Part shown: in pieces, positions 1-51,207 of the stretch
Numbering within the stretch: position 1 is the first letter of the stretch
Layout of the letters: each line of letters starts with the position of its first letter
Virus record (IMG/VR): IMGVR_UViG_3300026907_000016
Reading direction: 5' to 3' (one strand)
Length of the DNA: 51,207 nucleotides
Source of the DNA: a virus
Translations under genes and position numbers: made by a program
Notes under the pieces: model-generated
What the model saw: the letters and a program-made list of their open reading frames with translations, nothing else
Told to the model about the DNA's origin: nothing
Databases searched by the model: none

Positions 1-127
1 ACGTTGAAGTCCATCCCGATGTGCAGCGCCTCGCCAGGCTGGTGCACTTCCTTGCATCCGTTCAGCTTGCGGTCGTAGGCGTGGTAGACCGTGCCAGACA
101 GCAGGTTGACGAACTGGCCATCCAGAT
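1..127. repeat. Terminal direct repeat: bases 1-127 are identical to 51081-51207 (circular closure or assembly overlap)
   Basis: Both ends read acgttgaagtccatcccgatgtgcagcgcc...gaactggccatccagat. Unique length is 51,080 bp. Confidence 0.95.
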
Positions 128-776
128 AGGCCTGGATCAACTGCGGCGGGTAGGACTCCTTGAGGGAGTCGATGTAGTCACCCGGCAGGTTCAGCTCGTT
201 GTCGTAGGTCGACGCCTGGATCAACCCGTACAGTGCCTGAAGGTGCGGCTTCTCGCGCAACTGCTTCACGAACTGCTGGTAGACGAACTTGAAGCCCTCG
301 GGCGTGGTCGTGACGTCGACGCCGTTCTTCAGGCCGTCCACGTTGTAGCGCATACGAGCAATGATCTTGCGCCAGGCGTGTTGCGCCTTGAGTACCGGCA
401 GAACATCTAGCTCATCGACCAGGGCGTGCCCGATCTTGAAGCCTACGATGGTCTGCGGCTTCTCCATCGAACGGCAGATGGTCGTGCTGCGCCATCGTCC
501 GCCAGAGTAAAACTCGACCTCTTTGTCGCCTTCCTTCGTCTTGACCTTCAGGCCCCAGTCGAAGGCCACTTCCTCGATGGTCGGAAAGAAGATGTCGCGG
601 ATCTGCGGATAGGTCGGGGCGAAGTAGCCGGAGTTGATCCCTGGCCACTCCCAAACGTGTTTGCATATGCCAGCCGAACCTACCCAGGTCTTGCCCGAGC
701 CGAACCCAGCAACGAATGCCCGGAACTTGTGCGGCAGGCCAATGAACTGACCCTGCGGCACGTTAAGCGTCGGCAT
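1..776 (-). CDS. terL: Terminase large subunit, N-terminal ATPase part. The gene wraps the junction and continues at 51080..50561, 431 aa in total.
   Basis: Absent from the ORF track because it runs off the edge. My translation from ATG 776 gives MPTLNVPQGQFIGLPHKFRAFVAGFGSGKTWVG (Walker A), then ...GHALVDELD..., and ends in HQPGEALHIGMDFNV, which matches ORF 50561..51127. 776+520 nt = 432 codons. Confidence 0.85.
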   Translation of the reverse strand, partial: MPTLNVPQGQFIGLPHKFRAFVAGFGSGKTWVGSAGICKHVWEWPGINSGYFAPTYPQIRDIFFPTIEEVAFDWGLKVKTKEGDKEVEFYSGGRWRSTTICRSMEKPQTIVGFKIGHALVDELDVLPVLKAQHAWRKIIARMRYNVDGLKNGVDVTTTPEGFKFVYQQFVKQLREKPHLQALYGLIQASTYDNELNLPGDYIDSLKESYPPQLIQAYLDGQFVNLLSGTVYHAYDRKLNGCKEVHQPGEALHIGMDFN

Positions 777-1224
777 CGCGCTTCCTGGCGTCGACAATCT
801 CGACTTCTACCCTGTTCGGCGTTGTGTCGCCCGGATCAGCCTCGGCCTTGGTCTGCCGATTTACGTAAACGTCGCCGCATTCCTTCGCAGCCTGCTCGAG
901 CACCTGCAGTGCAAGGCGAGCGTTGCGGCTGCTCTCGGCTTTCTCGACCAGGCGGCCCAGCATGCGGAGGCGGTACGACCGATTGGCGATTGGGATCTCG
1001 GCGCTCTCTTCCCTGAAGCGCTTGCGGGTGTCGTGGAACAGCGTCACCCACTTGGCGGCCAATCCCTTGCCTGAAACCTTGGTCGGGTCGTGCGACTCCA
1101 CCTGCTGGCGGCTCACCTCAACGCCGTAATCGTTCTTGACTGCCTCTGCTACTTGAGAGGGCGTGTCAAAACAGGCTAGGGCCTGAACTATGAAGCCCTT
1201 GACCTCATTGCTCAAAGCTGCCAT
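763..1224 (-). CDS. Putative terminase small subunit (DUF2280-like)
   Basis: 153 aa. Lies directly upstream of terL and overlaps it by 14 nt (ATGCCGACGCTTAA). N-terminus MAALSNEVKGFIVQALACFDTPSQVAEAVK is HTH-like. Confidence 0.6.
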   Translation of the reverse strand: MAALSNEVKGFIVQALACFDTPSQVAEAVKNDYGVEVSRQQVESHDPTKVSGKGLAAKWVTLFHDTRKRFREESAEIPIANRSYRLRMLGRLVEKAESSRNARLALQVLEQAAKECGDVYVNRQTKAEADPGDTTPNRVEVEIVDARKRDADA

Positions 1225-1255
1225 CGGCTATCACCTGTCCAGTGCCTGTCCAAAC

Positions 1256-1879
1256 TCAGGCCGACTTCAGTAGGCAGGTTCCGCAGGCCCTCGCAATATT
1301 GATCTTGGCCACCTCGGGCGCCTTGTTGGCTGCCTCAACCATGGCCTTCACGACTTCGCTCGCACCGTACCGGCGAACCACGCCGACGAACTCCTCCACG
1401 TCATGGCCGCGCAGCTTCAGCTTGGGCTGGCCTTCGTCGGTGAACTGCGGCTCACCTTCGGAGTTGGTCTTCTGCGTCATGTGGTACAGCTCATGCTCGA
1501 CCAGGGCGCAGAACTCGGCATCCGAGCACTCGGCGCAGTAGTCAGCGGCCAGGGTGATCAGGAAGCTCGGCACGTAGCCGAACCACTGCAGCATCTGCTG
1601 TTCCTGTCTGCCCTTCTGCCAGGCGCCGCAGCGAAAGGTCACGTCCTCGCACTGGCCCAGCACCCAGCGGCCTTGCTTCTCGAATCCACCTGCAGCCCAC
1701 AGGAACGCTATTGGCGCATCCTTGAGGTGTGCATGGTCTTCGTTGAATAGCGGCGCACCCTCGATCACGAAGGTATCCATAGCCCACTGCAGCACTTCAG
1801 GCGCTGGTATGTAGGCGTCTGCCCAGTCCTTGCCATCTGTGAACTGGCCAATGGTCTCGGGCGGCATGGGCCGATTCAT
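1256..1879 (-). CDS. Putative phage zinc metallopeptidase (HExxH)
   Basis: 207 aa with ALVEHELYHM (HExxH). ATGA-type 4-nt overlap with the upstream gene. Confidence 0.6.
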   Translation of the reverse strand: MNRPMPPETIGQFTDGKDWADAYIPAPEVLQWAMDTFVIEGAPLFNEDHAHLKDAPIAFLWAAGGFEKQGRWVLGQCEDVTFRCGAWQKGRQEQQMLQWFGYVPSFLITLAADYCAECSDAEFCALVEHELYHMTQKTNSEGEPQFTDEGQPKLKLRGHDVEEFVGVVRRYGASEVVKAMVEAANKAPEVAKINIARACGTCLLKSA

Positions 1880-2328
1880 TCAGGCTTGGCCACCTGATAC
1901 GTGCGAATCCTTCCGCCAGTCCCAACATCACGCCGGGACGCCAACTCAACCGCCTTGTAGGCGCTGCAGCCCATGTCGAGCGCTGTCCATGCGTGGTGCG
2001 AACCACTGCCAATGCAATACGGCTTGTTCAGCTGTAGGTTTTCGATCCAGAGGCCCGTGTCGTTATCGACGCCGATCAGCTTGAGCTGTCCATCAGCCAC
2101 CACCAGTGCAGAGCACTCGATCTGGCTGCCCGCTGGGCTTTCGCCAACGAAGTAGGCAGCAATCAGCTTTGGGGCATCGCATACGGCGCCAGTGATGAAG
2201 AACGAAACCCCTTCATGCTCAATGCGCTTTTCGAAATCATCATCAATGATGGTCGATCCCGAGCAGCTGCGAGAGTCGTAGGCGATAACGCCATTGCTGT
2301 ACGCAATCGTGGTCACGCCAACACCCAC
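1876..2328 (-). CDS. Proteasome-beta/HslV-like Ntn hydrolase. The likely true start is GTG at 2316, giving fMet-Thr-Thr.
   Basis: TTIAYSNGVIAYDSR..., CIGSGSHHAWTALDMG and DVGTGGRIRTYQV resemble proteasome beta-subunit blocks. GTG 2316 overlaps the upstream stop as GTGA. Confidence 0.6.
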   Translation of the reverse strand: MGVGVTTIAYSNGVIAYDSRSCSGSTIIDDDFEKRIEHEGVSFFITGAVCDAPKLIAAYFVGESPAGSQIECSALVVADGQLKLIGVDNDTGLWIENLQLNKPYCIGSGSHHAWTALDMGCSAYKAVELASRRDVGTGGRIRTYQVAKPE

Positions 2329-2486
2329 CCAGCCAACAGCCCCATGCTGTAGATCAGCGCAACGCAGATCAGGAACATGGCAGCCATGAAGCGCACCCAG
2401 GCGACGAGATAGTCGTCAGTGCGGAATGACAGGCGCCAGAACACCACCGCAAGTGCAAACAGGAGTGCGGGGATGATCCAGTGCAT
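2313..2486 (-). CDS. Small two-TM membrane protein (57 aa, below the ORF-track cutoff)
   Basis: My translation: MHWIIPALLFALAVVFWRLSFRTDDYLVAWVRFMAAMFLICVALIYSMGLLAGWVLA*. Two hydrophobic helices, coupled to neighbouring genes. Confidence 0.45.
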   Translation of the reverse strand: MHWIIPALLFALAVVFWRLSFRTDDYLVAWVRFMAAMFLICVALIYSMGLLAGWVLA

Positions 2487-2495
2487 TGTCGTTAC

Positions 2496-2759
2496 TCAGC
2501 AGATCACAGTTCGGGTTAGTCCAGGGAAATGCGGATACCCAATCTCGCGCAGAGCGTCCTCCAGCTTCTTGCCCGGGCGATCCTCTTGCGTAGTCGCCGG
2601 CCCTTGGGTAGATGGCTGGGTAATCGAAATTTTTGGCGTCACCTTCACGAAAACAGTCTGCAGGTGATCCTTGATCTGTTGCCATTGCTCTGCGGTAGGC
2701 TCGGAGCCTTGCAGCTCGACAAAGCCTTGCAGCCAGTACGCGAATTGTTCCGGGGTCAT
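2496..2759 (-). CDS. Hypothetical protein (87 aa)
   Basis: Internal start MTPEQFAYWLQGFVELQG of ORF 2496..2870. ATGA overlap with the holin stop. Confidence 0.5.
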   Translation of the reverse strand: MTPEQFAYWLQGFVELQGSEPTAEQWQQIKDHLQTVFVKVTPKISITQPSTQGPATTQEDRPGKKLEDALREIGYPHFPGLTRTVIC

Positions 2760-3151
2760 TTCCACACCGCCTGCTTGATCTCGCGGATCATGTCGGGAAG
2801 GCTCATGTCCTTGCGCAGCTCGGCGTATGCAAACCAGGCGCGGACCAGTACCCAGGCTGGGAGGCCGCACACGAATATCAGGCCAGCCAGTGCAACCAGG
2901 CCAAGGTCATCCTGGGCCCAGTGCAGCAGGTCGAACCAGCGAATCACGAACGCGCCACCGGCCAGGCTCGACACCACAGTCGAGATCATGGCAACGACGA
3001 ACTCGCGCACCGTCTTGGGCAGAGTCATCGCCATTACGACGATGGTCACCAGCACGGCAGCAAGGGCGCCTAGGACACCGAGCTTGTACAGGGCAAGGCC
3101 GCCAACTGCTGTCGAGGCTGGTTCGGTCATTTCGCGGACACTCATAGGCAT
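2756..3151 (-). CDS. Putative holin (three TM segments, charged C-terminus)
   Basis: 131 aa. Hydrophobic stretches GGLALYKLGVLGALAAVLVTIVVMAM, FVVAMISTVVSSLAGGAFVI and LGLVALAGLIFVCGLPAWVLV, with tail AELRKDMSLPDMIREIKQAVWK. First gene after the late leader. Confidence 0.5.
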   Translation of the reverse strand: MPMSVREMTEPASTAVGGLALYKLGVLGALAAVLVTIVVMAMTLPKTVREFVVAMISTVVSSLAGGAFVIRWFDLLHWAQDDLGLVALAGLIFVCGLPAWVLVRAWFAYAELRKDMSLPDMIREIKQAVWK

Positions 3152-3500
3152 TTCCTGGCCCTTCGCCGGGCCGGCACTGCGTGGAATAAAAAAGTCAGCG
3201 GGCTGCTACGTGCGATTTAACCTGCGCCCTACTGGAAGGTTCTTTGGCAGGTACCACTTACATGACCAGTTTCAGCTGACAAGTGATGCTGGGGAGCAGC
3301 GGAGCAATAAGCACCCGCACGATTTGAGCATCGCCCTATCGGGCCAGCACTACCGGTACGACCAGCGTTCTAGGCTTGGCGGGTAATCGGCATCAGATTG
3401 CCGGTCTATCAACGGAATCCGAGCATTTCAGGCATCAAAGTGCCGAATAGGAAGCCCACCGGTATTCCCAACCTTTCGATGATATCGGCTGGTCGGCGGG

Positions 3501-3713
3501 CTAAATCGTGGCGCGAAGCTTGAGCAGGCAGCCAACGTAGATGGCATCTCGCGCTTCATCGCTCAAAGGATCTTGGATTGCCTGGACAGCACCAGCGCAG
3601 AACTCCATAGCGCTTAGATTCCTGTCTGACTGTTCCTGGCTGAACCGAGCCATGTAGTGATCGGCCGGAGAACACCCACAGAGCAAGAGGACCAGCATGC
3701 AGGACTTAAGCAT
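3501..3713 (-). CDS. Small lipoprotein (moron-like)
   Basis: 70 aa. MLKSCMLVLLLCGC has a lipobox LLCG|C. SD GAAGGAGG. Lower GC than the flanks, with ORF-free DNA on both sides. Confidence 0.55.
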   Translation of the reverse strand: MLKSCMLVLLLCGCSPADHYMARFSQEQSDRNLSAMEFCAGAVQAIQDPLSDEARDAIYVGCLLKLRATI

Positions 3714-3786
3714 GCGGCCTCCTTCGGCAATCTAGTGCCGATTTAGCGCTTATCGAGAGGTGTTATCGGCTTTCTAGTGCCGGAAA

Positions 3787-3818
3787 CGAAAAAGCCCCGA
3801 CATTTCTGCCAGGGCTTC
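3787..3818 (-). terminator. Intrinsic terminator downstream of the Q-like gene
   Basis: Minus strand reads GAAGCCCTGGCAGAAATGTCGGGGCTTTTTCGTTT: a 7-bp stem with one G-U pair, followed by a T-run. Confidence 0.55.
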
Positions 3819-3868
3819 GGGTGAGGTTTCTCACAATGACGAAACAGTGCCAAATTGCCCTTCAAATG

Positions 3869-4543
3869 TCAAGCGGCCTCTTCCTCTCGCTCTTTCAGGC
3901 GATCCACCACTTCAGATACCGGCGCGAGCGCTTTTGCGTCCAGGCGGTCAACGTGCTTGGCGAGCGTTTCCCAAACTGCCGCCCAGTCGCGCGACCAGTT
4001 GTCAGGATGCATGCGAACGCCCAGGCGATCCTCGATAAACATGCAGACTTCAACCGGAGACAGTCCAGGCCGACCGGCGACCATGCGCTTGTGCGACTGC
4101 AAGGCCGCCAAGGCCATCCAGTACGCGCGCTCGCGCTTTTTCTCATGCAGAGAGTCCAGGCCAGAGCCGAGCCATATCACGCCATGCGCGATGGAAAGGT
4201 CATTGCCATTCACGATTGGCGAGTACATGAAGTGCCCGAAATGCTGGAGCGTCTTCGGCAGGCTGTCGATTGCGTGCATGACAAGCCCAGCCGCAAGCAT
4301 GTGAGCGCACCTGGCCTCAGTAAGCCGACGCCCTGATCGCGTTTCCTGAACGCCACTGATACGAGCCGGATACGATTTGGCCACCTCCTTACCGTGCTCG
4401 TTCTCCAGCATGATGACGACCTTGCCGTCGCCGTCGCCGGTCTTTTTTCCCAACTTCGCCTGCTCCGCAGCTACAGCCATTACGGAGTCGCGGTTTTCGT
4501 GCATTGCATCGTGCCAAGCTTGGCGTGCTCCAATCAGTCTCAT
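3869..4543 (-). CDS. Hypothetical protein. Possible late-gene regulator (Q-like), judged by position only.
   Basis: 224 aa from the internal start MRLIGARQAWHD of ORF 3869..4942 (ATGA overlap with the upstream stop). Last gene before the terminator, late leader and holin. Confidence 0.5.
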   Translation of the reverse strand: MRLIGARQAWHDAMHENRDSVMAVAAEQAKLGKKTGDGDGKVVIMLENEHGKEVAKSYPARISGVQETRSGRRLTEARCAHMLAAGLVMHAIDSLPKTLQHFGHFMYSPIVNGNDLSIAHGVIWLGSGLDSLHEKKRERAYWMALAALQSHKRMVAGRPGLSPVEVCMFIEDRLGVRMHPDNWSRDWAAVWETLAKHVDRLDAKALAPVSEVVDRLKEREEEAA

Positions 4544-5679
4544 GCTGCTGCCCCCTTGAGCATGTCGGGTGAAATCGTCAGGCGCCCTACTTCGCCGTAT
4601 TGGCGATGGTAGGTAATCACCTTTGCGTCGCGTCCACTGATCCATCCTCCCCGGCTGGCGTATGCGTCTGCTGCAGCCAGGGTGCGGTGCTGCTCCACGA
4701 TCATCAGGTTGTTTTCCTTGATGTCGACGTGGTGTAGGTGGCCCATGTGGGCGTAGCTGTGCTTGGTGCGGCCGAACACGTCGCGGAACTTGGCCACGAA
4801 CACGTCTGAGACGTTGGCCGGCTTGCGGCGGTGCCCGTGGTGGAAGTACAGGGCAGTCTGTCCGAACTCGTAGCAATAGTAGGGATCGGGGCTGCGGTCG
4901 ACGGTAATGCGTGGCTCGTTCTCGTACAGAACGGCGAACCACTCGCGCAGCCAGACACTCGATGCCATGTCGTGGTTACCCTCGGCCATGAGCACGTGCA
5001 CGCGCTGGTGCTTGCTCAGCAGCATGTCGATGACCTGGCGCAGAACGCGGATTGCTACCCTGACCAGCTTCTGGAACCTGGTGTCGGCGTCCAGCAAGTG
5101 CCCGCTGCTGGGCGTGACAGCATCCAGGCCATCCCAGTGCATCAGGTCGCCAAGCTGTGCGAATACCGCAGTGTCTGCGTGCGGGGCCTGCTGAATGGCG
5201 CTGGCGAACCACGACACAAGCAGATCCTCGGCTTTGCGCAGGTCGTAGTCATCGCCCCGGGTTTCCTCATGCCAGGCCAGCATGCCCAAGTGATGGTCGG
5301 TGATCACGAAGCAGTTGAGCAGATCGGAGTTGCCGTGCGGCGGCTCAGACATCAGCGATACGCGCGGGATCTCCTCGCTCATGGCCTGGATTGCCTCCTG
5401 CATCAGGGCCATCTGGCGCTCATGGTCGATGCTCGACTTCACCCATTGAAGCTTTGGCTTGCCATCGGCGTCATAAAGCGTAGAGGTGCCTTTCAGATGG
5501 AAGCCATCCGGCACCATCTTGTGCATGTCGTGCTCGGGGCTGAACCCCTGACGAGCCAGCCTGGCCTTATGCTCGTAGACCCGGCGCTCATGCATGCCAA
5601 GCATCTCGGCGGCCTGTGAAACTGTGCGACCTTCAAGCGCCGCTTTGATCTCTTCGTCTGTCGCTTTGCGCGCTGCCAT
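4540..5679 (-). CDS. HTH plus calcineurin-like metallophosphoesterase
   Basis: 379 aa from MAARKATDEEIK (SD GGGGGAG). Motifs QLGDLMHWDG, AEGNHD, FHHGH and MGHLHH. Confidence 0.7.
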   Translation of the reverse strand: MAARKATDEEIKAALEGRTVSQAAEMLGMHERRVYEHKARLARQGFSPEHDMHKMVPDGFHLKGTSTLYDADGKPKLQWVKSSIDHERQMALMQEAIQAMSEEIPRVSLMSEPPHGNSDLLNCFVITDHHLGMLAWHEETRGDDYDLRKAEDLLVSWFASAIQQAPHADTAVFAQLGDLMHWDGLDAVTPSSGHLLDADTRFQKLVRVAIRVLRQVIDMLLSKHQRVHVLMAEGNHDMASSVWLREWFAVLYENEPRITVDRSPDPYYCYEFGQTALYFHHGHRRKPANVSDVFVAKFRDVFGRTKHSYAHMGHLHHVDIKENNLMIVEQHRTLAAADAYASRGGWISGRDAKVITYHRQYGEVGRLTISPDMLKGAAA

Positions 5680-5680
5680 G

Positions 5681-5902
5681 TCACTCCCCCTTTGCGGCCT
5701 TGGTTTCCAACTCAATCAGCAGTTCCAGGTAGTGCTTAGCTTTCTTCAAGTCCTCGATGCCGTTCTTCTTGCGCCAGCGAGAGACGTACTTGATTACGTT
5801 CCCCTCGAAGTAGCCGATGCCGTTGGCGTGGATGTACTCAACCGGCTGTATGGGCTGGTCCTTGTAGTGGCCGCCGCCTTCCTGCGTATCTAGTGCGCTC
5901 AC
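5681..5902 (-). CDS. DUF3310-like small phage protein
   Basis: 73 aa. GGGHYKDQPIQPVEYI...GNVIKYVSRWRKKNGIEDLKKAKHYLELLIE is typical of that family. Confidence 0.6.
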   Translation of the reverse strand: MSALDTQEGGGHYKDQPIQPVEYIHANGIGYFEGNVIKYVSRWRKKNGIEDLKKAKHYLELLIELETKAAKGE

Positions 5903-6285
5903 ATGATCCCCCTGGCGTACTGAAAGAAGTCTTCTGGCTCGATGGCAACCCAGGACTTGCAGGGCTGCCAGATGTCAGGCCGCAGCTCGGCGGCGTCGAT
6001 GTAGAAGGTCCAGCCCTTGCGGTTGACCTTGACGGCTAGGACCGGGCGCGCCTTCACGGCGCTGGCTTGGTCGAGCGTCTGTGCCCACATGTTCAGCAGC
6101 GCGCCCCGGGGCGGTTGCTCAGCACGTGCCTTGATCTCAGGCGCCCATCCATCCAGACCGGTGATGTCATGCCCGCCTGACCTCGACTGCTCAAGGTTGC
6201 GTTTGCACGACACGCCCAGGTGCGTGGCGACCAGTGCGCAGAACTCGCGCTCGACGGCGGCGCCCTTTGCGCGGGAGTTGGTCAT
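5899..6285 (-). CDS. PD-(D/E)XK nuclease, Hjc-like Holliday-junction resolvase candidate
   Basis: 128 aa. RAKGAAVEREFCALV...GGHDI...PEIKAR (D...E-x-K arrangement). Lies in the nin-like region. Confidence 0.5.
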   Translation of the reverse strand: MTNSRAKGAAVEREFCALVATHLGVSCKRNLEQSRSGGHDITGLDGWAPEIKARAEQPPRGALLNMWAQTLDQASAVKARPVLAVKVNRKGWTFYIDAAELRPDIWQPCKSWVAIEPEDFFQYARGIM

Positions 6286-6497
6286 GCCGGCTCATCCCCA
6301 TCCAGAATCATCACCAGAGGCCCCATTGAGGCCTCAGAACTGATCTCGGCGAATGCGTCGTTGATGAACACCGGCAGCAAGTCGAGGTCGCGGTACTTGC
6401 CCAGCACCTGGCGCAGCTCATCCATCATCGATTCGTGCATCGCCAGTTGATTGGCCAGCCGATCCGGTTTCACGTTCAGCGGGGTGACATTGGTCAT
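6282..6497 (-). CDS. Hypothetical protein (71 aa)
   Basis: Start MTNVTPL after SD GGAGG. ATGA overlaps at both ends. Confidence 0.5.
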   Translation of the reverse strand: MTNVTPLNVKPDRLANQLAMHESMMDELRQVLGKYRDLDLLPVFINDAFAEISSEASMGPLVMILDGDEPA

Positions 6498-6763
6498 GGT
6501 GCCTCCCATACGCCGATGTACCCATCGACCTGGTTATGGCCGCAGCAGCAGCCAGTTGTGACAACTCCGAGAGCCCACAGGGCTTGCACGGCTTCGGCAA
6601 TGCAGCGGTCAACACAGGTTATTTCGCGGAATTGCAGGCAGCCGATAGCCCCGATTTTCAGCATGTGATCGGGAGTCTTCAGCTCCACCTGGTTGGTGTA
6701 ATCGCCGGGATGCACATCAGAGCAAGAGCACCCCTTGGGAATGCGGATATTGAAATCAGGCAT
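6494..6763 (-). CDS. Cys-rich hypothetical protein (89 aa)
   Basis: Internal start MPDFNIRIPKGCSCSD of ORF 6494..6814. Contains TTGCCCGHNQVDG. Confidence 0.5.
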   Translation of the reverse strand: MPDFNIRIPKGCSCSDVHPGDYTNQVELKTPDHMLKIGAIGCLQFREITCVDRCIAEAVQALWALGVVTTGCCCGHNQVDGYIGVWEAP

Positions 6764-6950
6764 CGGACACCATCCTTTGCGTTTGCATGTGGAAGTGACC
6801 GGCCAAGGCGGCAACGATGAATCCTTGCGGTACCCCCGCCTGCTTGGCTTCGTCGATTGCCTTGATGATCGACTGTTCCATCTGAATGAAGGCGTTTTGC
6901 TCTTGGCGCGTGACGATGCCGCCAGGAGATAGGGTGCTGACGTTGCTCAT
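6756..6950 (-). CDS. Hypothetical protein (64 aa)
   Basis: Start MSNVSTLSPGG after SD GGAGG. ATGA overlap with the stop of the Ref-like gene. Confidence 0.45.
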   Translation of the reverse strand: MSNVSTLSPGGIVTRQEQNAFIQMEQSIIKAIDEAKQAGVPQGFIVAALAGHFHMQTQRMVSDA

Positions 6951-7309
6951 GCAGCCTCCTTCAGCCCGAAGAGGGCCTGAATAGTCACTGGAACCTTGAA
7001 GCCCATCTGCTGGAGCTGGAGAGCGCATTCGGTCATCAGCTCGCGCTGGGTGCCGTAGCGCTGCTCAAAGCGGGCCTTGTACGGGTGGACGGCGATCAGG
7101 CCAGCGAGGCCGGTGCCATCTTGATGGTGTCCGGCGCATAGCGGCAGAACGAGCCAATGCGCGTTCGGCTTCGTGCGGCCGTCCGTGTGGTGGATGCTCA
7201 CGTGGAAGTTGCGGGCGCCGAACTCCTTGAAGCAGGCGATGCAACCCACGTGCTGAGCGAGCATGTCGTGGTAGCGCTTCTGATCGGCGCTGACTGTGCG
7301 GCCTTTCAT
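6947..7309 (-). CDS. Ref-like HNH nuclease candidate
   Basis: 120 aa. CIAC...SIHHTDGRTKPNAHWLVLPLCAGHHQDG... is a His/Cys pattern like the P1 Ref family. Confidence 0.5.
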   Translation of the reverse strand: MKGRTVSADQKRYHDMLAQHVGCIACFKEFGARNFHVSIHHTDGRTKPNAHWLVLPLCAGHHQDGTGLAGLIAVHPYKARFEQRYGTQRELMTECALQLQQMGFKVPVTIQALFGLKEAA

Positions 7310-7686
7310 TGCATGAACTCATGCGTGAAGCGCTCCTTCCCGGTCCGGCGCTTGAACTCTTCGCGCCTGGCCACGGCGAGCAGATAGCACTGCGGGCAGC
7401 AGGAATCGGCGGCAGCCTGTTTGATCGCCTTCGACCTGCGCAGCACGTAATTCCCGCATGCGCACCGGCAGACCCAGCGGCGATTCACGTCCTGAGACAG
7501 GCCGAGCACACGCAGACGGCCGAACTTTTGTCCGGCCAGGTCTTCGCAGTCAGCGGGGCATTCGCGAATAGCCAGAGGCATTGCAGAGCAAACCTCAGTC
7601 TCCAGCGGCTTGAACTCGAAATGCTCGCCGCGAGCCATCACCCGAGCAGCGCTGACGTTCACTGGGATTTCGTGACCGACCTTCAT
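7306..7686 (-). CDS. Cys-rich (zinc-binding?) hypothetical protein
   Basis: 126 aa from MKVGHEIPVN (SD GGGAGG). Contains CRCACGN...CCPQC. Confidence 0.5.
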   Translation of the reverse strand: MKVGHEIPVNVSAARVMARGEHFEFKPLETEVCSAMPLAIRECPADCEDLAGQKFGRLRVLGLSQDVNRRWVCRCACGNYVLRRSKAIKQAAADSCCPQCYLLAVARREEFKRRTGKERFTHEFMQ

Positions 7687-7877
7687 GCCCTCACCTCCCT
7701 GCACACATCCAGCACGCCTTGCGCGTACTGCGCCGGCTGCTGCTTGGCGGTCGATTCCAGGTTGTCGAGTACGGTGGCCAGCGGGCCGCGTTCGTCGAAC
7801 ATCGCGCGCGGCGCTCCGAGTACGGCCTTGATGCAATCAACGGCGTGCATGCGGCCTTCTAGGCGTTGGTGGTTCAT
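7683..7877 (-). CDS. Hypothetical protein (64 aa)
   Basis: ORF-track entry, with ATGA-type coupling to both neighbours. Confidence 0.45.
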   Translation of the reverse strand: MNHQRLEGRMHAVDCIKAVLGAPRAMFDERGPLATVLDNLESTAKQQPAQYAQGVLDVCREVRA

Positions 7878-8344
7878 GCTGCGTTCTCCCCAAGCAGGTC
7901 AGCAAAAACGACACCCTTGGCAGAGAACTCGGCCACGATCTGGTCGGTGTAGGCGATGCCCTGGGCGCGGTTGAAAAGGCGGGTTACGGGAAAGCCGTCA
8001 GGGCCGAACAGGTTGCACGGCCCCATCAGGTGAAGCTTTTCCTCGTAGGTCAGGTGCAGGAACGAGCGGTTCCAGGCGTTGAAGAAATCCACGTCAGCCT
8101 TGCGCATGATCGGCACGCCAAGATGGAGCTTGCACCAGCGGCGCACGTCCTCTACGTCGCCCATCTGCGTCATCTGCGCGATACGCTGGTACATGGCGAA
8201 CCACAGGGCGTTCTGATCAAGGGTCCGGTCTTTCCCCTCACGCATGCTGACGACCACAAACTTCTTGTCGCGGTAGAGCTGGGTCAGCTTGTGGATGGCC
8301 TCGGAGAGCTTCGACGCGCTGTTTACGGAGATGCGCTCAGTCAT
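7874..8344 (-). CDS. ninB: NinB/Orf-like recombination mediator
   Basis: 156 aa. RTLDQNALWFAMYQRIAQ...HLGVPIMR resembles the NinB core. Confidence 0.65.
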   Translation of the reverse strand: MTERISVNSASKLSEAIHKLTQLYRDKKFVVVSMREGKDRTLDQNALWFAMYQRIAQMTQMGDVEDVRRWCKLHLGVPIMRKADVDFFNAWNRSFLHLTYEEKLHLMGPCNLFGPDGFPVTRLFNRAQGIAYTDQIVAEFSAKGVVFADLLGENAA

Positions 8345-8576
8345 GGCGAAGCCTCCTGTCAGCCGCGACCGGCACAGCCAGCTTCACCTCAATAGCGCCG
8401 AGCAGCAGGTCGCGCTGCCTGGTTACTTCCGCAAGTTCCCGCCTGGTGGCCATGTGCTGCTCATGGGCGCACATGTAGCATTGCGGCACAGGGGAGTCCT
8501 TCATATCGGCCCAGTCATCGAACTGCTCAAAGCGCAGGCCATGCTTGGTGCATTCGAGAGTGGTCTTGTCAGCCAT
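8337..8576 (-). CDS. Hypothetical protein (79 aa)
   Basis: Internal start MADKTTLECTKHG of ORF 8337..8603. Short overlaps with neighbours. Confidence 0.45.
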   Translation of the reverse strand: MADKTTLECTKHGLRFEQFDDWADMKDSPVPQCYMCAHEQHMATRRELAEVTRQRDLLLGAIEVKLAVPVAADRRLRHD

Positions 8577-8817
8577 GGCTTGGCTCCTGAATCGGGCGCA
8601 CAACTACTTCGTGCGTCTTGGCGCAGTCTCGACAGATAACGGCCATGTCGCCGACGTAATCGAGCTTGAACGACTGGCTGCGCACCAGTTCGTCAGGCTC
8701 AATGGGATTGCCCCATGAGTCATTGCCTTTACTGTCTGGCGTCTCATAGTTCAGATTGGCGTCGTAGAAGCACTTGCTGCCGCATACGTCGCAGGAGTAG
8801 TAATCACCGGCTGCCAT
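8569..8817 (-). CDS. Zinc-ribbon hypothetical protein
   Basis: 82 aa with CDVCGSKC...CRDCAK (two CxxC pairs). Confidence 0.5.
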   Translation of the reverse strand: MAAGDYYSCDVCGSKCFYDANLNYETPDSKGNDSWGNPIEPDELVRSQSFKLDYVGDMAVICRDCAKTHEVVVRPIQEPSHG

Positions 8818-9202
8818 GGCTCACCCCCACACGCTGATAAACGTCGCCAACGCGGCGCAGGCCGGGCAGTGTCTGCTCGATCAGCATGCCTTCAACGATG
8901 GTCGCGCTACGGCCACCGCAGGCTATGCACAGCGGGTCGCGGCAGGAGACGCGCCAGCCGTTGGTGAGCAGCTTGTCGAGGTGTTTGCGCAGGCCGAATA
9001 GCTTGCGCTGGTTCTCATGCAGTGCCCGGTACGCGCTGATCGCCCGGGTGATAGAACCGACCGCCGACCAGAACACGAAACCCGGCTCATGCGCCGTCTT
9101 CATCTGGTCCGCCTTGAGATGCATCGCGAACTGCTTGCCGTCCCAGTCCGCAACAATCAGCCAGCCGCCTTCGTGGCGCTCGCAGTGCCATTTGGTGTTC
9201 AT
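8804..9202 (-). CDS. Hypothetical protein (132 aa)
   Basis: ORF-track entry. ATGA overlap with the upstream gene. Confidence 0.5.
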   Translation of the reverse strand: MNTKWHCERHEGGWLIVADWDGKQFAMHLKADQMKTAHEPGFVFWSAVGSITRAISAYRALHENQRKLFGLRKHLDKLLTNGWRVSCRDPLCIACGGRSATIVEGMLIEQTLPGLRRVGDVYQRVGVSHGSR

Positions 9203-9411
9203 TGCAATTGCTCCTTGAGGGCATTAACCCCCGCCAGGGCCCGTGCAACTACGTCGTCGCCGGCCTCTTCTTCGTGGATGATTTCCCCGTCTATTTCTCC
9301 GGTAGCCTTGGTTGATGCGAGACGCGCATCTGCGTCATCAAAGCTGTCCGCGAAAATCTGCACCTCGTAGATGTCGCCGTTGTGCATGTACTGGAGGCCG
9401 TACTTAGGCAT
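9199..9411 (-). CDS. Acidic hypothetical protein (70 aa)
   Basis: Internal start MPKYGLQYMHNGD after SD GGAGGA. Confidence 0.5.
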   Translation of the reverse strand: MPKYGLQYMHNGDIYEVQIFADSFDDADARLASTKATGEIDGEIIHEEEAGDDVVARALAGVNALKEQLQ

Positions 9412-9535
9412 GGTCAATCCTCCCTTCAGGCCAGATCGACCGGACAACGGCCAGAGCCTCGTCATAGGTCATCCACTCGCCGCCCATGCTGAAACGGCAG
9501 CCAGAGGCGTAAACGGTCCAGTTGCGCTTAGTCAT
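9404..9535 (-). CDS. Small ORF (43 aa, below the track cutoff)
   Basis: My translation: MTKRNWTVYASGCRFSMGGEWMTYDEALAVVRSIWPEGRIDHA*. ATGA overlap upstream and an 8-nt overlap downstream. Confidence 0.35.
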   Translation of the reverse strand: MTKRNWTVYASGCRFSMGGEWMTYDEALAVVRSIWPEGRIDHA

Positions 9536-10212
9536 TGCATAGCCCTCGCGCCTTCACCGGCTCCGCGGCCAGGGTTTGTTCCTTTGGGGAAATAGCGATC
9601 GCGCCAGAACTTGATGCCTTTCTCGGCGATGGATATGTCGCGCTTGCCGCGACTTCTCTGCTGATTGATGCGCAGGTGAAGAATGCGCAGGTGGCTTTCC
9701 ATAGAGCTTCGGCCGCACATGACCTGAAGCATCTCGTCGAGAACGTCGCCGGCATGGCGTACGTAGTCGAGATCGTCCTCACGCACAGAACAGATCGCTT
9801 TCGTCCAAGCTGCATCACCAGCAGCACACAGATACATCTGGTCCAGATCATGAAGAGAGCCGCGAAACCAGCCGCCCTTGGCAGGAATTAGCAGTTCACA
9901 GTTCATAAACCCGCCGCGATCGCTCTGCGGCCTGGAAACTAGGAATACAACTGGGCGCCCGGTCGCAATGTGGGCCTGTTCAGCTTTCGACTTCTCTACC
10001 TCGGTTGGATGAGTTCCCTTAACTTCCAGGTAGATATCAGCGGCCGGCAGGTAAAAGTCAGGGAGGTACTTACACCCCTCAACCTGAATCAGATCGGGCT
10101 CATACAGGTAGAAGATTTCGCACGCGTCCATGAGGCGAGCCCACATCAGCTCTGTATAGGAGCGGAGCTTGTAGCCCTGATGGAGATAGATCGTTCTGCG
10201 CTCTTTCATCAC
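9532..10212 (-). CDS. PD-(D/E)XK nuclease-like protein
   Basis: 226 aa. YLPDFYLPAADIYLEVKG (D...E-x-K). ATGA overlap with the dnaB stop. Confidence 0.5.
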   Translation of the reverse strand: MMKERRTIYLHQGYKLRSYTELMWARLMDACEIFYLYEPDLIQVEGCKYLPDFYLPAADIYLEVKGTHPTEVEKSKAEQAHIATGRPVVFLVSRPQSDRGGFMNCELLIPAKGGWFRGSLHDLDQMYLCAAGDAAWTKAICSVREDDLDYVRHAGDVLDEMLQVMCGRSSMESHLRILHLRINQQRSRGKRDISIAEKGIKFWRDRYFPKGTNPGRGAGEGARAMQ

Positions 10213-11552
10213 CAGTCCTCACCTTGATCCTTCGGTTTGCTGAATGCGCTTTGAGCAAGCGGAACGAAGCGCGAGCGATCCCCTTGGAAGGCTGTGAAAA
10301 CAGATCCAATCTCTCCATCTCGGTTCTTGCGAACCAGAATTTCCCCTATGCCCTTCTGGTCGCTGTTCGGGTAGTAAACCTCATCCCGGTAGACGAACAT
10401 CACGATGTCCGCGTCCTGCTCGATCGCGCCAGACTCTCGCAGATCGCTGAGTACCGGGCGCTTATCTGGCCGTGATTCGCAGCCACGGTTGAGCTGGCAG
10501 AGCATCAGGACAGGGCAGCCCATTTCGCGGGCCAGAAGCTTCCCTTGGCGAGACATGGTAGTTACGTCGTCGACGCGGCCTTTGCCTTCGCCCTCTACCA
10601 GGCCTAGATAGTCGACGACGACCATCCCGAGGTCGCCCATTCGATGCTTCTGCCGACGAGACACCGAGCGGATACGAGGCATGGTCATGACTGGCACGTC
10701 GGAAACTGCAATATTGGCGTCGCGCAGCTTCAGTGTGGCTGCAGCCAGTTCGGTAGATTCCTTGTGCGCGCAAGAGCCGTCTTTCAGGTTCGGCAGCGGG
10801 ATACCTCCCACGGCAGCAATCAGCCGGTCCACTATCTGGGTTTTGGTCATTTCCAGGCTTATGACCAAAACCGGCCGCTTTTGCTTGATTGCCACGTCAG
10901 CGGCCATGTTCATCGCAAGCGTGGTCTTACCCATAGCCGGGCGGCCAGCGATGACTACCATCTGGCCAGGCTTGAGACCCTGGGTGTATTTGTCCAGATC
11001 AGGAATACCGGTGCTCAAACCATCCATTGTCTGGCCCTTCTGCGCTCGGTCATGACGAGCCTGAAGGACTTCGATGTGCTCGCGCAGGATGTCGCCGATC
11101 ATCTGGCACTCCCCATCCGAGCCACCCGAGTCGAGACCTAGCACCAAGGCCTGCGCCTGGGCGATCTTGTCCTCGATTGAGGACTCGTCGTGCGCAATTT
11201 CATCGACTTGGGCCGCGGCCGCAGATATCTGACGAGAAACCGCACGGTCCCGGACGATCTTCGCGTATGCCTTGGCATTCGCGACGCTGGGTGTGTTTTT
11301 GATGACCTCCGCTGCGTACGCCATAGTTCTGATATCGCCAGCCAGGTACTCGCGACGCTCAGCAAGAGTGATCACGTCGATCGGCTGTCCGGCATCGTTC
11401 AGTTCGCGGATAAGACGAAACAGCTCGGCGTTCTCGGTCCACGCAAAGGCATCTGCGGACAAACCATCAGAAATCACATCGATCAGATGCGGCTGGAGCA
11501 TCATGGCGCCAAGTACGCCGTGCTCAGCCTCAAGGCTATGCAGTTCGATCAT
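10209..11552 (-). CDS. dnaB: Replicative DNA helicase DnaB
   Basis: 447 aa from MIELHSLEAEHGVLGAMML. Walker A GRPAMGKTT. Also VVVDYLGLV and QLNRGCESRPDKRP. ATGA overlap with the O-like stop. Confidence 0.9.
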   Translation of the reverse strand: MIELHSLEAEHGVLGAMMLQPHLIDVISDGLSADAFAWTENAELFRLIRELNDAGQPIDVITLAERREYLAGDIRTMAYAAEVIKNTPSVANAKAYAKIVRDRAVSRQISAAAAQVDEIAHDESSIEDKIAQAQALVLGLDSGGSDGECQMIGDILREHIEVLQARHDRAQKGQTMDGLSTGIPDLDKYTQGLKPGQMVVIAGRPAMGKTTLAMNMAADVAIKQKRPVLVISLEMTKTQIVDRLIAAVGGIPLPNLKDGSCAHKESTELAAATLKLRDANIAVSDVPVMTMPRIRSVSRRQKHRMGDLGMVVVDYLGLVEGEGKGRVDDVTTMSRQGKLLAREMGCPVLMLCQLNRGCESRPDKRPVLSDLRESGAIEQDADIVMFVYRDEVYYPNSDQKGIGEILVRKNRDGEIGSVFTAFQGDRSRFVPLAQSAFSKPKDQGEDW

Positions 11553-12553
11553 TGCTGTTCCTCCAGACTGCGGAAGACAGCGCGAGAGCAGATGATCTCC
11601 AGGCGCGGAGCTACGTTGGCGCCACGGTAGTAGACCTGAGTCATGCGATTGGCCCGATCGAAGATCAGGCGCCAGAACTGGCTGCTCTGGTGCTGCTCGC
11701 ACTCGTTCCAGCGCTCGACGATCATGCTGCGCAGAACCTTGTCGCGTTCGACCGAAACGCGCGGCAAGTTGGGGCAGGCCTTGTGAAATAGGGCGATGAT
11801 CTTGTCGACCGGGACACCCTTCTCGCTCACGCCCCGCGGGTTATCGCGCAGTGCTTTGGCGAGCCAGTTCACCAGGAAGCGACGGTAGTCCTTCTTGGCC
11901 TTGGCCCCCGAAGCCCATGCGGCAGCGCGCTTAATCTCCGACTCAACGTCGATTGGGGCATAGGCTTCAGCCCATTTGGTGATCAGGTCGGGGGCTACTT
12001 CGAAGTCTTCGCCATCGAACTTAACCCCGTTGGTCTTTTCGATCGGCGCAGGGTCAGCCCCTTGGGGGGTAGTAATCTGTTCCGAAGGAACAGTTACTAG
12101 GGGATCTTTCTTTGAATAGAGAAGGGAAGTTGCGGTTTTGGTCTCACTCGCAGGCTGAACCAGTGAGACCACTTGTGCTGAGTGAGACGATTTGGTCTCA
12201 CTGAGACATTCTTGTTTTGTCTCTACGAACACCCACTCAGCGACGGGAGAGACACCGATCTCACCGCGGCTACCGCCAACGCGATGAATTACACGACGAG
12301 CAAGCAAATGGCTGATCGCCTTGCTGGCAACGTCACGGCGCATGTTGGTCAGCTTCCCGATCTCGTCTGCAGTAATACGAGCTTCGGCCAGCTGATAGCC
12401 GATCGTCTTTCTGGCGATCGCCATCAAGACGCGAAGCTCACGACCCGGCAGATCAATCGCCGCGATCGCTTCCATCAAATCGTTGTCCATACGGGTGAAC
12501 CCCTGGGACTTGTTGAGCGTGACTACGTTGGTCATACTGTCTCCGTTGGTCAT
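11549..12553 (-). CDS. Replication initiator, lambda O-like N-terminal domain
   Basis: 334 aa. GFTRMDNDLMEAIAAIDLPGRELRVLMAIARKTIGY is winged-helix and O-like. Iterons lie inside the gene, and dnaB follows. Confidence 0.7.
   Translation of the reverse strand: MTNGDSMTNVVTLNKSQGFTRMDNDLMEAIAAIDLPGRELRVLMAIARKTIGYQLAEARITADEIGKLTNMRRDVASKAISHLLARRVIHRVGGSRGEIGVSPVAEWVFVETKQECLSETKSSHSAQVVSLVQPASETKTATSLLYSKKDPLVTVPSEQITTPQGADPAPIEKTNGVKFDGEDFEVAPDLITKWAEAYAPIDVESEIKRAAAWASGAKAKKDYRRFLVNWLAKALRDNPRGVSEKGVPVDKIIALFHKACPNLPRVSVERDKVLRSMIVERWNECEQHQSSQFWRLIFDRANRMTQVYYRGANVAPRLEIICSRAVFRSLEEQQ
12140..12223. repeat. Candidate replication origin iterons (GGTCTCACT / AGTGAGACC)
   Basis: GGTCTCACT at 12140 and 12194; AGTGAGAC(C) at 12162 and 12181; GTCTC at 12219. 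These form two inverted pairs. An AT-richer stretch (ctttctttgaatagagaagggaag) is adjacent. Confidence 0.5.
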
Positions 12554-12581
12554 ACGCGCTCAGTTGCAGCTGGGCGCAAAG

Positions 12582-12617
12582 AAGCCCGGAGATGAGTCAG
12601 GCACTCACTCCGGGCTT
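12582..12617 (-). terminator. GC-rich hairpin between the cII-like and O-like genes (tR1-like terminator candidate)
   Basis: AAGCCCGGAG..16 nt..CTCCGGGCTT, a 10-bp stem. The following T-tracts are only modest on either strand. Confidence 0.4.
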
Positions 12618-12721
12618 GTTGTTTGTGGTCCTTGGAATAGCTGGAGCGCACTGCGCGAGCGCACAGCATGGCCATCGCCTGATGGCACTCTTTGCTGAGG
12701 ATTTCGGCGCAGGCGTTCACG

Positions 12722-13153
12722 TCAGGCCGCCTTAACGCTTTCGTGAAGAACGTCCAATGCGGCAGAGGCCTCACCGATGGCGCGCTTGATCTGCTGCTTT
12801 TCGATCTGCGAAACGTGGCCGTCAGCCAGGGCATCAATCACCGACTTGGTTACGTCGGCAATCTCGTCGTGCATGTGGAGCACAGCGGTCTGCAGGGCGG
12901 TTGCCTGAGGGGCTACTCGCTCTACCAGTCCATAACCGAACTCTTCCAGCAGAGCACCCAGGATGCGGCGGCGGCCGTCCTCGGGTACGTGCGCTAGGAT
13001 CTGGCCGAACATCTGCAGGTTCATGCGGTGCTCTTCCCGGTTCGGGTTCGCGCAGTCGAGCAAGCGCGTACGGTTCACGCCCATGCTCTTGGCAAGCTCG
13101 GTACCGCCGTGAGCGATCACCTCGTTGTGAATTGCCCTTTCGAAATTTTCCAT
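12722..13153 (-). CDS. CII-like regulatory protein candidate
   Basis: 143 aa from MENFERAIHNEVIAHGGTELAKSMGVNRTRLLDCANP (HTH-like). Second gene of the rightward early operon. Confidence 0.5.
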   Translation of the reverse strand: MENFERAIHNEVIAHGGTELAKSMGVNRTRLLDCANPNREEHRMNLQMFGQILAHVPEDGRRRILGALLEEFGYGLVERVAPQATALQTAVLHMHDEIADVTKSVIDALADGHVSQIEKQQIKRAIGEASAALDVLHESVKAA

Positions 13154-13241
13154 CTCGCGAACTCCCGTTTTCTTTCGCGTGGCGCCATCGACTTGGCGTT
13201 GGCAACCTGTCATCACTAGATCAGCCGACAGGTGAAAACCC

Positions 13242-13472
13242 ATGCAACCGACCATCGAAACTCTCCAGGGCGAACTTCTTGCCCTTCGCTGCCACATCGC
13301 CGCCCTGATGGAGGCGCAGCCTTTGCAATCTCAGTTGCGGTTCCGGGCCAAGCTGGAATCCGCCGTGTTGCTTGTCCGTCCGTGCCAGCGTGGCGAGCGT
13401 CAGGACGGCTTTGATCAGGTGGTAACGTCGCTGGCGGTCAAACGGCGGCCTGCAGAACTTTCTGAGCAATAG
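13242..13472 (+). CDS. Candidate small ORF (76 aa) antisense within the cro-cII interval
   Basis: SD AGGTGA lies 6 nt before the ATG. MQPTIETLQGELLALRCHIAALMEAQPLQS... is helical. Overlaps the 3' end of cro by 35 nt, convergently. Confidence 0.35.
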   Translation: MQPTIETLQGELLALRCHIAALMEAQPLQSQLRFRAKLESAVLLVRPCQRGERQDGFDQVVTSLAVKRRPAELSEQ

Positions 13473-13674
13473 CCACCAGATCAGGGCGAAGGCCGGCGAT
13501 AGTGATTTCGCCGCCAGACGCCTCTTGAAGCCGGCCGGCAAGTTCTGGCGAGGCTTTGCGGTGACCGCCCGACAGCTGCCATAGATGGCCAACTGTCGTG
13601 CCGGCAGCCTTAGCGACCTGTTCACGGCGATCAGCGCTGGTCTTAGCCAGCCAGTCGCGCAGATGGTCATTCAT
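13438..13674 (-). CDS. cro: Cro-like HTH repressor
   Basis: 78 aa. VAKAAGTTVGHLWQLSGGHRKAS is an HTH. Divergent from cI across the operator region. Confidence 0.65.
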   Translation of the reverse strand: MNDHLRDWLAKTSADRREQVAKAAGTTVGHLWQLSGGHRKASPELAGRLQEASGGEITIAGLRPDLVAIAQKVLQAAV

Positions 13675-13707
13675 GGTTCGCTTCTCCTATGGTTTATGGA
13701 GAAGAAT

Positions 13708-13782
13708 TTAGCTCACGGCTAACGAACAAGCAAGCACACATTTAGCTGAGCGCACATTTAGCAGCGAGCTAATCAATGACAA
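13708..13782. promoter_or_regulatory. OR-like operator cluster plus candidate PR
   Basis: TTAGCtcacgGCTAA (13708-13722), TTAGCagcgaGCTAA (13758-13772), and half-site TTAGCtgagcGCaca (13742-13756). Minus-strand TTGTCA-16 nt-TAAATG (13782..13755) overlaps an operator. Confidence 0.55.
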
Positions 13783-13791
13783 GATCTGCGA

Positions 13792-14511
13792 ATGGACATT
13801 TACGAAATCCGCAAGGCCAACCTGGTCGAGCTAATTGGCAATCGCCGAAAGAAGGAATGCGCAGACAAGTGGGAGCTGAACCCGGCTCACTTGAGCCAGA
13901 TCCTTTCCCTGAAAACCGAAAAGAACCTCGGCGACGACGTTGCGCGCCGGATCGAAGATAGAGAGGGACTGCCGCGTGGATGGCTAGATGCCTTGCGGCA
14001 TTCGGCTGCAGAAGCCGCCGAAGGCTTTACCCACAACGTGGTGGCATATGATCCTGAAGACGCAATGCCGGACGGGGCTGTTGCGATAAGCGAGTATCAA
14101 GTGAACTTCTCAGCCGGAAATGGACACCAGGCGCTCTACGAGATCATTGAGGAATCGGACCCGGCGATTTACAAGCTGTCGTGGTTCCGCGCTGAGCGGA
14201 TCAAGCCCGAGAAGTGCAAGCGCTTCAGGGTGAAGGGCGACAGTATGGAGACGACGCTATTCGACGGCGATTCAGTGCTGGTCAACATGGAAGAGAACGA
14301 GCCCACCAAGATCATTGACGGCAAGGTCTATGCACTGCGATACGGGAACGATCTACGCATCAAGCGGCTGTTCAAGAAGCTGGACGGAAGCCTTCGCCTG
14401 GTCAGCGATAACCAGGCCTACCCGATTGAAGACATCGCCGCAGATGTCGCCCAGGAACACATCACCATAATCGGCCGCGTGCGGGACAAGAGCGGGAAAG
14501 GCGGCCTCTGA
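13792..14511 (+). CDS. cI: CI-type repressor (HTH plus S24/LexA-like autopeptidase)
   Basis: 239 aa. C-terminal VKGDSMETTLFDGDSVLV...LRIKRL carries the Ser/Lys dyad blocks. Divergent from cro. Confidence 0.9.
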   Translation: MDIYEIRKANLVELIGNRRKKECADKWELNPAHLSQILSLKTEKNLGDDVARRIEDREGLPRGWLDALRHSAAEAAEGFTHNVVAYDPEDAMPDGAVAISEYQVNFSAGNGHQALYEIIEESDPAIYKLSWFRAERIKPEKCKRFRVKGDSMETTLFDGDSVLVNMEENEPTKIIDGKVYALRYGNDLRIKRLFKKLDGSLRLVSDNQAYPIEDIAADVAQEHITIIGRVRDKSGKGGL

Positions 14512-14534
14512 CCACCACTGACAAGGAGGTTGCC

Positions 14535-14924
14535 ATGCGCGCCGCCATTACGCTGTTAGCTGTTGCCATGATTGCCGGCTGTGCTCAACAGCCTAAACCT
14601 CCGCGCGCGCCGATTCATGTGGCGCCATCGCCAATATGCACGACTCCAGCGCAATGCTCTGCTGGCTGGCTCAAGGCGCACGACCAGCTGCAGACGATGA
14701 CCGGAATGCGCCTGGCTGTAGCCTCAGACACCTACATTGCCACCTACCCTATGCGCCGGCTTCCAAATATGGTCGGAGAGGCATACAAGATCGATAACGG
14801 CGACGGTACACATACCATCAAAGCACGTTTCACATGTCGGAATGGCTGCGATGGCCTGGACCAGAGCGCAGAGAACCTGTTCAACACTACCGTAGGGATG
14901 AGCATTAAGTACGGCGCACAGTGA
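14535..14924 (+). CDS. Lipoprotein, first gene of the cassette linked to cI
   Basis: 129 aa. MRAAITLLAVAMIAGC has a lipobox. SD AAGGAGG. Starts 23 nt after the cI stop. Confidence 0.7.
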   Translation: MRAAITLLAVAMIAGCAQQPKPPRAPIHVAPSPICTTPAQCSAGWLKAHDQLQTMTGMRLAVASDTYIATYPMRRLPNMVGEAYKIDNGDGTHTIKARFTCRNGCDGLDQSAENLFNTTVGMSIKYGAQ

Positions 14925-15061
14925 CCTGGCTACGCTTCTTCGATGCGCTTGCTAGGGGTGAGCGTTGGGCTTTGCGCCGCATGTTGGCCTGGCTAACGGT
15001 TGTGTTCGCTGCAGTTTTGTTTTCGATTTTGGCCGGATTGCATGAACCTGGCCACCTATAG
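14921..15061 (+). CDS. Small single-TM ORF (46 aa, below the track cutoff)
   Basis: GTG start overlaps the lipoprotein stop as GTGA. MTWLRFFDALARGERWALRRMLAWLTVVFAAVLFSILAGLHEPGHL*. Its stop abuts the next ATG. Confidence 0.35.
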   Translation: MTWLRFFDALARGERWALRRMLAWLTVVFAAVLFSILAGLHEPGHL

Positions 15062-15355
15062 ATGGAATCGGTAAAGGGAATGGCTGAGCCGGGATCAATA
15101 ACCATAAACGTTCTGCATCTGAACCTAGAGGACTGGCCCGAGGTCATAGCCGCTCTTGAGCGCCTTTTCTTATCCGTTTGGGATAGGTCGCCTACCCTAG
15201 CCACCGCAGTGATACTTCTGGCGCTTTTGATGCCATACTATTGGCGATGGTCTTGGCTGAAAACCTGGCGCAGGAGCTCTGATCTTGATAGGGCTGAAAA
15301 TGCGCACTGGCAGAGCCATAAGCAGGCCAGAAAGAAAGACGGGAGGCCGCGATGA
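15062..15355 (+). CDS. Hypothetical single-TM protein (97 aa)
   Basis: TM segment LATAVILLALLMPYYWRWSWL with a basic tail. ATGA overlap with the next gene. AT-richer DNA. Confidence 0.45.
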   Translation: MESVKGMAEPGSITINVLHLNLEDWPEVIAALERLFLSVWDRSPTLATAVILLALLMPYYWRWSWLKTWRRSSDLDRAENAHWQSHKQARKKDGRPR

Positions 15356-15858
15356 TCTTTGACATTTTACTTGGATCCGCCTGCGCTATCGGTGTGGTTC
15401 TGTATTGGAAGGTTTGTAGCATCAGGGCGCTCGCGATGCAGGAGATTGCAGTTGGCCGCCTCAAGGAGCTTTACGAAGACGCTGACGTGCCTCACACCGA
15501 AAAAGCCAGCGCTCATTTCACATATCTCATGGCTAGACACTGGTGGTTCATGCCAGCGGTTTTGCTTTTGGCGCCGTTCGTTCTTGCTTTTGCAGTTCTT
15601 TTTGATCAGAGAAGCATTTCTGCCTCTAAAAAAGCGGATGGTCAAAGCTCTGCAATGGATGCCATTGTTTTGATGTATTTTTCCAAGAACCCACTTATCG
15701 CAGCGTTTTCAGGCGCAGCCATGATGCTGATTTTGATACCATTCATGCTGATCGGCCTGTTCCTTGACAAGGTCAAGAGCATTCCAACACTTGTTGGCAC
15801 GATTGCGCTCATTGCAGCAAAGGCGGCGCCCAAAAACCTACATGCACGCCAGAACTAG
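15352..15858 (+). CDS. Multi-pass membrane protein (168 aa, about 4 TM)
   Basis: Hydrophobic stretches ILLGSACAIGVVLYW, WWFMPAVLLLAPFVLAFAVLF, LIAAFSGAAMMLILIPFMLIGLFL and LVGTIALIAA. A terminator follows. Confidence 0.6.
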   Translation: MIFDILLGSACAIGVVLYWKVCSIRALAMQEIAVGRLKELYEDADVPHTEKASAHFTYLMARHWWFMPAVLLLAPFVLAFAVLFDQRSISASKKADGQSSAMDAIVLMYFSKNPLIAAFSGAAMMLILIPFMLIGLFLDKVKSIPTLVGTIALIAAKAAPKNLHARQN

Positions 15859-15863
15859 AATAT

Positions 15864-15892
15864 AAGCCCCGCCCTCGCGGGGCTTTTATTTT
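15864..15892 (+). terminator. Intrinsic terminator
   Basis: AAGCCCCGCcctcGCGGGGCTTTTATTTT. Confidence 0.8.
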
Positions 15893-15943
15893 CCGCCCGT
15901 CACGCCAAAGGTCTACGCTGAAACCTTCACCCTGGAGGTTGCC

Positions 15944-16153
15944 ATGACAGACCCAGTTATCGCCCTGCTCTACCGCCTCAACCAAAACCAGAACGCTCTA
16001 GGCGCCGCCATTGAAGAACTGGCGATATGGGTCGAGCAGCGCGGATCGGTTGAAACCGCCTACCAGGCCAAACACCACTTGCATGTGCTGGTCGAGAACA
16101 GCGATGCCATTTCCGAGGCGCTTGCCGAGCTGATCGCCAGACAATCTACCTAG
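15944..16153 (+). CDS. Small helical hypothetical protein (69 aa) bracketed by two terminators
   Basis: The SD context GGAGGTTGCCATG is identical to that of the lipoprotein gene. Confidence 0.5.
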   Translation: MTDPVIALLYRLNQNQNALGAAIEELAIWVEQRGSVETAYQAKHHLHVLVENSDAISEALAELIARQST

Positions 16154-16170
16154 CCAAACCAGCCAATCAG

Positions 16171-16196
16171 AGCCCGCCTAGCGCGGGCTTTTTTGT
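16171..16196 (+). terminator. Intrinsic terminator
   Basis: AGCCCGCctagcGCGGGCTTTTTTG. Confidence 0.8.
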
Positions 16197-16253
16197 GCCT
16201 GCATGAAACGCCTTGCGCGCAAAAGATAACAGCGCAAATCGAAAAATCAGGCT

Positions 16254-16308
16254 TTAGCTAGAAATTTAGCTCAGAGCTATTGACGAGACTTTAGCGCATG
16301 GCTAAATT
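16254..16308 (+). promoter_or_regulatory. OL-like operator cluster plus candidate PL
   Basis: TTAGCgcatgGCTAA (16291-16305, perfect), TTAGCtcagaGCTAt (16266-16280), and weak TTAGCtagaaATTTA (16254-16268). TTGACG (16280-16285) -17 nt- TAAATT (16303-16308). Confidence 0.5.
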
Positions 16309-16347
16309 TACTCACAAGCCAGCCACAACTGGCGCGGCGAAAGCCAC

Positions 16348-16361
16348 CGCTCTTTACACAA
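16348..16361 (+). promoter_or_regulatory. boxA-like element (CGCTCTTTACACAA)
   Basis: One mismatch to the rrn-type boxA core GCTCTTTAACAA. About 35-45 nt downstream of the predicted PL start. Preceded by hairpin GGC-GAAA-GCC (16336-16345). Confidence 0.3.
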
Positions 16362-16516
16362 TTCGGGAACCTCGCGGCGTGATCCGGGAAACCGTACAGC
16401 GCGAGCAAGAAATTCACGCCACGTGCTGCAGCGAACTGCAGCCATCGGGGCCCATGCGTCCGGTGCGAAACAGGCAAGCACCTGCCAACCGCCAGTAGCG
16501 GTCAGCAGGCATCGGC

Positions 16517-16675
16517 ATGAGGGCCGAGCGCACAAAGCCTGTGGAGATAGACGATTTCCTCGATGCCATTCGCAAGAGTGGCATCACCAATGCGGCTTAC
16601 CAAGGTCGCATCGGTGATCAACGCCGTAGGGCATCACTCAAGAGGAAAGGACATGCGCCGCATTGGAGAGGCTAG
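16517..16675 (+). CDS. Candidate 52-aa Arg-rich ORF (below the track cutoff). Any N-like role is speculative.
   Basis: MRAERTKPVEIDDFLDAIRKSGITNAAYQGRIGDQRRRASLKRKGHAPHWRG*. First ORF after PL, with a weak SD. Confidence 0.25.
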   Translation: MRAERTKPVEIDDFLDAIRKSGITNAAYQGRIGDQRRRASLKRKGHAPHWRG

Positions 16676-16829
16676 CCAGCGCGCCATAATCGCAAGCATC
16701 GCCGAGGTCATTGCCGAGTGCCGAGAGAGCGCACGCTGGCCATCGGATCGCGAGAACGGTATCGAATGGTTCCACATTCACCGCGCGAAGCTGCGCACAA
16801 AGATTTCCGCAGCGCCACGACTTCCATAA
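16653..16829 (+). CDS. Hypothetical protein (58 aa)
   Basis: Internal start MRRIGEASQRAI of ORF 16563..16829, after a strong SD AAGAGGAAAGGAC. Confidence 0.45.
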   Translation: MRRIGEASQRAIIASIAEVIAECRESARWPSDRENGIEWFHIHRAKLRTKISAAPRLP

Positions 16830-16851
16830 CCCGCCGCCCTGCCTAGCCGGA

Positions 16852-17099
16852 CAGATGGCATCGGTGATGGATGAATGCGGAGTGATGATCCGCAAGTGCC
16901 TAGTGGACTGAGAGCGGCCAAGTCGAGGCATCGACCATGGCAAAGAAGGTTCCGGCCTTCCATCAATAACCGGGAAACAGGCGATCCGCAGGCAAACGAC
17001 GTGAGCGCAACCTTGCCGGGCTCATGCGGCGAACGGACACACAGCACGCGGCAGCAAGCCAGGTTCATCTCTGGCCATCCATCAACCGATGTCATCTGA
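16852..17099 (+). ncRNA. Candidate structured RNA or DNA element closed by a 22-bp long-range inverted repeat
   Basis: cagatggcatcggtgatggatg (16852-16873) pairs with catccatcaaccgatgtcatctg (17077-17099), with one G-U and one bulge. There is no credible ORF on either strand. Internal hairpins GCGGAgtgatgaTCCGC and GGCAA..TTGCC. Confidence 0.35.
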
Positions 17100-17254
17100 A
17101 GAGGGTATTGGGGTAGCTCTGGCGCGTGACTGGTTCGCACGCCTGGCTAAAAAGAAACTCGGTGCCGGTGCGACGGTGCCGGGCAACTGGAGGGTTCAAG
17201 CCCCTCTCGCCGGAGTTACCACCGATGCCCTCTCCCTCGGCATCACCCTAGCTT

Positions 17255-17275
17255 GCCCCTCCCCGGGGCCTTTTT
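17255..17275 (+). terminator. Terminator-like hairpin abutting the tRNA
   Basis: GCCCCtccccGGGGCCTTTTT. The tRNA acceptor stem starts at the next base. Confidence 0.5.
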
Positions 17276-17351
17276 GCCGGCATAGCTCAGTAGGTAGAGC
17301 GGCGCACCTGTAATGCGCGTGTCGCGGGTTCGAGACCTGCTGCCGGCTCCA
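17276..17351 (+). tRNA. tRNA-Thr (anticodon UGU), with an unusual C at position 33
   Basis: Hand-folded cloverleaf: GCCGGCA/TGCCGGC acceptor, GCTC-AGTAGGTA-GAGC D arm, GCGCA-CCTGTAA-TGCGC anticodon arm, GCGGG-TTCGAGA-CCTGC T arm, and T-CCA. Confidence 0.75.
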
Positions 17352-17413
17352 TACCCTATAACCCGAATGCCAGCCACGGCAGGCGCTCGGATACCCACAG
17401 AAAGGACATAACC

Positions 17414-18034
17414 ATGGCACGCAAGAAGAACGAGAAAACCGAAGTCGTCACTTCGTACAAAGGCTTCGACGGCAACCTGCAGTGCCGTGGCTTCCAGTTT
17501 GAAGTTGGTAAGGAGTACCAGCACGAAGGCAGGGTTGAGGCCTGTGCCTCCGGCTTTCACGCCTGCGAGTATCCGCTCGACGTGTTCGGCTATTACGCGC
17601 CTGGCGGCAGCCGTTTCGCCCTAGTCGAGCAGTCTGGCGACCTGAGTCGCGAAAGTGGCGACTCCAAAGTCGCGAGCCGCAAGATCGAGATCAAGGCGGA
17701 GCTGACCATTGCAGGCCTGGTCAAGGCCGCAATCGAATACACCAGCAGCTGCTGCGAGCCGATTGATCCTGATTCCCCGGCGTCGAGCACTGGCAACCGC
17801 GGTGCGGCGTCGAGCACTGGCAGGCACTCGGTAGCGATGGCGGCCGGCATCCAAGGCAAGGCCATGGCCAGCGCCGGCAGCGCAATCGTCCTTTGCTACC
17901 GAGACGAAGCGGCGGAAGGCGACGACCACGGTCGCATCCTGCACATCAAGGCAGGTATCGCCGGTCAAGACGGAATCGAGCCAGGCACTTGGTATCAGCT
18001 GAGCGCTGATGGCGAGTTTGTGAAAGTCGATTAA
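17414..18034 (+). CDS. Conserved phage hypothetical protein (206 aa)
   Basis: SD GAAAGGA. N-terminal block YKGFDGNLQCRGFQFEVGKEYQHEG...ASGFHACEYPLDVFGYY recurs in phage proteins of unknown function. The C-terminus is Gly/Ala/Ser-rich and repeat-like. Confidence 0.7.
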   Translation: MARKKNEKTEVVTSYKGFDGNLQCRGFQFEVGKEYQHEGRVEACASGFHACEYPLDVFGYYAPGGSRFALVEQSGDLSRESGDSKVASRKIEIKAELTIAGLVKAAIEYTSSCCEPIDPDSPASSTGNRGAASSTGRHSVAMAAGIQGKAMASAGSAIVLCYRDEAAEGDDHGRILHIKAGIAGQDGIEPGTWYQLSADGEFVKVD

Positions 18035-18065
18035 CCCCTCTCCACGCACATAGCGAGGATTGATC

Positions 18066-18302
18066 ATGACCCGCTACGTACACGACCCCGCGCCGAGCGA
18101 TAGCGCCAGGGCTTTCATTCGTTGGTGCGCTGAAAACATCAGCGAGTGGAAAGAGCCCTACGTCAGCGTTATGCGCCCCGCCAAAACGCGAAGCGCGTAC
18201 TGGAAAAAGAAACCCGAATGGCGCATGCATCACGGCTCTCTGTCGCATGCATGGGTCGTTTGCACGAAACGTCAATGGCTAGAAGCCCGAGGTGCCTCAT
18301 GA
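18066..18302 (+). CDS. Hypothetical protein (78 aa)
   Basis: ATG 18066 lies 6 nt after SD GAGGA. The track starts this ORF at TTG 18060. Confidence 0.5.
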   Translation: MTRYVHDPAPSDSARAFIRWCAENISEWKEPYVSVMRPAKTRSAYWKKKPEWRMHHGSLSHAWVVCTKRQWLEARGAS

Positions 18303-18691
18303 GCGCAGCCCTAGACCTTCTCCAGTGGCGCCACGATATGGCCGAGCCGGAGTGCGAAACGAAGTTCATCGACACCGCCGAGGGCCATTCTTGGGCGTGC
18401 GGTATTGCTGACGACCTGATGGCCTGCAAGCCGCTAGTGATCGGCGGCAAAGAGGTGATCAAGGCGTTTGACCTGGCTGACAAGCTGTCTGAACTGGTGG
18501 CTGGCTCATTCGACCCGCACAACAACTTCAACGCCATGATCCTGTACGCAGCAACCGGACAGGGCGACAAGGCCAAGGCCGCCTTTGAGGCATTCATGGG
18601 CGAGAAGTACGTCGAGAACCTGGCCTACGAAATGGCCGCCGAACACGCTGAGGCGTATGCCGCTGAGCGGGGAGAGGATGACTATGAGTGA
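18299..18691 (+). CDS. Hypothetical acidic protein (130 aa)
   Basis: Internal start MSAALDLLQWRHD of ORF 18146..18691. ATGA overlap. Confidence 0.55.
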   Translation: MSAALDLLQWRHDMAEPECETKFIDTAEGHSWACGIADDLMACKPLVIGGKEVIKAFDLADKLSELVAGSFDPHNNFNAMILYAATGQGDKAKAAFEAFMGEKYVENLAYEMAAEHAEAYAAERGEDDYE

Positions 18692-18971
18692 TCAGGCGGT
18701 TGTACGAAATAGCGCTTCTGACGTGGCTCAGATGCGAAAGGACTGGGTTGAGTCATACCACTTCAACGCTGAAGTCGAACTCCCTGGATTGCTCGACGAC
18801 TACGACGCCCTGCTCTCCCTCAATGCCGCGCTGCTGGAGGCTGCAACAACCGTTCTCGATGGGCTCAATGAGCGAATCGATATGGCGGTAAAAAGCGGAT
18901 CACCTCTCCCTGTATTCGAAGGGATAGCTGCATTGCACGACGCCATCGCCAAGGCAAGGAGCCAATCATGA
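18684..18971 (+). CDS. Hypothetical protein (95 aa)
   Basis: Internal start MSDQAVVRNSAS (SD GGAGAGGA). 8-nt overlap. Confidence 0.5.
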   Translation: MSDQAVVRNSASDVAQMRKDWVESYHFNAEVELPGLLDDYDALLSLNAALLEAATTVLDGLNERIDMAVKSGSPLPVFEGIAALHDAIAKARSQS

Positions 18972-19204
18972 CTAAGCCCACTTCGATCTACGAACAGTGC
19001 GCCAAGGTGGCCATAGACAAGCTGGCGTTTTCGCGTTTGCCCATGGGCGAGCTTGACCCGGTTATCGGCTTCATCGCCGCTGGCTGCCCTGCCTACTACG
19101 ACAAAGACCGGCGTGATTCGCTTATCGATCTGGCGACTCACGTAGCACGCAAACAACGCCAGCGCCAACTGGATGCGCAGCGGATTGGGAGGATGGTGGG
19201 ATGA
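18968..19204 (+). CDS. Hypothetical protein (78 aa)
   Basis: ORF-track entry with ATGA overlaps at both ends. Confidence 0.5.
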   Translation: MTKPTSIYEQCAKVAIDKLAFSRLPMGELDPVIGFIAAGCPAYYDKDRRDSLIDLATHVARKQRQRQLDAQRIGRMVG

Positions 19205-19377
19205 GCAACGAAACAGTTCAGGTACAGATCAAACACCTAGAGTTGCGCATTGAGAAGCTGCGCGAATCTCTGCCTTACGCTGACGGCCAGGCCTACTACG
19301 ACGACAAACGTCTGATTGATCAGCTGACAACCGAGGCCTGCAACCTGCGCAACGCTATTGCAGGAGATCAGCCATGA
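19201..19377 (+). CDS. Small coiled-coil ORF (58 aa, below the track cutoff)
   Basis: MSNETVQVQIKHLELRIEKLRESLPYADGQAYYDDKRLIDQLTTEACNLRNAIAGDQP*. ATGA overlaps at both ends. Confidence 0.45.
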   Translation: MSNETVQVQIKHLELRIEKLRESLPYADGQAYYDDKRLIDQLTTEACNLRNAIAGDQP

Positions 19378-19730
19378 CCACCCCAATCGTACCCAGCATC
19401 AGTGACGAGCAGTTGGCGGAGCTGGAGGAAGCGGCGACCGACAGCAAGCTGAACATCTATCGACCGTTCGGCTGGGAGCACTCAGTTCGCTGCGGTAATC
19501 ACATGCAGACCGATCAGGATTTTCTGTGTGCATCTTCACCACAAACGATCCTCTCTCTTATCGCCCGCCTGCGCGCTGCTGAGGCTGATGCCGAGCGACT
19601 GAACAAGCTCGACGCGCTTTGCGAGGCCTATGGATTTGAAGGCACCCACGAAGGCAATCGCTGGATGATCGATGGCCCGTACCGCGACATACGCGCTGCT
19701 ATCGACGACATTCCGGAGAACAGGCCATGA
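19374..19730 (+). CDS. Ead/Ea22-like protein
   Basis: 118 aa. SPQTILSLIARLRAAEADAERL resembles the Ead/Ea22 core. Confidence 0.5.
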   Translation: MTTPIVPSISDEQLAELEEAATDSKLNIYRPFGWEHSVRCGNHMQTDQDFLCASSPQTILSLIARLRAAEADAERLNKLDALCEAYGFEGTHEGNRWMIDGPYRDIRAAIDDIPENRP

Positions 19731-19846
19731 CCATCACGATCCGCTTACCGAAGCCCGCCGAGATGATCAAAGCGGGTTTTTTTGTGGCCTGCTTCCTGGG
19801 GTCTATCTATGTATTTGCGTCGGCTGTGGCCGAGGTGGTGACATGA
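19727..19846 (+). CDS. Small hydrophobic ORF (39 aa)
   Basis: MTITIRLPKPAEMIKAGFFVACFLGSIYVFASAVAEVVT*. ATGA overlaps at both ends. Confidence 0.3.
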   Translation: MTITIRLPKPAEMIKAGFFVACFLGSIYVFASAVAEVVT

Positions 19847-20136
19847 GCAAGATGACCGCAGAGCAAGCGCGCAGCATTGCTCAATCCAAAGACCCAGCGT
19901 TTGCCGTCGAGACGATCCTTGCTGGCGTGGCCAAAGCCGCTGAACAAGGGAAGTACGAATACACCACGCGCGACTATGGGTTTGGAACATCAACCTATTG
20001 CAATGAGCGCGATTACCCGCCGCTATGCCTTGCGATCCTGAAAGAGCTTCGGGGCCTTGGCTACACGTGCGCAGTGCGCGCCGAGGAACGGCAATTCGTC
20101 GATCTGTGGCTAAGCGTTTCGTGGGGTGACAAATGA
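19843..20136 (+). CDS. Hypothetical protein (97 aa)
   Basis: Internal start MSKMTAEQARSIAQ of ORF 19672..20136. Confidence 0.5.
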   Translation: MSKMTAEQARSIAQSKDPAFAVETILAGVAKAAEQGKYEYTTRDYGFGTSTYCNERDYPPLCLAILKELRGLGYTCAVRAEERQFVDLWLSVSWGDK

Positions 20137-20252
20137 GCACCCGCCGCCAACGCGCCCTACGCTGCGCAATCTATCGCGGCGCATTCTCCGCTATCTGCTT
20201 CTTCACTGTACTCATCGGCGCATTGGGCGCTGTTGATTGGATTGCGGGGTAG
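20133..20252 (+). CDS. Small single-TM ORF (39 aa)
   Basis: MSTRRQRALRCAIYRGAFSAICFFTVLIGALGAVDWIAG*. ATGA overlap upstream. Confidence 0.3.
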   Translation: MSTRRQRALRCAIYRGAFSAICFFTVLIGALGAVDWIAG

Positions 20253-20255
20253 ACC

Positions 20256-20501
20256 ATGAGCTTCCTCAAGAACCTTCTTCCGCTCTCAGCCGACGAGCGC
20301 GAAGAACTCCGCAAGCTGCGCATCAAGTGCGCAACTCAAGAACAGTGGATCAATCAGCGCTTGATGCATGAGAACAAGCCGCTTATCCGTGACGCCCAGC
20401 GCACGGCATTGAGCGTTCTACAGCGGCGCGTGGACATGATGCGCGCCGATCATCCAGACATCTGGCACCGGTACTTCTCGAAAGAAGCCAACCGCAAGTA
20501 A
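20256..20501 (+). CDS. Hypothetical protein (81 aa)
   Basis: ORF-track entry. Starts 4 nt after the preceding stop. Confidence 0.5.
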   Translation: MSFLKNLLPLSADEREELRKLRIKCATQEQWINQRLMHENKPLIRDAQRTALSVLQRRVDMMRADHPDIWHRYFSKEANRK

Positions 20502-20546
20502 GCCACCCTCTCCCACAACATCACCAGCGCCCTGGAGGGCGAAGCT

Positions 20547-21278
20547 ATGTCTGAGCAAAACATGCAGATCTGGTCTCAGGTCGATAAGACCGACCCTCAA
20601 TACACCAAAGCAGCAAAGGTCGGCGGCCAAAACATCACCAGCCTGAACGGTACGGCAATGGTCATGAAGGCTACCGAGGTATTCGGGCCTGCTGGAATCG
20701 GCTTTGGCTGGAACATCATTGAGGAGCGCTTCGACAAGGGCGCCGAGATGTTTTCCGGCGAAGGCGAAAAACGCATCTCGCTTGGGTTCGAACTGAACCA
20801 CACCGTCAAGATCATGTTCTGGTTCAAGGTCAACGGCGAGCGAGGGGAGATTGAGCAGTACGGGTGCACACCGTATCTCTACAAGTCGAAGTACGGCACC
20901 ACAACTGACGGCGAGGCGCCAAAGAAATCGCTGACCGACGCCATCAAGAAAGCCCTTTCGATGCTCGGCTTCAGCGCTGACGTATTTATGGGCATGTTCG
21001 ATGATCGCGATTACGTCGAACAGCGGCAAGAAGAAGAGGCGCAAGAGCGGGCGCTGGAGAAAGCTGCCGAGGAAGAGCGCCTGAAGAACGAGCGCTTGGA
21101 ATACCTCAAAGGCGTCATCACTGAGATGCAGCAGGCCGAAACATTCCAGGCTCTGAAGAAAGCCCATGACCTGGCCGTGCGGCGCCTAACTGCCCAGCAA
21201 GACCACAACGGTGTCAAGCGCATCGCCAAGGAACTTGCCGAGCAAACGCCTCGATTCAAGCAGGAGGACGCAGCATGA
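20547..21278 (+). CDS. Rad52/Sak-like single-strand annealing protein
   Basis: 243 aa. KKSLTDAIKKALSMLGFSADVFMGMFDD is typical of Rad52-family phage annealases. Acidic coiled C-terminus. Confidence 0.6.
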   Translation: MSEQNMQIWSQVDKTDPQYTKAAKVGGQNITSLNGTAMVMKATEVFGPAGIGFGWNIIEERFDKGAEMFSGEGEKRISLGFELNHTVKIMFWFKVNGERGEIEQYGCTPYLYKSKYGTTTDGEAPKKSLTDAIKKALSMLGFSADVFMGMFDDRDYVEQRQEEEAQERALEKAAEEERLKNERLEYLKGVITEMQQAETFQALKKAHDLAVRRLTAQQDHNGVKRIAKELAEQTPRFKQEDAA

Positions 21279-21838
21279 CTCAGCTCTATGTGCTGACAGG
21301 TCAGATGGCGGAACTTGCCGCCATGGCCGACACCGACGATGAAGGCCTGAAGCAAGCCATCCAAGACACCATGGATGCGATCCAGGGCGAGTTTGAGGTC
21401 AAGGCAGACAGCATCGTGATGTTGCGCCGTAACATTGAGGGCGACATCGAAGCAATTGATACCGAGATCGCCAGGCTTGCCGAACTGAAGCGCATCAAAA
21501 AGAACAGTATTGGCCAGATCAGCGATTACCTGCGCCGCAACATGGAGGCAGCTGGCATTAAGTCGATCAAACGCCCCCTGTTCACCATCACCCTGGCTGC
21601 TGGCGTCGAAAAAGTCATCGTCGACAAAGAGTCGGATGTCCCTGACGACTTGGTTACTGTCAGCACCAGCATTGCCCCGGACAAGAAGGCAATAGCCGCC
21701 AAGCTCAAGGAAATCCGCACCCATAACGAGTCCGTGCGGAAACGCATAGACGCTGGTGAAGACGCAGAGCACGAACTCTTGCCAGAGCCCGCCTGGGCTC
21801 ACCTTGAGCGCGGCGAAGCATCCATTCGCATCAAGTAG
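21275..21838 (+). CDS. Siphovirus Gp157-like protein
   Basis: 187 aa. An N-terminal coiled coil followed by KRPLFTITLAAG...; ATGA overlap with the annealase gene. Confidence 0.55.
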   Translation: MTQLYVLTGQMAELAAMADTDDEGLKQAIQDTMDAIQGEFEVKADSIVMLRRNIEGDIEAIDTEIARLAELKRIKKNSIGQISDYLRRNMEAAGIKSIKRPLFTITLAAGVEKVIVDKESDVPDDLVTVSTSIAPDKKAIAAKLKEIRTHNESVRKRIDAGEDAEHELLPEPAWAHLERGEASIRIK

Positions 21839-21949
21839 CCAACGAACCCCGCCACCACGACACGGGGCGCCACCGGCAACGCTTGGAGCCGCGCCGTAAC
21901 GACAGGCTGGCCACCTGGGCATTCGGCCACTTATTCCGAGGACACCAAC

Positions 21950-22492
21950 ATGCACCACCTGACGACACTGAACCTGCCTACCGTGCAGGGCGCAGCGATC
22001 ACCAGTGCCTGGCTGGACCAGGCTGTGGCCGACTTCGAAGCCAAGGGCGGCGTGATCAAGCACTACGAGATTCGCATCGGCGGCGATATCGGCGGCCAGT
22101 GGAATGGCCCCGGTGCGATTGTCCTTTCTACCGGCCAGAGTGCGAACGATGCGGCTGATGCTGAGCGTATCCGGGCGCTGGCAGACAAGGGAGCCGGCAT
22201 CACCGCGATCAAGTACCACCTGCAGATTGATGCGCGCCGGATCAAGCGGCTGGCTCAGGCCTACGGGATCAAGATCGAAAGCAAGCGCGGAGGCAACCGC
22301 GGCACCGGTCCGAACGAGGCTAATCGCAAGGCAACGACCGAACGAGGCCGCAAGCACCGCCAGGAACTGGCCCGTCAGGCCATGCCAATGATCGCAGCCG
22401 GCGAGTCCATGAACACCATCGTCAAGGCGCTCGGGTGCAGCAAGGCGACCCTGGCGCGAGCAATCGAGGAAAACAGCCATGTCGCCAATTGA
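21950..22492 (+). CDS. Hypothetical protein with C-terminal HTH
   Basis: 180 aa. GESMNTIVKALGCSKATLARAIEE. Confidence 0.5.
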   Translation: MHHLTTLNLPTVQGAAITSAWLDQAVADFEAKGGVIKHYEIRIGGDIGGQWNGPGAIVLSTGQSANDAADAERIRALADKGAGITAIKYHLQIDARRIKRLAQAYGIKIESKRGGNRGTGPNEANRKATTERGRKHRQELARQAMPMIAAGESMNTIVKALGCSKATLARAIEENSHVAN

Positions 22493-22658
22493 GCTCTTCG
22501 AACACCAGCGCCACCTGAGCGCAGCCATGCACGACCTGGAATCGCGCCTCAAGGACATGGACGAAGTGACCAAGGCCAGAGCCTACAAGACCCTCGACAA
22601 CCTCGAGCGCGAGTACGCCCGAGCCGTCGAGATGGCGTCATACGGCGCCTGCCAATGA
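22479..22658 (+). CDS. Small helical ORF (59 aa, below the track cutoff)
   Basis: MSPIELFEHQRHLSAAMHDLESRLKDMDEVTKARAYKTLDNLEREYARAVEMASYGACQ*. Confidence 0.4.
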   Translation: MSPIELFEHQRHLSAAMHDLESRLKDMDEVTKARAYKTLDNLEREYARAVEMASYGACQ

Positions 22659-22731
22659 TCGAGTACTGCCGCACGACCTGGGCGCCCGTCCCGTGCGGGT
22701 GCCTGAGGTGCACACCAATAGCGAGGTGAGA

Positions 22732-23541
22732 ATGAATGAGCTGGCTCTTTTCGCGGGCGCTGGTGGAGGAATACTCGGCGGCCACCTCTTGGGGTGGCGC
22801 ACCGTCTGCGCCGTTGAGCGTGATGCCTACGCAGCACAAGTTCTGGCGCAACGACAAAACGATGGAGCCCTCCCAGCTTTCCCGATTTGGTCTGACGTGT
22901 GCAGTTTTGACGGACGACCATGGCGAGGCCTTGTTGACGTGGTTTCGGGCGGATTCCCGTGTCAGGACATATCCGCTGCCGGGGCTGGTGCCGGGATTGA
23001 TGGCGAGCGGTCTGGCCTCTGGCGTCAGATGGCTCGAATCATCGGTGAGGTACGACCCAGCCACGTCTTCGTGGAAAACTCACCGCTGCTTGTGGGACGA
23101 GGACTTGCCGTGGTCATCGGTGACCTTGCCGAAATGGGGTATGGCGCTCAATGGGCTTGTCTATCGGCATCCGACACTGGAGCGCCCCATCAGCGCGACA
23201 GAATCTGGCTTGTGGCCAACGCCAACGGTTCACGGCAATCACAACATGCCCGGCAGCAGCAAGACGGCGGGATGGGGTCTGAGCAGCGCGGTCAAGATGT
23301 GGCCGACGCCGACAGCGATGAACTCAAGCGGCGGCGCGGCGCTATCCAAGTGGGGAGGATCTGGCGCGCGCAAGAAGCTGAAGACCATGGTTACGCCGGC
23401 CGAGCTGCATGGCCCACTGAACCCGGCATGGGTCGAATGGCTGATGGGGTGGCCAATCGGTTGGACAGACTTAAAGCCCTTGGAAATGGCCAAGTTCCGC
23501 GAGTGGCAGCAACAGCATTCTCCCTTCTCGATCGAGGCTGA
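22732..23541 (+). CDS. dcm: DNA (cytosine-5) methyltransferase (frame A)
   Basis: MNELALFAGAGGG (motif I), GGFPCQDIS (IV), FVENSP (VI), QRDRIWLV (VIII) and LKALGNGQVP (X), in canonical order. SD GAGGTGA. Confidence 0.85.
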   Translation: MNELALFAGAGGGILGGHLLGWRTVCAVERDAYAAQVLAQRQNDGALPAFPIWSDVCSFDGRPWRGLVDVVSGGFPCQDISAAGAGAGIDGERSGLWRQMARIIGEVRPSHVFVENSPLLVGRGLAVVIGDLAEMGYGAQWACLSASDTGAPHQRDRIWLVANANGSRQSQHARQQQDGGMGSEQRGQDVADADSDELKRRRGAIQVGRIWRAQEAEDHGYAGRAAWPTEPGMGRMADGVANRLDRLKALGNGQVPRVAATAFSLLDRG

Positions 23542-23554
23542 TAACGCAGCCTAA
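22736..23554 (+). CDS. Co-extensive +1-frame ORF (frame B, 272 aa) inside dcm. Possible second product or recoded segment.
   Basis: The ATG lies 4 nt after the dcm ATG. Natural-looking sequence with GLWPTPTV, KMWPTPTAM and LNPAWVEWLMGWPIGWTDL. Hand-counted GC3 is about 74%, versus about 56% for frame A. Confidence 0.5.
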   Translation: MSWLFSRALVEEYSAATSWGGAPSAPLSVMPTQHKFWRNDKTMEPSQLSRFGLTCAVLTDDHGEALLTWFRADSRVRTYPLPGLVPGLMASGLASGVRWLESSVRYDPATSSWKTHRCLWDEDLPWSSVTLPKWGMALNGLVYRHPTLERPISATESGLWPTPTVHGNHNMPGSSKTAGWGLSSAVKMWPTPTAMNSSGGAALSKWGGSGARKKLKTMVTPAELHGPLNPAWVEWLMGWPIGWTDLKPLEMAKFREWQQQHSPFSIEADNAA

Positions 23555-23605
23555 CCCCTCTAGCTAACCAGCGGCGCCCGGCTCGTAAGCCTGGGAGGTT
23601 TCGTC

Positions 23606-23959
23606 ATGACCATTGATCAACTCGCCACGGCCTACGAGCTGCGTGTCTCCGGGCTGTGCTGGAAGAAAGTTGCGGAGCAATTCGGCGTGGACTCGCTGTG
23701 GCTGGCCAGGAAGGTCCGTCACATCTGCAACGTGGGCATCAAGAAGGGGCGCGACGGATTCGCGCGGATACCCGGGCGCCGGTTCGTTTACGACCTGCAG
23801 ACGCTTCGCCGGGCCGACTTGATGCGCGGCCTGTGCATGACATGGGGCGAGGTGGCCGAAGCTCTTGGCGCTGACCCTGAAACGCTGCGTCGCTCTTGGC
23901 GATACGCGCACAACAAGAACCTGATTTGGCGTGAAGAAGATATGGAGCTGAACGCATGA
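23606..23959 (+). CDS. Hypothetical HTH-like protein (117 aa)
   Basis: SD GGGAGG. Two similar segments, CWKKVAEQFGVD and TWGEVAEALGAD. Confidence 0.55.
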   Translation: MTIDQLATAYELRVSGLCWKKVAEQFGVDSLWLARKVRHICNVGIKKGRDGFARIPGRRFVYDLQTLRRADLMRGLCMTWGEVAEALGADPETLRRSWRYAHNKNLIWREEDMELNA

Positions 23960-24156
23960 ACGGCATGACCGAGAGCGCAGCAGTGAGGCGCATCAATGCG
24001 CAGTGCGCGGTTGCGCTGCACGTACCGACGAATCACCGGTACCGCATCGTGATGCTGATCGAGGGCGTAGGCGTAGAGCTTGAGGACATGGAGCGCCGAG
24101 AGAAACACGTCACCTGGGCGGACTGGAACAACCCGAATATCTGGAGCACGACATGA
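23956..24156 (+). CDS. Hypothetical protein (66 aa)
   Basis: ORF-track entry with ATGA overlaps. Confidence 0.45.
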   Translation: MNGMTESAAVRRINAQCAVALHVPTNHRYRIVMLIEGVGVELEDMERREKHVTWADWNNPNIWSTT

Positions 24157-24890
24157 GCGAGCAGAACAAAGATGCGGAGCGGGCTGTTGAAGCCTTTGTC
24201 GCTGAGCTGACGAAGCTGGGCAAGTGTGTGATTTCTATCGACGATCTGAATGCATTGATTGCGGATCGTGCTGCATTGCAAAAAGCCCGCAGCCTGCCGG
24301 TGGGTGTGCCGGATCAGAACGCTCCGGCTCCGATCAAGACCCCCTACCTGATGTTTTGCTTGGGTAGTTGGTGGACTTGCGAAGAACGCCAGTTGAGTGC
24401 GGCACTTGATCGTAACTACCCAACTCTGAAGCTTCCGCCAGCCCCTGCCGCCCCAACCGTCAAGGCTGAGCAGGCCGAGGGCTCGCTTGCCGATGCCGTG
24501 CGCGTACTGCTTGAAGTGCCACAGCTGCGCGGCAAGCAAGCACATAGTGCTCAACCGATTATCGACCGCGTGCGCGCACTGCTGGAAGCCCCCTCCCTGC
24601 CGGCTGCTGGATCGGCTGATCTACATGCAGCAACTGACGGAGAGCTTGAAGCTATGGCAAAACGCCATGGCGCACGCTGGGATGGCGACGCCTGGGTTAT
24701 TGAGGACGCAGACTTCCATCCGTTTATGCGCGCCCTTTCCGCGCAGCAGGCCGCGCCCGAGCGGGTGAGCGTGCCGGTGGAGTTGGCTGAGCGCTTGATC
24801 GACCCATACCGACGCGAACCGCGCTCAATCCACCTGCATAACGAGGACTGCGACCAACTACGCGACCTGCTCAATGGGGGTGGCGTATGA
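24153..24890 (+). CDS. Hypothetical protein (245 aa)
   Basis: ORF-track entry with ATGA overlaps at both ends. Confidence 0.55.
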   Translation: MSEQNKDAERAVEAFVAELTKLGKCVISIDDLNALIADRAALQKARSLPVGVPDQNAPAPIKTPYLMFCLGSWWTCEERQLSAALDRNYPTLKLPPAPAAPTVKAEQAEGSLADAVRVLLEVPQLRGKQAHSAQPIIDRVRALLEAPSLPAAGSADLHAATDGELEAMAKRHGARWDGDAWVIEDADFHPFMRALSAQQAAPERVSVPVELAERLIDPYRREPRSIHLHNEDCDQLRDLLNGGGV

Positions 24891-25183
24891 GCAGATATCC
24901 GCTGGAAATCGAAAGCGTAGGCAGTGACACCTACATCGTCATGAGCCGTGGCCACCACGACCTGGGCGAGTTCATGCGCGCTGCCGTCGATCAATATCCT
25001 GATTGGCAACTTGGCGGCCCAGAACACAAGTGGTGCAAGACGGTTCCAGACCGTAGCGGGAATCTGGCATGCCGTTATGCGTTCGTAGAGCCAGGCACTC
25101 GCGGCGCTTGGCCGGCGACTTACTGCTGGGAATACGGCGAGGACTGGAAGCTCTACAACGCCACCAGCCAGCAGGAGGGGTGA
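24887..25183 (+). CDS. Hypothetical protein (98 aa)
   Basis: ORF-track entry, coupled to its neighbours. Confidence 0.5.
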   Translation: MSRYPLEIESVGSDTYIVMSRGHHDLGEFMRAAVDQYPDWQLGGPEHKWCKTVPDRSGNLACRYAFVEPGTRGAWPATYCWEYGEDWKLYNATSQQEG

Positions 25184-25186
25184 CGA

Positions 25187-25435
25187 ATGGCCGCAGAGAT
25201 AGGACCTGACGGAATGACAGACGCCCAGCGCCATGCTGAATGGGCTGCTGAAGAAGCGCGCTTTGAGGCCAGCTTTGCGTCGCGTAAGGCTGCCGACTAC
25301 CACACGCGCTGCCGTGATTGCGGCGTGTTCGTGAAGAAGTCGCGATGGGTCAAGAAGGACACGCATAACGCGATTCAGCACCAACAGCGGCCACTGTGCG
25401 GACCATGTTTCGATGAATACGACTTCGTCTATTGA
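25187..25435 (+). CDS. Zinc-ribbon hypothetical protein (82 aa)
   Basis: CRDCGVF...CGPC. Confidence 0.5.
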   Translation: MAAEIGPDGMTDAQRHAEWAAEEARFEASFASRKAADYHTRCRDCGVFVKKSRWVKKDTHNAIQHQQRPLCGPCFDEYDFVY

Positions 25436-25443
25436 GCTAGCAG

Positions 25444-26265
25444 GTGAATCGAATGAATGAGCAAGTGAAGCCCACGCCTCGGGCGTATCAGGCGAATGTG
25501 TTTTGGGATCAGCAAGACTGCGCAACGCTCAGCGCCCAGGTGTACCTGGCCAGCGATGCTGATTCGTACATCGACGCTCTGCACGCAGAGGCCGAGGCGC
25601 TGCGGGCTGAGAATTGGCGGCTGAATGCCGAGTTATCGGGCGCGCTGACTGGCATCGCAACAGAGTCTCAGGCGGCCGACCACTATCGGACTCAGCTTGA
25701 GGCGGCGCGGGGATTGCTGCGTGAGGTGGAATTGCTGGCCGAAGTCAGGGAGCACGGATACGCCGAGCGAAAACATGGCGACGTGCTCAACTACCGCTGC
25801 GCCAATGCTGTGGTGGAGATGCTGCCGCGTATCCAGGCCTTCCTCACTGCCACCCCGGCGCCGGAAGTGCGGCATGAACAGGCCACCCCGAAAGCCAGTA
25901 ACGGCGCTGGATGCAGCCATTTACAGGCAGAAGAACAGGCCGAGCAGGGAGAGCGGCAGGAGGCGGTGGCGTTCCGCTGCAAGCTCTCCATCCACAAAGA
26001 CTGGAAGTACATCGACCACCGTGCGCCGGACAGCTTTGAGCTGCGAGAGTGCGAGATTCAGGAGCTCTACACCACACCGCAGCCAGGCCCGGACTTGCGG
26101 GCGCTGGTGGAGGCGCTGGAGCATGCGCGCCTGTTCATCCGCAACGGCGTAGAGCTGGGCTACGTGAAGATGCCTGATGCCGATACGCCAGACCCCGCGC
26201 ACGAAACGCTGCCGAAAATCGAAGCAGCCCTGGCCGCACATCGACAGGCGCAACGCCAGGCCTGA
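25444..26265 (+). CDS. Hypothetical coiled-coil protein (273 aa; alternative ATG at 25453)
   Basis: ORF-track entry. The N-terminal third is helical (AEAEALRAENWRLNAELS). Confidence 0.55.
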   Translation: MNRMNEQVKPTPRAYQANVFWDQQDCATLSAQVYLASDADSYIDALHAEAEALRAENWRLNAELSGALTGIATESQAADHYRTQLEAARGLLREVELLAEVREHGYAERKHGDVLNYRCANAVVEMLPRIQAFLTATPAPEVRHEQATPKASNGAGCSHLQAEEQAEQGERQEAVAFRCKLSIHKDWKYIDHRAPDSFELRECEIQELYTTPQPGPDLRALVEALEHARLFIRNGVELGYVKMPDADTPDPAHETLPKIEAALAAHRQAQRQA

Positions 26266-26323
26266 TCCACCCCATCCCATCCCCTTTTCTATCTGCCCAC
26301 AACGTAGGGCGGGAGGATTTGCT

Positions 26324-27079
26324 GTGTCCGAGATAAAAGAATTTGGAGCTCGTATGAAAGATTCGATTCTGCGGCTGCTTGGCATCTGGAGCTTTGAGCC
26401 GGCCCAAAAGGGCTGGAAGGGCTACTGGTCTGCACGCGCCAGTTGGGGAGAGGTTGCTGGTCGCCCCGGGCTCGCATTCGGCTTTGTACTGAATGATCGC
26501 AGGTTCCTGCTCAACTTCTGCTTGGGCTGGCCTGTTTTCTACATCCGCCTGCGCTTCCTTGAGCGCTGGACGGGCGAGGCTCGGGATTGCATGGGCGACC
26601 GCTGGGGATTTTCTCTCGTAGACGGCCGTTCGATTCACCTCAATTGGCGCGACAAGACCAAGATCATCGACTTGCCATGGTCGTGGGATGTCGTCAGGAA
26701 AAGTGAGCTGCTTGCTGATGAGACCTGGGCTCACGACTTCTACGGAAAGGGTAAGCGCCTGACTTGGGAAGAGCGGAAGGCGCTCACTCTCTGGAAGCGG
26801 GAGCTGCCATACACCTATGTGCTGCGCTGCGGCGAGGTTCAGGAGCGCCTGGCGACAATCCGCGTTGAGGAGTGGGAATGCCGGCAGCTTTGGCTGAGGT
26901 GGTGCCCGTTGTTTGCTCGTGTGCGGCGCTCTATCTGGGTTGAGTTCAGCGGCGAGGTCGGCGAGGGCACCGGCTCTTGGAAGGGCGGCACGATGGGGTG
27001 CGGTTACGACATGAAGAAAGGCGAGTCGCCGGAAGACTGCCTTCGTCGCATGGAACGCGAACGGAAATTCAACCGGTAG
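26324..27079 (+). CDS. Conserved Trp-rich phage hypothetical protein (251 aa)
   Basis: GTG start after SD GGGAGGA, within ORF 26177..27079. Contains ...EVGEGTGSWKGGTMGCGYDMKKGESPEDCLRRMERERKF. Confidence 0.55.
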   Translation: MSEIKEFGARMKDSILRLLGIWSFEPAQKGWKGYWSARASWGEVAGRPGLAFGFVLNDRRFLLNFCLGWPVFYIRLRFLERWTGEARDCMGDRWGFSLVDGRSIHLNWRDKTKIIDLPWSWDVVRKSELLADETWAHDFYGKGKRLTWEERKALTLWKRELPYTYVLRCGEVQERLATIRVEEWECRQLWLRWCPLFARVRRSIWVEFSGEVGEGTGSWKGGTMGCGYDMKKGESPEDCLRRMERERKFNR

Positions 27080-27119
27080 GAGGCCGCATGAAACTGATCA
27101 CGCTTGAGAAGGTGAGCCA

Positions 27120-27575
27120 ATGAGCGACGCGCCTATCGAACCGCAAGAGTATCTGTACGGCGTGAAGGTCGTAGACATTGGCGACATCCGCGTAGCCAGG
27201 GGAATGACACGCCGGCCGCATTCAACCTGCGCCCATCGGCAACAGGTGTACGACGACAAAGAGCGCCGGATTTGGTGCAAGGACTGCGAGACAGAGCTTG
27301 AGCCATTCGACGCCTACATGTGCCTTGTCGGCGTCATGGACGGCCACATCAAGAACCTGAAGCGCCGCGAGCAGCAGGTGAAGGATGCCGAACAGCACAG
27401 TGCTCGCAGCCGAGCCGTAAAGGTGCTCGATCAGGTCTGGCGCAGCCACCAGATGGCACCTCTGTGCCCTCACTGCGATACAGCAATTCTTCCTGAAGAC
27501 GTGGCGGGCGGCGTAGCAACGGCCTCGAAAAGCCTCGTGATCGCCGCGCGCAAACGAAAGGAGCAAAAGCCATGA
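27120..27575 (+). CDS. Zinc-finger hypothetical protein (151 aa)
   Basis: CKDCETE...CPHCDT. Preceded and followed by SD-led mini-ORFs. Confidence 0.55.
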   Translation: MSDAPIEPQEYLYGVKVVDIGDIRVARGMTRRPHSTCAHRQQVYDDKERRIWCKDCETELEPFDAYMCLVGVMDGHIKNLKRREQQVKDAEQHSARSRAVKVLDQVWRSHQMAPLCPHCDTAILPEDVAGGVATASKSLVIAARKRKEQKP

Positions 27576-27615
27576 ACAAGATGGTCACGCTTGAGAAGTG
27601 GGCGGGGGTGGTGTG

Positions 27616-28041
27616 ATGTTCGTAGACAAAAGAAAAAGAAGGGACCCAAGCCGAGACGAAGCAAAGGCTCAGGAAAAGCAAAAAAGCGTTTCACTGAGAA
27701 GCCGGGTTCAGCTAGATGGCTATCTGAGGCCGAAAAACCCAATAACTAAGGATATTGCTGAGAAAGAAGGGGAGGATCTCTATTGGCCAGAAAAACAATG
27801 CCGCAGAGGTCACCATTATTGGCGAATAACAAAGAACGGGAAATGTTTAGCCTGCGAGCATCTGAGAGTCACAAGGAAAAAGCTAATGCCAGGAACCTCT
27901 GGGGATTCATGGTTTAGAAGTGAAAAGAAGCGCATAGATAATTGCGATAGCAAGGAAACATGCATTTCAATATCAAACCCTACAGTCAACGATTTATCAC
28001 CCGAACTCAGAAAATTAATTGGAGTATGTGCGAGTGAATAA
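27616..28041 (+). CDS. Basic hypothetical protein with a CxxGH...CxxC element, AT-rich
   Basis: Start MFVDKRKRRDP. Contains CRRGHHYWRITKNGKCLACEH. GC is markedly lower than in the flanks. Confidence 0.5.
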   Translation: MFVDKRKRRDPSRDEAKAQEKQKSVSLRSRVQLDGYLRPKNPITKDIAEKEGEDLYWPEKQCRRGHHYWRITKNGKCLACEHLRVTRKKLMPGTSGDSWFRSEKKRIDNCDSKETCISISNPTVNDLSPELRKLIGVCASE

Positions 28042-28270
28042 GACAACAGAGGGCTTCGAACAGTCTTTAATAAGCCAGCCAAATCTTTGTAAGAAGATAG
28101 GAATGACTCGCTCAGGCCTAGATAAGCTACGCAAAAAAGATCCAACTTTCCCCAAGCCAATAAAGTTCGGCGAAACACGCCAGTCCGCAGCCTATTACGT
28201 TCTATCTGAGGTGGAAGCCTGGATTAGGAAAAAAATCCAGGAGCGTGATGATCAACGAAATGATGAATAA
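28034..28270 (+). CDS. AlpA/Xis-like excisionase or HTH regulator
   Basis: LCKKIGMTRSGLDKLRKKDPTFPKPIKFGETRQSAAYYVLSEVEAWI matches the AlpA-type pattern. The start is uncertain (GTG 28034 or TTG 28019). Confidence 0.6.
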   Translation: MNKTTEGFEQSLISQPNLCKKIGMTRSGLDKLRKKDPTFPKPIKFGETRQSAAYYVLSEVEAWIRKKIQERDDQRNDE

Positions 28271-28290
28271 GCCAAGCCATTGCTAGAGGT

Positions 28291-28509
28291 ATGCCAATGG
28301 AGCACATTGATTTCCTCAGCCACGAGCAGGTGTGCGAGCTTACCGGCGCCAAGATAAAAGCTAGGCAAATCGCCATACTCAAGGCAAACGGCATCCCCCA
28401 CACCATCAAGGCAAGCGGCTGGCCGTGCGTGATCGCGGCCAACCTGATGCCGCACATGAAGCAGAAGATCGAAGCGCCTTCTGAATGGAGGCCTAGGAAG
28501 GCATCGTAA
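28291..28509 (+). CDS. DUF4224-like protein, typically found upstream of integrases
   Basis: 72 aa. LSHEQVCELTGAKIKARQIAILKANGIPHTIKASGWPCV. Confidence 0.55.
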   Translation: MPMEHIDFLSHEQVCELTGAKIKARQIAILKANGIPHTIKASGWPCVIAANLMPHMKQKIEAPSEWRPRKAS

Positions 28510-29537
28510 TGGGACGCAGACCAACCAAGCCAGGATCAGTGCCGCGCCTGCGCGAGCGGAAGCGCGGCAAAACCTCCTACTACTTCTACGACCTTGGCGG
28601 CAGGCCGAGAAAGGAAATCTCGCTCGGGAAGGACTACGGTTTAGCGATCATGAGGTACGCCGAACTGGAGCGGGATAGATCGGCTAGCGACCTGGCGCGG
28701 CAAGTGATCACTTTTGACTACGTGGCCAACCAGTACCTGACTCAGATAGTTCCGACCAAGGCCCCTGGCACTCAGACCAAGAACCGTCAGGAATTGGCCA
28801 GGCTGAAAGAGTTCTTCAACGACCCGCCCGGGCCGCTGGAGGCTATTCAGCCGATCCACGTTCGTCAGTACCTGCGCTGGCGGAAGGACGCACCTGTAAG
28901 TGCCAATCGGGAGAAGGCACTCCTAAGCGCGATCTGGAACTTCGCCCGGGAAAGCGGCTATACCGCGCTGGCCAACCCGTGCTCCGGCGTTAAGGGAAAC
29001 CGGGAGGATGGGCGCGACGTGTACATCGAGGACTCCATGTACGACGCCGTTTACGCGGTAGCAGATATCGGCCTGCAGGATGCAATGGATCTTGCGTACC
29101 TAACAGGACAGCGCCCGGGCGACACGCTGCGCATGGATGAGCGGGATATCAAGGATGGGAACCTGCATGTTAAGCAGGCCAAAACAGGCATGAAGCGAAG
29201 GATTGAAATTGGCGGCTCGCTGGAGGCGCTGATTGAACGCATCAAGGCACGTAAGGCCGGTCACAAGGTGCGCTCAACGCGGCTGATCGTGACAGAGGAA
29301 GGCAAGGCCATGACGGCCAGCATGTTGCGGGGAAGATTCGATAAGGCCAGGGAGGCAGCCAAGATCCCTAAAGCAGACTTCCAGTTCAGAGACCTGCGCG
29401 CCAAGGCAGGCACGGACAAGGCGGAATCGAGCGGGGATATCCTGAAGGCACGGGATCAGCTCGGGCACACAACAGTGGTCATGACCGAGCAGTACATCCG
29501 TGATCGCAAGGGGAAGAAAATCACCCCTACCCGATGA
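28509..29537 (+). CDS. int: Tyrosine integrase
   Basis: 342 aa. LAYLTGQRPGD (Arg I), FRDLRAKAGT, LGHTTVVMTEQYI (HxxR-like box and catalytic Tyr region). Adjacent to attP. Confidence 0.9.
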   Translation: MGRRPTKPGSVPRLRERKRGKTSYYFYDLGGRPRKEISLGKDYGLAIMRYAELERDRSASDLARQVITFDYVANQYLTQIVPTKAPGTQTKNRQELARLKEFFNDPPGPLEAIQPIHVRQYLRWRKDAPVSANREKALLSAIWNFARESGYTALANPCSGVKGNREDGRDVYIEDSMYDAVYAVADIGLQDAMDLAYLTGQRPGDTLRMDERDIKDGNLHVKQAKTGMKRRIEIGGSLEALIERIKARKAGHKVRSTRLIVTEEGKAMTASMLRGRFDKAREAAKIPKADFQFRDLRAKAGTDKAESSGDILKARDQLGHTTVVMTEQYIRDRKGKKITPTR

Positions 29538-29538
29538 A

Positions 29539-29775
29539 TTGCGGAAAACTTCTGCTTTTGCGGAAATCCGCTGCGGCCTACGTTTTTCTGTAAGCCGCGC
29601 AGTTACTGGTGCCCGAAGCCGGACTCGAACCGGCACGCCATTGCTGGCGAGAGATTTTAAGTCTCACGCGAAAGCAATGTATATCAAGGCATTCAGACGA
29701 ATATCGTTCCGCAAAAGTATCAGTTTTCCTGCTATGAAGCCCAGCAACTACGAGGGGCTGCTCAGAATTGCGGAA
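29539..29775. other. attP region with four TTGCGGAA arm-type repeats flanking the tRNA-derived core
   Basis: TTGCGGAA at 29539, 29558 and 29768, and inverted (TTCCGCAA) at 29707. Confidence 0.55.
29607..29665 (-). other. 3' 59 nt of a tRNA-Leu (anticodon UAA): the probable attP core and integration target
   Basis: Reverse complement reads GAGACTTAAAATCTC-TCGCCAGCAATGGCGT-GCCGGTTCGAGTCCGGC-TTCGGGC-A-CCA (anticodon arm, long variable arm, T arm, acceptor). No 5' half is present. Confidence 0.7.
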
Positions 29776-29818
29776 CAGAAAACACCCCCGCCTCGCCCGT
29801 CCGGGCAACTACTCTACC

Positions 29819-30085
29819 CTACCGGCACGCCTCATTCGCCGCCAGCAGTTCGCGCTCATAGCCGATCCGCTGACGGCGCTCTGCCAGTAGCGCCCTTACC
29901 TTCACCTCCAGGCTGTCGCTCTTGCGCAGTCCAGAAGCAGCCCATGGCGGAACTGCCACTTCTTTCGTCCGGCACGGCACAGCCACCGGCACCTCCACGC
30001 GCACAATGCTCGGCTCCGGCTCTGCAGCCGGATGGCCGGCGCACCCAGCCAGCGCGATCAATAACACCACTACCAGCAATCTCAT
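29819..30085 (-). CDS. o-spanin (outer-membrane lipoprotein, Rz1-like)
   Basis: 88 aa. MRLLVVVLLIALAGC has a lipobox. 4-nt overlap with the i-spanin gene. Confidence 0.75.
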   Translation of the reverse strand: MRLLVVVLLIALAGCAGHPAAEPEPSIVRVEVPVAVPCRTKEVAVPPWAASGLRKSDSLEVKVRALLAERRQRIGYERELLAANEACR

Positions 30086-30471
30086 AGCCCCAACTCCCCA
30101 TCGATCACCGATTCAGCCGCGGCGCAGGCATCGCCGCCTGTTCGCTCCTGCTGCAGCCGATTTGCCGCCTGGTAATCGGCTTCCGACTGATCTCGCGCGC
30201 CTCTCTGCGCGCTCTCTGCAATCTCTTGGCGCTGTGTGGCTCGTGCAGAGAGATCGGCAATCGCCGAGTTCTGCTCGATCACCTGACCGAGCAGCGTGGT
30301 GCGGGTGGCGCGGCAGGCGCCGAGCTTCTTGCTGGTTTCCAGAAGATCGGCTTGTGCCTTCTCGGCTACAGCCTGAGCCGATGACACCCGAATCTGCTGG
30401 CCAGCGGCTACAACAGCGAGAGCGAGCGCCCACCAAGCCCAGGACGGGACGAGCTTGAGCCAGGCTGTCAT
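30082..30471 (-). CDS. i-spanin (Rz-like)
   Basis: 129 aa. N-terminal TM WAWWALALAVVAAG followed by a coiled coil. Lies between the endolysin and o-spanin genes. Confidence 0.7.
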   Translation of the reverse strand: MTAWLKLVPSWAWWALALAVVAAGQQIRVSSAQAVAEKAQADLLETSKKLGACRATRTTLLGQVIEQNSAIADLSARATQRQEIAESAQRGARDQSEADYQAANRLQQERTGGDACAAAESVIDGELGL

Positions 30472-30974
30472 GACATCACCTCAGCCAGTGCCTGCCCATA
30501 CAGATCGGCCCAGGTAGACCGGTGCGGCTTGCCCGGGCGCCACGTGCGCACGTACAGCTGCCAGGCGCCGTCAGCGTCACCGAGACGCGGCAGGCGGCCA
30601 GGATCAGTCCACAGCAGCAGGCGAGCCAACCCAGCTGCCAGCACGTCGTCATGCTCGATGGCATCCCATACAGCCCGGGGCGATGGATCCACACCACGCA
30701 CAGCGCACAGCCCTACAGCCAGGTCGCGGACGCGGTGGTCGTGAAAGCGCAGCAGCCCCGTGACCATTCCCCCGCCCCGCTCTGCCTGCCAGAATGACTT
30801 GGCCGGCCCGGTAGGACGTGGCGGCGAGCCGACCAGCTGGCGGCGATGCTGAAAGCGCGACTCCTGCAGGCCGATAGCCAGCAACATCACCTCCGCCTCC
30901 GGCGACGACATGCGCGCAGGCAGCAGCGCGAGCGCAGGCGTGATCGCCTGAGCCCGAATCTCAGAAAGGGTCAT
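30468..30974 (-). CDS. Endolysin candidate (lytic transglycosylase/lysozyme-like)
   Basis: 168 aa from MTLSEIRAQAITP (SD GGAGAAATC). LLAIGLQESRF resembles the SLT catalytic-Glu block. Followed by the spanins. Confidence 0.6.
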   Translation of the reverse strand: MTLSEIRAQAITPALALLPARMSSPEAEVMLLAIGLQESRFQHRRQLVGSPPRPTGPAKSFWQAERGGGMVTGLLRFHDHRVRDLAVGLCAVRGVDPSPRAVWDAIEHDDVLAAGLARLLLWTDPGRLPRLGDADGAWQLYVRTWRPGKPHRSTWADLYGQALAEVMS

Positions 30975-30988
30975 GATTTCTCCAGGCA

Positions 30989-31013
30989 CAAAAAAAGCCC
31001 GCCGAAGCGGGCT
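30989..31013 (-). terminator. Strong intrinsic terminator between the fibre genes and the endolysin
   Basis: Minus strand reads AGCCCGCttcgGCGGGCTTTTTTTG. Confidence 0.8.
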
Positions 31014-31018
31014 GTGAT

Positions 31019-31630
31019 CTAGGCTGCGTTCCAAGCGCTGAAACCGCTTGGTATGGAATAAGAGAAATCCACAGAAGCACCCCTGATGGTGAGGTTTGCT
31101 GTCCCAGCATTTGCTGCTACAGCAGGCCTGACAGCTTCGGATATTCCGCTGAAAGCAGCAGTAGACCCGGCGCCAGGTTCACCACCTCCAACCCAGGCCC
31201 CGTTGACCGAGAACCATACTTCTCCAGTCGAGAAGTCAACTGCGATTCCGATAACAGACCCATTACCCCAACCAGACTGATAGGCTGTGGCTGACGATGA
31301 GAAGCGCTTCTGGCCGCTACGCAGCAATGCCCAGCTACTAGATCCAGCACCAGGCAGGTTTGTTGAGGTAGGGTCAAACCCAACCCCACATATGTGGACC
31401 GCTGGATCGTAGGCGTTTGTTCCACCAGCGCCAGAGTTCAGCCTGATCTCGCAGTACCGCTTGCCGCTTGATCGGTACAGGGTGCTAGCAAGGTTCTGTA
31501 CACCGCTGCCGCCTCGCGTGGCGCTTTTCTGATCACCCGCGACAGTCCATCCGGATGTTTTCTCTGATGTGCTCCAGAGAAGCTCTGCGCCGGCACCAAC
31601 GCCGAACACGTACGGGTTTATGATAATCAT
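31019..31630 (-). CDS. SPRY/concanavalin-like domain protein (tail-fibre accessory?)
   Basis: 203 aa. SGKRYCEIRL...SVIGIAVDFSTGEVWFSVNGAW resembles the SPRY core. Last gene of the tail module. Confidence 0.5.
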   Translation of the reverse strand: MIIINPYVFGVGAGAELLWSTSEKTSGWTVAGDQKSATRGGSGVQNLASTLYRSSGKRYCEIRLNSGAGGTNAYDPAVHICGVGFDPTSTNLPGAGSSSWALLRSGQKRFSSSATAYQSGWGNGSVIGIAVDFSTGEVWFSVNGAWVGGGEPGAGSTAAFSGISEAVRPAVAANAGTANLTIRGASVDFSYSIPSGFSAWNAA

Positions 31631-32394
31631 AGCGGCTTGTAACCGATGAGCGTCACTTTGAGACCCTTGGCGGTGCCGTCTCCAAGTTGATCTATATCAA
31701 TCGTAATTTCAGCATCATCTGCCAGCGAAGAATCGGAAATGACCGCTGCCGTTGCTGCCGTTGTGCTGGTTTTCTCTGCGTTGTCTATGGTCAGCTTGGT
31801 GCTTAGCACGGATGTCCCATTCTTATTAATATCAACAGTCAGAATTGACCCAGTTGCTTGAGCAGTAGTCAATGACGCTCTTACTCCTGTCAAAGTAAAT
31901 GCGTAGGCCATCCTGAAAGTTACCTTAGCAGTTCCGGTTGTAAGGGCGGTTATTTCATCGCTGCACGCGATGATGATAGGTACGGGAACAATTACAGCGC
32001 CATTGCCACCGTTTACCGAGGAAACCGCGCCGGCAGACGTGTCTCTAAGCGACCATGCAGTACCGTTGTATACGTACTCAAGAGGCACGTTCAGTGCGTC
32101 AAGCTCATCCAGAACCTGAACAACCATGCCAAGGCCTGGCGCAAGAAACGTCCAGGCATTAACAGCAGTCAGCCACCACGCTAATTGTCCTGATTTACCA
32201 GACCAATCCCCTGTTGGGCTAGACGCAACGATATACATGGCGCCATTTGCAGGAGAAACAGGTGGCGTTGCCAGATCCTTGTCTATGACTCTAGGCATCA
32301 CCAACTGGTCAAGGGCAGCAAGAGCCGCATTAACTAGAAGGTAATTCGCCTGCCCATTTGCTGTTTCTGCAAGCTGCAGTTTTGGCGTCGTCAC
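31627..32394 (-). CDS. DUF2793-like tail fibre protein
   Basis: 255 aa. PANGAMYIVASSPTGDWSGKSGQLAWW...NAWTFLAPGLGMVV. The C-terminal half is low-GC and Thr/Ala-rich (beta-type). Confidence 0.55.
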   Translation of the reverse strand: MTTPKLQLAETANGQANYLLVNAALAALDQLVMPRVIDKDLATPPVSPANGAMYIVASSPTGDWSGKSGQLAWWLTAVNAWTFLAPGLGMVVQVLDELDALNVPLEYVYNGTAWSLRDTSAGAVSSVNGGNGAVIVPVPIIIACSDEITALTTGTAKVTFRMAYAFTLTGVRASLTTAQATGSILTVDINKNGTSVLSTKLTIDNAEKTSTTAATAAVISDSSLADDAEITIDIDQLGDGTAKGLKVTLIGYKPL

Positions 32395-35300
32395 AGTGTT
32401 ACCTCTCGGACATAGCCGCGCCCTACCACCTCAGAGAGCTGGTAGATTCGGAAAGTAATAGAAGCCTGCGCAGAGCCGAAGTCTGTCGTCTGCTGCGCCG
32501 CGGTGTAACTGAAGCTTGTGGTACTGGAAGAGATTGTGCGCACGACTGTTGAGCCGTTCATCACGTCTATCGCGTAGGCCTCGCTCGTCTCGCCTACCGG
32601 AGCTTGTACGCCATTCGTCCACCAGGTGCTGGAGAGACGCGAACGCCGGTAGAACGAACCCGTGAAGTTCTGCGAGCCGTCCCGGGCGCCGGTGACGTTG
32701 ACCACGCCTAGCGGCTCTAGATTCACGCCATCGTACGAGAACGTAACGTCTTCGGCGTCATCGATGCTTGCCCCAGAGGTAACACCTCGGTAGATGCGAT
32801 CCAGCCCAATGGACTGGATCGACATGCCGATGAATGCGTTGTCTGGGTCATCCAGCAGGATGAAGTAATCGCCGACCTGGTGCAGGCCAGTTGCCCACTC
32901 GGTCCCTTTGTCGCCGCGCACGAAACCAGACAGCGTGTAGGTGCCGTCTGCGTTTAGAGTGGCATCGCGGAACCGCACGATCTCCCACCGACCATCAACA
33001 CCATAAGCTGCGTAGTTGAAGCCAGTGAGCAACTGATCTTCGGTTATCGAATAAAATTCACCGGATATAACGGACAGCGTAAGCGTGGCCGAGCTGATCA
33101 GATAGCCTGCATGCGCGCTCAGCGAGTTCTGAGCGAGGCCGATAGTAGCTTTTCCCGTGAAGCCCTGAATATCTTCGAACGTTTGGCCACCATCTGTAGA
33201 TCGGACTGCAATGGCGCCAGGCCATCCTTCTGAATATCCGGTCATGACTCCAACAAACCCAGGACTTGTCTGACTAACCTCGTCGACCAGCGGGATATCC
33301 AGCGGAATGAACAAGGAAGGACCAGCAAGGCCTATGGTATCTGGCGGCGTTCCACCATCGCCGCCTACTGCTTGGCTCTTGTAAATAGCCGCATTTGCTG
33401 GCCTTGCCTTGCACTTGCGCACGAGCGTCGAGGCATCGTTGATCTCTGTCAGCCTGAGCGTATAGGTGCTTTCTGGGGTTGTTACCGTTACGACATCCGC
33501 GGGCTCAAGCGCCGCATAAATCGGCGGAATCTCCAGATCAAAAACAGTTCGTTCCAGCCAAGGCAGTTGCTGGAGAACGTCAGCGGCCTGCGCGGCTTCC
33601 GTGGCAGTAAGGACAATGGGAAGCTCTCTGTCTACGCGGTTCACTGCCTGTGTTCCAGGCCGATCTGCATACTCCTCGCCGCTGGCATACTCGCGGCTGG
33701 CATCCCAGAATTTAAGGTGCGTTGACGCCGGAAGCTGCGAATCCATCTCACGCGACTGCCGTAGCGTTTCTGATGCGGACTCGCCAGAAGCAGCGCCAAG
33801 GTCCTCATGGGGTATGGTCGCAACACTTGAGCCGCCGCGAGGAACGCACTGGATCAGATAGCCATGCTGGCGAACGTCAAAGGGATATGCCGCTTGAAGG
33901 TTCTCAATCGATGCTCTAACTGTTCCGCCCTGAACTCTGTAGCCGCGCACTCCATCGGTCATCAGGTCAGTTGAAACATCTGAATCATTGAGAAGTGATG
34001 TAAGCTTGCATTCTTCCTTAAATATATAGGAGATTGGAACTAGCTCGCGATTGACTGTTTCCAAAATATGGAAGTCATGTACATAGCCCCTCGTTGGGGA
34101 ATCGGTTACATAGCCGCCTCTACAAAACACACCATTAAACACACCAGCAGTGTAATTACCAGTGATGCTTGGAGATATGTCAGAGAATACAAACTCTTTT
34201 TCAACGCTTTGCAGATCTGCAGACAGCCTTTGAACTTTCACGCGCGTTGCTAAGTACAGGTAGACACCATCAAAATTCATCCATATTACCGATGTTTCTG
34301 ACGGAGTGGAAAAATCAGCATCAACAGAAATAGTATCAAGCAGGTTTAGTGAATAATCGTAAACATCAATCCCACCATCAAAAAGACAATATATCTTGCT
34401 GTCGTTTTCGCAAATTGATAGATAATCCTGAGAGGCAATTGAAATGTTACTTGGCGTAAAAGTTGAATATTCAACTCTGTGCATTCCAGAGACAGAATTC
34501 CACTCTCCAGAAAAAAACAAGTAGCCGCCGGCAACCACGAAGAATTCAACAATTCTATTTGTTATATCAATAGAAACCTTGTCTGGATAAATATAGAGAG
34601 AATCGCTAGGCAGAACGGAAGAAACACAAATCTTTCCTTGCGATGGGTTTGGAATTATTGTGCCGGTTGGCGACCATGCAGACTTCCTTGATACTACCCC
34701 AGCCTCTCTAGACTCGCTGATTACAGCAGAAGCGCTTGATGGATATGAGTTGCTCCAATTTGGGTCAAAAATTGAAGCTTCAGAATCAGACTGCAAATAT
34801 CCATACACAGCTCCAGGCAAGAAATTTCCAGGGCTTTCAATAAATCGATAATTTGAAGCCTCTGTGCTTTTCGAAATCTCCGTGCACACTTCAAATTTAA
34901 ACTGCGCCCCCTCAAGCGAGTTGTTATATTCAGTCAGCTCAAAATCATAGAAAACAATGTAAGGAGTGCCTCGATATGCGGGCGTATTCCCCACGCCTTT
35001 TTCTGCCTCAATTCGAGGGTCAGGGAGCTGGTCGTCGGAACCGTTATAAATCCTCCAGCCGCGTGCCGCTTTGTTGCTCGCAATGATCGTTTCGAGGTCA
35101 CTGCTGCCGACGTTGTAGATCAACTTGTCGCGGCACCAGATACGGCGGACGCCAGCGATTGGGCCTTCACCCAGGCCAATAGCGAAGGTGGCGAAGTAGG
35201 TATAGGTCTTCATGGTCGATCCGCCGCCACCACCCTTACCGCCCTGCTTCTTCTTGCGCACCACCTCCTTGAGCTTTCCGCCTTCCAGCCAAAACACATT

Positions 35301-35537
35301 TCCGTGCGCCGGCGCGGTGCCGTAGAAGCGCGGAAGGAACGAGCCATAAGTGCTGGTCTGCACCGTAAGGTCGGAAAGCCGCGGGCCTTGGATGGTAGGG
35401 CCCTTGGGTGGGTCAAGGGCAGCGCCAAGCGCTGCACCATAGACTGCGCCATACGCGGCCCCAGCTGGGCCTCCGTATGCAAAAAAGCCGACTACAGCAC
35501 TGACTACAGCGCCAGCAATCTGACCGCCACTGCTCAT
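32391..35537 (-). CDS. Host-specificity / central tail fibre protein (RcGTA g15-like)
   Basis: 1048 aa. N-terminal Gly/Ala TM-like region, then KKKQGGKGGGGGST. The largest tail gene after the tape measure. An AT-rich block lies in its middle. Confidence 0.8.
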   Translation of the reverse strand: MSSGGQIAGAVVSAVVGFFAYGGPAGAAYGAVYGAALGAALDPPKGPTIQGPRLSDLTVQTSTYGSFLPRFYGTAPAHGNVFWLEGGKLKEVVRKKKQGGKGGGGGSTMKTYTYFATFAIGLGEGPIAGVRRIWCRDKLIYNVGSSDLETIIASNKAARGWRIYNGSDDQLPDPRIEAEKGVGNTPAYRGTPYIVFYDFELTEYNNSLEGAQFKFEVCTEISKSTEASNYRFIESPGNFLPGAVYGYLQSDSEASIFDPNWSNSYPSSASAVISESREAGVVSRKSAWSPTGTIIPNPSQGKICVSSVLPSDSLYIYPDKVSIDITNRIVEFFVVAGGYLFFSGEWNSVSGMHRVEYSTFTPSNISIASQDYLSICENDSKIYCLFDGGIDVYDYSLNLLDTISVDADFSTPSETSVIWMNFDGVYLYLATRVKVQRLSADLQSVEKEFVFSDISPSITGNYTAGVFNGVFCRGGYVTDSPTRGYVHDFHILETVNRELVPISYIFKEECKLTSLLNDSDVSTDLMTDGVRGYRVQGGTVRASIENLQAAYPFDVRQHGYLIQCVPRGGSSVATIPHEDLGAASGESASETLRQSREMDSQLPASTHLKFWDASREYASGEEYADRPGTQAVNRVDRELPIVLTATEAAQAADVLQQLPWLERTVFDLEIPPIYAALEPADVVTVTTPESTYTLRLTEINDASTLVRKCKARPANAAIYKSQAVGGDGGTPPDTIGLAGPSLFIPLDIPLVDEVSQTSPGFVGVMTGYSEGWPGAIAVRSTDGGQTFEDIQGFTGKATIGLAQNSLSAHAGYLISSATLTLSVISGEFYSITEDQLLTGFNYAAYGVDGRWEIVRFRDATLNADGTYTLSGFVRGDKGTEWATGLHQVGDYFILLDDPDNAFIGMSIQSIGLDRIYRGVTSGASIDDAEDVTFSYDGVNLEPLGVVNVTGARDGSQNFTGSFYRRSRLSSTWWTNGVQAPVGETSEAYAIDVMNGSTVVRTISSSTTSFSYTAAQQTTDFGSAQASITFRIYQLSEVVGRGYVREVTL

Positions 35538-35947
35538 TGGAAACCCTCAAAGCGATAAACATGCGCTACGCGCGCTCGCCAAACGTCCGCAAGGCGGTGC
35601 TCGACAACCTTCCCGACGTGTTCGTATGCGTGGATCATCGAATAGCCCGCATGGATGGCGATGTGTTGCGGAGCGCCGTCGAAGCGCATCAACAGCACGT
35701 CGCCCTCGCGCATTTCGGTCGTCGGCACACGATGCAAAAATGGTTGACGCTCAATGCATTGTTCCAGCAGTCCCTTGTAGGGATTGCGGCCATACCCCTG
35801 CTCGTCTATCACGCACAGGCCAAGGTCGCGGCACACCATGACGAACAGGCCGGCGCAGTCCAGCGCAAGCGGCGGCGTACGACCCTGGTGACGGAACGGC
35901 ACGCCGAGGTATGTGCGCGCTGCTGCAACTACGTCTGCGCCCTTCAT
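35534..35947 (-). CDS. NlpC/P60 cell-wall peptidase (RcGTA g14-like)
   Basis: 137 aa. LDCAGLFVMV (catalytic Cys) ...QHIAIHAG...IHAYE (His). Confidence 0.8.
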   Translation of the reverse strand: MKGADVVAAARTYLGVPFRHQGRTPPLALDCAGLFVMVCRDLGLCVIDEQGYGRNPYKGLLEQCIERQPFLHRVPTTEMREGDVLLMRFDGAPQHIAIHAGYSMIHAYEHVGKVVEHRLADVWRARVAHVYRFEGFQ

Positions 35948-36840
35948 CCGCCTCTCCCTACTGAGCTGTATTGCGAAGGCGAAGGCACGTACTCAAACCC
36001 GCCAAAATTGCGCTTGTTGCTGTACTTGACCCTGCACTGGGTGCCCGTCTTATTGCAGCCTGGGATCATCTCGTAGGCGTCGCCGATCTCGGGCAGGTAG
36101 AACATCGCGTCCTGCAGCAGCATAACGCCGCCAGCCGCGAAGGCCTTGACGCGGATCGGCGCCAGGCCGGCGTTGTTGCCGCTGGTGAATCGGATCTCGC
36201 CGAAGTCGAACCAGCCAGCCGCCTCTGCACGAGAGGAATCCGCGAATATGTACTGGTCGGTTACGCTGGTGATCGTGCCGGTTACGAGGTAGTCGGCAAT
36301 GTCAGGGCCGTCCGGCGCCGCACGCGGCCCAGTGCAGCGGCTTTTGTGAGCCGGCAGCAGGTCGCCGCCGAGGCGCTGATCGAACAGCGTCCACTGGCAG
36401 GAGGCGGTGTAGGTACGGCCGACCGACTGCGACAGCACGTCTATGGCGCCCATCAGCTGCACGCTGTAGGAGTCGCGCAGTTCGTCGAACTGCGCGGCAC
36501 CGAAGAACATCAGCCCCAGAGGTTCTTCGTCCTCAATTGGATTGGCCCAAGACGTGGCAAACAGGTAGACGCGTGCGTTGTCGTAGACGCCCGAGGCCAG
36601 GTCGGTTCGGCTTATCGCGCCCTGCTGAAGGATTCCGCTCAGGTCGATGCTGGAACTGGCAAACGTGCTGGTGCTGTCCAGGCCTGAGAATTCATACCCG
36701 CTCTCGGTCAGGTAGACATGGCCATTGCTCATCGGCAGATCAACCGGGTACCCGGCCAGGCGCACGATAGGCGCGTCATTTGCCGGCTCAATGCGGACGC
36801 AGTAAACCCGCGTCTGCCAGTCTGCGACGTGTGATTTCAT
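35944..36840 (-). CDS. DUF2163/BR0599-type tail protein (RcGTA g13-like)
   Basis: 298 aa. C-terminal CNKTGTQCRVKYSNKRNFGGFEYVP. Confidence 0.65.
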   Translation of the reverse strand: MKSHVADWQTRVYCVRIEPANDAPIVRLAGYPVDLPMSNGHVYLTESGYEFSGLDSTSTFASSSIDLSGILQQGAISRTDLASGVYDNARVYLFATSWANPIEDEEPLGLMFFGAAQFDELRDSYSVQLMGAIDVLSQSVGRTYTASCQWTLFDQRLGGDLLPAHKSRCTGPRAAPDGPDIADYLVTGTITSVTDQYIFADSSRAEAAGWFDFGEIRFTSGNNAGLAPIRVKAFAAGGVMLLQDAMFYLPEIGDAYEMIPGCNKTGTQCRVKYSNKRNFGGFEYVPSPSQYSSVGRGG

Positions 36841-36849
36841 GGAATTGGC

Positions 36850-37710
36850 TCAGGGGTTGAGTATTTCGCGGATGCCTACCGAGGTGCCGAGCACACCGGG
36901 GCCGATGAATGTGCCGGAGAGATCGGCATCGAAGCGCATGGGGATGTCGAAGACGCAGCCGCAGGTAACCGCCTCTCCGGCGATTGGCTGGGTCTGCACC
37001 GTGCCGCTGTTCAAGTAATCGCTAAACAGCGCGGAGTCGATCGCCACTTGGATGGTCGTACTGGTCGGCTTTGCCGTGATCAGCGCGCGCAGGCCGTTGA
37101 TTTCCACCATGCCAGCAACACCGCTGATTGCTACCGACTCGCCAACCGCGAAGGTGTTCGTTCCCACCGTCAGAACGGCCTGGCTCGCCTTCGTGATGCC
37201 GGTGATCGAGCGCGACTTGTTGGCGGACATGGTCACACGGCCAGTGGTTGTGTCGACGCTCCACTGCCCGGATGGCAGTACCTGACCGCCTACGCCAACC
37301 AGGGTCGTGCCGGCTGCCGGCTTGCGGATGATCCGGCGCGCGCACTTCGTGTCGGCTGGGTTACCGTACCAGCGGACCATCTGATAAAGCCCCGTGCTGA
37401 TCAACTGCATCGGCTGATCGAACGCGGTGTGCGCCTTGGTATAGGCATTGGTCGAGAAGTCGTTGTAGTTGTAGACGCGGAAGCCGCGGAACGTACCGTT
37501 GGCGCGTCGGTTAAGGTCGATGATTCGAGCGATCACCTCTTCCTTTTGACGGGAGAAGTCGACCTCTAGGGCGCAGCGCACGAACGGGTGCTCGAGGCTG
37601 CGGTACTCATCGCCGCCAGAGGTGGTAACCACGCGCACCGCGCCGATCTCGCGGAAACCACTGCCGTAGTTGATGTCGTGCGGGAACCGCTCTTCCAGAA
37701 ACTCGGCCAT
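36850..37710 (-). CDS. DUF2460-type distal tail protein (RcGTA g12-like) with an inserted beta-domain
   Basis: 286 aa. MAEFLEERFPHDINYGSGF...; insert ITGITKASQAVLTVGTNTFAVGESVAISGVAGMVEINGLRA. Confidence 0.6.
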   Translation of the reverse strand: MAEFLEERFPHDINYGSGFREIGAVRVVTTSGGDEYRSLEHPFVRCALEVDFSRQKEEVIARIIDLNRRANGTFRGFRVYNYNDFSTNAYTKAHTAFDQPMQLISTGLYQMVRWYGNPADTKCARRIIRKPAAGTTLVGVGGQVLPSGQWSVDTTTGRVTMSANKSRSITGITKASQAVLTVGTNTFAVGESVAISGVAGMVEINGLRALITAKPTSTTIQVAIDSALFSDYLNSGTVQTQPIAGEAVTCGCVFDIPMRFDADLSGTFIGPGVLGTSVGIREILNP

Positions 37711-40640
37711 CAGCTATACCTCGCAGCCTGCACCATGGCGCCGTTGACCTGGCGAGCCAGGGTTGCGGTTGCCTCTCTCGCTTCGCCAGCCGTACGCATG
37801 CCGGAGAAGTCGGCATTGATGATGACGCTATTGCCGGAAGGCCCGGATACCTGGCTGCGCGACGGCTTGGTGTGGTCGGTAACGGTCTCTTGCGGGTGAA
37901 GGATGGCAAGGAAACCGCCCTTGCCATCGATACCACCAGAGCGCGGAGAATCTCCGGTATAGCCGCCGCCGTCGAATCCATATGCGCCCGTATAGCCGCC
38001 AGCGCTGAATAGCGAAAGAAGCCCACCAGCACCGCCAGAAGAACCCGCCACCGATGAACCGGCACTTGCTGCGGCCAAGCTCGCTGCCGCTGCTTGAATG
38101 GCTGCCGCTCCGGTGACAAGTGTTCCACCTGCCGCCGTAAGCGCTGCTGCGGATGCAGAAACCGCAGCAGCGCCCGTGGTGAGGTTTGCAGATTGATCAG
38201 CTCCTGGCAGGAAGCTCATCAACCCTTCCGCCAGGTTCGCCGTAAGCTGACGAGCTCCCATGCGAGCGATGTCCGCGATGAACGAGTCAACGAGATCCGC
38301 CACCGAAGCTTTACCAGTCAAAGCGAACTGAACAAAGGCATCCTCGGTGCTTGCCAGGGCATTAGAGAACAGTTCGTAGGTCTGCCCCGAAACATCCTGG
38401 GCGCTGGTCAAGTAGTCAGCGAATGCATCCCGAGCGCCATTGCTCCAATCGCCGCGCGCCTCATCCATAGCCCGGAAGCTTTCGCGTAGCAAAGCCTGAC
38501 GCTGCTCCAGGGCGCGCTGTAGTGCTTCGGTTTCTGCGTCATACAGGCTCTGACTGATGTCTCCCCGGTTGTATTGCTCCTGCAGGCGAGACTGTTGGCG
38601 GGAAAACTGATTCTGCAAGCGCAGACCTTCCTGAAGCCGCTCGGCCTGCTGGCGGCCAAGTCCAAGCGTGGCAACCTGCAATTCGTACGCTTCTCGAGCA
38701 TTGCCGATCTGGTCGGCCAGGGTTTGCTGAAACGCAGCAAGTTTCTTGGCTTCATCAGCGATCTGCGCCCGGATTCGAACCTCTTCACTCAAAGCAACAT
38801 TCTGATCAAGCTGAGCCTTGATCGCTTCTTGGCTGGCCAAGAGTGACTTCTGGTCGGCGGTAAGGATCGCCTTTCCTTTCAGGTCTGCTATCAGCGATTC
38901 AAACTCGGCGCGCTTCTTCTGCGCATCAGTCAGTCTGGTTTCGCTGAGAAGCTGGGCTTCGTATTCAGAGGACTGTTGGCGCAGCGATAGCAGCATTCGG
39001 GTGGCCGCATCGTCGCGGAAAGCCGCCTGCCGTGGCGTCCTGGCAGGACGATTCGCGCGCTCTTCTGCGTCGGCGATCTGTTTGTTCAGTGCCGCCGCAC
39101 TCTTCTCGAATTGCGCTTGTGCCTCTGGCGTGAAGGAGCGGTTGGCGATGTTGAAGTCACGCGCCTCATTCAGCTCTTTCAGGCGCTCGCGCAGTTTCTC
39201 GACGTTCGACCGTGCGGAATCTGCCTCCTTACCGATCAGCTCGAGCCCCTGGATAGCGCGCTTTTCGTTCTCAGCGCGCAGGCCTTCGGTCGCAGCGTCC
39301 AGGCCTTGGCTTTGAATACCCAGCAAGAGGCGCTGCTCTTCAGCGTTAAAGCGGCTTGCCTGTGAGTCCGTCAGCGATGGGAATGCCCGGTCGCCGCGAG
39401 GGCCATAGGATGCCTCGGTTCTAGCCCGCCGCAGTTGCTCAAGCTGATCCTGAAGAGTTGATTCTCGGCCTACGCCAAGCATCTCGTCCCAGGCCTCGGC
39501 AGCGACGTTCTTGATGCCTTTCCATGCCTGCTCGATCAGGCCGAGGTTGCCTTCGATCTGGTTGGCGCGGCGCTCCATGGCGTCGCCAAATGTCTCGATG
39601 GCCAGTTCCTGGGCGCCGACGGCGTCGCCCTGCGCCTCAAGGGCTGCGATTTGGGCGTAAACCGAGGCGGTCAGGTAGTTGTATTGCTCGTTCAGCTTGG
39701 CGGACGCCGCGGCCGGCTCGTCTGCGAGCTTCTTGAACTCGGCGATTGTCTCGGAGACCGCTTTGCCGGTGGCCTCTTCCATCGCAACCGCAGCAGTGGC
39801 TACGGCCTGGATCTGATCGGCAGCAAACTTCCCTGATCCAGCTACTTCAGCCAAGGCGGCAGCAGCCTGGCGCTGTGTGCCGACGGTGCCGTCGATGGCC
39901 TTGGCCATATCGCCAAGGCGGCCGGCCGTGGTTCCGGCTGCGTTGCCAGTTAGGATCAGCGAGCGCTGATAAGCGGTAACTTCATCGCTGCCCTGCTTGT
40001 AGGCCAGCGCCAAGGCGCCAACCGCGACCGCGGCGACGGTGAAGGGGTTGACCAGGCCCAAGGCGTAACGCGCCGTCTCGGCCAGCGCAGGGCCCACGCC
40101 GCCAAACGAGTCCTTGATCTGGGCGCCCTGCTGCAGGAATACCTGAAGCGGGCTCTGGCCGGCCTGCAGGGAAATGAAGATGTCGGAGAACTGGGCGGGG
40201 AGCTGCCGGATGGCCTGGGCGGTTTGCTTTGAGGTGTTGCCGGTGCGGCTTATCGCGGTGTCGACATCGGTCAGGCTACGCCGCGCCTGATCTATCTTCG
40301 CCTGGTACTCGCCGAAAGTCTCGGTATCAAGCAGACCCTGACCACGAAACTGGCGCAGCTTGGCTTCCTGCTCATCCAGGCGGCCGAGTGCACCGACAAC
40401 CGGGTCGATCTTGCCGAGAAGCTGAGCCAGCTCCTGCTGCTGCTCGCGCAGGGCTTCGGAGCCCTTGCGGAACTCCCCAGCCGTGCCGCTAGCCTGCTTG
40501 GATGCGCCGCTCCACGCCTCCCCTACTCCTTTTGCCGCAGCCTCTGTGCGCGCACCGGTAGCGTTCAGGCCATCAAGGGCGGTCTCTGCCTTAGAGACTT
40601 CGCTTGTATCGATCGAAAAGCCGAGCGAGGCGATGTCCAT
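37710..40640 (-). CDS. Tape measure protein
   Basis: 976 aa, Ala/Gln/Glu-rich coiled coil with a Gly-rich C-terminus. Follows the G/GT chaperones. Confidence 0.9.
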   Translation of the reverse strand: MDIASLGFSIDTSEVSKAETALDGLNATGARTEAAAKGVGEAWSGASKQASGTAGEFRKGSEALREQQQELAQLLGKIDPVVGALGRLDEQEAKLRQFRGQGLLDTETFGEYQAKIDQARRSLTDVDTAISRTGNTSKQTAQAIRQLPAQFSDIFISLQAGQSPLQVFLQQGAQIKDSFGGVGPALAETARYALGLVNPFTVAAVAVGALALAYKQGSDEVTAYQRSLILTGNAAGTTAGRLGDMAKAIDGTVGTQRQAAAALAEVAGSGKFAADQIQAVATAAVAMEEATGKAVSETIAEFKKLADEPAAASAKLNEQYNYLTASVYAQIAALEAQGDAVGAQELAIETFGDAMERRANQIEGNLGLIEQAWKGIKNVAAEAWDEMLGVGRESTLQDQLEQLRRARTEASYGPRGDRAFPSLTDSQASRFNAEEQRLLLGIQSQGLDAATEGLRAENEKRAIQGLELIGKEADSARSNVEKLRERLKELNEARDFNIANRSFTPEAQAQFEKSAAALNKQIADAEERANRPARTPRQAAFRDDAATRMLLSLRQQSSEYEAQLLSETRLTDAQKKRAEFESLIADLKGKAILTADQKSLLASQEAIKAQLDQNVALSEEVRIRAQIADEAKKLAAFQQTLADQIGNAREAYELQVATLGLGRQQAERLQEGLRLQNQFSRQQSRLQEQYNRGDISQSLYDAETEALQRALEQRQALLRESFRAMDEARGDWSNGARDAFADYLTSAQDVSGQTYELFSNALASTEDAFVQFALTGKASVADLVDSFIADIARMGARQLTANLAEGLMSFLPGADQSANLTTGAAAVSASAAALTAAGGTLVTGAAAIQAAAASLAAASAGSSVAGSSGGAGGLLSLFSAGGYTGAYGFDGGGYTGDSPRSGGIDGKGGFLAILHPQETVTDHTKPSRSQVSGPSGNSVIINADFSGMRTAGEAREATATLARQVNGAMVQAARYS

Positions 40641-41341
40641 CTAACCGTCCTTCTTATGGATGACGGAAAGCGCCTCTCGCTCCATCACGCGGATGTCTGC
40701 GAAGAGGTCTTGCCATCTGGATTTGGGGATTTGCTTGATGCGGAAAACATCGACGAACACGGAATAGTCGAGCCCGGTAGGACCCGACATTCCGATCCGC
40801 CATTGGGTTGCAAGCTCGCTGAAGACGGCCAGCGGCTCGGCGCAGTCGGGGTAGACGCCAATCACGTCATCCCCAACGTCATCCAGGGTAAGGCCGAAGA
40901 ACGCCAGAGCTTCGGCGTCTTCGCCCTTCTCGTAGAGTGCGCCGGCCGCCTTGGTCAGTTTCCCAGGCGTGCCGGGTCGAGGCCGTCGAAGTAGGACTTC
41001 ATGATCGCATCATAGATCGACTTGCCACCATCCAGCAGGCGGCGAATGGCGTCGTCGCTGACTGCATCGTCAAACTCCCAACCCTCGACGATATCGGCGA
41101 TCTCCTGCACTTCCACTTCCACCATGGCGCCAACTACGTCACGCAGCCCGCTGTTCTGACCCTCGAACTCTTTGGCAGCGTCCTCGCGCCGTGCTTTCCA
41201 TGTGTCGGTCAGTTCGGCCTGCTCGGTACGGGTGCGATACTTGAAGGTCATCCCGACCTCGATCATCTCGCCGCCCGCGCGGTGGATGCCGACTTTCGAG
41301 GCGAAGGTCGGGTTCTGCTCGATCTTGAACTTGGCAGCCAT
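40641..41341 (-). CDS. Tail assembly chaperone GT fusion by -1 programmed frameshift
   Basis: After G GGA AAC, the -1 frame reads LTKAAGALYEKGEDAEALAFFGLTLDDVGDDVIGVYPDC..., which is in frame with ORF 40641..40865 (DUF1799-like). Confidence 0.7.
40955..41341 (-). CDS. Tail assembly chaperone G
   Basis: 128 aa. Lies between the tail tube and tape measure genes and ends at the slip site ...CTG GGA AAC TGA. Confidence 0.75.
   Translation of the reverse strand: MAAKFKIEQNPTFASKVGIHRAGGEMIEVGMTFKYRTRTEQAELTDTWKARREDAAKEFEGQNSGLRDVVGAMVEVEVQEIADIVEGWEFDDAVSDDAIRRLLDGGKSIYDAIMKSYFDGLDPARLGN
40958..40964 (-). other. -1 slippery heptamer GGGAAAC
   Basis: X XXY YYZ pattern in the zero frame, immediately before the G stop codon. 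Confidence 0.75.
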
Positions 41342-41350
41342 GGGAGTTCC

Positions 41351-41998
41351 TTAGGCGTTGTAGCGGGTCGGGCGACCGGAAAGGGAGAAGGTCATGGTGC
41401 GGGTCATGAGGTTGTTCCGCGCCAGGGCCGGGGTCTCGCTGATGGTCGTGTAGCCGTTGTAGAGAATCTTGTCGCCGTTCGGCAGGTTCAGGCGCAGACC
41501 GGTCGGGTTGCGGCTCTGGTCTGCGGCTTCGGCCACGGCCACGAAGGGCTGAGTCGAGTCGTCGGCCACGACGATGTTCATGCTCATCGGGCTGCGGGTG
41601 GTCGGCAGCTGACGGTCATCGTTCTCTTCGAGGAAGCCGAACTGGAAGAATTGCTGTTCGCCACCGGAAGTGGTCACGTCGGTGACCTGGGTCACGGCGA
41701 CGAAGGCAGTGATCTCGCGGCAGCTACCAGCGCCACCAGCGGCCGGGAAGCGCGAGGTGTCGGTGGTGTTGATGTCTTCCAGTTGGAAGGTGTCCGTGGT
41801 GGAGCCCGCAACACGGAACAGGCGGCCATTGAGGCCAGTCCAGCCGGAGGTCAGCTCGATGATGTCACCGTTGCTGAGGCCGTGCGCCGTGGCCGTGACC
41901 ACTGCCGGGTTGGCGTTGCTGATGGCGCTGACGGTGATCGGCGACCCGTAGGTGGAGGCCAGATCGAAGGTCGAGCCGTTGGGCAATCTGAAAGCCAT
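41351..41998 (-). CDS. Major tail tube protein
   Basis: 215 aa. Position upstream of G/GT. N-terminal beta-domain ITVSAISNANPAVVTATAHGLSNGDIIELTSGWTGLNGR. Confidence 0.8.
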   Translation of the reverse strand: MAFRLPNGSTFDLASTYGSPITVSAISNANPAVVTATAHGLSNGDIIELTSGWTGLNGRLFRVAGSTTDTFQLEDINTTDTSRFPAAGGAGSCREITAFVAVTQVTDVTTSGGEQQFFQFGFLEENDDRQLPTTRSPMSMNIVVADDSTQPFVAVAEAADQSRNPTGLRLNLPNGDKILYNGYTTISETPALARNNLMTRTMTFSLSGRPTRYNA

Positions 41999-42100
41999 GG
42001 TATGTCTCCTCGGATTTTTTCAATCCGGGGAGGCGTGGCGATCAGCGGGGCCTTGCGGCGTGGCTGTTCAGCGTGCCCGGTATTCGGTGTTGGTTGCCGA

Positions 42101-42205
42101 CTATTCGGCTTGGTCGTGCTCTTTAAGCCAGCGCTCCCATGCCGCGATGGCGGCCTTGGCTGCGCGGATCAGACTGCGGTGCAGTTCTTTGGTCAGTTCG
42201 CTCAT
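42101..42205 (-). CDS. Candidate 34-aa helical ORF
   Basis: MSELTKELHRSLIRAAKAAIAAWERWLKEHDQAE*. ATGA overlap with the upstream small gene. Confidence 0.25.
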   Translation of the reverse strand: MSELTKELHRSLIRAAKAAIAAWERWLKEHDQAE

Positions 42206-42405
42206 GTCTCTTCCATCTGCATTTCGTAGAGCAACTTCGCAGCGGCCAGCGAAAAAAACTCCCCGCACGCCGTGCATGCAAATTCCGGCTCCCATGGACC
42301 AAGGTCGCCGACCTGTTCAACGCTGCGATGCCTGCACTGGGATTCATCCATCGTCACGATGCGGCACATAGACCCATCACTCGTCGGCAGATCAACGATA
42401 GGCAT
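42202..42405 (-). CDS. Small zinc-ribbon-like protein (67 aa)
   Basis: Internal start MPIVDLPTSDGSMCRIV after SD AGGAGCAA. Cys pairs C..C...CTAC. Confidence 0.4.
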   Translation of the reverse strand: MPIVDLPTSDGSMCRIVTMDESQCRHRSVEQVGDLGPWEPEFACTACGEFFSLAAAKLLYEMQMEET

Positions 42406-42413
42406 GCTTGCTC

Positions 42414-42830
42414 CTATGGGGTGTCCGCCCGGTACTGGCAGGACACTGGAACTCGGGTGTACGGGGTGCCGACCTGGGCCGGCGCGGCACTCATCGGCGA
42501 GCGGACGAACACGGAGAAAGCCCCGCTGGTCAGCTGCAGGTTGTTCGGGAACAGCGCGGCCAGTTCGTCCTCGATGCCGCCGGCGGCCACCAAGCCAGTG
42601 CCCGCAGGCTTGACGATGGTCACCTGCCAGACGCCCTGGTAGAGCTTGTGCTCGCCGGCCAGATCCTGGCTGTCGGTCGTGGCCGGTAGCAGGAAGCACT
42701 CGAGGTACGTCTCGTTGCTGTTCGGGGTGAACGGAGCATCCTGGTACGCCACCCGAATGACCGGCACGCGCGCGGCGGCCCAGTCCTTGAGGCGCTTCTC
42801 GAACAGGTTGCGGATCAGTTTGTTGCTCAT
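42414..42830 (-). CDS. Tail terminator / tail completion protein (DUF4128-like)
   Basis: 138 aa. MSNKLIRNLFEKRLKDWAA... Position just upstream of the tube module. Confidence 0.6.
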   Translation of the reverse strand: MSNKLIRNLFEKRLKDWAAARVPVIRVAYQDAPFTPNSNETYLECFLLPATTDSQDLAGEHKLYQGVWQVTIVKPAGTGLVAAGGIEDELAALFPNNLQLTSGAFSVFVRSPMSAAPAQVGTPYTRVPVSCQYRADTP

Positions 42831-43402
42831 TGCGGCAGGCTCGCTACGGCGCGGTTGACGTAGGTCTGGAACTCTGCTACGGAGATGCGAACCATCCCGC
42901 TCGGCGCCTGGCTAGACCAGCCTTCGAACTCCAGGCGCGGGCCATAAGGCAGATTGTTTACCGCCCATATCGTGCCGACTTCGGACGTAAAGCCCAGCAC
43001 CACCTGGCTAGCTGCCGACTTGGTGCTATCCCCCTGTGGGTCGATTCGCTCCAGTTGGCCGGTAGCCTTGGTGTCGAAGGTTACCTGCCAGTTCCCGCGG
43101 AATCGGCCGCCGACATAGCCGTCCGGACTGATGATGTCCATGCTGTCGTTGACCTTCAGGCCGCGCTTGAGACGTCCTGCCTTGGTCAGGTTGTTCGGGT
43201 CGTCCCGAAGTGATGCGTTGAACCGCACCACCTCGAGGTTGTACTCGCGAGCGGTCTGGTTTGAGGCCCAAAGCTCGGGATTGCCGACGGGCGAGCGGTC
43301 GATCACCGCCGATATCAGGTCGATGGCCGTCTTCTGCACCGCCTGCTCGGTATTGCCCTTGGCTTTCTCGATGAACTCGGCCAACTGCAGGCTGAAGCTC
43401 AT
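42827..43402 (-). CDS. HK97 gp10-like neck/tail-completion protein
   Basis: 191 aa from MSFSLQLAEFIEKAKGNTEQAV. ATGA overlaps. Confidence 0.6.
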   Translation of the reverse strand: MSFSLQLAEFIEKAKGNTEQAVQKTAIDLISAVIDRSPVGNPELWASNQTAREYNLEVVRFNASLRDDPNNLTKAGRLKRGLKVNDSMDIISPDGYVGGRFRGNWQVTFDTKATGQLERIDPQGDSTKSAASQVVLGFTSEVGTIWAVNNLPYGPRLEFEGWSSQAPSGMVRISVAEFQTYVNRAVASLPQ

Positions 43403-43785
43403 TTGCGGGCCTGCGCGTAGAAGAAGCAAGCCACGCCGGCATAGTCGCCAGGATCGACCGACTGAACGGTGTAGGTCTGGCCGTCGAACAGCACCTTGTC
43501 AAGGGTCTTGGGCTCCGGCATGTCGTCGCCGTTCAGCAACACGGGAGAGATCATGAACCGCACGTCGCCAGCCTTCACCAGCGATCCGTCGATGTCCTCC
43601 AGGCGGTAGTTCTCGCGCAGGCCTGAGCCGGCATAGTCGGTGACCGTCTCGCTACTGCCGGTGTCTGGGTCATACTCGCCAGGCACAGTGCGGCGCAGGG
43701 TCAGTTCCAGCCCCTTACCACCCTGGCTGCGCGGTGCGAGCTGCCGCGCTGCGAGCGCCTTGGAGCGGTCGTAGATGTCGGTCAC
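43399..43785 (-). CDS. Head-closure / head-tail joining protein candidate
   Basis: 128 aa. Assigned from position in the connector block. Confidence 0.5.
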   Translation of the reverse strand: MTDIYDRSKALAARQLAPRSQGGKGLELTLRRTVPGEYDPDTGSSETVTDYAGSGLRENYRLEDIDGSLVKAGDVRFMISPVLLNGDDMPEPKTLDKVLFDGQTYTVQSVDPGDYAGVACFFYAQARK

Positions 43786-44276
43786 GAGCGAACCACCTTT
43801 CCACTGTATTGGCCGAGCGTGTACTTGGCAAAGAAGCCATCCGACTGGCGGCCGGCGACAGCTTTCGCCTTGTAGCCGGTGATTTCAGAAAACTCGGTAT
43901 CAATCGGGCCGACCTTTTCGCGCTTGACCGCGCCCTTGCGCTCTTCCGGCTTGTCCGTGTCGTCCTGATGAATCTCGCAGGCCAGGGCCATCTGCCCCAG
44001 CTTGATGTTGCGCGGCAGGGATGCGCCATCAGCAATGAAGCCGCGGCGGATCGTGTAGTAGCGCGGCCATGGCAAGCCCTGCTCGTCGCGAAGCTGGGCG
44101 CCAACCCACTGGAAGCGCCACATCTCGACGCCAGCACGGCGCAGCAGGGATTCCTGATCTGCTGTGTCGGCCGGCACGGTAAACCCGTAGTCGGTGGCGA
44201 ACTGGGCAAGCTCAGCGGCGGTAGCGAAAGAATCCGCGTCAGCCTTGCCGCTGCCGTCTTCGATTACGAGTGCCAT
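43782..44276 (-). CDS. Head-tail connector (adaptor) candidate
   Basis: 164 aa from MALVIEDGSGKADADSFATAAEL, a typical adaptor N-terminus. Confidence 0.55.
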   Translation of the reverse strand: MALVIEDGSGKADADSFATAAELAQFATDYGFTVPADTADQESLLRRAGVEMWRFQWVGAQLRDEQGLPWPRYYTIRRGFIADGASLPRNIKLGQMALACEIHQDDTDKPEERKGAVKREKVGPIDTEFSEITGYKAKAVAGRQSDGFFAKYTLGQYSGKVVRS

Positions 44277-44280
44277 GCGC

Positions 44281-45030
44281 TTACTCCACCACGACGAAAG
44301 AGGCTTGCTGATGCGCGGTGCGAGCCAGCGGCTCAACCTTGCGGCCATGCTTCGCGATCCACTCGCACAGCGCTTTCCACTCACCATCGCGCCAGTTCGG
44401 ATACCAGGACTCGGCGAAGTCGACCAGCTCGTCGAACACCAGCACGGTGCCGGCGACGATGCGGTCGTTCATGCCGCTAAGCACGTGCGCGGCCGATTCG
44501 TACAGGTCGCAATCGATGTGCACTAGGGCCAGCGGCTCTTCATGCTCGGCCAGCCACGCGGGGATGGTGTCGGCGAACCAGCCTGGCACCAAGTGAGCGC
44601 GGTTCGGCAGGTCAGTCGGCAGATCGGTTGCGAAATGACCTACAGGGTGCGGCTCACCTGTGCCGGTATCCCAGGCGCTCGGCAGGCCCTCGAACGAGTC
44701 GAAGCCGTAGGTCAGGCCTTTGCGCACGTCGATGATCGCGGCAAGCGAGTTGCCGGTGAATACGCCGAACTCCGCCGCAGTGCCGGCCGGCGCAGTGCGC
44801 GCGGCGTGCTGCAGATGCTCACGGCGGCTATCAATGACTGGCGCGGCCTTGATCGCGTCCAGCAGGGCGACTTCGGCGGCCGGTTGGGCAGCCTTCTTCA
44901 CCACTTCGGCGGCCGGTTGGGCAGCCTTCTTCACCACTTCGGCGGCCGGTTGGGCAGCAGGTGCTCCACCAGAAACCGCGCTGCTGTTCCGCTTCGAAAC
45001 TCTTGCCATGTCCATTGCCCCCAAGCGCAC
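44281..45030 (-). CDS. TylF/MycF-like class I SAM-dependent (O-)methyltransferase with an N-terminal AAQPAAEVVKK repeat
   Basis: AAEFGVFTGNS (SAM motif I) and LALVHIDCDLYESAAHVL (TylF hallmark). The start is one of three ATGs at 45030, 45015 or 45009. Confidence 0.75.
   Translation of the reverse strand: MRLGAMDMARVSKRNSSAVSGGAPAAQPAAEVVKKAAQPAAEVVKKAAQPAAEVALLDAIKAAPVIDSRREHLQHAARTAPAGTAAEFGVFTGNSLAAIIDVRKGLTYGFDSFEGLPSAWDTGTGEPHPVGHFATDLPTDLPNRAHLVPGWFADTIPAWLAEHEEPLALVHIDCDLYESAAHVLSGMNDRIVAGTVLVFDELVDFAESWYPNWRDGEWKALCEWIAKHGRKVEPLARTAHQQASFVVVE
44871..44959. repeat. 33-bp tandem repeat, about 2.7 copies
   Basis: acttcggcggccggttgggcagccttcttcacc occurs at 44871 and 44904, with a partial copy at 44937-44959. 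Confidence 0.9.
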
Positions 45031-45749
45031 CGGTAGAAGTGCGCGAGACGTTGATTGATGTCCGGCAATTGCTCGCCAGACAGCGATTCCCAGGCGGCGC
45101 CAGGGAAAGTCGAGATGACCGGCACGCCGGCCAGCAGGGCGTCATGCCCCATGTTGCTGTTGCCTGTTACGACCAGGCGCGCACCTGCCAGCGCATCGCC
45201 CATGTCGGGCGGTGCCAGCGGTAGTCCGTAGGTCAGTTCAGGCGCTTTCGGGTGCGGCCTGATTCGCGCATTGGGAAAGCGCTCGGCCTGCTGTAGCACC
45301 CATGTCGCCATTGCGTCCAGATCGCAGCCATGGGCGGCGTCTCCGGGCATTTGCGGGCAAATCAGGGCGTATCCATTAGGATCGCCTCCGCGCTCTTCTA
45401 CGCGCAGCCCAAGCGCATCAAACCGGCCAGGCGGGCAATCCCATGGCGGGAGCTGATTCAGCCCGCCAAGACCAACCTGCCAATGGCCTGTCTGAAAGTC
45501 GGCCTCGCCGTGCACGCGCCGGAGATAGCCATAGTCGACGACGACAACCGGCGTCCCGGCGTAGTCGGCGCGGATGATGTCGCCTTTGCCGCGAAGGCCG
45601 AAGACAGCGACAGCATCAAACGATTCGGTGCAGCCAGGCGCGTGGTCAGACAGCGACCGTAGCCTGGCTTGGTGTCCCGCTTCGACGAGGCCCCGGCGAA
45701 ACGCCAGAGCCCCCTCGAATCCATCACGGGCGTAGATGCCCCACTGCAT
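44931..45749 (-). CDS. Glycosyltransferase-like protein (GT-B / capsule-synthesis-like C-terminal half)
   Basis: 272 aa from MQWGIYARDGFEG. The ATG overlaps the capsid gene stop (TAATG). ALICPQMPGD...IRPHPKAP...ARLVVTGNSNMGHDALLAGVPVI. Confidence 0.5.
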   Translation of the reverse strand: MQWGIYARDGFEGALAFRRGLVEAGHQARLRSLSDHAPGCTESFDAVAVFGLRGKGDIIRADYAGTPVVVVDYGYLRRVHGEADFQTGHWQVGLGGLNQLPPWDCPPGRFDALGLRVEERGGDPNGYALICPQMPGDAAHGCDLDAMATWVLQQAERFPNARIRPHPKAPELTYGLPLAPPDMGDALAGARLVVTGNSNMGHDALLAGVPVISTFPGAAWESLSGEQLPDINQRLAHFYRCAWGQWTWQEFRSGTAARFLVEHLLPNRPPKW

Positions 45750-46741
45750 TAGCGGGACTGGATCACCACGCCGGCGAAGTCCTTGTAGGAGCCACGAACG
45801 GCGTCCCAGTTGGAACCGGTGCCCAGGGTGGCGTCGGACGGGTTGGCAGCGCCGTTGGCGATGTCCCACTTGAAGCCCTTCACGCCCAGGTTGTAGGCGA
45901 ACTCGCCTTGCATCCGGGTGATCAGGTTCTCCTTACCGGTGACGTTCTCGATCACCAGCTCTTCTTCCTCGGTGTTCTCGACGATGAGCGCATCGGCGGT
46001 CAGACCCAGGGCGAAGTAGTCGGTGGTCGCAGCCGAGCCGGAGCCAGCGGTGACAACCAGGGCATCGGAGTCGGTCACCAGAACCGGACGGTTCAGGGTA
46101 ACCGGGGTGCCGGTGGCCACGTTGAAGTTGGACACGCCGTCGATGTTGGCGGTGATCTGAGCTTGCACCAGGTCGTAGTACTGCTTGGAGTGCATGACCC
46201 AGCAGACGATCTGGCCAGCGGCGTCGCCGAACTTCGACAGACCGGTGACCAGGCCTGCGGTGTTCAGGGTGCCGTTGGTGGCGATGGTGTGCTTGACCGC
46301 CGACTGCGCGTTCAGAGCAGCACGACCGGCGCGCAGAGCGGAGTTCAGCATTTCCACCTGCATGGCCTTGGCGGCCATCTCGCCGAGCAGGAAGCTCATT
46401 TCGTCTTCAGCCAGACCAGCCATGATCTTGCGGAAGGCGTCCTTGGTCTGGTCAACCGGGCCGATCTTGCGGTTCAGCTTGACGCTGATCCATTCGTCCT
46501 GGGTCATGCCGAGGATGGTGGCGTCGGATACCGAGGTGGTATCGCGGCGGGTGATCAGGTTCGCCACGTTCTTGAAGAACGCCTGCTGCGAATAGTCACC
46601 GCGACGGCTCAGGGTGCTGAGGCTGATGGCGCCGGCCGAAGCGGCGTTGAATGCGTTGCTGTTCTGGGTCAGGGTCTCGACGATACCCGCCTGGAACTGG
46701 TCCTGATAGACCTTGAAGTCAGAAGCTTTACCTGCGGCCAT
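45749..46741 (-). CDS. Major capsid protein
   Basis: 330 aa. Immediately after the scaffold gene, with high GC3. Size and position are typical of a capsid protein. Confidence 0.8.
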   Translation of the reverse strand: MAAGKASDFKVYQDQFQAGIVETLTQNSNAFNAASAGAISLSTLSRRGDYSQQAFFKNVANLITRRDTTSVSDATILGMTQDEWISVKLNRKIGPVDQTKDAFRKIMAGLAEDEMSFLLGEMAAKAMQVEMLNSALRAGRAALNAQSAVKHTIATNGTLNTAGLVTGLSKFGDAAGQIVCWVMHSKQYYDLVQAQITANIDGVSNFNVATGTPVTLNRPVLVTDSDALVVTAGSGSAATTDYFALGLTADALIVENTEEEELVIENVTGKENLITRMQGEFAYNLGVKGFKWDIANGAANPSDATLGTGSNWDAVRGSYKDFAGVVIQSR

Positions 46742-46767
46742 GATGGATTCTCCCGATATGGCTTGAT

Positions 46768-47526
46768 TCAGTTAGGGAGCGCCAGATAGGCGTCTTTCCC
46801 GTGTTTGCTGATGAAAGCGGCCTTCTGCTTGGCAGACATCTGGCTGCGCGGCGTGCCTGGCCGTGCGTCGCTGCCGGTCGGACCAGAGCCACTGCCGTTG
46901 GCGTTGGCGGGGAACCAGTGCGGGCGCGTTTCTTTCATGTCCGCGAACCACTCCTTGAGGGTCAGCGGCTTACCGTCTTTGCCGAAGCGACCTTCTTTGG
47001 CGACGGGGTTGCCCTCGTCGTCCAGTTCGAAGTCGCGAGAAGCAGCCAACATGGCGTCCTCCATGGCGAACTTGTGCACACCGGCTTCGGATGCGGCACC
47101 GATCACTTCGCCCTTGAGCACGCGGGAAGCAAACTTCTCGGTGCGGGACTGGTGACGGGTGGCTTCCTGGCGAGCTGCCTCAAGGTCGCGGTCATAGCTG
47201 GACTTCATGCGTTCGGTGCGCTTGTTCAGCACTTCGTCTATCTTCCCGGCTGCGATGAGCTGGGCCTCTTCGTCGTCCGAAAAGCGCTGCAGGATGGTTT
47301 TCACTGCGTCGGGGTCGATACCTTCGAAGCTTTTCAGCTTCTCGCCCTGCTCTTTCAGCTTGCCGATCAGCTCGCCGTTTTTGGCCTTGAGGCCGCCAAC
47401 TGCTGCGCTCACCTGAGCATCGATCAGAGCTTGGATCTCGGGAGTGATCTCCGGCCCTTGGCCGCCACCACCGTTACCGCCGTCGCCGCCTTCTTCCTGC
47501 ATGAACAGCTGCTTGAGTTGGAACAT
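46768..47526 (-). CDS. Scaffolding protein
   Basis: 252 aa. A Gly-rich N-terminus followed by a charged coiled coil, upstream of the capsid gene. Confidence 0.7.
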   Translation of the reverse strand: MFQLKQLFMQEEGGDGGNGGGGQGPEITPEIQALIDAQVSAAVGGLKAKNGELIGKLKEQGEKLKSFEGIDPDAVKTILQRFSDDEEAQLIAAGKIDEVLNKRTERMKSSYDRDLEAARQEATRHQSRTEKFASRVLKGEVIGAASEAGVHKFAMEDAMLAASRDFELDDEGNPVAKEGRFGKDGKPLTLKEWFADMKETRPHWFPANANGSGSGPTGSDARPGTPRSQMSAKQKAAFISKHGKDAYLALPN

Positions 47527-47564
47527 GTGTTATCCCCTTGGGACTGTTGGCGCCCTTGGCGCAT

Positions 47565-47589
47565 AAAAAAGCCCCGGCTTTGCCGAGGC
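47565..47589 (-). terminator. Intrinsic terminator (second of a tandem pair) upstream of the scaffold gene
   Basis: Minus strand reads GCCTCGGCaaaGCCGGGGCTTTTTTAT. Confidence 0.6.
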
Positions 47590-47636
47590 TGGAAATTTGT
47601 GCTCTGTGTGTCCCTTGTCCCGGGACAGCGGACATG

Positions 47637-47661
47637 AAAAAGCCCGCTCATTGGCGGGCTT
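47637..47661 (-). terminator. Intrinsic terminator (first of a tandem pair)
   Basis: Minus strand reads AGCCCGCcaatgaGCGGGCTTTTTC. Confidence 0.65.
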
Positions 47662-47682
47662 TGGTGTTCGTTGGTGATCCGG

Positions 47683-47817
47683 CTATATAAATGTCAGCGC
47701 GATTTTGCAGAGCAGATCCATGCATAAGACCGCTGTGATTGCGAATATGGCGCCGTCAAGAACCTTTAACAGTTCTTTTAAAGCACCGATGCGATTTTGA
47801 AGCTGTACGTCATTCAT
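47683..47817 (-). CDS. Small AT-rich hydrophobic ORF (44 aa)
   Basis: MNDVQLQNRIGALKELLKVLDGAIFAITAVLCMDLLCKIALTFI*. ATGA overlap with the upstream gene. Confidence 0.3.
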   Translation of the reverse strand: MNDVQLQNRIGALKELLKVLDGAIFAITAVLCMDLLCKIALTFI

Positions 47818-48062
47818 CCGACCACCACCCTCTCCCCACGCATGAAACAGGAAGCGCACAGCAACTGCTTCGTGCCGCCGCTCGCCTTGCCGGCTTTGAT
47901 TGTCACGCCGGTCTTGGTCTCGATGACTTCCATTCCACCGCATCGATGGCAGCTTACAAAGTATTCAGGACGCGACGCTTTGACCCGATCCAGTACGCGC
48001 TGTTTTGGCGTGTCTGGCGGTGGCGTGCCTTCGATTACGGTGAATGGGTGCTTATCGGTCAT
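47814..48062 (-). CDS. Zinc-ribbon hypothetical protein (82 aa)
   Basis: CHRCGG...CASC. Lies between the head-morphogenesis and scaffold genes. Confidence 0.45.
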   Translation of the reverse strand: MTDKHPFTVIEGTPPPDTPKQRVLDRVKASRPEYFVSCHRCGGMEVIETKTGVTIKAGKASGGTKQLLCASCFMRGERVVVG

Positions 48063-48071
48063 GCGGCGATG

Positions 48072-49187
48072 TTACGCCGCGATCCTCTCAAATGCAGCAC
48101 CGTCGATCTCTCGCAGCTGTTCCAGCGTGAGCCACTGGCCGGTGGGGCTGTAGAAGTCAGGCAACTTAAGGCCGCCTTCTCGCAGGAGCTTAGCGCGCTC
48201 GACGCCGAGCACCTGTTCCTGTCGTTCGCGCGACTGACGTTGCAGCCAGTCCGCGTAGTTCATGTCGGCCGGCACCTGGCCGTCCATGCTTGCCCGTTCG
48301 CCCGGGGTCATCTCGTCGACCGGAATCCCCAGCTCGCGCCAGGACTTGGTAACGATGGCGTCTGTCGAGCGGCAGTTGAAGTGCAAGCGACCCGGACCTT
48401 GCAGCCATGGCACCTTGTGGCCAATCGGCTTGTGGCTTCCGGCCGTATAGGTCAGCTGGTCACGAATACGGCACGGCGCCGATGTCTTGCTGTCCAGCGT
48501 GCTCACCCAGCGGACGGCCTTGACCACATCGTCGTTGGCCGCGGCGAACTGTTCACGCGCCGTCGCAGCGGTGTGGCTGATCGCCGAGCGGATGATCGTC
48601 GCCAGTTCATGCCGGGAGCGCTCAAGGAACCCATCGGCGTATCCGTTGGCCCGAGTGCCGCGAATCTCGCTCACGATCTGCGAGACGGTCTTGCCCTCGA
48701 TGTAGCCTTGGCGAACAGCGTTGCGCACGCGGGCCATGCGATCAGACTCGACGGTCTTCACCCAATCGCGCAGCAGTCGCCCCTGGAACGGCCTGGACAT
48801 CGCAGCGGCGTATGCCTGCTGTGCGCTGATCCTGGCGACCGGGAAGCGCACCTTCACCTGCTCCGGTAACAGCCGCTCGAACAGGTCGAACTGCCATTGC
48901 GTCTCGTAGGCGGCCAACTCCTGCAGCTCGCCGTTAAGCTCCTGCTCAACTCGGCGGTATGCGTCTGCGTTGACCTCGCGCACCGAGCCAAGCAGCGATT
49001 CCAGCCGCTCAACGGTGAACGACTCGGCCGGCATCATGTCCAGCGCCTGCATGAGTTGCGCGGCCAGACTGGCGTCGGTTCGGTTCAGTAGAGCGATGAT
49101 CTTACGGACCACGCCCAGGCTGTACTGCTCGAGCGAGACCTTGTGCGCTACGGCCTCGTCCTGAAGAACCTCGTTTACGGTCGCCAT
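48072..49187 (-). CDS. Head morphogenesis protein (Mu F / SPP1 gp7 family)
   Basis: 371 aa. RWVSTLDSKTSAPCRIRDQLTY is typical of the family. Follows the portal gene. Confidence 0.8.
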   Translation of the reverse strand: MATVNEVLQDEAVAHKVSLEQYSLGVVRKIIALLNRTDASLAAQLMQALDMMPAESFTVERLESLLGSVREVNADAYRRVEQELNGELQELAAYETQWQFDLFERLLPEQVKVRFPVARISAQQAYAAAMSRPFQGRLLRDWVKTVESDRMARVRNAVRQGYIEGKTVSQIVSEIRGTRANGYADGFLERSRHELATIIRSAISHTAATAREQFAAANDDVVKAVRWVSTLDSKTSAPCRIRDQLTYTAGSHKPIGHKVPWLQGPGRLHFNCRSTDAIVTKSWRELGIPVDEMTPGERASMDGQVPADMNYADWLQRQSRERQEQVLGVERAKLLREGGLKLPDFYSPTGQWLTLEQLREIDGAAFERIAA

Positions 49188-50557
49188 CAGAGCGTACCGA
49201 GACGCGGCCCTTGGTCACTGATGCGCTGCTGCTCGGTCTCCCAATCCAGCTCACTGGCCAGCACGCCGCGGCGCTTGTACTCGCTGAACAGGGTTTCGTC
49301 AGACAGCCTGCCCTGCGATGCCATGTTGAGCAGCAGTGGCAGGGTCGTTTCCGGCACGTAGTCTGCGGCGAAGTTGCCATTCGCCTGAACGTGCCCGCCC
49401 TCTGCCTCGCCGATGTAGTCGGCCATGATCTGCAGCACCTGGGCGTATGCGTCCTCAAACTGGGTCGCCATCATCTGCAGCGGCGACATCTCGATTGCTG
49501 CGTCTTCCTTGGCCTGCTCGGCAGTCTTCGGCGATGCGTTCTCGACGCGGAGCAACTTGGCCCCGGCAATCCGCATCTCTTCGAGCAAATCCTTCAGCGA
49601 TACGCGACCAGCCTCGATGGCCTTGCCGGTGTGCTCGACGAACGAAAGCTTGGACTCGGCGTTATCGTTGCGCACCAGGCGACCGCCGCCCACTTCGATC
49701 TCTGCGTCCTTCTCGAAGCCGGCGCCGAACAGGATCGGGACGCGGGCGTAGTGCAGGATGGTGTCCTGATCGCTCTGGCTCTGCCAGTGCTTGACGTTCA
49801 GGTGCGCCAGCTCCAGCAGCGGCGGCTTTGCCGACATGAAGCCTGTGCGCTTGGTGTAGAGCGGCACGATTGGGATGTAGCCAAGGCTGGTCACGCCATC
49901 AGCATACAGCGCCCAACCGTCCTTGCCGTTGTTGCGGTAAACGGCCCAGTAGCCAGGCTCTAGCACACGAACCTGCTCAATGTGCCTCTCGGCGAAGGCG
50001 CCCTGCTCTTCGGAAACCATCTCCATGAAACGGAACTGGGTCAGCTGGCCGCCATCTTCCTTCCAGCCAAGAAGCTGCTCAGGGCGGACGTGGATGGCAT
50101 AAGGACGGGCATTGACTGCAATCAGGTCAGCCGCCGTCACCACGCCTTCAGGCTGATCGGGCTGCGCGATGTTCTGGAAATCGACATAGGCAAAGCTGAT
50201 GGCCTTGCCCAGGGCATCCTCGAACCAGACGCGCCCGAACACGGTGCCATCGTTGCCCTGCTGGTCGATGTCCTGCCAGTACTCCATCAGGCGCGCCGGC
50301 ACATCGTCACCAAGCTGGATCGGCTCGGCGAACACGCGGCTGCCCATGTTCGATACGGTCTCGCTGTACGCCGGCAGCAGGGTAGAAGTCTCGAGACGGC
50401 ACTTATAAGCCTCGGCGTCCTCAGCCGGCCAGCGCGGTAGCAGCGCCTCCCCAGCCTCGCGCATGGCCAGCGTCCCGCCCAGCAGCGGGCCGACGATAGA
50501 CAGGTACTCGCGCATCTTCACCACAGCCGGGTGCAGTACGCTCGGGTCGTCGGTCAT
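49187..50557 (-). CDS. Portal protein
   Basis: 456 aa. Starts 3 nt after the terL stop. Size and position fit a portal, and the N-terminus is DUF4055-like. Confidence 0.85.
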   Translation of the reverse strand: MTDDPSVLHPAVVKMREYLSIVGPLLGGTLAMREAGEALLPRWPAEDAEAYKCRLETSTLLPAYSETVSNMGSRVFAEPIQLGDDVPARLMEYWQDIDQQGNDGTVFGRVWFEDALGKAISFAYVDFQNIAQPDQPEGVVTAADLIAVNARPYAIHVRPEQLLGWKEDGGQLTQFRFMEMVSEEQGAFAERHIEQVRVLEPGYWAVYRNNGKDGWALYADGVTSLGYIPIVPLYTKRTGFMSAKPPLLELAHLNVKHWQSQSDQDTILHYARVPILFGAGFEKDAEIEVGGGRLVRNDNAESKLSFVEHTGKAIEAGRVSLKDLLEEMRIAGAKLLRVENASPKTAEQAKEDAAIEMSPLQMMATQFEDAYAQVLQIMADYIGEAEGGHVQANGNFAADYVPETTLPLLLNMASQGRLSDETLFSEYKRRGVLASELDWETEQQRISDQGPRLGTL

Positions 50558-50560
50558 CGG

Positions 50561-51207
50561 TCACATCCTTAGAGGCTGAGAGGTCGCCACTCGGCGAACA
50601 ATCGGATATTCGTGGTGTATGAAGTAGCCCCCGGCGTCAGGCCGGTGGTCGTTGCCCTGCGACTTATCGGGCTCGCCATTGGCTGCCCATACCTGCTGCT
50701 CTAGGTCGTCGGCGTACATGGGGCACTTTTCGGCGTTCACCTTGTACCGGCGCTCGCCTGCTGCGTTGTGAAACATGGCGTTCATGGCGTTGACCCGATC
50801 CTTGACGGGCGGGTTAGCGGCCGGGGCCTTCACCTTGAAGCCTGCCTGCTTGAGCAGATCGATATCGGTCGCGCTAGCGTTCACCGACTTGCGGGAATCG
50901 CCCGATGCGTCCGGGTAGATCAGGATCTCGCACGTCTTGTGGTACGCGCCGTTCTCGTAGCGCCAGTAGCGCTCCTTGATGCGCTTGATCATGTCCGGTG
51001 TGTCGTAGCCGTCGACCAGCTCATCCACCGCACAGGGCAGGCCGTCGCGCTTCACGTGGGTGATCGCGCTCATTTTGCCAACGTTGAAGTCCATCCCGAT
51101 GTGCAGCGCCTCGCCAGGCTGGTGCACTTCCTTGCATCCGTTCAGCTTGCGGTCGTAGGCGTGGTAGACCGTGCCAGACAGCAGGTTGACGAACTGGCCA
51201 TCCAGAT
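50561..51207 (-). CDS. terL: Terminase large subunit, C-terminal nuclease part (continuation of 1..776; 51081-51207 duplicates 1-127)
   Basis: ...HIGMDFNVGKMSAITHV...ILIYPDASGDSR...GNDHRPDAGGYFIHHE (RNase H-like acidic residues). Confidence 0.85.
   Translation of the reverse strand, partial: LDGQFVNLLSGTVYHAYDRKLNGCKEVHQPGEALHIGMDFNVGKMSAITHVKRDGLPCAVDELVDGYDTPDMIKRIKERYWRYENGAYHKTCEILIYPDASGDSRKSVNASATDIDLLKQAGFKVKAPAANPPVKDRVNAMNAMFHNAAGERRYKVNAEKCPMYADDLEQQVWAANGEPDKSQGNDHRPDAGGYFIHHEYPIVRRVATSQPLRM

Follow-up and report, generated by a model that had tools for sequence, protein, structure and literature searches.

S-L, a conserved pair of small membrane protein genes in the cI-PL interval of prophages, as a candidate anti-phage system

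The interval between the repressor gene cI and the promoter PL is the place where prophage-encoded exclusion was first discovered, in the form of rexAB. Classic exclusion functions include the genes of the rexAB slot and small proteins of the inner membrane, for example P22 SieA and T4 Imm, both of which block the translocation of the genome at this membrane. To our knowledge, the contents of the cI-PL slot are mostly unannotated in phages of hosts other than E. coli. The gp30/gp31 pair of mycobacteriophage Butters is said to be a two-gene unit near the repressor, which includes a small polytopic membrane protein with a cytoplasmic partner. Inserted prophage genes of another kind, the morons, were reportedly defined for HK97 and HK022 by Juhala, Hendrix and colleagues.

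In P. putida, a RexAB-type system has been described that follows a cI-like repressor gene (PMC12894663), and gp30/gp31 of Butters is reported to be a prophage-encoded defence (PMC7542560). Here we analyze the cI-PL interval of a viral DNA of 51,207 nucleotides (IMG/VR record IMGVR_UViG_3300026907_000016); the whole of this stretch is referred to as the window. An original prediction, made from the letters of the sequence alone, had proposed that four genes behind cI constitute one envelope-located exclusion module. The analysis indicates that the conserved unit is smaller; it consists of the last two of these genes, which we call S and L for the small and the large partner.

Layout of the immunity region

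The features of the region are as follows:

13708..13772, no strand assigned: two OR-type operator palindromes TTAGC-N5-GCTAA (starts 13708 and 13758), between the cro-like gene and cI
13792..14511, plus strand: cI-type repressor, 239 aa, HTH and S24 peptidase (Pfam PF00717, E=1e-19; phrog_4, phrog_6201)
14535..14924, plus strand: lipoprotein lipoA, 129 aa, module 1 (phrog_16082, E=3e-8)
14919..14939, no strand assigned: left recombination joint, motif CTGGCTA(A/C)GCTTCT just past the lipoprotein stop
14921..15061, plus strand: 46-aa ORF, basic at its N-terminus, with one TM helix, in GTGA overlap with the lipoprotein stop
15080..15355, plus strand: S, 91 aa from ATG 15080 (97 aa from ATG 15062) (phrog_21491, E=1.1e-7)
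15352..15858, plus strand: L, 168 aa, 3-4 TM helices, in ATGA overlap with S (phrog_19124, E=1.4e-12)
15864..15893, plus strand: intrinsic terminator closing the S-L cassette, a 9-bp hairpin with 7 GC and a U-run at 15864-15885
15944..16153, plus strand: acidic 69-aa ORF, module 3 (phrog_12397, E=4e-19)
16165..16200, plus strand: second intrinsic terminator, coinciding with the right recombination joint (-19.1 kcal/mol, z = -3.4)
16266..16308, plus strand: OL-type operator palindromes (starts 16266 and 16291), overlapping a PL-like promoter TTGACG-17-TAAATT

The operator pattern TTAGC-N5-GCTAA occurs four times in the whole window, against 0.8 matches expected, with two copies at OR and two at OL. 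The operators bracket cI and the passenger genes in the same way as in the lambda arrangement cI-rexAB-PL. The proposal that the genes occupy the position of lambda rexAB is borne out by this layout; the passengers, oriented like cI, lie in the interval from cI to OL/PL, and the OR and OL palindromes flank them. The repressor itself is 100% identical to a protein in E. composti LY1.

The first passenger gene starts at ATG 14535, which is preceded by an AAGGAGG Shine-Dalgarno sequence and is located 23 nt past the end of cI at 14511. The four tightly coupled ORFs that had been described behind the cI stop are all present, with the coordinates and overlaps as predicted. No terminator occurs from cI to position 15864. 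The strong terminator that had been noticed after the fourth gene was recovered as well; its hairpin and U-run have a folding energy of -21.3 kcal/mol (z = -4.1). Consensus scans, which are weak evidence, detected no sigma-70-like site beyond chance upstream of S in the window, L024 and L105. The 23-nt gap, the gene overlaps and the lack of a terminator suggest that the passengers are transcribed together with cI from the repressor promoter in the lysogen.

The statement that no family could be recognised held in part. Pfam and NCBIfam searches gave no significant match for any of the passenger products and no described family matches; three of the four genes (lipoA, S and L), however, belong to PHROG families, all of them of unknown function.

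A patchwork of exchanged genes

Comparison with related prophages reveals how the region is put together. A sister prophage (L005/L006) has a cI that is 100% identical to that of the window and a lipoprotein that is 91% identical, but a gene for a 183-aa lipoprotein replaces positions 14940-16151, and the 46-, 97- and 168-aa genes are missing. In another prophage, L002, a stretch 82% identical to window positions 14919-15896 (the three small ORFs with the terminator) is located behind a different lipoprotein of 200 aa, while in L107 the S-L genes follow yet another lipoprotein. Homology to the sister phage stops at 14939 and homology to L002 starts at 14919. The motif of the left joint is common to the window, the sister phage and L002, and the terminator at the right joint is common to the window and the sister. 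The 69-aa ORF lies within the segment missing from the sister phage and outside the stretch shared with L002. A stretch 78% identical to the region of this ORF is found in phage phiAH14b, where it is annotated as hypothetical.

The AT-richer DNA, which had been taken as a sign of acquisition, is indeed present. GC drops from about 0.57-0.60 to 0.47-0.49 across the 168-aa gene, and this gene has a GC of 0.489 and a GC3 of 0.544, compared with a GC of 0.593 for the window and a GC3 of 0.717 for cI. GC and GC3 of the cassette are below those of the flanks in five loci (the window, L002, L024, L025 and L102). The fact that a sister with an identical cI lacks positions 14940-16151, together with the lower GC and GC3, indicates that the cassette DNA has been acquired. 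We regard the whole stretch from cI to OL/PL as a passenger slot with at least three independently acquired modules, in which genes have been swapped into a patchwork; the modules are lipoA, then a cassette made up of the 46-aa ORF, S-L and their terminator, and finally the 69-aa ORF, which has a terminator of its own.

The original prediction had also suggested a survey of whether the four genes travel together. They do not; relatives of lipoA (91% and 65% identity) follow cI in L003, L004 and L005 without the 46/97/168-aa trio. The idea of a four-gene module was abandoned since the genes behind the lipoprotein recur independently of it, each part with other partners; conservation as a unit is limited to the 97-aa and 168-aa genes.

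The first gene was correctly predicted to encode a lipoprotein with the lipobox IAG|C; it is the 129-aa product of 14535-14924, and its signal peptide reads MRAAITLLAVAMIAG|C. G15, C16 and A17 are invariant in the alignment of the lipoA family, as are four further cysteines, which could form two disulfides. The protein is probably sorted to the outer membrane. The family is widespread in prophages, with members in 70 IMG/VR loci; their sites include the position behind cI, the nin region, and an interval in the tail genes flanked by counterparts of lambda K and I. The AF2 model (pLDDT 82) consists of a helix, four strands and a helix, and it has no significant match in the PDB. The best hit, to a KA1-like alpha/beta domain (E=7e-3, TM <0.5), is generic and was judged uninformative. 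An Rz-like PHROG match (E=0.03) is confined to the signal peptide.

The 46-aa ORF with a single TM helix and a start in the GTGA overlap, which was unannotated, could be substantiated. It shares 38 of 44 aligned codons with L002, where the copy starts with ATG in an ATGA overlap, and its dN/dS is 0.17 in frame versus 0.79 and 1.21 in the other two frames. For all three small ORFs the comparison with the 82%-identical copy gave in-frame dN/dS values of 0.085-0.17 (0.13 for S and 0.085 for L) versus 0.8-2.6 in the two other frames; these ratios indicate that the ORFs are real genes under purifying selection. The 46-aa ORF is lineage-specific and absent at the distant S-L loci. A 44-aa ORF in L107 was considered as a homolog and rejected (shuffle p ~0.22); it is a positional analog only.

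The conserved S-L pair

The start of S had to be revised. ATG 15062, from which a 97-aa protein with a single TM helix had been predicted, does abut the TAG stop of the 46-aa ORF. However, the conserved start is probably ATG 15080, which yields 91 aa, because a 1-nt indel at ~15070 throws ATG 15062 out of frame in the L002 relative; ATG 15080 is preceded by AAGGGA. Proteins of the S family have 77-97 aa and combine an acidic N-part and a single TM helix with a W-D-[KR]-S-P motif; their C-tail is rich in K/R and averages 11 K+R. This distribution of charges suggests that the N-part is periplasmic and the basic tail cytoplasmic.

For L, the start and the ATGA overlap are as had been predicted, whereas the count of about four TM helices needs a qualification: three hydrophobic helices are clear and the fourth is short. 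The family comprises 38 representatives of 161-176 aa. Conserved residues are Y18, W19, C22, W64, P68, N113 and P114, and most relatives end in H-x-H. The first loop is rich in K/R (7.7 K+R on average) and is, judged from the charges, presumably cytoplasmic. A location of L in the membrane is predicted from the three hydrophobic helices and the positive-inside charge distribution. The AF2 model of L is all-helical and of low confidence (pLDDT 64.5).

In 12 of 12 loci S immediately precedes L, at identities of 16-38% for S and 20-35% for L. The two genes are translationally coupled by the ATGA overlap, with the L Shine-Dalgarno sequence inside the end of S; the latter holds for all 11 loci that were checked, and a hairpin with a U-run follows L in each of the 11 loci checked for a terminator. 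This arrangement indicates that S-L is the conserved, and probably also the functional, unit of the trio region. Nine of the 12 loci are downstream of a cI-type repressor divergent from cro, in Pseudomonas and enterobacterial lambdoid prophages, and two adjoin tail-fibre genes in Yersinia prophages. The enterobacterial lambdoid locus L025, for example, has the order cI, S, L, a small convergent DUF2767 gene and then N. Different genes occupy the place between cI and S, for instance one for a Sie-like OB-fold protein (phrog_8545) in L019. No lipoprotein gene or 46-aa ORF precedes S-L in nine loci (L018, L019, L022, L024, L025, L026, L100, L102 and L105).

The L family is rare, with 38 clusters among 1.8 billion proteins. 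A scan of IMG/VR with L gave no match; tblastn searches of 50,697 deposited phages with L and with the enterobacterial version of it, and a blastn search of 5,426 complete E. coli genomes with the enterobacterial pair, were likewise negative. The enterobacterial members scored 1e-36 and 3.5e-67 in PHROG scans. The L profile, searched against PDB sequences, found only chance matches to TM segments of receptor kinases, and Foldseek detected nothing at E<=0.001 for the L model in BFVD. An assignment of S or L as holin or antiholin was rejected; the genes are located in the immunity region and not in a lysis cassette with an endolysin, and PHROG gave no lysis match.

Possible function and comparison with known systems

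The S-L pair repeatedly sits at the lambda rexAB position and is on these grounds a testable anti-phage candidate. The position alone is no proof of a defence function because the slot also holds non-defence passengers, namely a CsrA-like regulator in L018 and DUF6932 in L002. We consider it a serious possibility, if one falling a little short of an even chance, that S-L is an undescribed two-component anti-phage system of the inner membrane, unrelated to RexAB, SieA and Imm, which occupies the rex slot in Pseudomonas and enterobacterial lambdoid prophages and the tail-fibre end in Yersinia prophages. S and L would assemble into a small inner-membrane complex, an interaction suggested by the coupling of their genes. 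The complex would protect the lysogen from superinfecting phages by blocking genome translocation, as SieA and Imm do, though it is unrelated to them; lipoA would act separately, at the level of the outer membrane or periplasm. A slot filled with passenger modules, of which S-L may be an exclusion complex expressed in the lysogen, is our best guess for the region as a whole, albeit a tentative one.

The pair could instead serve lysogenic conversion or housekeeping, for example in envelope stress, modulation of a transporter or of secretion, metal handling, or the timing of induction or lysis. The regulator and the DUF6932 protein in the same slot are in line with this, as is the PADLOC-DB 2.0 scan, in which none of the five products matched a family even with E-values up to 1. 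Handling of metal would suit the conserved Cys22 in TM1 of L and the H-x-H end. Also, distant L-like genes without S in L020 and L021 have a non-phage chromosomal context and adjoin a winged-helix regulator. All 12 S-L loci, however, are in passenger sites of prophages, and their neighbors are often Sie-type or lipoprotein envelope proteins. The rare and patchy spread (the family sample had matches in 4 of its 401 genomes, the class sample in 0 of 400) and the low GC are moreover typical of arms-race cargo. A role in lysogenic conversion or housekeeping seems unlikely.

An abortive-infection or toxin-antitoxin-like pair is also improbable, and slightly more so. Here L or an S-L oligomer would form a pore that depolarises the cell once infection is sensed, with S as gate or antitoxin, in analogy to RexB of lambda and of RexABpp. 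Slot and orientation match rexAB, and P. putida does have such a system behind a repressor gene of the cI type (PMC12894663). Like RexB, L is small, polytopic and predicted to be in the membrane, S resembles a holin in being small with one TM helix and a highly basic C-tail, and the coupled order with the small gene first is reminiscent of type II toxin-antitoxin genes. The cassette contains, however, neither a RexA-like nor any other cytoplasmic sensor domain; a trigger-sensing mechanism is not evident because S and L are almost wholly embedded in the membrane. Sequence comparisons point in the same direction: hhalign probabilities were only 0.12% for the L profile (39 sequences) with lambda RexB and 0.16% for the S profile with lambda RexA, and in Pfam neither RexA nor RexB was matched, even with E-values up to 1.

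That all four products form one envelope-spanning machine, which works only as a whole, is very improbable: the tight coupling in the window (the GTGA overlap, abutting or near-abutting starts, the ATGA overlap) and a small one-TM ORF overlapping the lipoprotein stop before S-L in the window, L002 and L107 speak for it, but these three loci each have a different lipoprotein family, the 46-aa ORF has no significant similarity to its 44-aa counterpart in L107, L003 to L005 and the 70 IMG/VR loci carry lipoA but not S-L, and nine loci have S-L with no lipoprotein or 46-aa ORF upstream.

Whatever its function, S-L is now delimited as a two-gene cassette of ~0.8 kb that is conserved and portable and has clear boundaries. 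The sister phage with the identical repressor, a prophage of the E. composti LY1 type, provides a natural minus-cassette control, and the enterobacterial version is directly testable in E. coli K-12. If S-L excludes phages, the few inner-membrane entry blockers and membrane effectors gain a new protein family, and three PHROG families of unknown function could be named in annotation pipelines. If it does not, it is a further piece of lysogenic-conversion cargo.

LipoA resembles the receptor-blocking lipoproteins Cor (phi80, N15, HK022) and Llp (T5) in being a small prophage lipoprotein in passenger sites, whereas its mature part has no homology to them and the window protein matches neither Cor nor Llp in PHROG; the sole Cor match (E=0.007) is from an E. 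coli relative of lipoA and covers only residues 1-44, the signal peptide. The exclusion genes olg1/olg2 of Fc02 were considered as a counterpart of S-L and set aside as an analogy only, because Fc02 is a Mu-like phage with a different arrangement. The likeness to gp30/gp31 of Butters is one of description, and it concerns an unrelated host and phage group.

P22 SieA is an inner-membrane exclusion protein of 164 aa. L is near to it in size (168 aa), has the same predicted location and is likewise encoded by a prophage; its expression in the lysogen is presumed. SieA, in contrast, is a single immI gene that has no small TM partner and is not next to c2, while L is paired with S and shows no homology (hhalign probability 0.16% for SieA and 0.8% for SieB).

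The cassette shares several traits of the morons of HK97 and HK022. It may differ from them in that no promoter of its own was detected in the consensus scans and it appears to ride on the repressor transcript. Like a moron, it forms a discrete insertion that one of two otherwise near-identical phages has and the other lacks, with its own intrinsic terminator and a deviant base composition, and it sits where prophage genes are transcribed.

Among the closest known arrangements are those of lambda RexA/RexB and of RexABpp from the P. putida P1 prophage (PMC12894663). S-L lacks the cytoplasmic DNA-binding partner of the RexA type; the partner is instead a 77-97-aa protein with one TM helix, and none of the four gene products has a soluble domain of the size of RexA. 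RexB is a four-helix bundle, whereas three clear TM helices are predicted for L. In common with both Rex systems, S-L comprises two co-oriented genes between cI and OL/PL that end at a terminator, it includes one small polytopic protein of the (predicted) inner membrane, and it is borne by prophages and variable among related phages.

Layout of the rex slot

The window represents a lambdoid prophage of Pseudomonas/Ectopseudomonas type. DNA matches to its cro-cI region were exclusively to Pseudomonas phages, and among genomes it is closest to E. composti and E. hydrolytica. With lambda, whose map was used for comparison, it shares the order OR-cI-passengers-terminator-OL/PL. The stretch between cI and OL/PL, where lambda carries rexAB (the rex slot), contains the features listed below after cI.

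Features of the rex slot
ends 14511: cI repressor, S24 peptidase
14535-14924: lipoprotein gene lipoA, 129 aa, lipobox IAG|C, 23 nt past the cI stop with an AAGGAGG Shine-Dalgarno in the gap
14921-15061: 46-aa ORF, one TM, start within a GTGA overlap
15062: ATG of the 97-aa gene (S), abutting the stop of the 46-aa ORF
15352-15858: 168-aa membrane protein gene (L), start within an ATGA overlap
15864-15885: strong intrinsic terminator (folding -21.3 kcal/mol, z = -4.1)

The gene couplings, lipobox, terminator and GC drop described in the original prediction were all borne out; GC falls to 0.47-0.49 in L, where GC3 is 0.54 vs 0.72 in cI. TTAGC-N5-GCTAA palindromes flank the region at 13708/13758 and 16266/16291 (4 matches observed, 0.8 expected), and the latter pair overlaps a PL-like promoter.

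E. hydrolytica (locus L002) carries a copy of 14919-15896 that is 82% identical. Codon-wise comparison with this copy gave in-frame dN/dS values of 0.17 for the 46-aa ORF (0.79 and 1.21 in the other two frames), 0.13 for S (1.24 and 1.27) and 0.085 for L (1.69 and 2.55). All three are genuine genes. In L002, a 1-nt indel near 15070 shifts ATG 15062 out of frame, so S has its conserved start at ATG 15080, behind AAGGGA, which gives 91 aa. The 46-aa ORF of L002 has an ATG start, joined by an ATGA overlap to the stop of a lipoprotein gene upstream.

Elsewhere in the window, a plus-strand 76-codon ORF (13242-13472) lies antisense to the cro-cII interval; its frame is kept open in the sister prophage L005 (3709-3939) and in L002 (2456-2704). 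Over 13204-13451 the DNA of L002 is 88% identical although the flanking cro and repressor genes differ. A tRNA-Tyr, anticodon GTA, was found at 17276-17351 (ARAGORN; Rfam score 61 bits).

A mosaic of exchanged passenger modules

The sister prophage (L005 in IMG/VR, L006 in E. composti LY1) has a cI 100% identical to that of the window and a 91% identical lipoprotein. Past 14939 the window's genes are replaced there by one for a 183-aa lipoprotein, and homology returns at 16152; window 14940-16151 is thus an exchanged segment. Its left joint is a short motif right after the lipoprotein stop and its right joint is a second terminator (16165-16200). The lipoA-type lipoprotein is paired with a 183/184-aa lipoprotein in L003 and L004, which have no trio (46-aa ORF, S and L). 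In L002 the trio follows another, 200-aa lipoprotein, in an immunity region that differs from the window's (HTH repressor, DUF6932, 311-aa protein). In L107, S-L is preceded by a lipoprotein of the 183 type and by a one-TM ORF of 44 aa without significant similarity to the 46-aa ORF. Passenger modules in the rex slot have been exchanged independently, making the region a mosaic. The interpretation in the original prediction was supported in part: the slot corresponds to that of rexAB and the DNA was acquired, but the single four-gene module was not sustained, since the lipoprotein and the trio each recur without the other (L003/L004/L005 vs L002).

A 69-aa ORF at 15944-16153 (phrog_12397, E=4e-19) lies outside the stretch common to the window and L002 and is a third module. 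It is acidic and has a terminator on either side; GGAGGTTGCCATG, the context of its start, recurs unchanged at the start of the lipoprotein gene (14523-14537). Pseudomonas phage phiAH14b has a stretch 78% identical to this ORF region, annotated as hypothetical.

LipoA is a member of phrog_16082, a family found widely across enterobacterial prophages (70 IMG/VR loci), where a second lipoprotein gene usually comes next; relatives lie in the nin region or between tail genes similar to lambda K and I. A confident model predicts helix, four strands, helix, with no significant neighbour in the PDB. Four conserved cysteines could form two disulfides. The lipoproteins at L005 5438-5989, L003 6435-6986, L002 4972-5574 and L107 3-329 share a C-terminal tail, LSYEEYQRRYRQIM (phrog_29962), and a signal peptide near-identical to that of lipoA, while their mature domains differ (phrog_6823, phrog_3152), a pattern suggestive of domain shuffling among the lipoproteins carried in this slot. 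In L002, a DUF6932 gene (E=3e-29) and an overlapping gene for a 311-aa protein of no known family (3458-4850, +) lie between the HTH repressor and the lipoprotein and S-L genes; these two genes are a possible further passenger or defence pair.

The conserved S-L cassette

An exhaustive HMMER search of 1.84 billion proteins with L as query resulted in 38 representatives, all of 161-176 aa, with Y18, W19, C22, W64, P68, N113 and P114 in common and a C-terminal H-x-H in most. An S of 77-97 aa lies directly upstream of L in all 12 loci inspected (window, L002, L018, L019, L024, L026/27, L025, L102-104, L105/106, L107, L022/23, L100/101), including L025, where it was present but previously uncalled; identity to the window S runs from 16% to 38%. 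Anatomy was checked in 11 loci: in each, the L ATG stands behind a GGAGG-type Shine-Dalgarno inside the S end, usually overlapping S by ATGA, and L is followed within ~20 nt by a GC-rich hairpin with a U-run. GC of S-L is 5-10 points under the flanks in five loci. Together with its terminator, S-L forms a portable cassette that is conserved and under selection. Both families (S, phrog_21491; L, phrog_19124) are of unknown function.

The pair lies downstream of a cI-type repressor divergent from cro in 9/12 loci, one of them an enterobacterial lambdoid with the pair between cI and N and with cIII and kil downstream of it. In two Yersinia contexts it adjoins tail-fibre genes at the prophage end; in L100 a PLD-like (PLDc_2) gene (4845-5381, -) separates it from a tail-fibre assembly gene. 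What lies between cI and S differs by locus: no gene, lipoproteins, a soluble protein of 79 aa, or a protein of CsrA-like or Sie-like OB-fold type. The CsrA-family gene (L018 8445-8651, -; PF02599, E=5.5e-11), in another Pseudomonadaceae prophage, comes right after the repressor. The OB-fold protein (L019 2998-3618, -; PF12869, tRNA_anti-like, E=5e-17) is membrane-anchored and belongs to phrog_8545, annotated 'superinfection exclusion Sie-like'.

The family is rare. It was matched in 4/401 genomes of a Pseudomonadaceae sample, two of them with distant L-like genes lacking S, in 0/400 of a class-level sample, and was found neither among 50,697 deposited phages nor among 5,426 complete E. coli genomes. 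The distant L-like proteins of L020 (6779-7477) and L021 (5593-6081), which match the family profile at E=1e-14 to 1e-17, have no S partner; each follows a winged-helix regulator, in chromosomal surroundings that appear not to be phage.

Possible function and known systems

The N-part of S is acidic, and the protein has a conserved W/Y-D/A-K-S-P motif and a single TM helix ending Y..TW; by the positive-inside rule its tail (mean 11 K+R) is predicted to be cytoplasmic. For L, three evident hydrophobic helices together with a loop 1 rich in K/R (mean 7.7 K+R) suggest an N-out, C-in topology; its AF2 model is all-helical, at low confidence (pLDDT 64.5). S and L probably reside at the inner membrane and would form a complex. 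The 23-nt gap, the overlapping genes, the lack of a terminator and the absence of a convincing promoter of S-L in the other loci point to cotranscription with cI.

We tentatively favor the view that S-L is a complex of the inner membrane, expressed in the lysogen, that would exclude superinfecting phages, most probably through a block on genome entry. A non-defence conversion function is somewhat unlikely. It is still less probable that S-L is a Rex- or toxin-antitoxin-like depolarising effector; neither protein resembles lambda RexA or RexB. One machine of all four proteins, as originally predicted, is very doubtful. The cassette is well defined and easily testable, but unknown passenger genes are common in this slot.

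The cassette products showed no similarity to PADLOC models, to Pfam and NCBIfam families, to P22 SieA and SieB, to PDB sequences or to BFVD folds. In the recently described RexABpp of P. putida (PMC12894663), a 4-TM protein is partnered by a DNA binder of RexA type, whereas the window cassette has no RexA-like partner. The exclusion genes of the Mu-like phage Fc02 (PMC9936078) are arranged differently and offer an analogy only. What is new here is an uncharacterised two-gene membrane cassette, whose proteins appear unrelated to known immunity-region exclusion proteins and which would work, if at all, like the genes encoding them.

Follow-up and report, generated by a model that had tools for sequence, protein, structure and literature searches.

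Structured RNAs of phages and the locus under study

The C4 RNAs of phages P1 and P7 and the CI RNA of P4 are cut from the leader of an early operon near the immunity region, where a tRNA-like precursor is processed by RNase P and variable loops give the RNA its phage specificity. Long stems are also found in other early phage transcripts, such as the RNase III hairpin of the lambda N leader, sib, the early RNase III sites of T7 and DicF of the Qin dicB operon. These RNase III stems are located between a nut-like hairpin and the first genes, and their cleavage sets the fate of the mRNA or frees a small RNA. The stable RNAs C and D of T4 ('species 1 and 2') are encoded beside its tRNA cluster, have tRNA-like ends and are co-processed. 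YrlA is a modular non-coding RNA, also present in phages, which combines a long end-to-end helix with a domain mimicking the acceptor, D and T arms of tRNA and which is a substrate of tRNA enzymes (PMC4201824). Its hallmarks are an adjacent Ro60/Rsr gene and, on the 5' side of its basal stem, the conserved motif GNCGAAN0-1G (PMC4201824). For the DicF operon we refer to 10.1101/2023.04.14.536235.

We analysed a stretch of 51,207 nt of viral DNA (IMG/VR record IMGVR_UViG_3300026907_000016), hereafter the window, with emphasis on the region 16830-17275 that precedes a tRNA gene. The first-pass annotation had described this region as non-coding, structured DNA with a tRNA-like element beside a terminator and a tRNA, and had suggested a phage ncRNA; the description was upheld, the structure being on the + strand, and the ncRNA reading is supported as the most likely one. 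The single RNA of about 250-420 nt which had been envisaged was not borne out, as the stretch 16852-17233 comprises two tandem modules, M1 and M2, each with its own closing helix of 22-25 bp, of one apparently undescribed family of tRNA-shaped structured RNA. Full-text literature searches for the arm sequences and related concepts retrieved no description of the element. We consider it rather probable that both tRNA-shaped modules are transcribed, from the + strand, in a lambda-PL-like early-left operon. If this holds, many well-studied temperate phages of P. aeruginosa and their relatives have an RNA of conserved structure that is unannotated and is among their earliest early-left transcripts.

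In our structural model each module is built of a closing helix P1 of 20-25 bp, a 5' hairpin at the position of the D arm and a 3' hairpin at the position of the T arm that abuts P1 without a spacer, and a hypervariable domain takes the place of the anticodon arm between the two hairpins. In this model the hairpin loops interact: M1, like the canonical family, does so through 5-7 Watson-Crick kissing pairs, the M2 type through a GG D-loop with a UUCRANY T-loop.

Coding potential and folding of the region

The earlier assessment that 16830-17275 holds no credible ORF stands, since the tested frames are without Pfam, PHROG or tblastn support and are broken between relatives. The region contains ORFs of 74 aa at 16875-17099 (+), 74 aa at 17089-17313 (+), which extends into the tRNA gene, and 120 aa at 16778-17140 (-). 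The tested ORFs gave zero matches to Pfam or PHROG and zero tblastn matches among 50,697 phage records. A comparison of the window with L001, its closest relative, shows six amino-acid changes followed by a frameshift in the 74-aa frame and a change from TAA to AAA in the stop codon of a 10-aa ORF. The other relatives have the entire interior exchanged, and the short ORFs of these further interior types vary in length. A protein-coding reading was thus rejected on the lack of family or tblastn matches and on the non-synonymous changes and frameshift that separate the window from L001. The search with the 58-aa protein encoded upstream retrieved only itself.

Relative to shuffled sequences the whole region folded with z = -4.7 on the + strand and -0.3 on the - strand, a strand-specific signal that arises from the long stems. 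A run-length helix scan of both strands of the 51-kb window returned the closing helices of M2 (25 pairs) and M1 (22 pairs) as the two longest long-range helices, adjacent to each other and both on the + strand, against 0.175 helices of at least 22 pairs per strand and zero of at least 25 in 40 dinucleotide shuffles.

Architecture of the modules M1 and M2

M1 extends from 16852 to 17098. The 22-bp stem recognized in the first-pass annotation is real, with its 3' arm displaced by one base from the earlier coordinates: the 5' strand of P1 (16852-16873) pairs with the 3' strand (17076-17098) through 21 Watson-Crick pairs and one G.U, with one bulged A at 17084/85. The 5' strand is followed at 16874-16893 by the junction AAU (16874-16876) and the hairpin P2 (GCGGA-GUGAUGA-UCCGC, 16877-16893), and the hairpin Plast (GCCAGG-UUCAUC-UCUGGC, 17058-17075) abuts the 3' strand. 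The sequence GAUGA in the loop of P2 (16884-16888) is complementary to UCAUC in the loop of Plast (17065-17069), and the Plast stem, which is GCCGG/CCGGC in relatives, shows a compensatory change of G-C to A-U in the window. Between the hairpins lies the hypervariable central domain (16894-17057, 164 nt in this phage), which is swapped wholesale among relatives. Local hairpins had been noted inside the stem, and they do exist in the 202-nt interior of M1, at a level that does not exceed chance, as its fold is no better than that of shuffles (z = -0.3). An unusually hairpin-rich interior was rejected on this value of about -0.3 for the window and on values from -2.1 to +1.6 for the interiors of the relatives.

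The closing helix of M2 (17100-17233), which was absent from the earlier list of features, is formed by 17100-17123 and 17209-17233 with a bulged A17221 in the 3' strand, and has 24 bp, or 25 if G17124-C17208 is included, with 4 wobble pairs. The minimum-energy fold places a D-arm-like hairpin at 17124-17142 (GCGUG..CACGC, loop with UGGUU), whose position and GG loop parallel the D arm in the cloverleaf of the M2 homologue of locus L008. It is followed by a central region (17143-17188) of an A-rich linker and a GC-rich hairpin, not alignable with M2 of L008, and by a T-arm-like hairpin (17189-17207) that sits directly against the closing helix on its 3' strand. The T-arm look-alike reported previously is genuine: GAGGG-TTCAAGC-CCCTC at 17190-17206 fits the T-loop consensus, the window holds just one more hairpin of this type (expectation 0.11 per window), and L008 has GCGGG-UUCGAGU-CCCGC at the same place. 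The acceptor-like helix proposed around it from CCGGTG and CGCCGG can form, with CCGGTG at 17165-17170 inside the central region, but the minimum-energy fold puts CGCCGG into the stem 17100-17123 x 17209-17233, so that recognition of the overlooked second stem changes how this motif is read. The hairpin GATGCC..GGCATC was located at 17224-29 x 17239-44, where it competes with the closing stem of M2.

Only two sequences of the M2 type exist, those of the window and L008, and a search of IMG/VR with a 17-mer of the M2 5' arm gave only L008 and two chance matches. Between the two, the outer half of the closing helix is common and the inner half differs on both strands yet pairs; G.U is replaced by A-U in L008.

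Distribution and covariation of the family

The M1 family occurs in at least 46 deposited Pseudomonas phage genomes (INPHARED), with PAJU2, LESphi3, JBD88b, phi1, phi2 and MD8 among the carriers, and comprises at least 27 distinct variants. The arms of M1 are identical in 8 distinct loci around interiors of six types (73-203 nt); L030 and about 15 loci of the P. aeruginosa type have P2 and Plast as in M1 and different arms. The features common to the family are P1 of 20-25 bp, the 5' hairpin P2, the 3' hairpin Plast abutting P1 and a covarying loop-loop pairing of P2 with Plast, the two hairpins enclosing a hypervariable centre in the layout of a cloverleaf. In M2 and its L008 homologue a real T arm and a GG D-loop replace the kissing loops. 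No kissing partner was found in several members (L088/L034 type, F2 type, L004/L005), and several are without a canonical P2. The family is of use to studies of RNA structure as a natural series: a programmable Watson-Crick kissing pair stands in for the tRNA elbow, the lengthened acceptor stem spans two helical turns and anticodon domains are exchanged freely. It points to RNA 'morons' beside the protein morons of hyperplastic regions, and a seed alignment is ready for a new Rfam family.

Covariation of the arms had been named beforehand as a check, and the arms do covary across relatives. For these alignments the register was set by hand with N padding and the bulged A was removed, since MAFFT lost the register between arm types. 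Across four arm types 94.5% of the P1 cells pair and 14 of the 24 pairs are changed on both sides, counts that come from related sequences; the covariation score was 0.424 compared with 0.133 +/- 0.02 in shuffles (0/500), and at most 0.06 when the partner was slid. In the combined set of P2, the kissing helix and Plast, pairing holds in 98.5% of cells and 5 pairs are changed on both sides (0/500 shuffles). The compensatory variants include GCGCA/UGCGC, GCUCA/UGAGC and GCGGA/UCCGC for the stem of P2 and GCUGA:UCAGC, GUCGA:UCGAC and GAUGA:UCAUC for the kissing pairs. The strand is indicated by the stems of the window type, where the 6 non-Watson-Crick positions in 89 stem pairs are all G.U in the + sense, and by the T-loop motifs, which are correct only when read in the sense of the operon. 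On the opposing side, the P. aeruginosa arm types have a conserved A.C mismatch in the operon sense (G.U on the opposite strand), and one type also C.C.

Identical arms around very different interiors are also a signature of recombination at conserved flanks, and the arms might be a feature of the DNA, whether as linkers for cassette recombination or as inverted repeats at the ends of an invertible or MITE-like element, with complementarity as a by-product. The 3' arms resemble the general cassette linker, CATCACCAATGCG, and the 5' arm one strand (3') of the leader hairpin H2; terminal repeats bound by one protein would covary too. We nevertheless regard this explanation as highly improbable, and the relic of an inverted-repeat element suggested earlier is unsupported. 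All loci examined agree in context and in the direction of the element within the operon, and the matches are restricted to phage or prophage DNA: when genome, metagenome and viral collections were scanned with the exact arms, only the same prophage context and chance matches came up, and the plasmid records with matches are only phage-sized 'plasmids'. These scans showed no scattered copies of the element, its interiors are variable and no target-site duplication was seen at the junctions, which sets it apart from MITEs. Terminal repeats leave P2, Plast and above all the loop-loop covariation unexplained, the mismatches of the window-type stems are all G.U in one sense, and in about 70 related regions that have the linker hairpin and no module there are zero helices of at least 20 bp.

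Resemblance to tRNA and to known RNA families

Neither M1 nor M2 gave a + strand hit to the Rfam tRNA model RF00005 at E<=10 or a call by ARAGORN, and both fall outside the definition of a tRNA (29-bit gathering threshold, complete cloverleaf and 7-nt anticodon loop). M2 is classed as a tRNA-like element in the sense of functional resemblance only, a class defined by a T arm with a UUCRANY loop and G53-C61 beside an acceptor-type helix, a GG hairpin at the D-arm position and an elbow contact. The assignment is based on its T arm abutting 17208/9-17233 and its D-arm-position hairpin with the UGGUU loop, and M1 has the same topology with the elbow replaced by covarying kissing loops. Among the relatives, M2 of L008 forms a 19.8-bit cloverleaf on the tRNA model, and in L043 the family arms bracket a 44.4-bit match whose acceptor stem is the top of P1 and which carries a 37-nt insert in the anticodon region.

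The earlier suggestion of a degenerate tRNA array is, because of this cloverleaf topology and the 44-bit relative, nearer the truth than appears, but the covariation indicates a maintained structure and not decay. The T arm of M2 in the window, the sub-threshold cloverleaf of L008, the tRNA of L043 with its disrupted anticodon arm and the adjoining slot for a real tRNA, itself gained and lost, would all suit decaying tRNA genes that are functionless at present. We give this reading the least credence, as decay neither makes nor keeps closing helices of 22-25 bp with compensatory changes, cannot yield a covarying kissing-loop substitute for the tRNA elbow, and does not fit canonical members that have no tRNA sequence similarity at all.

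In a scan of the window with Rfam 15 only the tRNA gene passed, and the M1 family is absent from that release. At gathering threshold no model overlapped a module in 14 related loci, sensitive scans were likewise empty, and the other matches in relatives were tRNA genes, Proteo-phage-1 elsewhere and chance matches. The covariance models of C4 antisense RNA (RF01695), tmRNA, GOLLD and ROOL did not match the modules. The YrlA model (RF02553) gave no match at E<=10 in 16500-17500 of the window; the YrlA match in L008 (20.7 bits, E = 0.077) is a sub-threshold chimera of the M2 T arm and the D arm of the neighbouring real tRNA.

The modules share with YrlA a long helix from the 5' and 3' ends and a tRNA-mimicking domain. 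In YrlA, however, the T arm comes before the D arm, whereas the modules keep the order of tRNA, and most members of the module family swap the D/T elbow for Watson-Crick kissing loops. The modules further differ from YrlA in having no Rfam match to it, no Ro60 gene among the tested ORFs (a TROVE/Ro60 domain was found in none of the 30 window ORFs scanned, which lie outside the structural-gene half) and no GNCGAAN0-1G in the 5' strands of the stems, the only string of GNCGAA type, GGCGAACG (~17029-17036), being in the variable centre of M1 and not in a stem strand. The RNase III stems of lambda, T7 and DicF are simple hairpins that are not known to possess the conserved multi-helix interior, the loop-loop pairing and the tRNA-like arms of the modules, for which RNase III cleavage is a prediction. 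RNAs C and D of T4 are not known to have a closing helix of 22-25 bp or a hypervariable centre and belong to the tRNA cluster of a virulent phage rather than to an early-left operon. GOLLD and ROOL resemble the modules as ornate prophage ncRNAs, often by tRNA genes, with variable regions, but the modules are without a match to their models, much smaller (120-250 nt), of other architecture and from another host clade.

The C4 and CI RNAs are similar in topology, with a basal stem and hairpins in an early operon near the immunity region, and the modules might be antisense immunity or regulatory RNAs of this kind, in which a tRNA-like precursor is released from the leader and variable loops pair with phage-specific targets. 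The conserved scaffold with hypervariable interiors accords with such a role, and the tRNA-like features would suit processing by RNase P. We judge it very unlikely all the same: the modules fail the C4 model, their closing helix is much longer, and no complement of at least 13 nt to 16830-17275 was found elsewhere in the window. Duplex energies between the interiors and their flanks (+/-400 nt) were no better for cognate than for non-cognate pairs, a crude test that gives weak evidence.

Predicted processing and possible roles

The closing helices (22, 24-25, 22 and 20 bp, with at most 1-2 bulges) reach the length of at least 20 bp, about two turns of nearly continuous double strand, associated with RNase III, and they keep this length as their sequence changes. 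The topology and the length of the helices lead us to infer processing by RNase III or RNase P and the release of stable RNA, and our best guess is that the modules would be excised by one of these enzymes into stable tRNA mimics. RNase III may cut the long P1 helices, or RNase P the acceptor-like junction; cleavage would release compact, nuclease-resistant tRNA-like RNAs, and the mRNA of the upstream cassettes would no longer be coupled to the terminator, to the tRNA or to genes farther downstream. The modules are a concrete candidate for punctuation of phage operons by RNase III or RNase P. More speculatively, the released RNAs might act as tRNA mimics that engage tRNA-binding factors of the host or phage, with the variable centre picking the factor. 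The modules are also a candidate, open to test, for interference at the RNA level with tRNA-directed functions of the host.

A narrower version of this role, which we consider unlikely, holds that the phage makes hypervariable tRNA mimics, released by RNase III or RNase P as L-shaped RNA with an 'anticodon-arm' domain that is rapidly exchanged among phages, and that these serve as decoys or inhibitors of tRNA-targeting defences (anticodon nucleases such as PrrC, RloC, PARIS or retron effectors) or of other tRNA-binding factors. Were it true, the modules would constitute an anti-defence cassette made of RNA, in first position of the early operon and beside protein anti-defence genes, e.g. Acb3.

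Operon context and neighbouring elements

The modules are located toward the 5' end of an early-left operon of the lambda-PL kind. The gene order in the window is cI, promoter (16280-16308), cassettes, modules, terminator, tRNA and DUF7666, on to Acb3 and the integrase; in PAJU2 the PL leader carries the module, with a conserved hairpin before it and the first RBS after it. This position also suggests a purely cis-acting leader element which controls the early-left operon with no trans-acting RNA released, a reading that we hold to be possible, if on the doubtful side. Like sib or the hairpin of the lambda N leader, the element could be an RNase III-sensitive structure by which stability or translation is tuned for the genes on either side, or it could provide processive antitermination or shielding from Rho and hence read-through of the terminator into the tRNA and downstream genes. 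The modules are always 5'-proximal, with a PL-like promoter and a conserved hairpin ahead of them; a terminator follows them, and the genes beyond it have no predicted promoter of their own. No conserved N-like gene lies between promoter and terminator, the sole ORF there being a swappable cassette, and 450 nt of untranslated RNA would otherwise be open to Rho. The window also has a boxA-like CGCTCTTTA at 16348-16356, a match that is not significant by itself. On the other hand, the modules are dispensable for the operon as such, because L003 and L028 keep the same tail and terminator with zero modules, which weighs against the preferred reading too, and the module of PAJU2 has no predicted terminator behind it. 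A hypervariable centre and real tRNA-like cores are hard to fit to a polymerase-modifying or purely structural element, and we prefer the reading of transcribed tRNA-shaped modules that would release an RNA.

The modules are preceded at 16830-16851 (+) by a degenerate intergenic linker hairpin, a stop codon with CCGCCCTGCC-loop-GCAGGGCA, of a kind that follows cassette genes in related phages. It is intact as CCCTGCCTAGCAGGG in L001, L004, L006 and L008 and broken by two substitutions in the window, and its motif was found in 77 IMG/VR contigs. Behind M2 follow the tail (17234-17254, +), which corresponds by homology to ACCGCAGCACCCTCCCTTGCC, the sequence ahead of the terminator in relatives, and an intrinsic terminator (17255-17275, +; GCCCC-UCCCC-GGGGC + CUUUUU), a GC-rich hairpin with a U-tract. 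An antiterminator pairing between tail and terminator was considered from the sequence of L001 and dropped, as it is not conserved in L004. The terminator-like element of the earlier annotation was confirmed, with its stem at 17255-17269 and the T-run reaching 17275, immediately before the tRNA at 17276. The stem covaries at the same place, with GCCCC/GGGGC in the window and GCCGC/GCGGC, GCCGG/CCGGC and GCCCG/CGGGC in relatives. The tRNA gene (17276-17351, +; 61 bits on the Rfam tRNA model) is most likely Thr(UGU), as suggested by the Infernal register and by BLAST to phage tRNA-Thr genes; ARAGORN labels it Tyr(GTA). The same slot holds a tRNA-Met in L008 and L019 and the remnant GCCGGTTAGCCGGCTCC in other relatives.

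Operon setting and leader region

The window carries a temperate phage of ~60% G+C in which an S24 cI-type repressor gene lies on the plus strand (13792-14511) and the replication genes (O-like, DnaB) are oriented opposite to cI. On the same strand, 3' of cI, two terminators are followed by a predicted sigma-70-like promoter (16280-16308, plus strand), a leader, a 58-aa cassette gene (16653-16829, plus strand, phrog_28999) and an ORF-free stretch, after which come a terminator, a tRNA and a long plus-strand operon. The operon encodes a DUF7666 protein, a Gp157-family protein (21275-21838), a C5 cytosine methyltransferase (22693-23541) and a homologue of the CBASS inhibitor Acb3 (26177-27079, E = 1e-44), with the integrase gene in last position. 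The lambda PL (early-left) operon has the same layout. The stretch holds two tandem tRNA-shaped modules, M1 (16852-17098) and M2 (17100-17233), after which come the terminator and the real tRNA, and as the anti-defence genes belong to the same operon, the modules share a transcription unit with them. Modules are 5'-proximal in the early-left operon of the window, where one cassette gene precedes them, of phage PAJU2 (promoter, conserved hairpin, module, first RBS) and of LESphi3 (first small gene, then module). A less likely rival reading of the modules is that they act only in cis, as a leader element. Downstream of the module in PAJU2, the first ORF (3681-3743 of that locus) encodes a 20-aa hydrophobic peptide, MPDLGEFAALFVVLFLTMYW.

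The early-left leader bears a boxA-like CGCTCTTTA at 16348-16356 and two overlapping hairpins, H1 (GATGCCA..TGGCATC, 16562-16585) and H2 (16583-16594 paired with 16607-16618). H1 is kept with compensatory changes in the related loci L028 and L031 and in PAJU2, and may represent a nut-like site as it always lies upstream of cassettes or modules. The 3' strand of H2 (GCATCGGTGAT) and the central part of the 5' arm of M1 are identical in sequence, which would allow other long-range pairings to form. Compared across loci L003-L008 and L102, 16553-16850 is a hyperplastic cassette region whose small genes are exchanged exactly at conserved linkers, AACGCCGTAGGGCAATAGGAGATAGAGATG ahead of the gene and, after it, a stop codon and a CCGCCCTGCC-loop-GCAGGGCATCACC hairpin; the hairpin linker was present in 77 IMG/VR contigs. 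Where locus L001 has a 108-aa ORF, the window differs by a 1-nt indel near 16595 that splits the frame (16517-16675 versus 16563-16829), and the strong RBS preceding the ATG at 16653 suggests that the 58-aa version is the true gene.

Structure of the ORF-free stretch

The first-pass annotation had described 16830-17275 as lacking any credible ORF and as holding a 22-bp stem, a T-arm look-alike and a terminator beside the tRNA, and all the sequence features that it listed were found in the window. Overlapping ORFs do exist, without Pfam, PHROG or tblastn support, and are not kept in relatives. The variable centre of M1 includes a 10-codon ORF, MAKKVPAFHQ (16938-16970), with GAGG 8 nt upstream; its TAA is AAA in L001, where the frame runs on across the 3' arm and terminator to a length of 81 aa, and it is without homologues and probably not a gene.

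The 22-bp stem, the closing helix (P1) of M1, pairs 16852-16873 with 17076-17098 and contains one G.U pair and one bulged A. A second stem, overlooked at first, closes M2 by pairing 17100-17123 with 17209-17233 (24-25 bp, four wobble pairs, bulged A17221). When both strands of the window were scanned for long-range helices, permitting G.U pairs and at most one interruption, the M2 and M1 helices ranked first and second (25 and 22 pairs; next best 21) and the minus strand had no such helix above 19 pairs, while dinucleotide shuffles (40 trials) yielded 0.175 helices of at least 22 pairs per strand and zero of at least 25. Taken as a whole, the region had a much stronger fold than shuffles on the plus strand (z = -4.7) and not on the minus strand (-0.3), and the supposedly hairpin-rich 202-nt interior of the first stem alone folds no better than shuffles (z = -0.3); the folding signal therefore comes from the long-range stems. 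The T-arm look-alike (17190-17206) matches the T-loop consensus, with 0.11 such hairpins expected per window, and lies immediately next to the M2 stem on its 3' strand. Between the terminator (17255-17275) and the tRNA there is no gap, and compensatory substitutions among relatives indicate a real RNA hairpin.

Relatives and the wider family in Pseudomonas phages

Exact-arm and anchor searches of IMG/VR, GTDB genomes and JGI metagenomes recovered eight distinct loci with M1-identical arms; apart from those on metagenomic contigs, these belong to phages or prophages from the Pseudomonas mendocina/oleovorans group (Ectopseudomonas composti LY1, Pseudomonas sp. P818). The central domain is hypervariable, with six unrelated types of 73-203 nt between the arms of these eight loci; the AAU junction, the 5' hairpin P2 and the 3' hairpin Plast, which touches the 3' arm, are constant. 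Two close relatives, L003 and L028, have no module and retain the same tail and terminator, and the tRNA slot is occupied by Thr in the window, by Met in L008 and L019 and in other loci by a remnant, GCCGGTTAGCCGGCTCC. Two records whose deposited host is the cyanobacterium Leptolyngbya/Plectonema, L003 (PP438408.1) and OP828577.1, match this Pseudomonas-phage backbone at ~89-94% identity in the leader, the tail, the terminator and several genes, and the host assignment may merit re-examination. Two relatives, L004 (6263-6340) and L009 (1901-1978, minus strand), carry the Rfam motif Proteo-phage-1 RNA (RF03044) at a distance of 2.7-3.9 kb downstream of the module; the window lacks it.

The same helix scan, extended to all related loci retrieved (1.58 Mb, both strands counted), revealed helices of 20-25 bp that recur among P. 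aeruginosa-type phages. In operon sense the element comprises a 5' arm, GGCUGUAUCGGAGAGUGGUCUG (two more arm types occur), P2 after it, AAUGCGCAGGCUGAUGCGC, and Plast, GCCGGAGAUCAGCACCGGC, between the variable centre and the complementary 3' arm. P2 and Plast are common to L019, with window-type arms, to PAJU2, with P. aeruginosa arms, and to L030, whose arms are of a third type; L019 and PAJU2 additionally have a homologous centre. A single RNA design is thus combined with different closing helices. BLAST detected the element, almost always unannotated, in at least 46 deposited genomes of Pseudomonas phages, among them PAJU2, phi1, phi2, YMC11/02/R656, JBD88b, DO4, PAE2, LESphi3 and MD8, and in a plasmid collection it occurred in five records only, all phage-sized. 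As background control, ~70 other phage regions with the linker hairpin and without the arms had no helix of at least 20 bp and no tRNA. Rfam 15 holds no model for the module family and full-text literature searches found no description of the element. The finding reaches further than the initial report, since it leads to a widespread unannotated family.

Covariation and strand of the modules

The module architecture is conserved and covarying. In an alignment of 13 distinct P1 arm pairs of four types, related sequences brought into register by hand after deletion of the bulged A, standard pairs filled 94.5% of cells, 14 of 24 pairs had changed on both sides, and the covariation score was 0.424 versus 0.133 +/- 0.02 in shuffles (0/500) and at most 0.06 with a slid partner. 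Terminal inverted repeats of a DNA-level repeat could imitate this covariation of P1, but they cannot explain that the internal hairpins and a pseudoknot also covary, so that the structure is one of RNA. Across nine distinct rows with canonical interior, also related and hand-registered, 98.5% of the cells of P2, Plast and the loop-loop pairing together were paired, and five pairs had changed on both sides (0/500 shuffles). For the loop-loop helix most P. aeruginosa phages have GCUGA:UCAGC, L076 has GUCGA:UCGAC and the window has GAUGA:UCAUC (16884-16888 with 17065-17069); in the window, Plast has its own compensatory change from G-C to A-U.

The modules were assigned to the plus strand because all six non-Watson-Crick positions of window-type stems are G.U in plus sense, T-loop motifs are correct in plus sense only, and plus is the operon sense. 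Against this call, P. aeruginosa arms retain an A.C mismatch in operon sense (one type also C.C); these mismatches lie 8-13 bp from the top of the helix, as the bulged A does in M1 and M2, and were taken as conserved helix irregularities.

tRNA-like shape and members with tRNA parts

A closing helix, a 2-3 nt junction, the 5' hairpin, the variable domain and the 3' hairpin, joined to the closing-helix 3' strand without a spacer, follow one another in cloverleaf order, and the loop-loop contact occupies the position of the D-loop/T-loop elbow. Real tRNA parts occur in three members; that the modules are decayed tRNA genes is an unlikely rival explanation. In L043 (525-622; also L044), P. aeruginosa-type arms bracket a 44.4-bit tRNA-model match. 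The top of P1 serves as its acceptor stem, its acceptor, D and T arms are normal, and a 37-nt insert stands in for the anticodon arm core; either the module scaffold has captured a tRNA gene here or the sequence represents an intermediate form. The L008 M2 forms a cloverleaf that scores below threshold (19.8 bits), with an encoded C-CCA and a perfect T-arm, and the window M2 has a T-arm plus a GG-loop hairpin at the D-arm position. These two M2 sequences, on which the M2 comparison rests, have the outer half of the closing helix in common; the inner halves differ on both strands with pairing kept, and two G.U pairs of the window are A-U in L008. The second module of L006 has an unrelated 20-bp helix.

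Proposed processing and known systems

RNase III needs a two-turn helix, and RNase P would recognise a stacked arm of the Plast/P1 type. P1 is kept at 20-25 bp whatever its sequence and would thus suit RNase III; with RNase III acting on the two-turn P1 or RNase P on the stacked arm, the modules are probably cut out of the operon transcript as compact RNAs. Excision would also part the cassette mRNA from the terminator-tRNA precursor, and the tight structure could shield 450 nt of untranslated RNA from Rho. That the released RNA mimics tRNA towards a tRNA-binding factor, with specificity from the variable domain, fits the shape and the nearby anti-defence genes, though we consider it improbable.

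The nearest analogues are the C4/CI immunity RNAs, which are RNase P-processed, the RNase III sites carried by lambda and T7 early transcripts, DicF, the T4 stable RNAs, which adjoin the T4 tRNA cluster, and the YrlA RNAs. Membership tests against Rfam 15 families, those of YrlA and C4 among them, placed the modules in no known RNA class, and the improbable rival reading as an antisense RNA of the C4/CI type yielded no target in the window or the module flanks. YrlA RNAs are Y-RNA-like tRNA mimics (PMC4201824). The original observation was borne out, and its interpretation as a phage ncRNA, a degenerate tRNA array or the relic of an inverted-repeat element was supported in part; the modules are best filed as phage-encoded tRNA-like or processed ncRNA.

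The tRNA of the window (17276-17351) has two possible anticodon registers. Infernal gives the loop CCUGUAA, Thr(UGU) with an unusual C33, and ARAGORN, shifted by one base and accepting an A.C stem mismatch, calls Tyr(GUA); by BLAST it is similar to phage tRNA-Thr genes. The altered anticodon loop may be relevant to evading anticodon nucleases. The 3' part of this tRNA (17334-17349, GACCTGCTGCCGGCTC) has a 16-nt exact inverted match at 36348-36363, inside a minus-strand ORF (35944-36840), with ~0.03 such matches expected by chance. Just past the integrase gene (28509-29537), a minus-strand T-arm-like GCCGG-TTCGAGT-CCGGC (~29618-29634) is flanked by 23-nt inverted repeats (29543-29565 and 29707-29729), and 29543-29729 is probably the attP core, derived from a host tRNA gene.

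Follow-up and report, generated by a model that had tools for sequence, protein, structure and literature searches.

Layout of the locus and its start sites

The gene analysed here lies on the plus strand of a 51,207-nucleotide stretch of viral DNA (the window) and contains two open reading frames that overlap over ~810 nt of the same strand, ORF B being in the +1 frame relative to ORF A. ORF A (22732..23541, plus strand), a predicted C5 cytosine DNA methyltransferase catalytic subunit recognised by its matches to PF00145, phrog_363 and PDB entries and by AlphaFold2 modelling, comprises 269 codons from its ATG and ends with the stop codon at 23539-23541; an upstream in-frame GTG at 22693 would give a 282-aa version. 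ORF B (22736..23554, plus strand), defined by its homologues and its openness, has 272 codons and a stop codon at 23552-23554, 13 nt from that of A; its 272-aa overprinted product is proposed below to be a beta-like DNA-recognition subunit. The two ATG codons, at 22732 for A and 22736 for B, are 4 nt apart, both inside AATGAATGAGC, and a Shine-Dalgarno sequence read directly from the DNA, GAGGTGA (22723..22729, plus strand), is common to both. An earlier note on this DNA had described one SD, two ATGs and two stops, and every detail was reproduced from the coordinates; all the motifs that it had named are present as well, i.e., LFAGAGGG, GGFPCQDIS, FVENSP, QRDRIWLV and LKALGNGQVP in frame A, and GLWPTPTV, KMWPTPTAM and LNPAWVEWLMGWPIGWTDL in frame B.

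The start region is similar in related loci. An SD-like core was found upstream in 137 of 150 loci, and the distance from this core to the ATG of B has a mode of 8 nt in the same set, the A start being 4 nt closer; this spacing is the optimum for the B start. Among 159 loci, the B start is ATG in 150 and GTG in 4, and an in-frame TGA or TAA stands before it. It should be noted that keeping the ATG of B forces a non-preferred AAT codon in A. The locus is a prophage early region. An exonuclease, a Gam-like gene and an integrase lie nearby, and the 10 neighbouring ORFs scanned contain no restriction enzyme match.

The two predicted proteins and their homologues

Protein A matches PF00145 over residues 4-200 (9e-33), with the alignment stopping at profile position 199 of 324, and phrog_363 (6e-66). 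Matches to the PDB structures of M.HhaI and M.HaeIII are confined to residues 4-165, the motif stretch being aligned to M.HhaI residues 15-173, and the Foldseek match of the AlphaFold2 model to the HaeIII/HhaI/DNMT1 catalytic domain covers only ~175 columns. In a 14-sequence alignment, the columns of motif I (LFAGAGGG, of the AdoMet-binding FxGxGG type, residues 6-13) are invariant, as is motif IV, GGFPCQDIS (22948..22974, plus strand), which contains the predicted catalytic Cys77; overall, motifs IV, VI (FVENSP) and VIII (HQRDRIW) are invariant or nearly so. The bases of motif VIII, QRDRIWLV (23191..23214, plus strand), also encode part of the B segment ...ISATESGLW, which runs into the first WPTPT box, and motif X, LKALGNGQVP (23470..23499, plus strand), overlaps the B tail LKPLEMAKF. 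Residues G251, N252, G253, Q254 and V255 of motif X are invariant among homologues, and AlphaFold2 predicts helices at the C-terminus of A; the Pfam HMM aligned no motif X, either in the whole protein or in the isolated peptide.

Between motifs VIII and X of A, neither a target-recognition domain (TRD) nor motif IX was detected with PF00145, the PDB or Foldseek. The linker at this place, ~65 aa long, has an AlphaFold2 pLDDT of ~30, no secondary structure and no column conservation; with an omega of ~1.3, these values bear out the earlier description of the linker as filler. As judged from these searches, A is a C5-MTase catalytic domain with motif X, and carries no recognisable TRD or motif IX.

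Protein B (P0001) has more than 7,390 homologues, and a search with its C-terminal half hit 13,427 clusters (50% identity). A Pfam domain is absent from all B homologues among the 120 listed, and searches of B against the PDB, Pfam and NCBIfam gave no match. Phages of Paenibacillus, Lacticaseibacillus, E. coli (P2-like) and Mycobacterium carry relatives at 29-45% identity, each of them encoded +1 to a methyltransferase frame; the B of Gram-positive phages lies inside A, and at the loci examined B was never found without the MTase frame.

The first WPTPT box, GLWPTPTV (23207..23230, plus strand), is conserved in the B alignments, and the W/P/T/P columns of the second, KMWPTPTAM (23294..23320, plus strand), are 60-90% conserved across 143 loci; homologues from mycobacteriophages and from phages of Gram-positive hosts have such boxes too. 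Conservation within B is highest in a motif IX-like box, LNPAWVEWLMGWPIGWTDL (23417..23473, plus strand), with the consensus LNPxWVEWLMGWPxGWT, which overlaps EPGMGRMADGVANRLDRL of A and lies directly 5' of motif X, at a distance of 35 nt in 121 of 122 loci. Over this box the synonymous third positions of A codons are frozen: CCC in 130/132, GTG in 124/124, GGG in 128/130 and GCC in 135/135. When the B profile was compared to M.HhaI with hhalign, the sole pairing was between LNPtWVEWLMGWPiGW and residues 273-289, KLHPRECARVMGYPDSY, i.e., motif IX, with a probability of 0.3% and E=0.22. The resemblance to motif IX noticed earlier fits in position and pattern, but the match is not statistically significant.

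AlphaFold2 modelling of B alone, from a shallow alignment of 83 sequences, gave a low-confidence model, with a mean pLDDT of 52 and a pTM of 0.23. The N-terminus of B contains a motif, MSWLxSxALxExY, that survives in a subfamily with a 5' duplication, where it lies over degenerate A sequence. In the natural fusion proteins P0280 and P0282, an A N-terminus is joined to a B C-terminus, and motifs VI and VIII are absent. The idea of single-frame actinobacterial enzymes with PTPTA boxes, EWMMG and GNG was not supported: when 100 diverse B-like proteins were taken as representatives, PF00145 was present in only 3, and the two of these three that were identified are A(1-85)/B fusions without motifs VI and VIII.

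Openness of the frames and selection by region

For a survey of the overlap, we used 159 related loci with full-length A and gene GC contents of 46-65%, and B was counted as open when it was open to ~35 nt or less from the A stop. In ~155 of the 159 loci both frames are open from start to stop; the third (+2) frame has 16.7 stops on average and at least 9 in every locus. Permutation of synonymous codons at this locus, with protein A fixed, gave 3.4 expected stops in B and P(open)=0.01, and with B fixed 7.6 stops are expected in A (P=0 over 200 permutations). Across loci, B would be expected to contain 4.5 stops, its mean P(open) being 0.009, and A 8.5 stops, with a mean P(open) of 0.0003. The survey and the permutations rule out the possibility, raised in the earlier note, that frame B is open by chance, and they equally argue against openness driven by GC content. 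A sequencing frameshift or a pseudogene was also rejected, since ~155 of the 159 loci have this arrangement of two ORFs as well.

Frame B had previously been said to match the GC3-rich style of the genes of this genome better than frame A. The hand counts themselves (152/269 for A and 202/272 for B) proved correct; however, the third position of B is the first codon position of A, which is expected to be G-rich, and the high GC3 of B is thus not coding evidence. The informative point is that GC3 of A is depressed relative to that of the neighbouring genes (70.7% for six of them).

The distribution of constraint along the gene was studied by comparison of the loci; dSS was not usable as a neutral reference, the sites being too few and saturated. 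In region 1 (22732..23217, plus strand), which comprises A codons 1-162 with motifs I-VIII, A dominates: its dNN/dSN is 0.17, and nucleotide diversity is 0.45, 0.23 and 0.14 at A3, A1 and A2, respectively. B is stop-free there, with scattered frozen positions (~10 of 44 four-fold sites), while 2.3 stops would be expected in B with A fixed (median P(open) 0.045). In region 2 (23218..23406, plus strand), i.e., A codons 163-225, which is between 31 and 134 codons long, depending on the locus, the A linker is open and unconstrained (dNN/dNS = 1.27) and the WPTPT-box region of B, presumably involved in target recognition, is constrained, with an omega of 0.20 (0.12 on matched pairs) and with B3 as the most variable codon position. 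The C-terminal region with motif X is under purifying selection in both frames (A 0.34, B 0.30). The comparison of loci shows that both ORFs are under selection and that constraint is split between the frames by region: A, then B, then both.

The N-terminal 160 aa of B require a separate comment. Their dNN/dNS is 0.56, which could be taken as amino-acid selection on this half of B; this reading was rejected, as values of 0.49-0.69 were obtained from a simulated null in which A alone is selected. An OLGenie-type dNN/dNS of 0.56 can thus arise without selection on the alternative frame. Since the value is no lower than the A-only null, most of the N-terminal half of B may be a passenger that needs only to stay open, and constraint on it was judged instead from the frozen four-fold sites and from the subfamily with the duplicated N-terminus. 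As an overlapping gene pair, both frames are open beyond chance and each is under purifying selection somewhere, the N-terminal half of B under positional constraint only. Synonymous constraint in A, which the earlier note had proposed to look for, was also found, in that four-fold sites of A are frozen where B residues are conserved. The overprinted second protein that it had listed among its possibilities is supported by the openness of the frame, the kept ATG, the omega of B, the frozen synonymous sites of A and the N-terminal motif. On these comparative grounds, the 0.8-kb prophage gene is probably a true dual-coding gene, which would specify the catalytic protein of a cytosine methyltransferase and a second conserved protein.

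A proposed two-subunit enzyme and the alternatives

We consider it rather likely that this dual-coding gene specifies a two-subunit enzyme, with B supplying the recognition part. In this model, the single SD would recruit ribosomes that start at either ATG 22732 (A) or ATG 22736 (B), so that two full-length proteins would be made from the same ~810 nt. A would contribute motifs I-VIII, followed by the ~65-aa disordered, unconstrained linker and the helices of motif X. B would be the missing small-domain (recognition) subunit of A, its constrained parts being the WPTPT boxes, in the +1 frame to the A linker, and the LNPxWVEWLMGWPxGWT box before motif X. Binding of A to B would produce an active, sequence-specific orphan methyltransferase, and this A-B methyltransferase would protect the phage DNA against host restriction. 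We infer that both ORFs are translated, that A and B associate and that B has a role in DNA recognition; most likely, B provides the DNA-recognition part that is absent from A. Orphan MTases help phages to evade restriction, and, with an exchangeable middle segment, such a compact two-in-one gene would diversify specificity economically.

The closest known architecture is that of M.EcoHK31I, from E. coli HK31, which recognises YGGCCR; Lee et al. (Lee, Kam and Shaw, in 1995) are said to have described its beta chain as a 176-aa protein encoded inside alpha. According to two papers (PMC2836561, PMC3404938), M.EcoHK31I is a heterodimeric C5-methyltransferase whose beta chain is read from the alpha gene in a second frame; both chains are required, motif IX is on beta, and the TRD is ascribed to alpha rather than beta. 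Like alpha, A has motifs I-VIII together with X but no motif IX; the second chain comes from a different frame on the same strand of the same DNA, and B, like beta, carries a box just upstream of motif X that resembles motif IX at the level of pattern. In contrast, the overlap here is start-to-stop, with starts 4 nt apart on one SD and stops 13 nt apart; the variable region of A is unconstrained and predicted to be disordered, and the TRD-like WPTPT boxes are in B, whereas the TRD of M.EcoHK31I is placed on alpha; and the phage gene is a predicted orphan prophage enzyme, whereas M.EcoHK31I belongs to a restriction-modification pair. The likeness is one of published architecture; a tblastn search of B against plasmids returned 7 records, none from E. 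coli.

The genes of M.AquI are consecutive and overlap only briefly. According to one report (PMC3404938), its larger subunit carries motifs I-VIII and its smaller one motifs IX-X, with the variable region shared between them, and M.AquI, split M.HhaI and split M.SssI resemble the A/B pair in that separate polypeptides are divided in or near the variable region. However, motif X of M.AquI is on the small subunit, whereas here it is on the catalytic chain, to which a spacer tethers it, and the other chain is overprinted on the first. Classical phage overprinting is known from phiX174 (B within A, E within D) and from the lysis genes of RNA phages. The A/B pair shares with these genes complete overlap on the same strand, two products and constraint that alternates between frames; however, classical overprinted genes have unrelated functions, whereas the partners here appear to be parts of one enzyme, and the overlap is ~810 nt and is kept across phages of Proteobacteria, Firmicutes, Actinobacteria and Cyanobacteria. 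A Stx-phage 'two-subunit methyltransferase' (M.ECPA8_3172P/PNB-2) was examined and set aside; its genes are adjacent, it involves an rRNA methyltransferase, and it is unrelated. A literature search for a phage-wide description of the A/B overlap found none.

Several alternatives to the two-subunit enzyme have to be weighed. B could be a real overprinted protein with a function unrelated to methylation, e.g., an anti-defence protein, a regulator or another DNA-binding protein, for which the MTase gene is coding space. Indeed, no part of a methyltransferase resembles B significantly, and B spans the whole gene and thus extends beyond the TRD/IX interval, has its own conserved N-terminal motif and gave no small-domain-like fold with AlphaFold2. 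Nevertheless, we regard this explanation as unlikely: A alone has no constrained recognition domain and, therefore, something must supply one, the strongest constraint on B falls exactly at the canonical place of the TRD and motif IX, 5' of motif X, every examined locus with B also has the MTase frame, and the precedent of M.EcoHK31I (PMC2836561) points the opposite way. It is far less credible, to the extent of being very improbable, that frame B is untranslated and owes its openness and conservation to the conservation of A, to GC-rich composition or to a nucleic-acid constraint. The comparative data already contradict this reading: even at a host GC content as low as 46%, at which 5-8 stops would be expected, the frame is open; the middle of the gene has coding periodicity and an omega of 0.12-0.20 in frame B at a place where A is unconstrained; the ATG of B is kept against codon preference; and protein identity of 29-45% extends across phages of different phyla while the middle of A has no column conservation. 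What would agree with it is that the second codon position of B is the most variable over the N-terminal 160 codons, that the N-terminal dNN/dNS equals the null with selection on A only, and that the high GC3 could stem from presumably G-rich first positions of A.

Programmed frameshifting, also among the possibilities of the earlier note, would join the frames into a one-chain enzyme, by a +1 shift from A to B after motif VIII and a -1 shift from B to A before motif X, or by a single shift from A to B, the full-length ORFs being incidental. The order of constraint (A, then B, then A+B) would fit such a chimera, and the tetramer A_AAG (in TTAAAG) is common where the -1 shift would be needed; however, the canonical slippery heptamer X_XXY_YYZ is absent from the stretch from the LMGWP box to GNG in all 122 loci, and some loci have TTAAGG in place of TTAAAG. 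The chimera A1-162 + B162-245 + A247-269 scored 108 bits against PF00145 compared to 114 for A alone, and its IX-X junction peptide was not recognised by this profile; with no gain for the chimera and no heptamer, the A-B-A version found no support, though it may arise as a minor product. Three loci with a stop within the A linker still keep the A C-terminus, in line with a shift that bypasses the linker, but 0 or 6 codons beyond the stop there is an ATG, pointing to reinitiation instead. The fusions P0280 and P0282 speak for a joined chain, but they are without motifs VI and VIII. Moreover, frameshifting needs neither an ATG-initiated B that is open over 160 codons nor an open A linker, and both are selected. 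We therefore consider frameshifting improbable, and retain the enzyme of two separately initiated chains.

The two-subunit reading can be extended, tentatively and with somewhat less than even confidence, to the whole group: a very large, essentially unannotated phage C5-MTase superfamily of more than 13,000 clusters (50% identity), including phages of the four phyla named above, may consist of obligate two-subunit enzymes, with the recognition subunit overprinted start-to-stop in the +1 frame and its boxes placed in the disordered spacer. If this is true, M.EcoHK31I would be the sole characterised example of the superfamily, few known same-strand overlaps in prokaryotic viruses would be longer or more widely conserved than this one, and the specificity of the enzyme would be set by a protein that annotation omits. 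If B carries recognition, then specificity prediction, engineering and heterologous use would need both frames, and the published assignment of the TRD to alpha would fail for the A/B family; this assignment in M.EcoHK31I is worth re-checking if the enzymes are homologous. The overlap, being long, deeply sampled and clearly split into A, B and both, can also serve as a test case for overlapping-gene detection methods.

Judged from the homologues, the two-ORF layout recurs in thousands of phage genomes, and annotation gives one frame only. Like the monomeric phage C5-MTases in PGAP, PF00145 and phrog_363, frame A bears the label 'DNA cytosine methyltransferase', and annotations modelled on the monomeric enzymes treat A as complete and leave out B, so that thousands of annotated 'DNA cytosine methyltransferases' may be incomplete enzymes. 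Calls of frame B are filed apart, as hypothetical proteins or as PHROGs 1008, 26627 and 35493. PGAP, Pfam and most phage annotators call one frame, and which one depends on host GC; thus, the same DNA feeds two unrelated database 'families'.

Two co-extensive open frames at the dcm locus

A single Shine-Dalgarno (SD) motif, GAGGTGA (22723-22729, +), read from the sequence, serves two start codons within AATGAATGAGC: the ATG of ORF A at 22732 (+) and, in the +1 frame relative to A, the ATG of ORF B at 22736 (+). ORF A, the C5 cytosine DNA methyltransferase (C5-MTase) frame, has 269 codons and a stop at 23539-23541 (+), and ORF B has 272 codons and a stop at 23552-23554 (+). Every element of this layout that the earlier note described is present in the sequence, each frame carries the motif strings quoted there, and the note's hand counts of GC3 proved exact (152/269 for A and 202/272 for B); GC3 of six neighbouring genes is 70.7%. 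A TGA lies directly 5' of B's ATG, in B's frame. The spacing between the SD and B's ATG is optimal (mode of 8 nt across loci), the start of A lies 4 nt nearer the SD, and about half of the loci use GTG or TTG to start A; initiation at both starts is plausible. An in-frame GTG at 22693, 13 codons 5' of A's ATG, gives rise to a 282-aa ORF call. Because this GTG has no preceding SD and homologues begin at an NTG-AATG context, the likely start of A is ATG 22732.

We surveyed 160 loci with relatives of A (50-84% identity, gene GC 46-65%) in IMG/VR and GTDB genomes. Among the 159 loci with full-length A, frame B is open in about 155, running from a start 4 nt 3' of A's and ending no more than ~35 nt from A's stop, and starts with ATG in 150 and with GTG in 4; the +2 frame contains a mean of 16.7 stops per locus (minimum 9). 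B's ATG needs AAT, not AAC, as the second codon of A, and AAT is used even in GC-rich hosts.

The null model was a within-gene permutation of synonymous codons, which is conservative. With A fixed, 4.5 stops are expected in B over the whole gene (mean P(open) 0.009), and with B fixed, 8.5 stops are expected in A (mean P(open) 0.0003). The corresponding values for the window's own gene are 3.4 stops (P(open) 0.01) and 7.6 stops (P(open) 0 in 200 permutations). For the first 160 codons with A fixed, 2.3 stops are expected in B (median P(open) 0.045), and the same number is expected in A's linker (codons 163-225, 23218-23406, between motifs VIII and X) with B fixed (median P(open) 0.08). These results indicate that selection keeps both "non-dominant" stretches open, i.e., B over the first 160 codons and A in its linker.

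Regional constraint in the two frames

Nucleotide diversity by codon position was calculated for 143 distinct loci. Periodicity is of the A type in A codons 4-162 (A1 0.23, A2 0.14, A3 0.45) and of the B type in the middle region (B1 0.52, B2 0.53, B3 0.67), and all three positions are low in A codons 226-262 (0.30, 0.17 and 0.27). Nei-Gojobori/OLGenie-style estimates from 42-70 independent sequence pairs gave ratios of 0.17 for A and 0.56 for B in the N-terminal region, 1.27 (1.02-1.57) for A and 0.20 for B in the middle, and 0.34 for A and 0.30 for B at the C-terminus. In one matched set of 21 pairs, the B-synonymous rate in the middle region was 0.85, compared to a B-nonsynonymous rate of 0.085-0.105. 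The N-terminal B ratio does not count as a sign of amino-acid selection on B, because a control simulation with selection on A only and B merely stop-free yields 0.49-0.69. It follows that dNN/dNS of the OLGenie type alone can falsely suggest purifying selection on a +1 overlapping frame.

Better evidence for selection on B than the N-terminal dNN/dNS comes from four-fold sites of A, where the synonymous constraint that the earlier note proposed to look for is present. In the C-terminal region, frozen sites (CCC 130/132, GTG 124/124, GGG 128/130, GCC 135/135 and GCC 132/135) sit exactly beneath B's LNPxWVEWLMGWP box. Of the 44 such sites in the N-terminal region, ~10 are frozen (e.g., GTT 128/129 and GGG 142/142), corresponding to B residues L4, L9, E12, H34, L67, D123 and G135, and the others are near neutral (0.6-0.73). 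One subfamily (survey loci L054, L075, L082, L088, L149 and L154) carries a 5' tandem duplication of ~11 codons, in which the B N-terminal motif MSWLxSxALxExYxNS (MSWLISRALMEDYENS...) is retained in the new copy, the overlapping A copy of motif I is degenerate (VMVNFTGANGG), and the ATG of B precedes that of A by 5 nt. In sum, selection keeps B open over its whole length; further constraint falls on scattered positions of the first half and is strong in the final 110 residues.

Two protein families from one DNA

Profile searches of both translations separated the frames. A matches PF00145 (9e-33, residues 4-200 only), M.HhaI and M.HaeIII in PDB (residues 4-165 only) and, at full length, phrog_363 "DNA methyltransferase"; B has no match in Pfam, NCBIfam or PDB and matches PHROGs 1008, 26627 and 35493. 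The public protein collection contains the exact B protein (P0001, called as a gene by JGI) with > 7,390 homologues; among the matches listed (120), Pfam domains are absent throughout, and wherever a source name is given it reads "hypothetical". The exact A protein is absent from this collection, where the best match is 83% identical, and A's homologues are annotated as "DNA cytosine methyltransferase". A-calls and B-calls sometimes co-occur on one contig. GenBank phage records differ from phage to phage in whether A or B is annotated, and in Paenibacillus phage Shelly the second ORF is labelled "g55 internal gene". In the present GC-rich context gene callers evidently chose frame B, and through such choices one DNA feeds two unrelated families, PF00145/phrog_363 and the Pfam-less phrog_1008, 26627 and 35493.

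The C-terminal half of B finds 13,427 cluster representatives (50% identity) at E <= 1e-3 and 3,003 at <= 1e-10. By tblastn it finds 99 phage records, 48 of them Paenibacillus larvae phages; the others include phages of Lacticaseibacillus, E. coli (P2-like), Vibrio, Stenotrophomonas, Ralstonia, Microcystis and Mycobacterium. Four distant loci were inspected. Each encodes a C5-MTase whose middle is not conserved and, in the +1 frame of this gene, a B-like ORF that begins internally, near A codon 60.

The AlphaFold2 model of A (86-sequence alignment) has a Rossmann-type catalytic domain, a stretch at residues 168-231 with pLDDT ~30 and no secondary structure, and C-terminal helices after it; Foldseek aligned it with HaeIII, HhaI and DNMT1 over only ~175 columns. 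A is thus predicted to be a catalytic domain joined through a spacer to motif X. That the linker lacks a recognisable target-recognition domain, as noted earlier, agrees with its ratio of 1.27, its low pLDDT and the restriction of database matches to the catalytic part. B modelled alone folds poorly (pLDDT 52, pTM 0.23), and the sole hhalign pairing of its profile with M.HhaI is at motif IX (residues 273-289; E 0.22, not significant).

A two-subunit reading and its alternatives

The nearest precedent is M.EcoHK31I, a known but obscure type: as described in PMC2836561 and PMC3404938, its beta chain is encoded in an alternative frame inside the alpha gene, the alpha chain carries the presumed target-recognition domain along with motifs I-VIII and X, motif IX is on the beta chain, and activity needs both chains. 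The present gene fits such a two-subunit model. A would be the catalytic chain, with the motif X helix tethered via an arbitrary spacer, and B, presumably associated with A, would supply, from the spacer's +1 frame, the recognition/small-domain function. This gene would be an extreme, co-extensive form of the M.EcoHK31I type, and it belongs to a very large family missed by annotation.

The double ORF itself is a genuine finding. A non-coding B, open by chance, is contradicted by the permutations and the comparative data of the 159-locus survey; both frames are open beyond chance, and of the possibilities raised in the earlier note, an overprinted second protein is the one that held. The same note had considered programmed A-B-A frameshifting, giving a single-chain product from both frames. 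This would account for the regional constraint pattern but leaves the upkeep of two complete ORFs and of B's ATG unexplained, and we found no support for it: none of 122 loci carries a canonical slippery heptamer within the invariant 35 nt that separate the LMGWP box from GNG, and a modelled A-B-A chimera showed no gain against PF00145. In-frame PF00145 occurs in only 3 of 100 diverse B-like representatives, so B-type sequence does not as a rule belong to a single-chain enzyme. The two identifiable cases (P0280 and P0282) join A up to about residue 85, with motifs I and IV, to B from about residue 95 onward at a common junction, GGFPCQDISVAGGV(H/Q)ALTENA, and have neither motif VI nor motif VIII; a frameshifted lineage or assembly indels could account for them. 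That B is a real protein with a function unrelated to the methyltransferase seems to us unlikely, and we retain the two-subunit reading.

Several loci depart from the common layout. In L113, A is interrupted by a stop at codon 41. A TAA common to L132 and L137 falls in A's linker just past A codon 165, with an ATG 6 codons downstream, and in L149 (~2035-2045) the linker stop is directly followed by ATG (AAT TAA ATG). B is intact in these three loci, and A's C-terminus is conserved despite the linker stop; they may represent a three-piece variant in which A is divided between two ORFs and translation reinitiates, instead of gene decay. In L015 (1501-2694; also P0206), A runs past its usual stop into a ~130-aa C-terminal extension (398 aa in total), and B terminates at the usual place.

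The neighbouring + strand genes form an early/recombination module of a prophage: profile matches identify an exonuclease (phrog_7838, 6e-98) and a Mu Gam-like end-protection protein (phrog_253, 2e-44) at 20547-21835 (+) and, downstream, a tyrosine integrase (phrog_1, 7e-48) at 28509-29534 (+). No restriction enzyme was matched among the 10 neighbouring ORFs scanned, so the A/B gene probably encodes an orphan methyltransferase with an anti-restriction role. A TTG-initiated ORF of 520 aa (21011-22573, -), antisense to the exonuclease, Gam-like and following genes, may be open by chance in this region of 58-62% GC.

Follow-up and report, generated by a model that had tools for sequence, protein, structure and literature searches.

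The retaining β-Kdo glycosyltransferases KpsC and KpsS (GT107), the N-terminal module of WbbB (GT99) and KrkA (GT140) have a two-Rossmann GT-B architecture, and their families are defined by two motifs: QXXXD, which holds the nucleophilic Asp, and (K/R)XHP, which is involved in CMP binding (PMC12887879, PMC10148158; the second motif is used here as defined in PMC12887879). The transferase encoded behind the major capsid gene of the phage described here shares this architecture, with both motifs likewise in the C-terminal domain. It may also share with KpsC, whose general base is Glu66, an acidic residue of the N-terminal domain within a D/E-x-G-aromatic motif. The phage protein differs, however, from the retaining β-Kdo transferases in that it is only 9-16% identical to them, about 50-120 residues shorter and devoid of a helical insertion, membrane anchor or coiled coil. 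Moreover, it is a single-module enzyme encoded inside a head operon, its own sequence falls below every Pfam threshold, and its acceptor is probably not a lipid-linked glycan. The product of the adjoining gene has the class I SAM fold and the metal-binding D-x-D-x-Y-E-S segment of MycF, NovP, CalS11 and SpnH. Its identity to these enzymes is 20-26%, and it differs from them by a shorter lid region, by a disordered, repeat-encoded N-terminal extension, and in that its gene belongs to a phage head operon and not to an antibiotic gene cluster.

Two phage systems offer a comparison for the pair as a whole. In mycobacteriophages Che8, Corndog and Myrna, phage-encoded transferases, the genes of which adjoin an O-methyltransferase gene, are reported to glycosylate subunits of the capsid and the tail tube (as summarised in PMC11600133 and PMC12619734). 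The mycobacteriophage system is late and self-directed, and it resembles the present locus in that a phage-encoded transferase is combined with an O-methyltransferase. However, the transferases of the two systems have no detectable sequence relationship: tblastn of our transferase against 50,697 phage records found no close homologue and a single weak match, 25% identical, from an uncultured phage. In addition, the transferase here is of another class, presumably with other sugars and in Gram-negative hosts, and neither capsid nor tube carries a C-terminal acceptor tail. The second comparison is with serotype-converting prophages, which also carry sugar-modifying enzymes in Gram-negative hosts. 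Their gtr-type transferases are membrane proteins, usually encoded close to the attachment site, and are expressed in the lysogen from promoters of their own, whereas the pair studied here consists of soluble proteins encoded between the capsid and adaptor genes, with no promoter-like site that belongs to the pair itself. The literature that we searched on Kdo transferases, macrocin methyltransferases and glycosylated Pseudomonas prophage capsids contained nothing on a capsid-linked transferase/methyltransferase module.

Layout of the locus

The window, that is, the whole stretch of 51,207 nucleotides that was analysed, belongs to a temperate siphovirus, a Pseudomonas-type prophage with its closest relatives in Pseudomonas/Ectopseudomonas genomes. 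The features considered are, in the order of transcription, with the repeat last:

46768..47526, minus strand: head scaffolding protein gene, upstream and in the same late transcription unit (phrog_206, 4.1e-45)
45749..46741, minus strand: major capsid protein gene, 330 aa, SPP1 gp13-like HK97 fold (Pfam PF20036, Gp13-like, 1.6e-93; phrog_247, 2.4e-46)
44931..45749, minus strand: predicted glycosyltransferase gene, 272 aa, compact soluble GT-B (homologues, profile, AlphaFold model)
44281..45015, minus strand: predicted TylF-family sugar O-methyltransferase gene (Pfam, PHROG and PDB sequence matches, AlphaFold/Foldseek)
43782..44276, minus strand: head-tail adaptor (Ad1) gene, which bounds the accessory slot on its downstream side (Pfam DnaT_2, 3.9e-37; phrog_477, 7.1e-35)
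44870..44958, no strand assigned: 33-nt tandem repeat, 2.7 copies, inside the transferase/methyltransferase overlap (Tandem Repeats Finder)

The capsid, transferase, methyltransferase and adaptor genes are thus on the minus strand throughout. The initial annotation had placed an enzyme pair between the capsid and the head-tail connector genes, and we find the same order, with the Gp13-like capsid gene upstream and the Ad1 adaptor gene downstream; the coordinates, the TAATG junction and all the motifs that it quoted are present in the sequence as well. At the junction (TAATG, 45747-45751), the TAA stop codon of the capsid gene and the ATG of the transferase gene share one base. No promoter-like or terminator-like site was found between the capsid and adaptor genes, nor any terminator-like site in the interval from the scaffold gene to the adaptor gene, and the sole terminator-like site on the minus strand (47570-47590) lies upstream of the scaffold gene. 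Read from the sequence, the TAATG overlap would imply that the capsid and transferase genes are co-transcribed, and it is possible that their translation is coupled. It does not imply capsid-level amounts of the transferase, and the earlier suggestion of capsid-stoichiometric expression does not follow.

The transferase and the methyltransferase

The transferase ORF (44931..45749) contains the segments ALICPQMPGD, IRPHPKAP and ARLVVTGNSNMGHDALLAGVPVI. The start at 45749 is supported by the N-terminal sequence, MQWGIY..., which matches the beginning of 48 homologues in the alignment. Since the transferase itself gave no match in Pfam (none at E ≤ 1), PHROGs or NCBIfam, its assignment to the Kdo transferases was made through homologues, a profile and the fold. 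PF05159 was matched by 25 of 49 homologues at E ≤ 0.1 (best E 6.4e-7), and one distant member of the family exceeded the PF05159 cut-off (41.7 bits versus 20). When a transferase profile was compared with the PDB, KpsC (E 0.046) and WbbB (E 0.063) were detected with both motifs aligned; at E ~0.05, the sequence evidence that connects it with Kdo transferases of solved structure is marginal. An AlphaFold model of the transferase (pLDDT 95) was then compared with the PDB using Foldseek, and ranks 1-18 were all WbbB, KpsC or KrkA, with a probability of 1.00, E values of 1.5e-7 to 2.6e-5, and TM-scores of 0.39-0.56 that are low because the insertion domain is missing in the phage protein. The C-terminal half of the first gene product had originally been described as resembling a GT-B or capsule-synthesis-type transferase, with profile searches and structure prediction proposed as a check. 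Both point to a KpsC/WbbB/KrkA-like protein and not to an unrelated fold, and the description, which corresponds to the PF05159 kind, can be sharpened to the retaining β-Kdo type, of which both defining motifs are kept.

The QXXXD motif is represented by Q133-M-P-G-D137, in which D137 is the predicted nucleophile; Q133 and D137 align with Q156 and D160 of KpsC. The (K/R)XHP motif, with a predicted role in CMP binding, corresponds to R164-P-H166-P167, and its HP aligns with that of KpsC and WbbB. None of the residues Q133, D137, R164, H166 and P167 varies among 49 sequences with identities as low as 43%. D72, in D-Y-G-Y, is also invariant and is found opposite Glu66 of KpsC, but in a segment of the alignment that is below threshold (-2.1 bits); we regard it as a candidate for the general base. 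The protein appears soluble (GRAVY -0.26), with no hydrophobic segment, membrane anchor or basic tail. Judged from its sequence and model, the transferase is a GT-B enzyme that resembles the retaining β-Kdo transferases, with an activity that is predicted.

The longest methyltransferase ORF (44281..45030) starts at GTG 45030 and contains AAEFGVFTGNS and LVHIDCDLYES, and the start chosen by the gene caller is GTG 44934. An ATG at the equivalent position recurs in four other lineages, and the most likely start is ATG 45009 or 45015. This would give a protein of 242-244 aa and, therefore, an overlap of about 80 nt with the 3' end of the transferase gene. The 33-nt repeat within the overlap (Tandem Repeats Finder score 178, 100% matches) encodes the AAQPAAEVVKK units of the disordered N-terminus of the methyltransferase and carries the TGA stop codon of the transferase gene; in relatives whose transferase protein is 96% identical, the repeat is shorter by one unit. 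Relative to the transferase, the methyltransferase is read in the -1 frame. A -1 frameshift fusion of both enzymes was considered: no canonical slippery heptamer was seen in the overlap, read by eye, and this arrangement was rejected because the conserved methyltransferase ATG accounts for the layout.

The methyltransferase scored above the Pfam cut-offs for TylF (43 bits versus 23, E 4.4e-11) and Methyltransf_24 (41.1 bits versus 26.3, E 3.7e-10), and matched phrog_6608 (1.8e-30). Its sequence matches in the PDB were CalS11, NovP and MycF, and H-I-D-C-D-L-Y-E-S aligns with F-D-L-D-L-Y-E-P of CalS11, an acidic metal-binding segment. In the AlphaFold model (pLDDT 77.5), residues 1-39, counted from ATG 45009, are below 50, and the N-terminal 39-41 residues or so are disordered. 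MycF, NovP, CalS11 and SpnH occupied Foldseek ranks 1-20, and the best matches in sequence as well as in fold were exclusively sugar O-methyltransferases. The initial reading of a TylF/MycF-type sugar O-methyltransferase with a class I SAM site is borne out by the Pfam scores and by these structures. We conclude, from sequence and model, that the second gene encodes a predicted TylF-family, metal-dependent sugar O-methyltransferase.

Conservation of the position behind the capsid gene

Loci were counted when the transferase was at least 38% identical and upstream DNA was present (n=67). All 67 have a gp13-like capsid gene upstream of the transferase gene, within about 350 nt in all but one, and it persists even where the capsid protein is merely 28-32% identical. 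Most loci have 0 to about 150 nt between the capsid and transferase genes; the distance rises to about 350 nt in four loci and to about 900 nt in one, and the junction is often a one-base overlap. Because the gap varies from 0 to about 900 nt, coupling is not a conserved feature. The adaptor gene directly follows the transferase gene in at least 20 related loci, as detected by tblastn, which missed divergent adaptors in others. Methyltransferases of two families, the TylF type and the Methyltransf_23/11 type, are also found after the transferase and differ by lineage. A fusion of the transferase with the HeH domain of a small protein, the usual occupant of the post-capsid slot, is seen in some homologues. 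This slot is filled by other, unrelated accessory genes in relatives that have no transferase, and the position of the transferase may therefore reflect, in part, a permissive site. On the capsid tree, the presence of the transferase requires at least 4-5 gains or losses, the divergence of the capsid and that of the transferase are uncoupled, and a capsid protein with 84% identity exists without a transferase gene.

The transferase family comprises 184 close homologues and 2286 clusters at E ≤ 1e-10. Both genes evolve under purifying selection (dN/dS: transferase, 0.14-0.26; methyltransferase, 0.06-0.12). Matches to the transferase in genomes numbered 17, all in lineages that we take to be Gram-negative. 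No additional domain was recognised in the longer members of the family. Many homologues have a linker and a short polybasic C-terminal tail, and some end in HeH/SAP/Rho_N or AT-hook-like DNA-binding tails. The phage clusters in which more distant homologues (≤35% identity) occur also contain heptosyltransferase-like, sulfotransferase and sialyltransferase-like genes.

Possible targets of the enzyme pair

Five phage contigs with a transferase homologue were searched for a CMP-sugar synthetase gene, and none was found; the donor must therefore be supplied by the host. The capsid alignment has no column that tracks the presence of the transferase (≥85% versus ≤25%), and none of the 21 structural proteins of the window has a Ser/Thr/Pro-rich acceptor tail. 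We tentatively favour glycosylation of the virion with host CMP-Kdo as the best explanation, the pair being best explained as a minimal unit for adding and tailoring a glycan within the late head operon. The donor (Kdo), the sequence in which the two reactions occur and the acceptor are inferred in the scheme that we propose. In it, the transferase, as a compact and soluble enzyme related to the retaining β-Kdo glycosyltransferases, would bind a host-supplied CMP-activated ulosonic acid, most likely CMP-Kdo. The sugar would pass to Asp137, forming a covalent intermediate, and from there to an acceptor bound at the N-terminal domain. The added sugar, or its neighbour, would then be O-methylated by the TylF-type enzyme with SAM and a divalent metal. 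The acceptor would most likely be a co-produced virion protein, with the major capsid protein as the first candidate, and the released particles would carry a small acidic, methylated sugar.

Decoration of the virion with a methylated glycan was already put forward in the initial annotation. It is plausible because the position in the head module is strictly conserved and a separate promoter is absent, and it fits with a transferase that, unlike KpsC, has no membrane anchor. Against it are the absence of an acceptor tail, motif or capsid signature in the proteins searched, the 84% identical capsid without the gene, the sharing of the accessory slot and the uncoupled divergence of capsid and transferase, as well as the marginal sequence matches to known Kdo transferases, with TM-scores of only about 0.5, and the fact that glycans or glycolipids, and not proteins, are the targets of all characterised relatives. 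The narrower proposal that phages of Gram-negative bacteria attach Kdo, here O-methylated, directly to the capsid protein using host CMP-Kdo seems rather doubtful. To our knowledge, Kdo attached to a protein has never been described.

That the pair instead modifies an envelope glycan of the host late in infection seems unlikely. O-antigen, common antigen or capsule could, for example, be capped with β-Kdo and methyl groups, which are known chain terminators, and polymer growth would be stopped, release eased, or adsorption of the progeny to debris prevented. The characterised relatives KpsC, KpsS, WbbB and KrkA all act on lipid-linked glycans, the polybasic tails of many homologues recall the basic amphipathic anchor of KpsC, and the gene neighbours of the homologues at or below 35% identity, being heptosyltransferase-like, sulfotransferase and sialyltransferase-like, also speak for such a role. 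However, since the pair forms part of the late head operon and lacks a promoter-like site, it should be silent in the lysogen, whereas classical serotype-converting genes are expressed there. The transferase of the window has no anchor or basic tail, little time would be left before lysis for a new surface polymer to matter, and the strict pairing with one capsid family would be left unexplained. We also consider it improbable that the enzymes act on some other late soluble target, with the place behind the capsid gene being no more than a permissive site for accessory genes. Such a target could be phage DNA that is yet to be packaged, the small DNA-binding HeH protein from the head module, some other protein of phage or host origin, or a small molecule. 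The DNA-binding tails (HeH/SAP/Rho_N or AT-hook-like) of some homologues speak for this reading, and DNA-glycosylating GT-B enzymes are known from phages; the unrelated accessory genes that occupy the slot in transferase-free relatives and the 4-5 or more gains or losses that the capsid tree requires are in line with a permissive site. DNA hypermodification was rejected, as no TET- or hydroxymethylase-like gene was found among the ten early ORFs scanned, and the HeH tail, which the transferase of the window does not have, is explained by fusion with a resident neighbour gene. The sugar O-methyltransferase partner, moreover, fits a glycan product. Finally, the transferase-like protein could be a non-enzymatic accessory of the head, such as a decoration or assembly factor. 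Genes for decoration or head completion are often found at this position, and translational coupling between the transferase and capsid genes is frequent, but both catalytic motifs are fully invariant in the 49 sequences (down to 43% identity), a tailoring methyltransferase accompanies the transferase in several lineages, and the dN/dS of 0.14-0.26 also stands against a purely structural role, which we regard as highly improbable.

The comparison presented here suggests that the transferase, a member of a large, uncharacterised family, is a stripped-down retaining Kdo transferase, which would therefore provide a small soluble model for an unusual covalent mechanism. The locus is also a convenient test case, with one transferase, one methyltransferase and cultured lysogens that carry 96% identical genes. 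If the virion is the target, glycosylated phage particles would be found not only among actinobacteriophages but also among temperate phages of Pseudomonas, Alcaligenaceae and Xanthomonadales, with a different class of enzyme and an unexpected sugar, and this would bear on the recognition of phages during therapy. Attachment of Kdo to the capsid protein, if true, would be the first case of protein-linked Kdo and the first virion glycosylation system described among proteobacterial phages, and it would give the particles an acidic coat resembling the LPS core that could alter their adsorption, their stability or the way in which defences and antibodies recognise them.

Layout of the late genes

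A siphovirus prophage's late operon fills the right third of the window. It runs on the minus strand in the order terminase, portal, Mu-F-like head protein, scaffold, capsid, transferase, methyltransferase, head-tail adaptor Ad1, neck, tube, tape-measure and distal tail. The features discussed here are the following.

46768..47526 (-), scaffold gene
45749..46741 (-), major capsid protein gene (Pfam Gp13-like, E 1.6e-93)
44931..45749 (-), transferase gene, 272 aa
44281..45030 (-), methyltransferase gene, longest ORF
43782..44276 (-), head-tail adaptor Ad1 gene
44870..44958, perfect 33-nt tandem repeat, 2.7 copies, within the transferase/methyltransferase overlap

The initial annotation placed the transferase start on the capsid stop codon, and this holds: the ATG of the one and the TAA of the other have an A in common, and the transferase N-terminus is kept among aligned homologues. 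The stretch from the capsid gene to the adaptor gene showed no promoter-like or terminator-like sites; the single terminator-like site on the minus strand sits upstream of the scaffold gene. Judging from the sequence, the methyltransferase gene most likely overlaps the final ~27 transferase codons, because an ATG matching that at 45009/45015 is present in four other lineages and a G-run lies 8 nt ahead of the ATG at 45009. At 44931-45015 these codons, including a conserved Q-W-T motif, double as the methyltransferase N-terminus in a second frame. The seeming conservation of that N-terminus across lineages probably stems from constraint on the transferase frame. The TGA stop of the transferase falls within the 33-nt repeat, which also codes for a disordered, Ala/Pro/Glu/Lys-rich methyltransferase N-terminus (pLDDT about 30 in the predicted structure); relatives with a 96% identical transferase have one unit fewer. 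Against close relatives, dN/dS was 0.14-0.26 for the transferase, 0.06-0.12 for the methyltransferase and 0.03-0.13 for the capsid gene.

Elsewhere in the window, a 300-aa ORF of the early region (26177-27079, plus strand) matches the CBASS inhibitor Acb3 (PF25187, E 1.1e-44) and is, on this sequence match, a candidate anti-defence gene. At 34001-35000, within a 1048-aa host-specificity gene, GC drops to 0.41, versus about 0.6 elsewhere.

Predicted activities of the two enzymes

The transferase has no direct match in Pfam, PHROGs or NCBIfam, and nearly all of its 184 close homologues are without a name. When a profile was run against 1.84 billion representatives, 4175 clusters scored E<=0.001, of which 2286 reached E<=1e-10. 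Nevertheless, its reading as a capsule-synthesis-type enzyme was borne out by matches among homologues and by fold. PF05159 (capsule polysaccharide biosynthesis, the KpsC/KpsS family of Pfam) was matched by 25 of the 49 aligned homologues (best E 6.4e-7), and one distant family member scores above its cut-off. The best solved structures for the family profile were KpsC (E 0.046) and WbbB (E 0.063), both with marginal scores; both catalytic motifs align in these matches. The AlphaFold model (pLDDT 95, pTM 0.90) had WbbB, KpsC or KrkA as all 18 of its best PDB fold matches (probability 1.00, E 1.5e-7 to 2.6e-5), with TM-scores of only around 0.5, since the insertions of these enzymes are missing from the phage protein. 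The best predicted viral structures (TM up to 0.83) include Tetraselmis virus 1 proteins named capsule polysaccharide biosynthesis protein and a protein of the Caulobacter phage CcrColossus. Two motifs characterise retaining beta-Kdo transferases (PMC12887879, PMC10148158): an invariant QXXXD, in which the Asp becomes covalently linked to Kdo, and (K/R)XHP, which is responsible for CMP binding. The phage counterparts are Q133-M-P-G-D137 and R164-P-H166-P167; invariant D72 aligns with the KpsC general base Glu66, in a weak segment of the alignment. The protein is thus very likely a retaining transferase of the Kdo-transferase kind that uses a CMP-ulosonic acid.

The assignment of the second gene to the TylF type also stood. 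It exceeds the Pfam cut-offs for TylF and Methyltransf_24, its best solved sequence relatives are CalS11, NovP and MycF, and the first 20 matches of the fold search are all to sugar-acting O-methyltransferases (MycF, NovP, CalS11 and SpnH). We predict with high confidence that it encodes a sugar O-methyltransferase, and regard the enzyme assignments for both genes as solid.

Pairing with the capsid gene

Our comparison covered 17 bacterial-genome loci and 80 viral-contig loci. The hosts include Pseudomonas/Ectopseudomonas, Alcaligenaceae and Xanthomonadales, and other Gram-negative lineages for distant members. Among the 69 loci with transferase identity >=38%, two lacked upstream DNA and were left out; in 67/67 of the others a gp13-like capsid gene lies upstream (by tblastn in 63, by PHROG in four), with a gap of 0-150 nt in 62, about 350 nt in four and 900 nt in one. 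The pairing persists at capsid identities to the window's of only 28-32%, and the two divergences are uncorrelated (capsid 91% with transferase 45%; capsid 28% with transferase 49%). At least 20 loci have the adaptor gene directly after the transferase. Other loci have a methyltransferase gene between the two: a TylF-type enzyme in the clade of the window and in a few more, and an enzyme of Methyltransf_23/11 type, unrelated to the first, in L004, L026, L027, L054 and L062.

One viral contig, with a capsid 91% identical to the window's, has ~900 nt with a 232-aa ORF inserted between capsid gene and transferase (L051:3098-4000); the junction itself therefore tolerates insertions. On L007, a 14.5-kb contig attributed to an Alteromonadales genome (Bowmanella yangjiangensis), the capsid, transferase and methyltransferase genes show 98%, 96% and 88% identity to those of the window, as close as in the Pseudomonas and Ectopseudomonas prophages L008/L009. 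This could reflect assembly contamination or an unusually wide host distribution.

Proposed donor and acceptor

CMP-Kdo is, to our knowledge, made by every Gram-negative host. The transferase family was seen only in lineages that are, as far as we know, Gram-negative (17 bacterial-genome loci), and five homologue-bearing phage contigs yielded no CMP-sugar synthetase gene. For these reasons we consider CMP-Kdo a somewhat probable donor.

Literature searches found no paper on this capsid-adjacent module, and its linkage to the capsid has limits. A gp13-like capsid gene occurs in 27 of 401 sampled Pseudomonadaceae genomes and the transferase in only three of the 27, all with capsids >=88% identical to the window's. 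Its presence requires at least 4-5 changes on the capsid tree, one capsid pair 84% identical differs in it, and no alignment column separated transferase-linked from transferase-free capsids. In the rest of the 27 the post-capsid slot is occupied by small phrog_2101/phrog_1539 proteins (labelled Arc-like repressor or unlabelled in PHROGs), most with a C-terminal HeH domain, which is of DNA-binding type. Examples from relatives without a transferase, with the separate HeH gene of L004, are:

L109:2479-2802, small HeH-type slot protein
L110:2495-2881, small HeH-type slot protein
L114:2447-3094, small HeH-type slot protein
L004:5820-6119, separate HeH gene

The same domain (HeH/SAP) ends some transferase homologues; this, and the L004 gene, can be explained because the slot normally holds HeH proteins. 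A different soluble acceptor, for example DNA or the HeH protein, seems unlikely. We would give similarly little credence to a role in modifying a host envelope glycan late in infection: we found no hydrophobic or amphipathic anchor in the window's transferase, whereas KpsC enzymes all have such an anchor. Some homologues at <=35% identity likewise follow a capsid gene; others belong to glycan clusters of phages, together with heptosyltransferase-like, sulfotransferase, sialyltransferase-like and radical-SAM genes. A non-enzymatic structural role is very improbable; the motif residues Q133, D137, R164, H166 and P167 are invariant among the 49 aligned homologues.

In mycobacteriophages, Ser/Thr/Pro-rich tails are targets of glycosylation, and no such tail was found in the window's structural proteins. 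Mycobacteriophage transferases adjoin an O-methyltransferase in virion glycosylation (PMC11600133, PMC12619734). With this precedent, and because the head-module position is invariant, the genes are predicted to be co-transcribed late, the transferase is soluble and in some homologues fused to the resident head-module protein, and two methyltransferase families have been recruited, we tentatively favour a virion protein as the acceptor, for which the capsid protein would be the first candidate.
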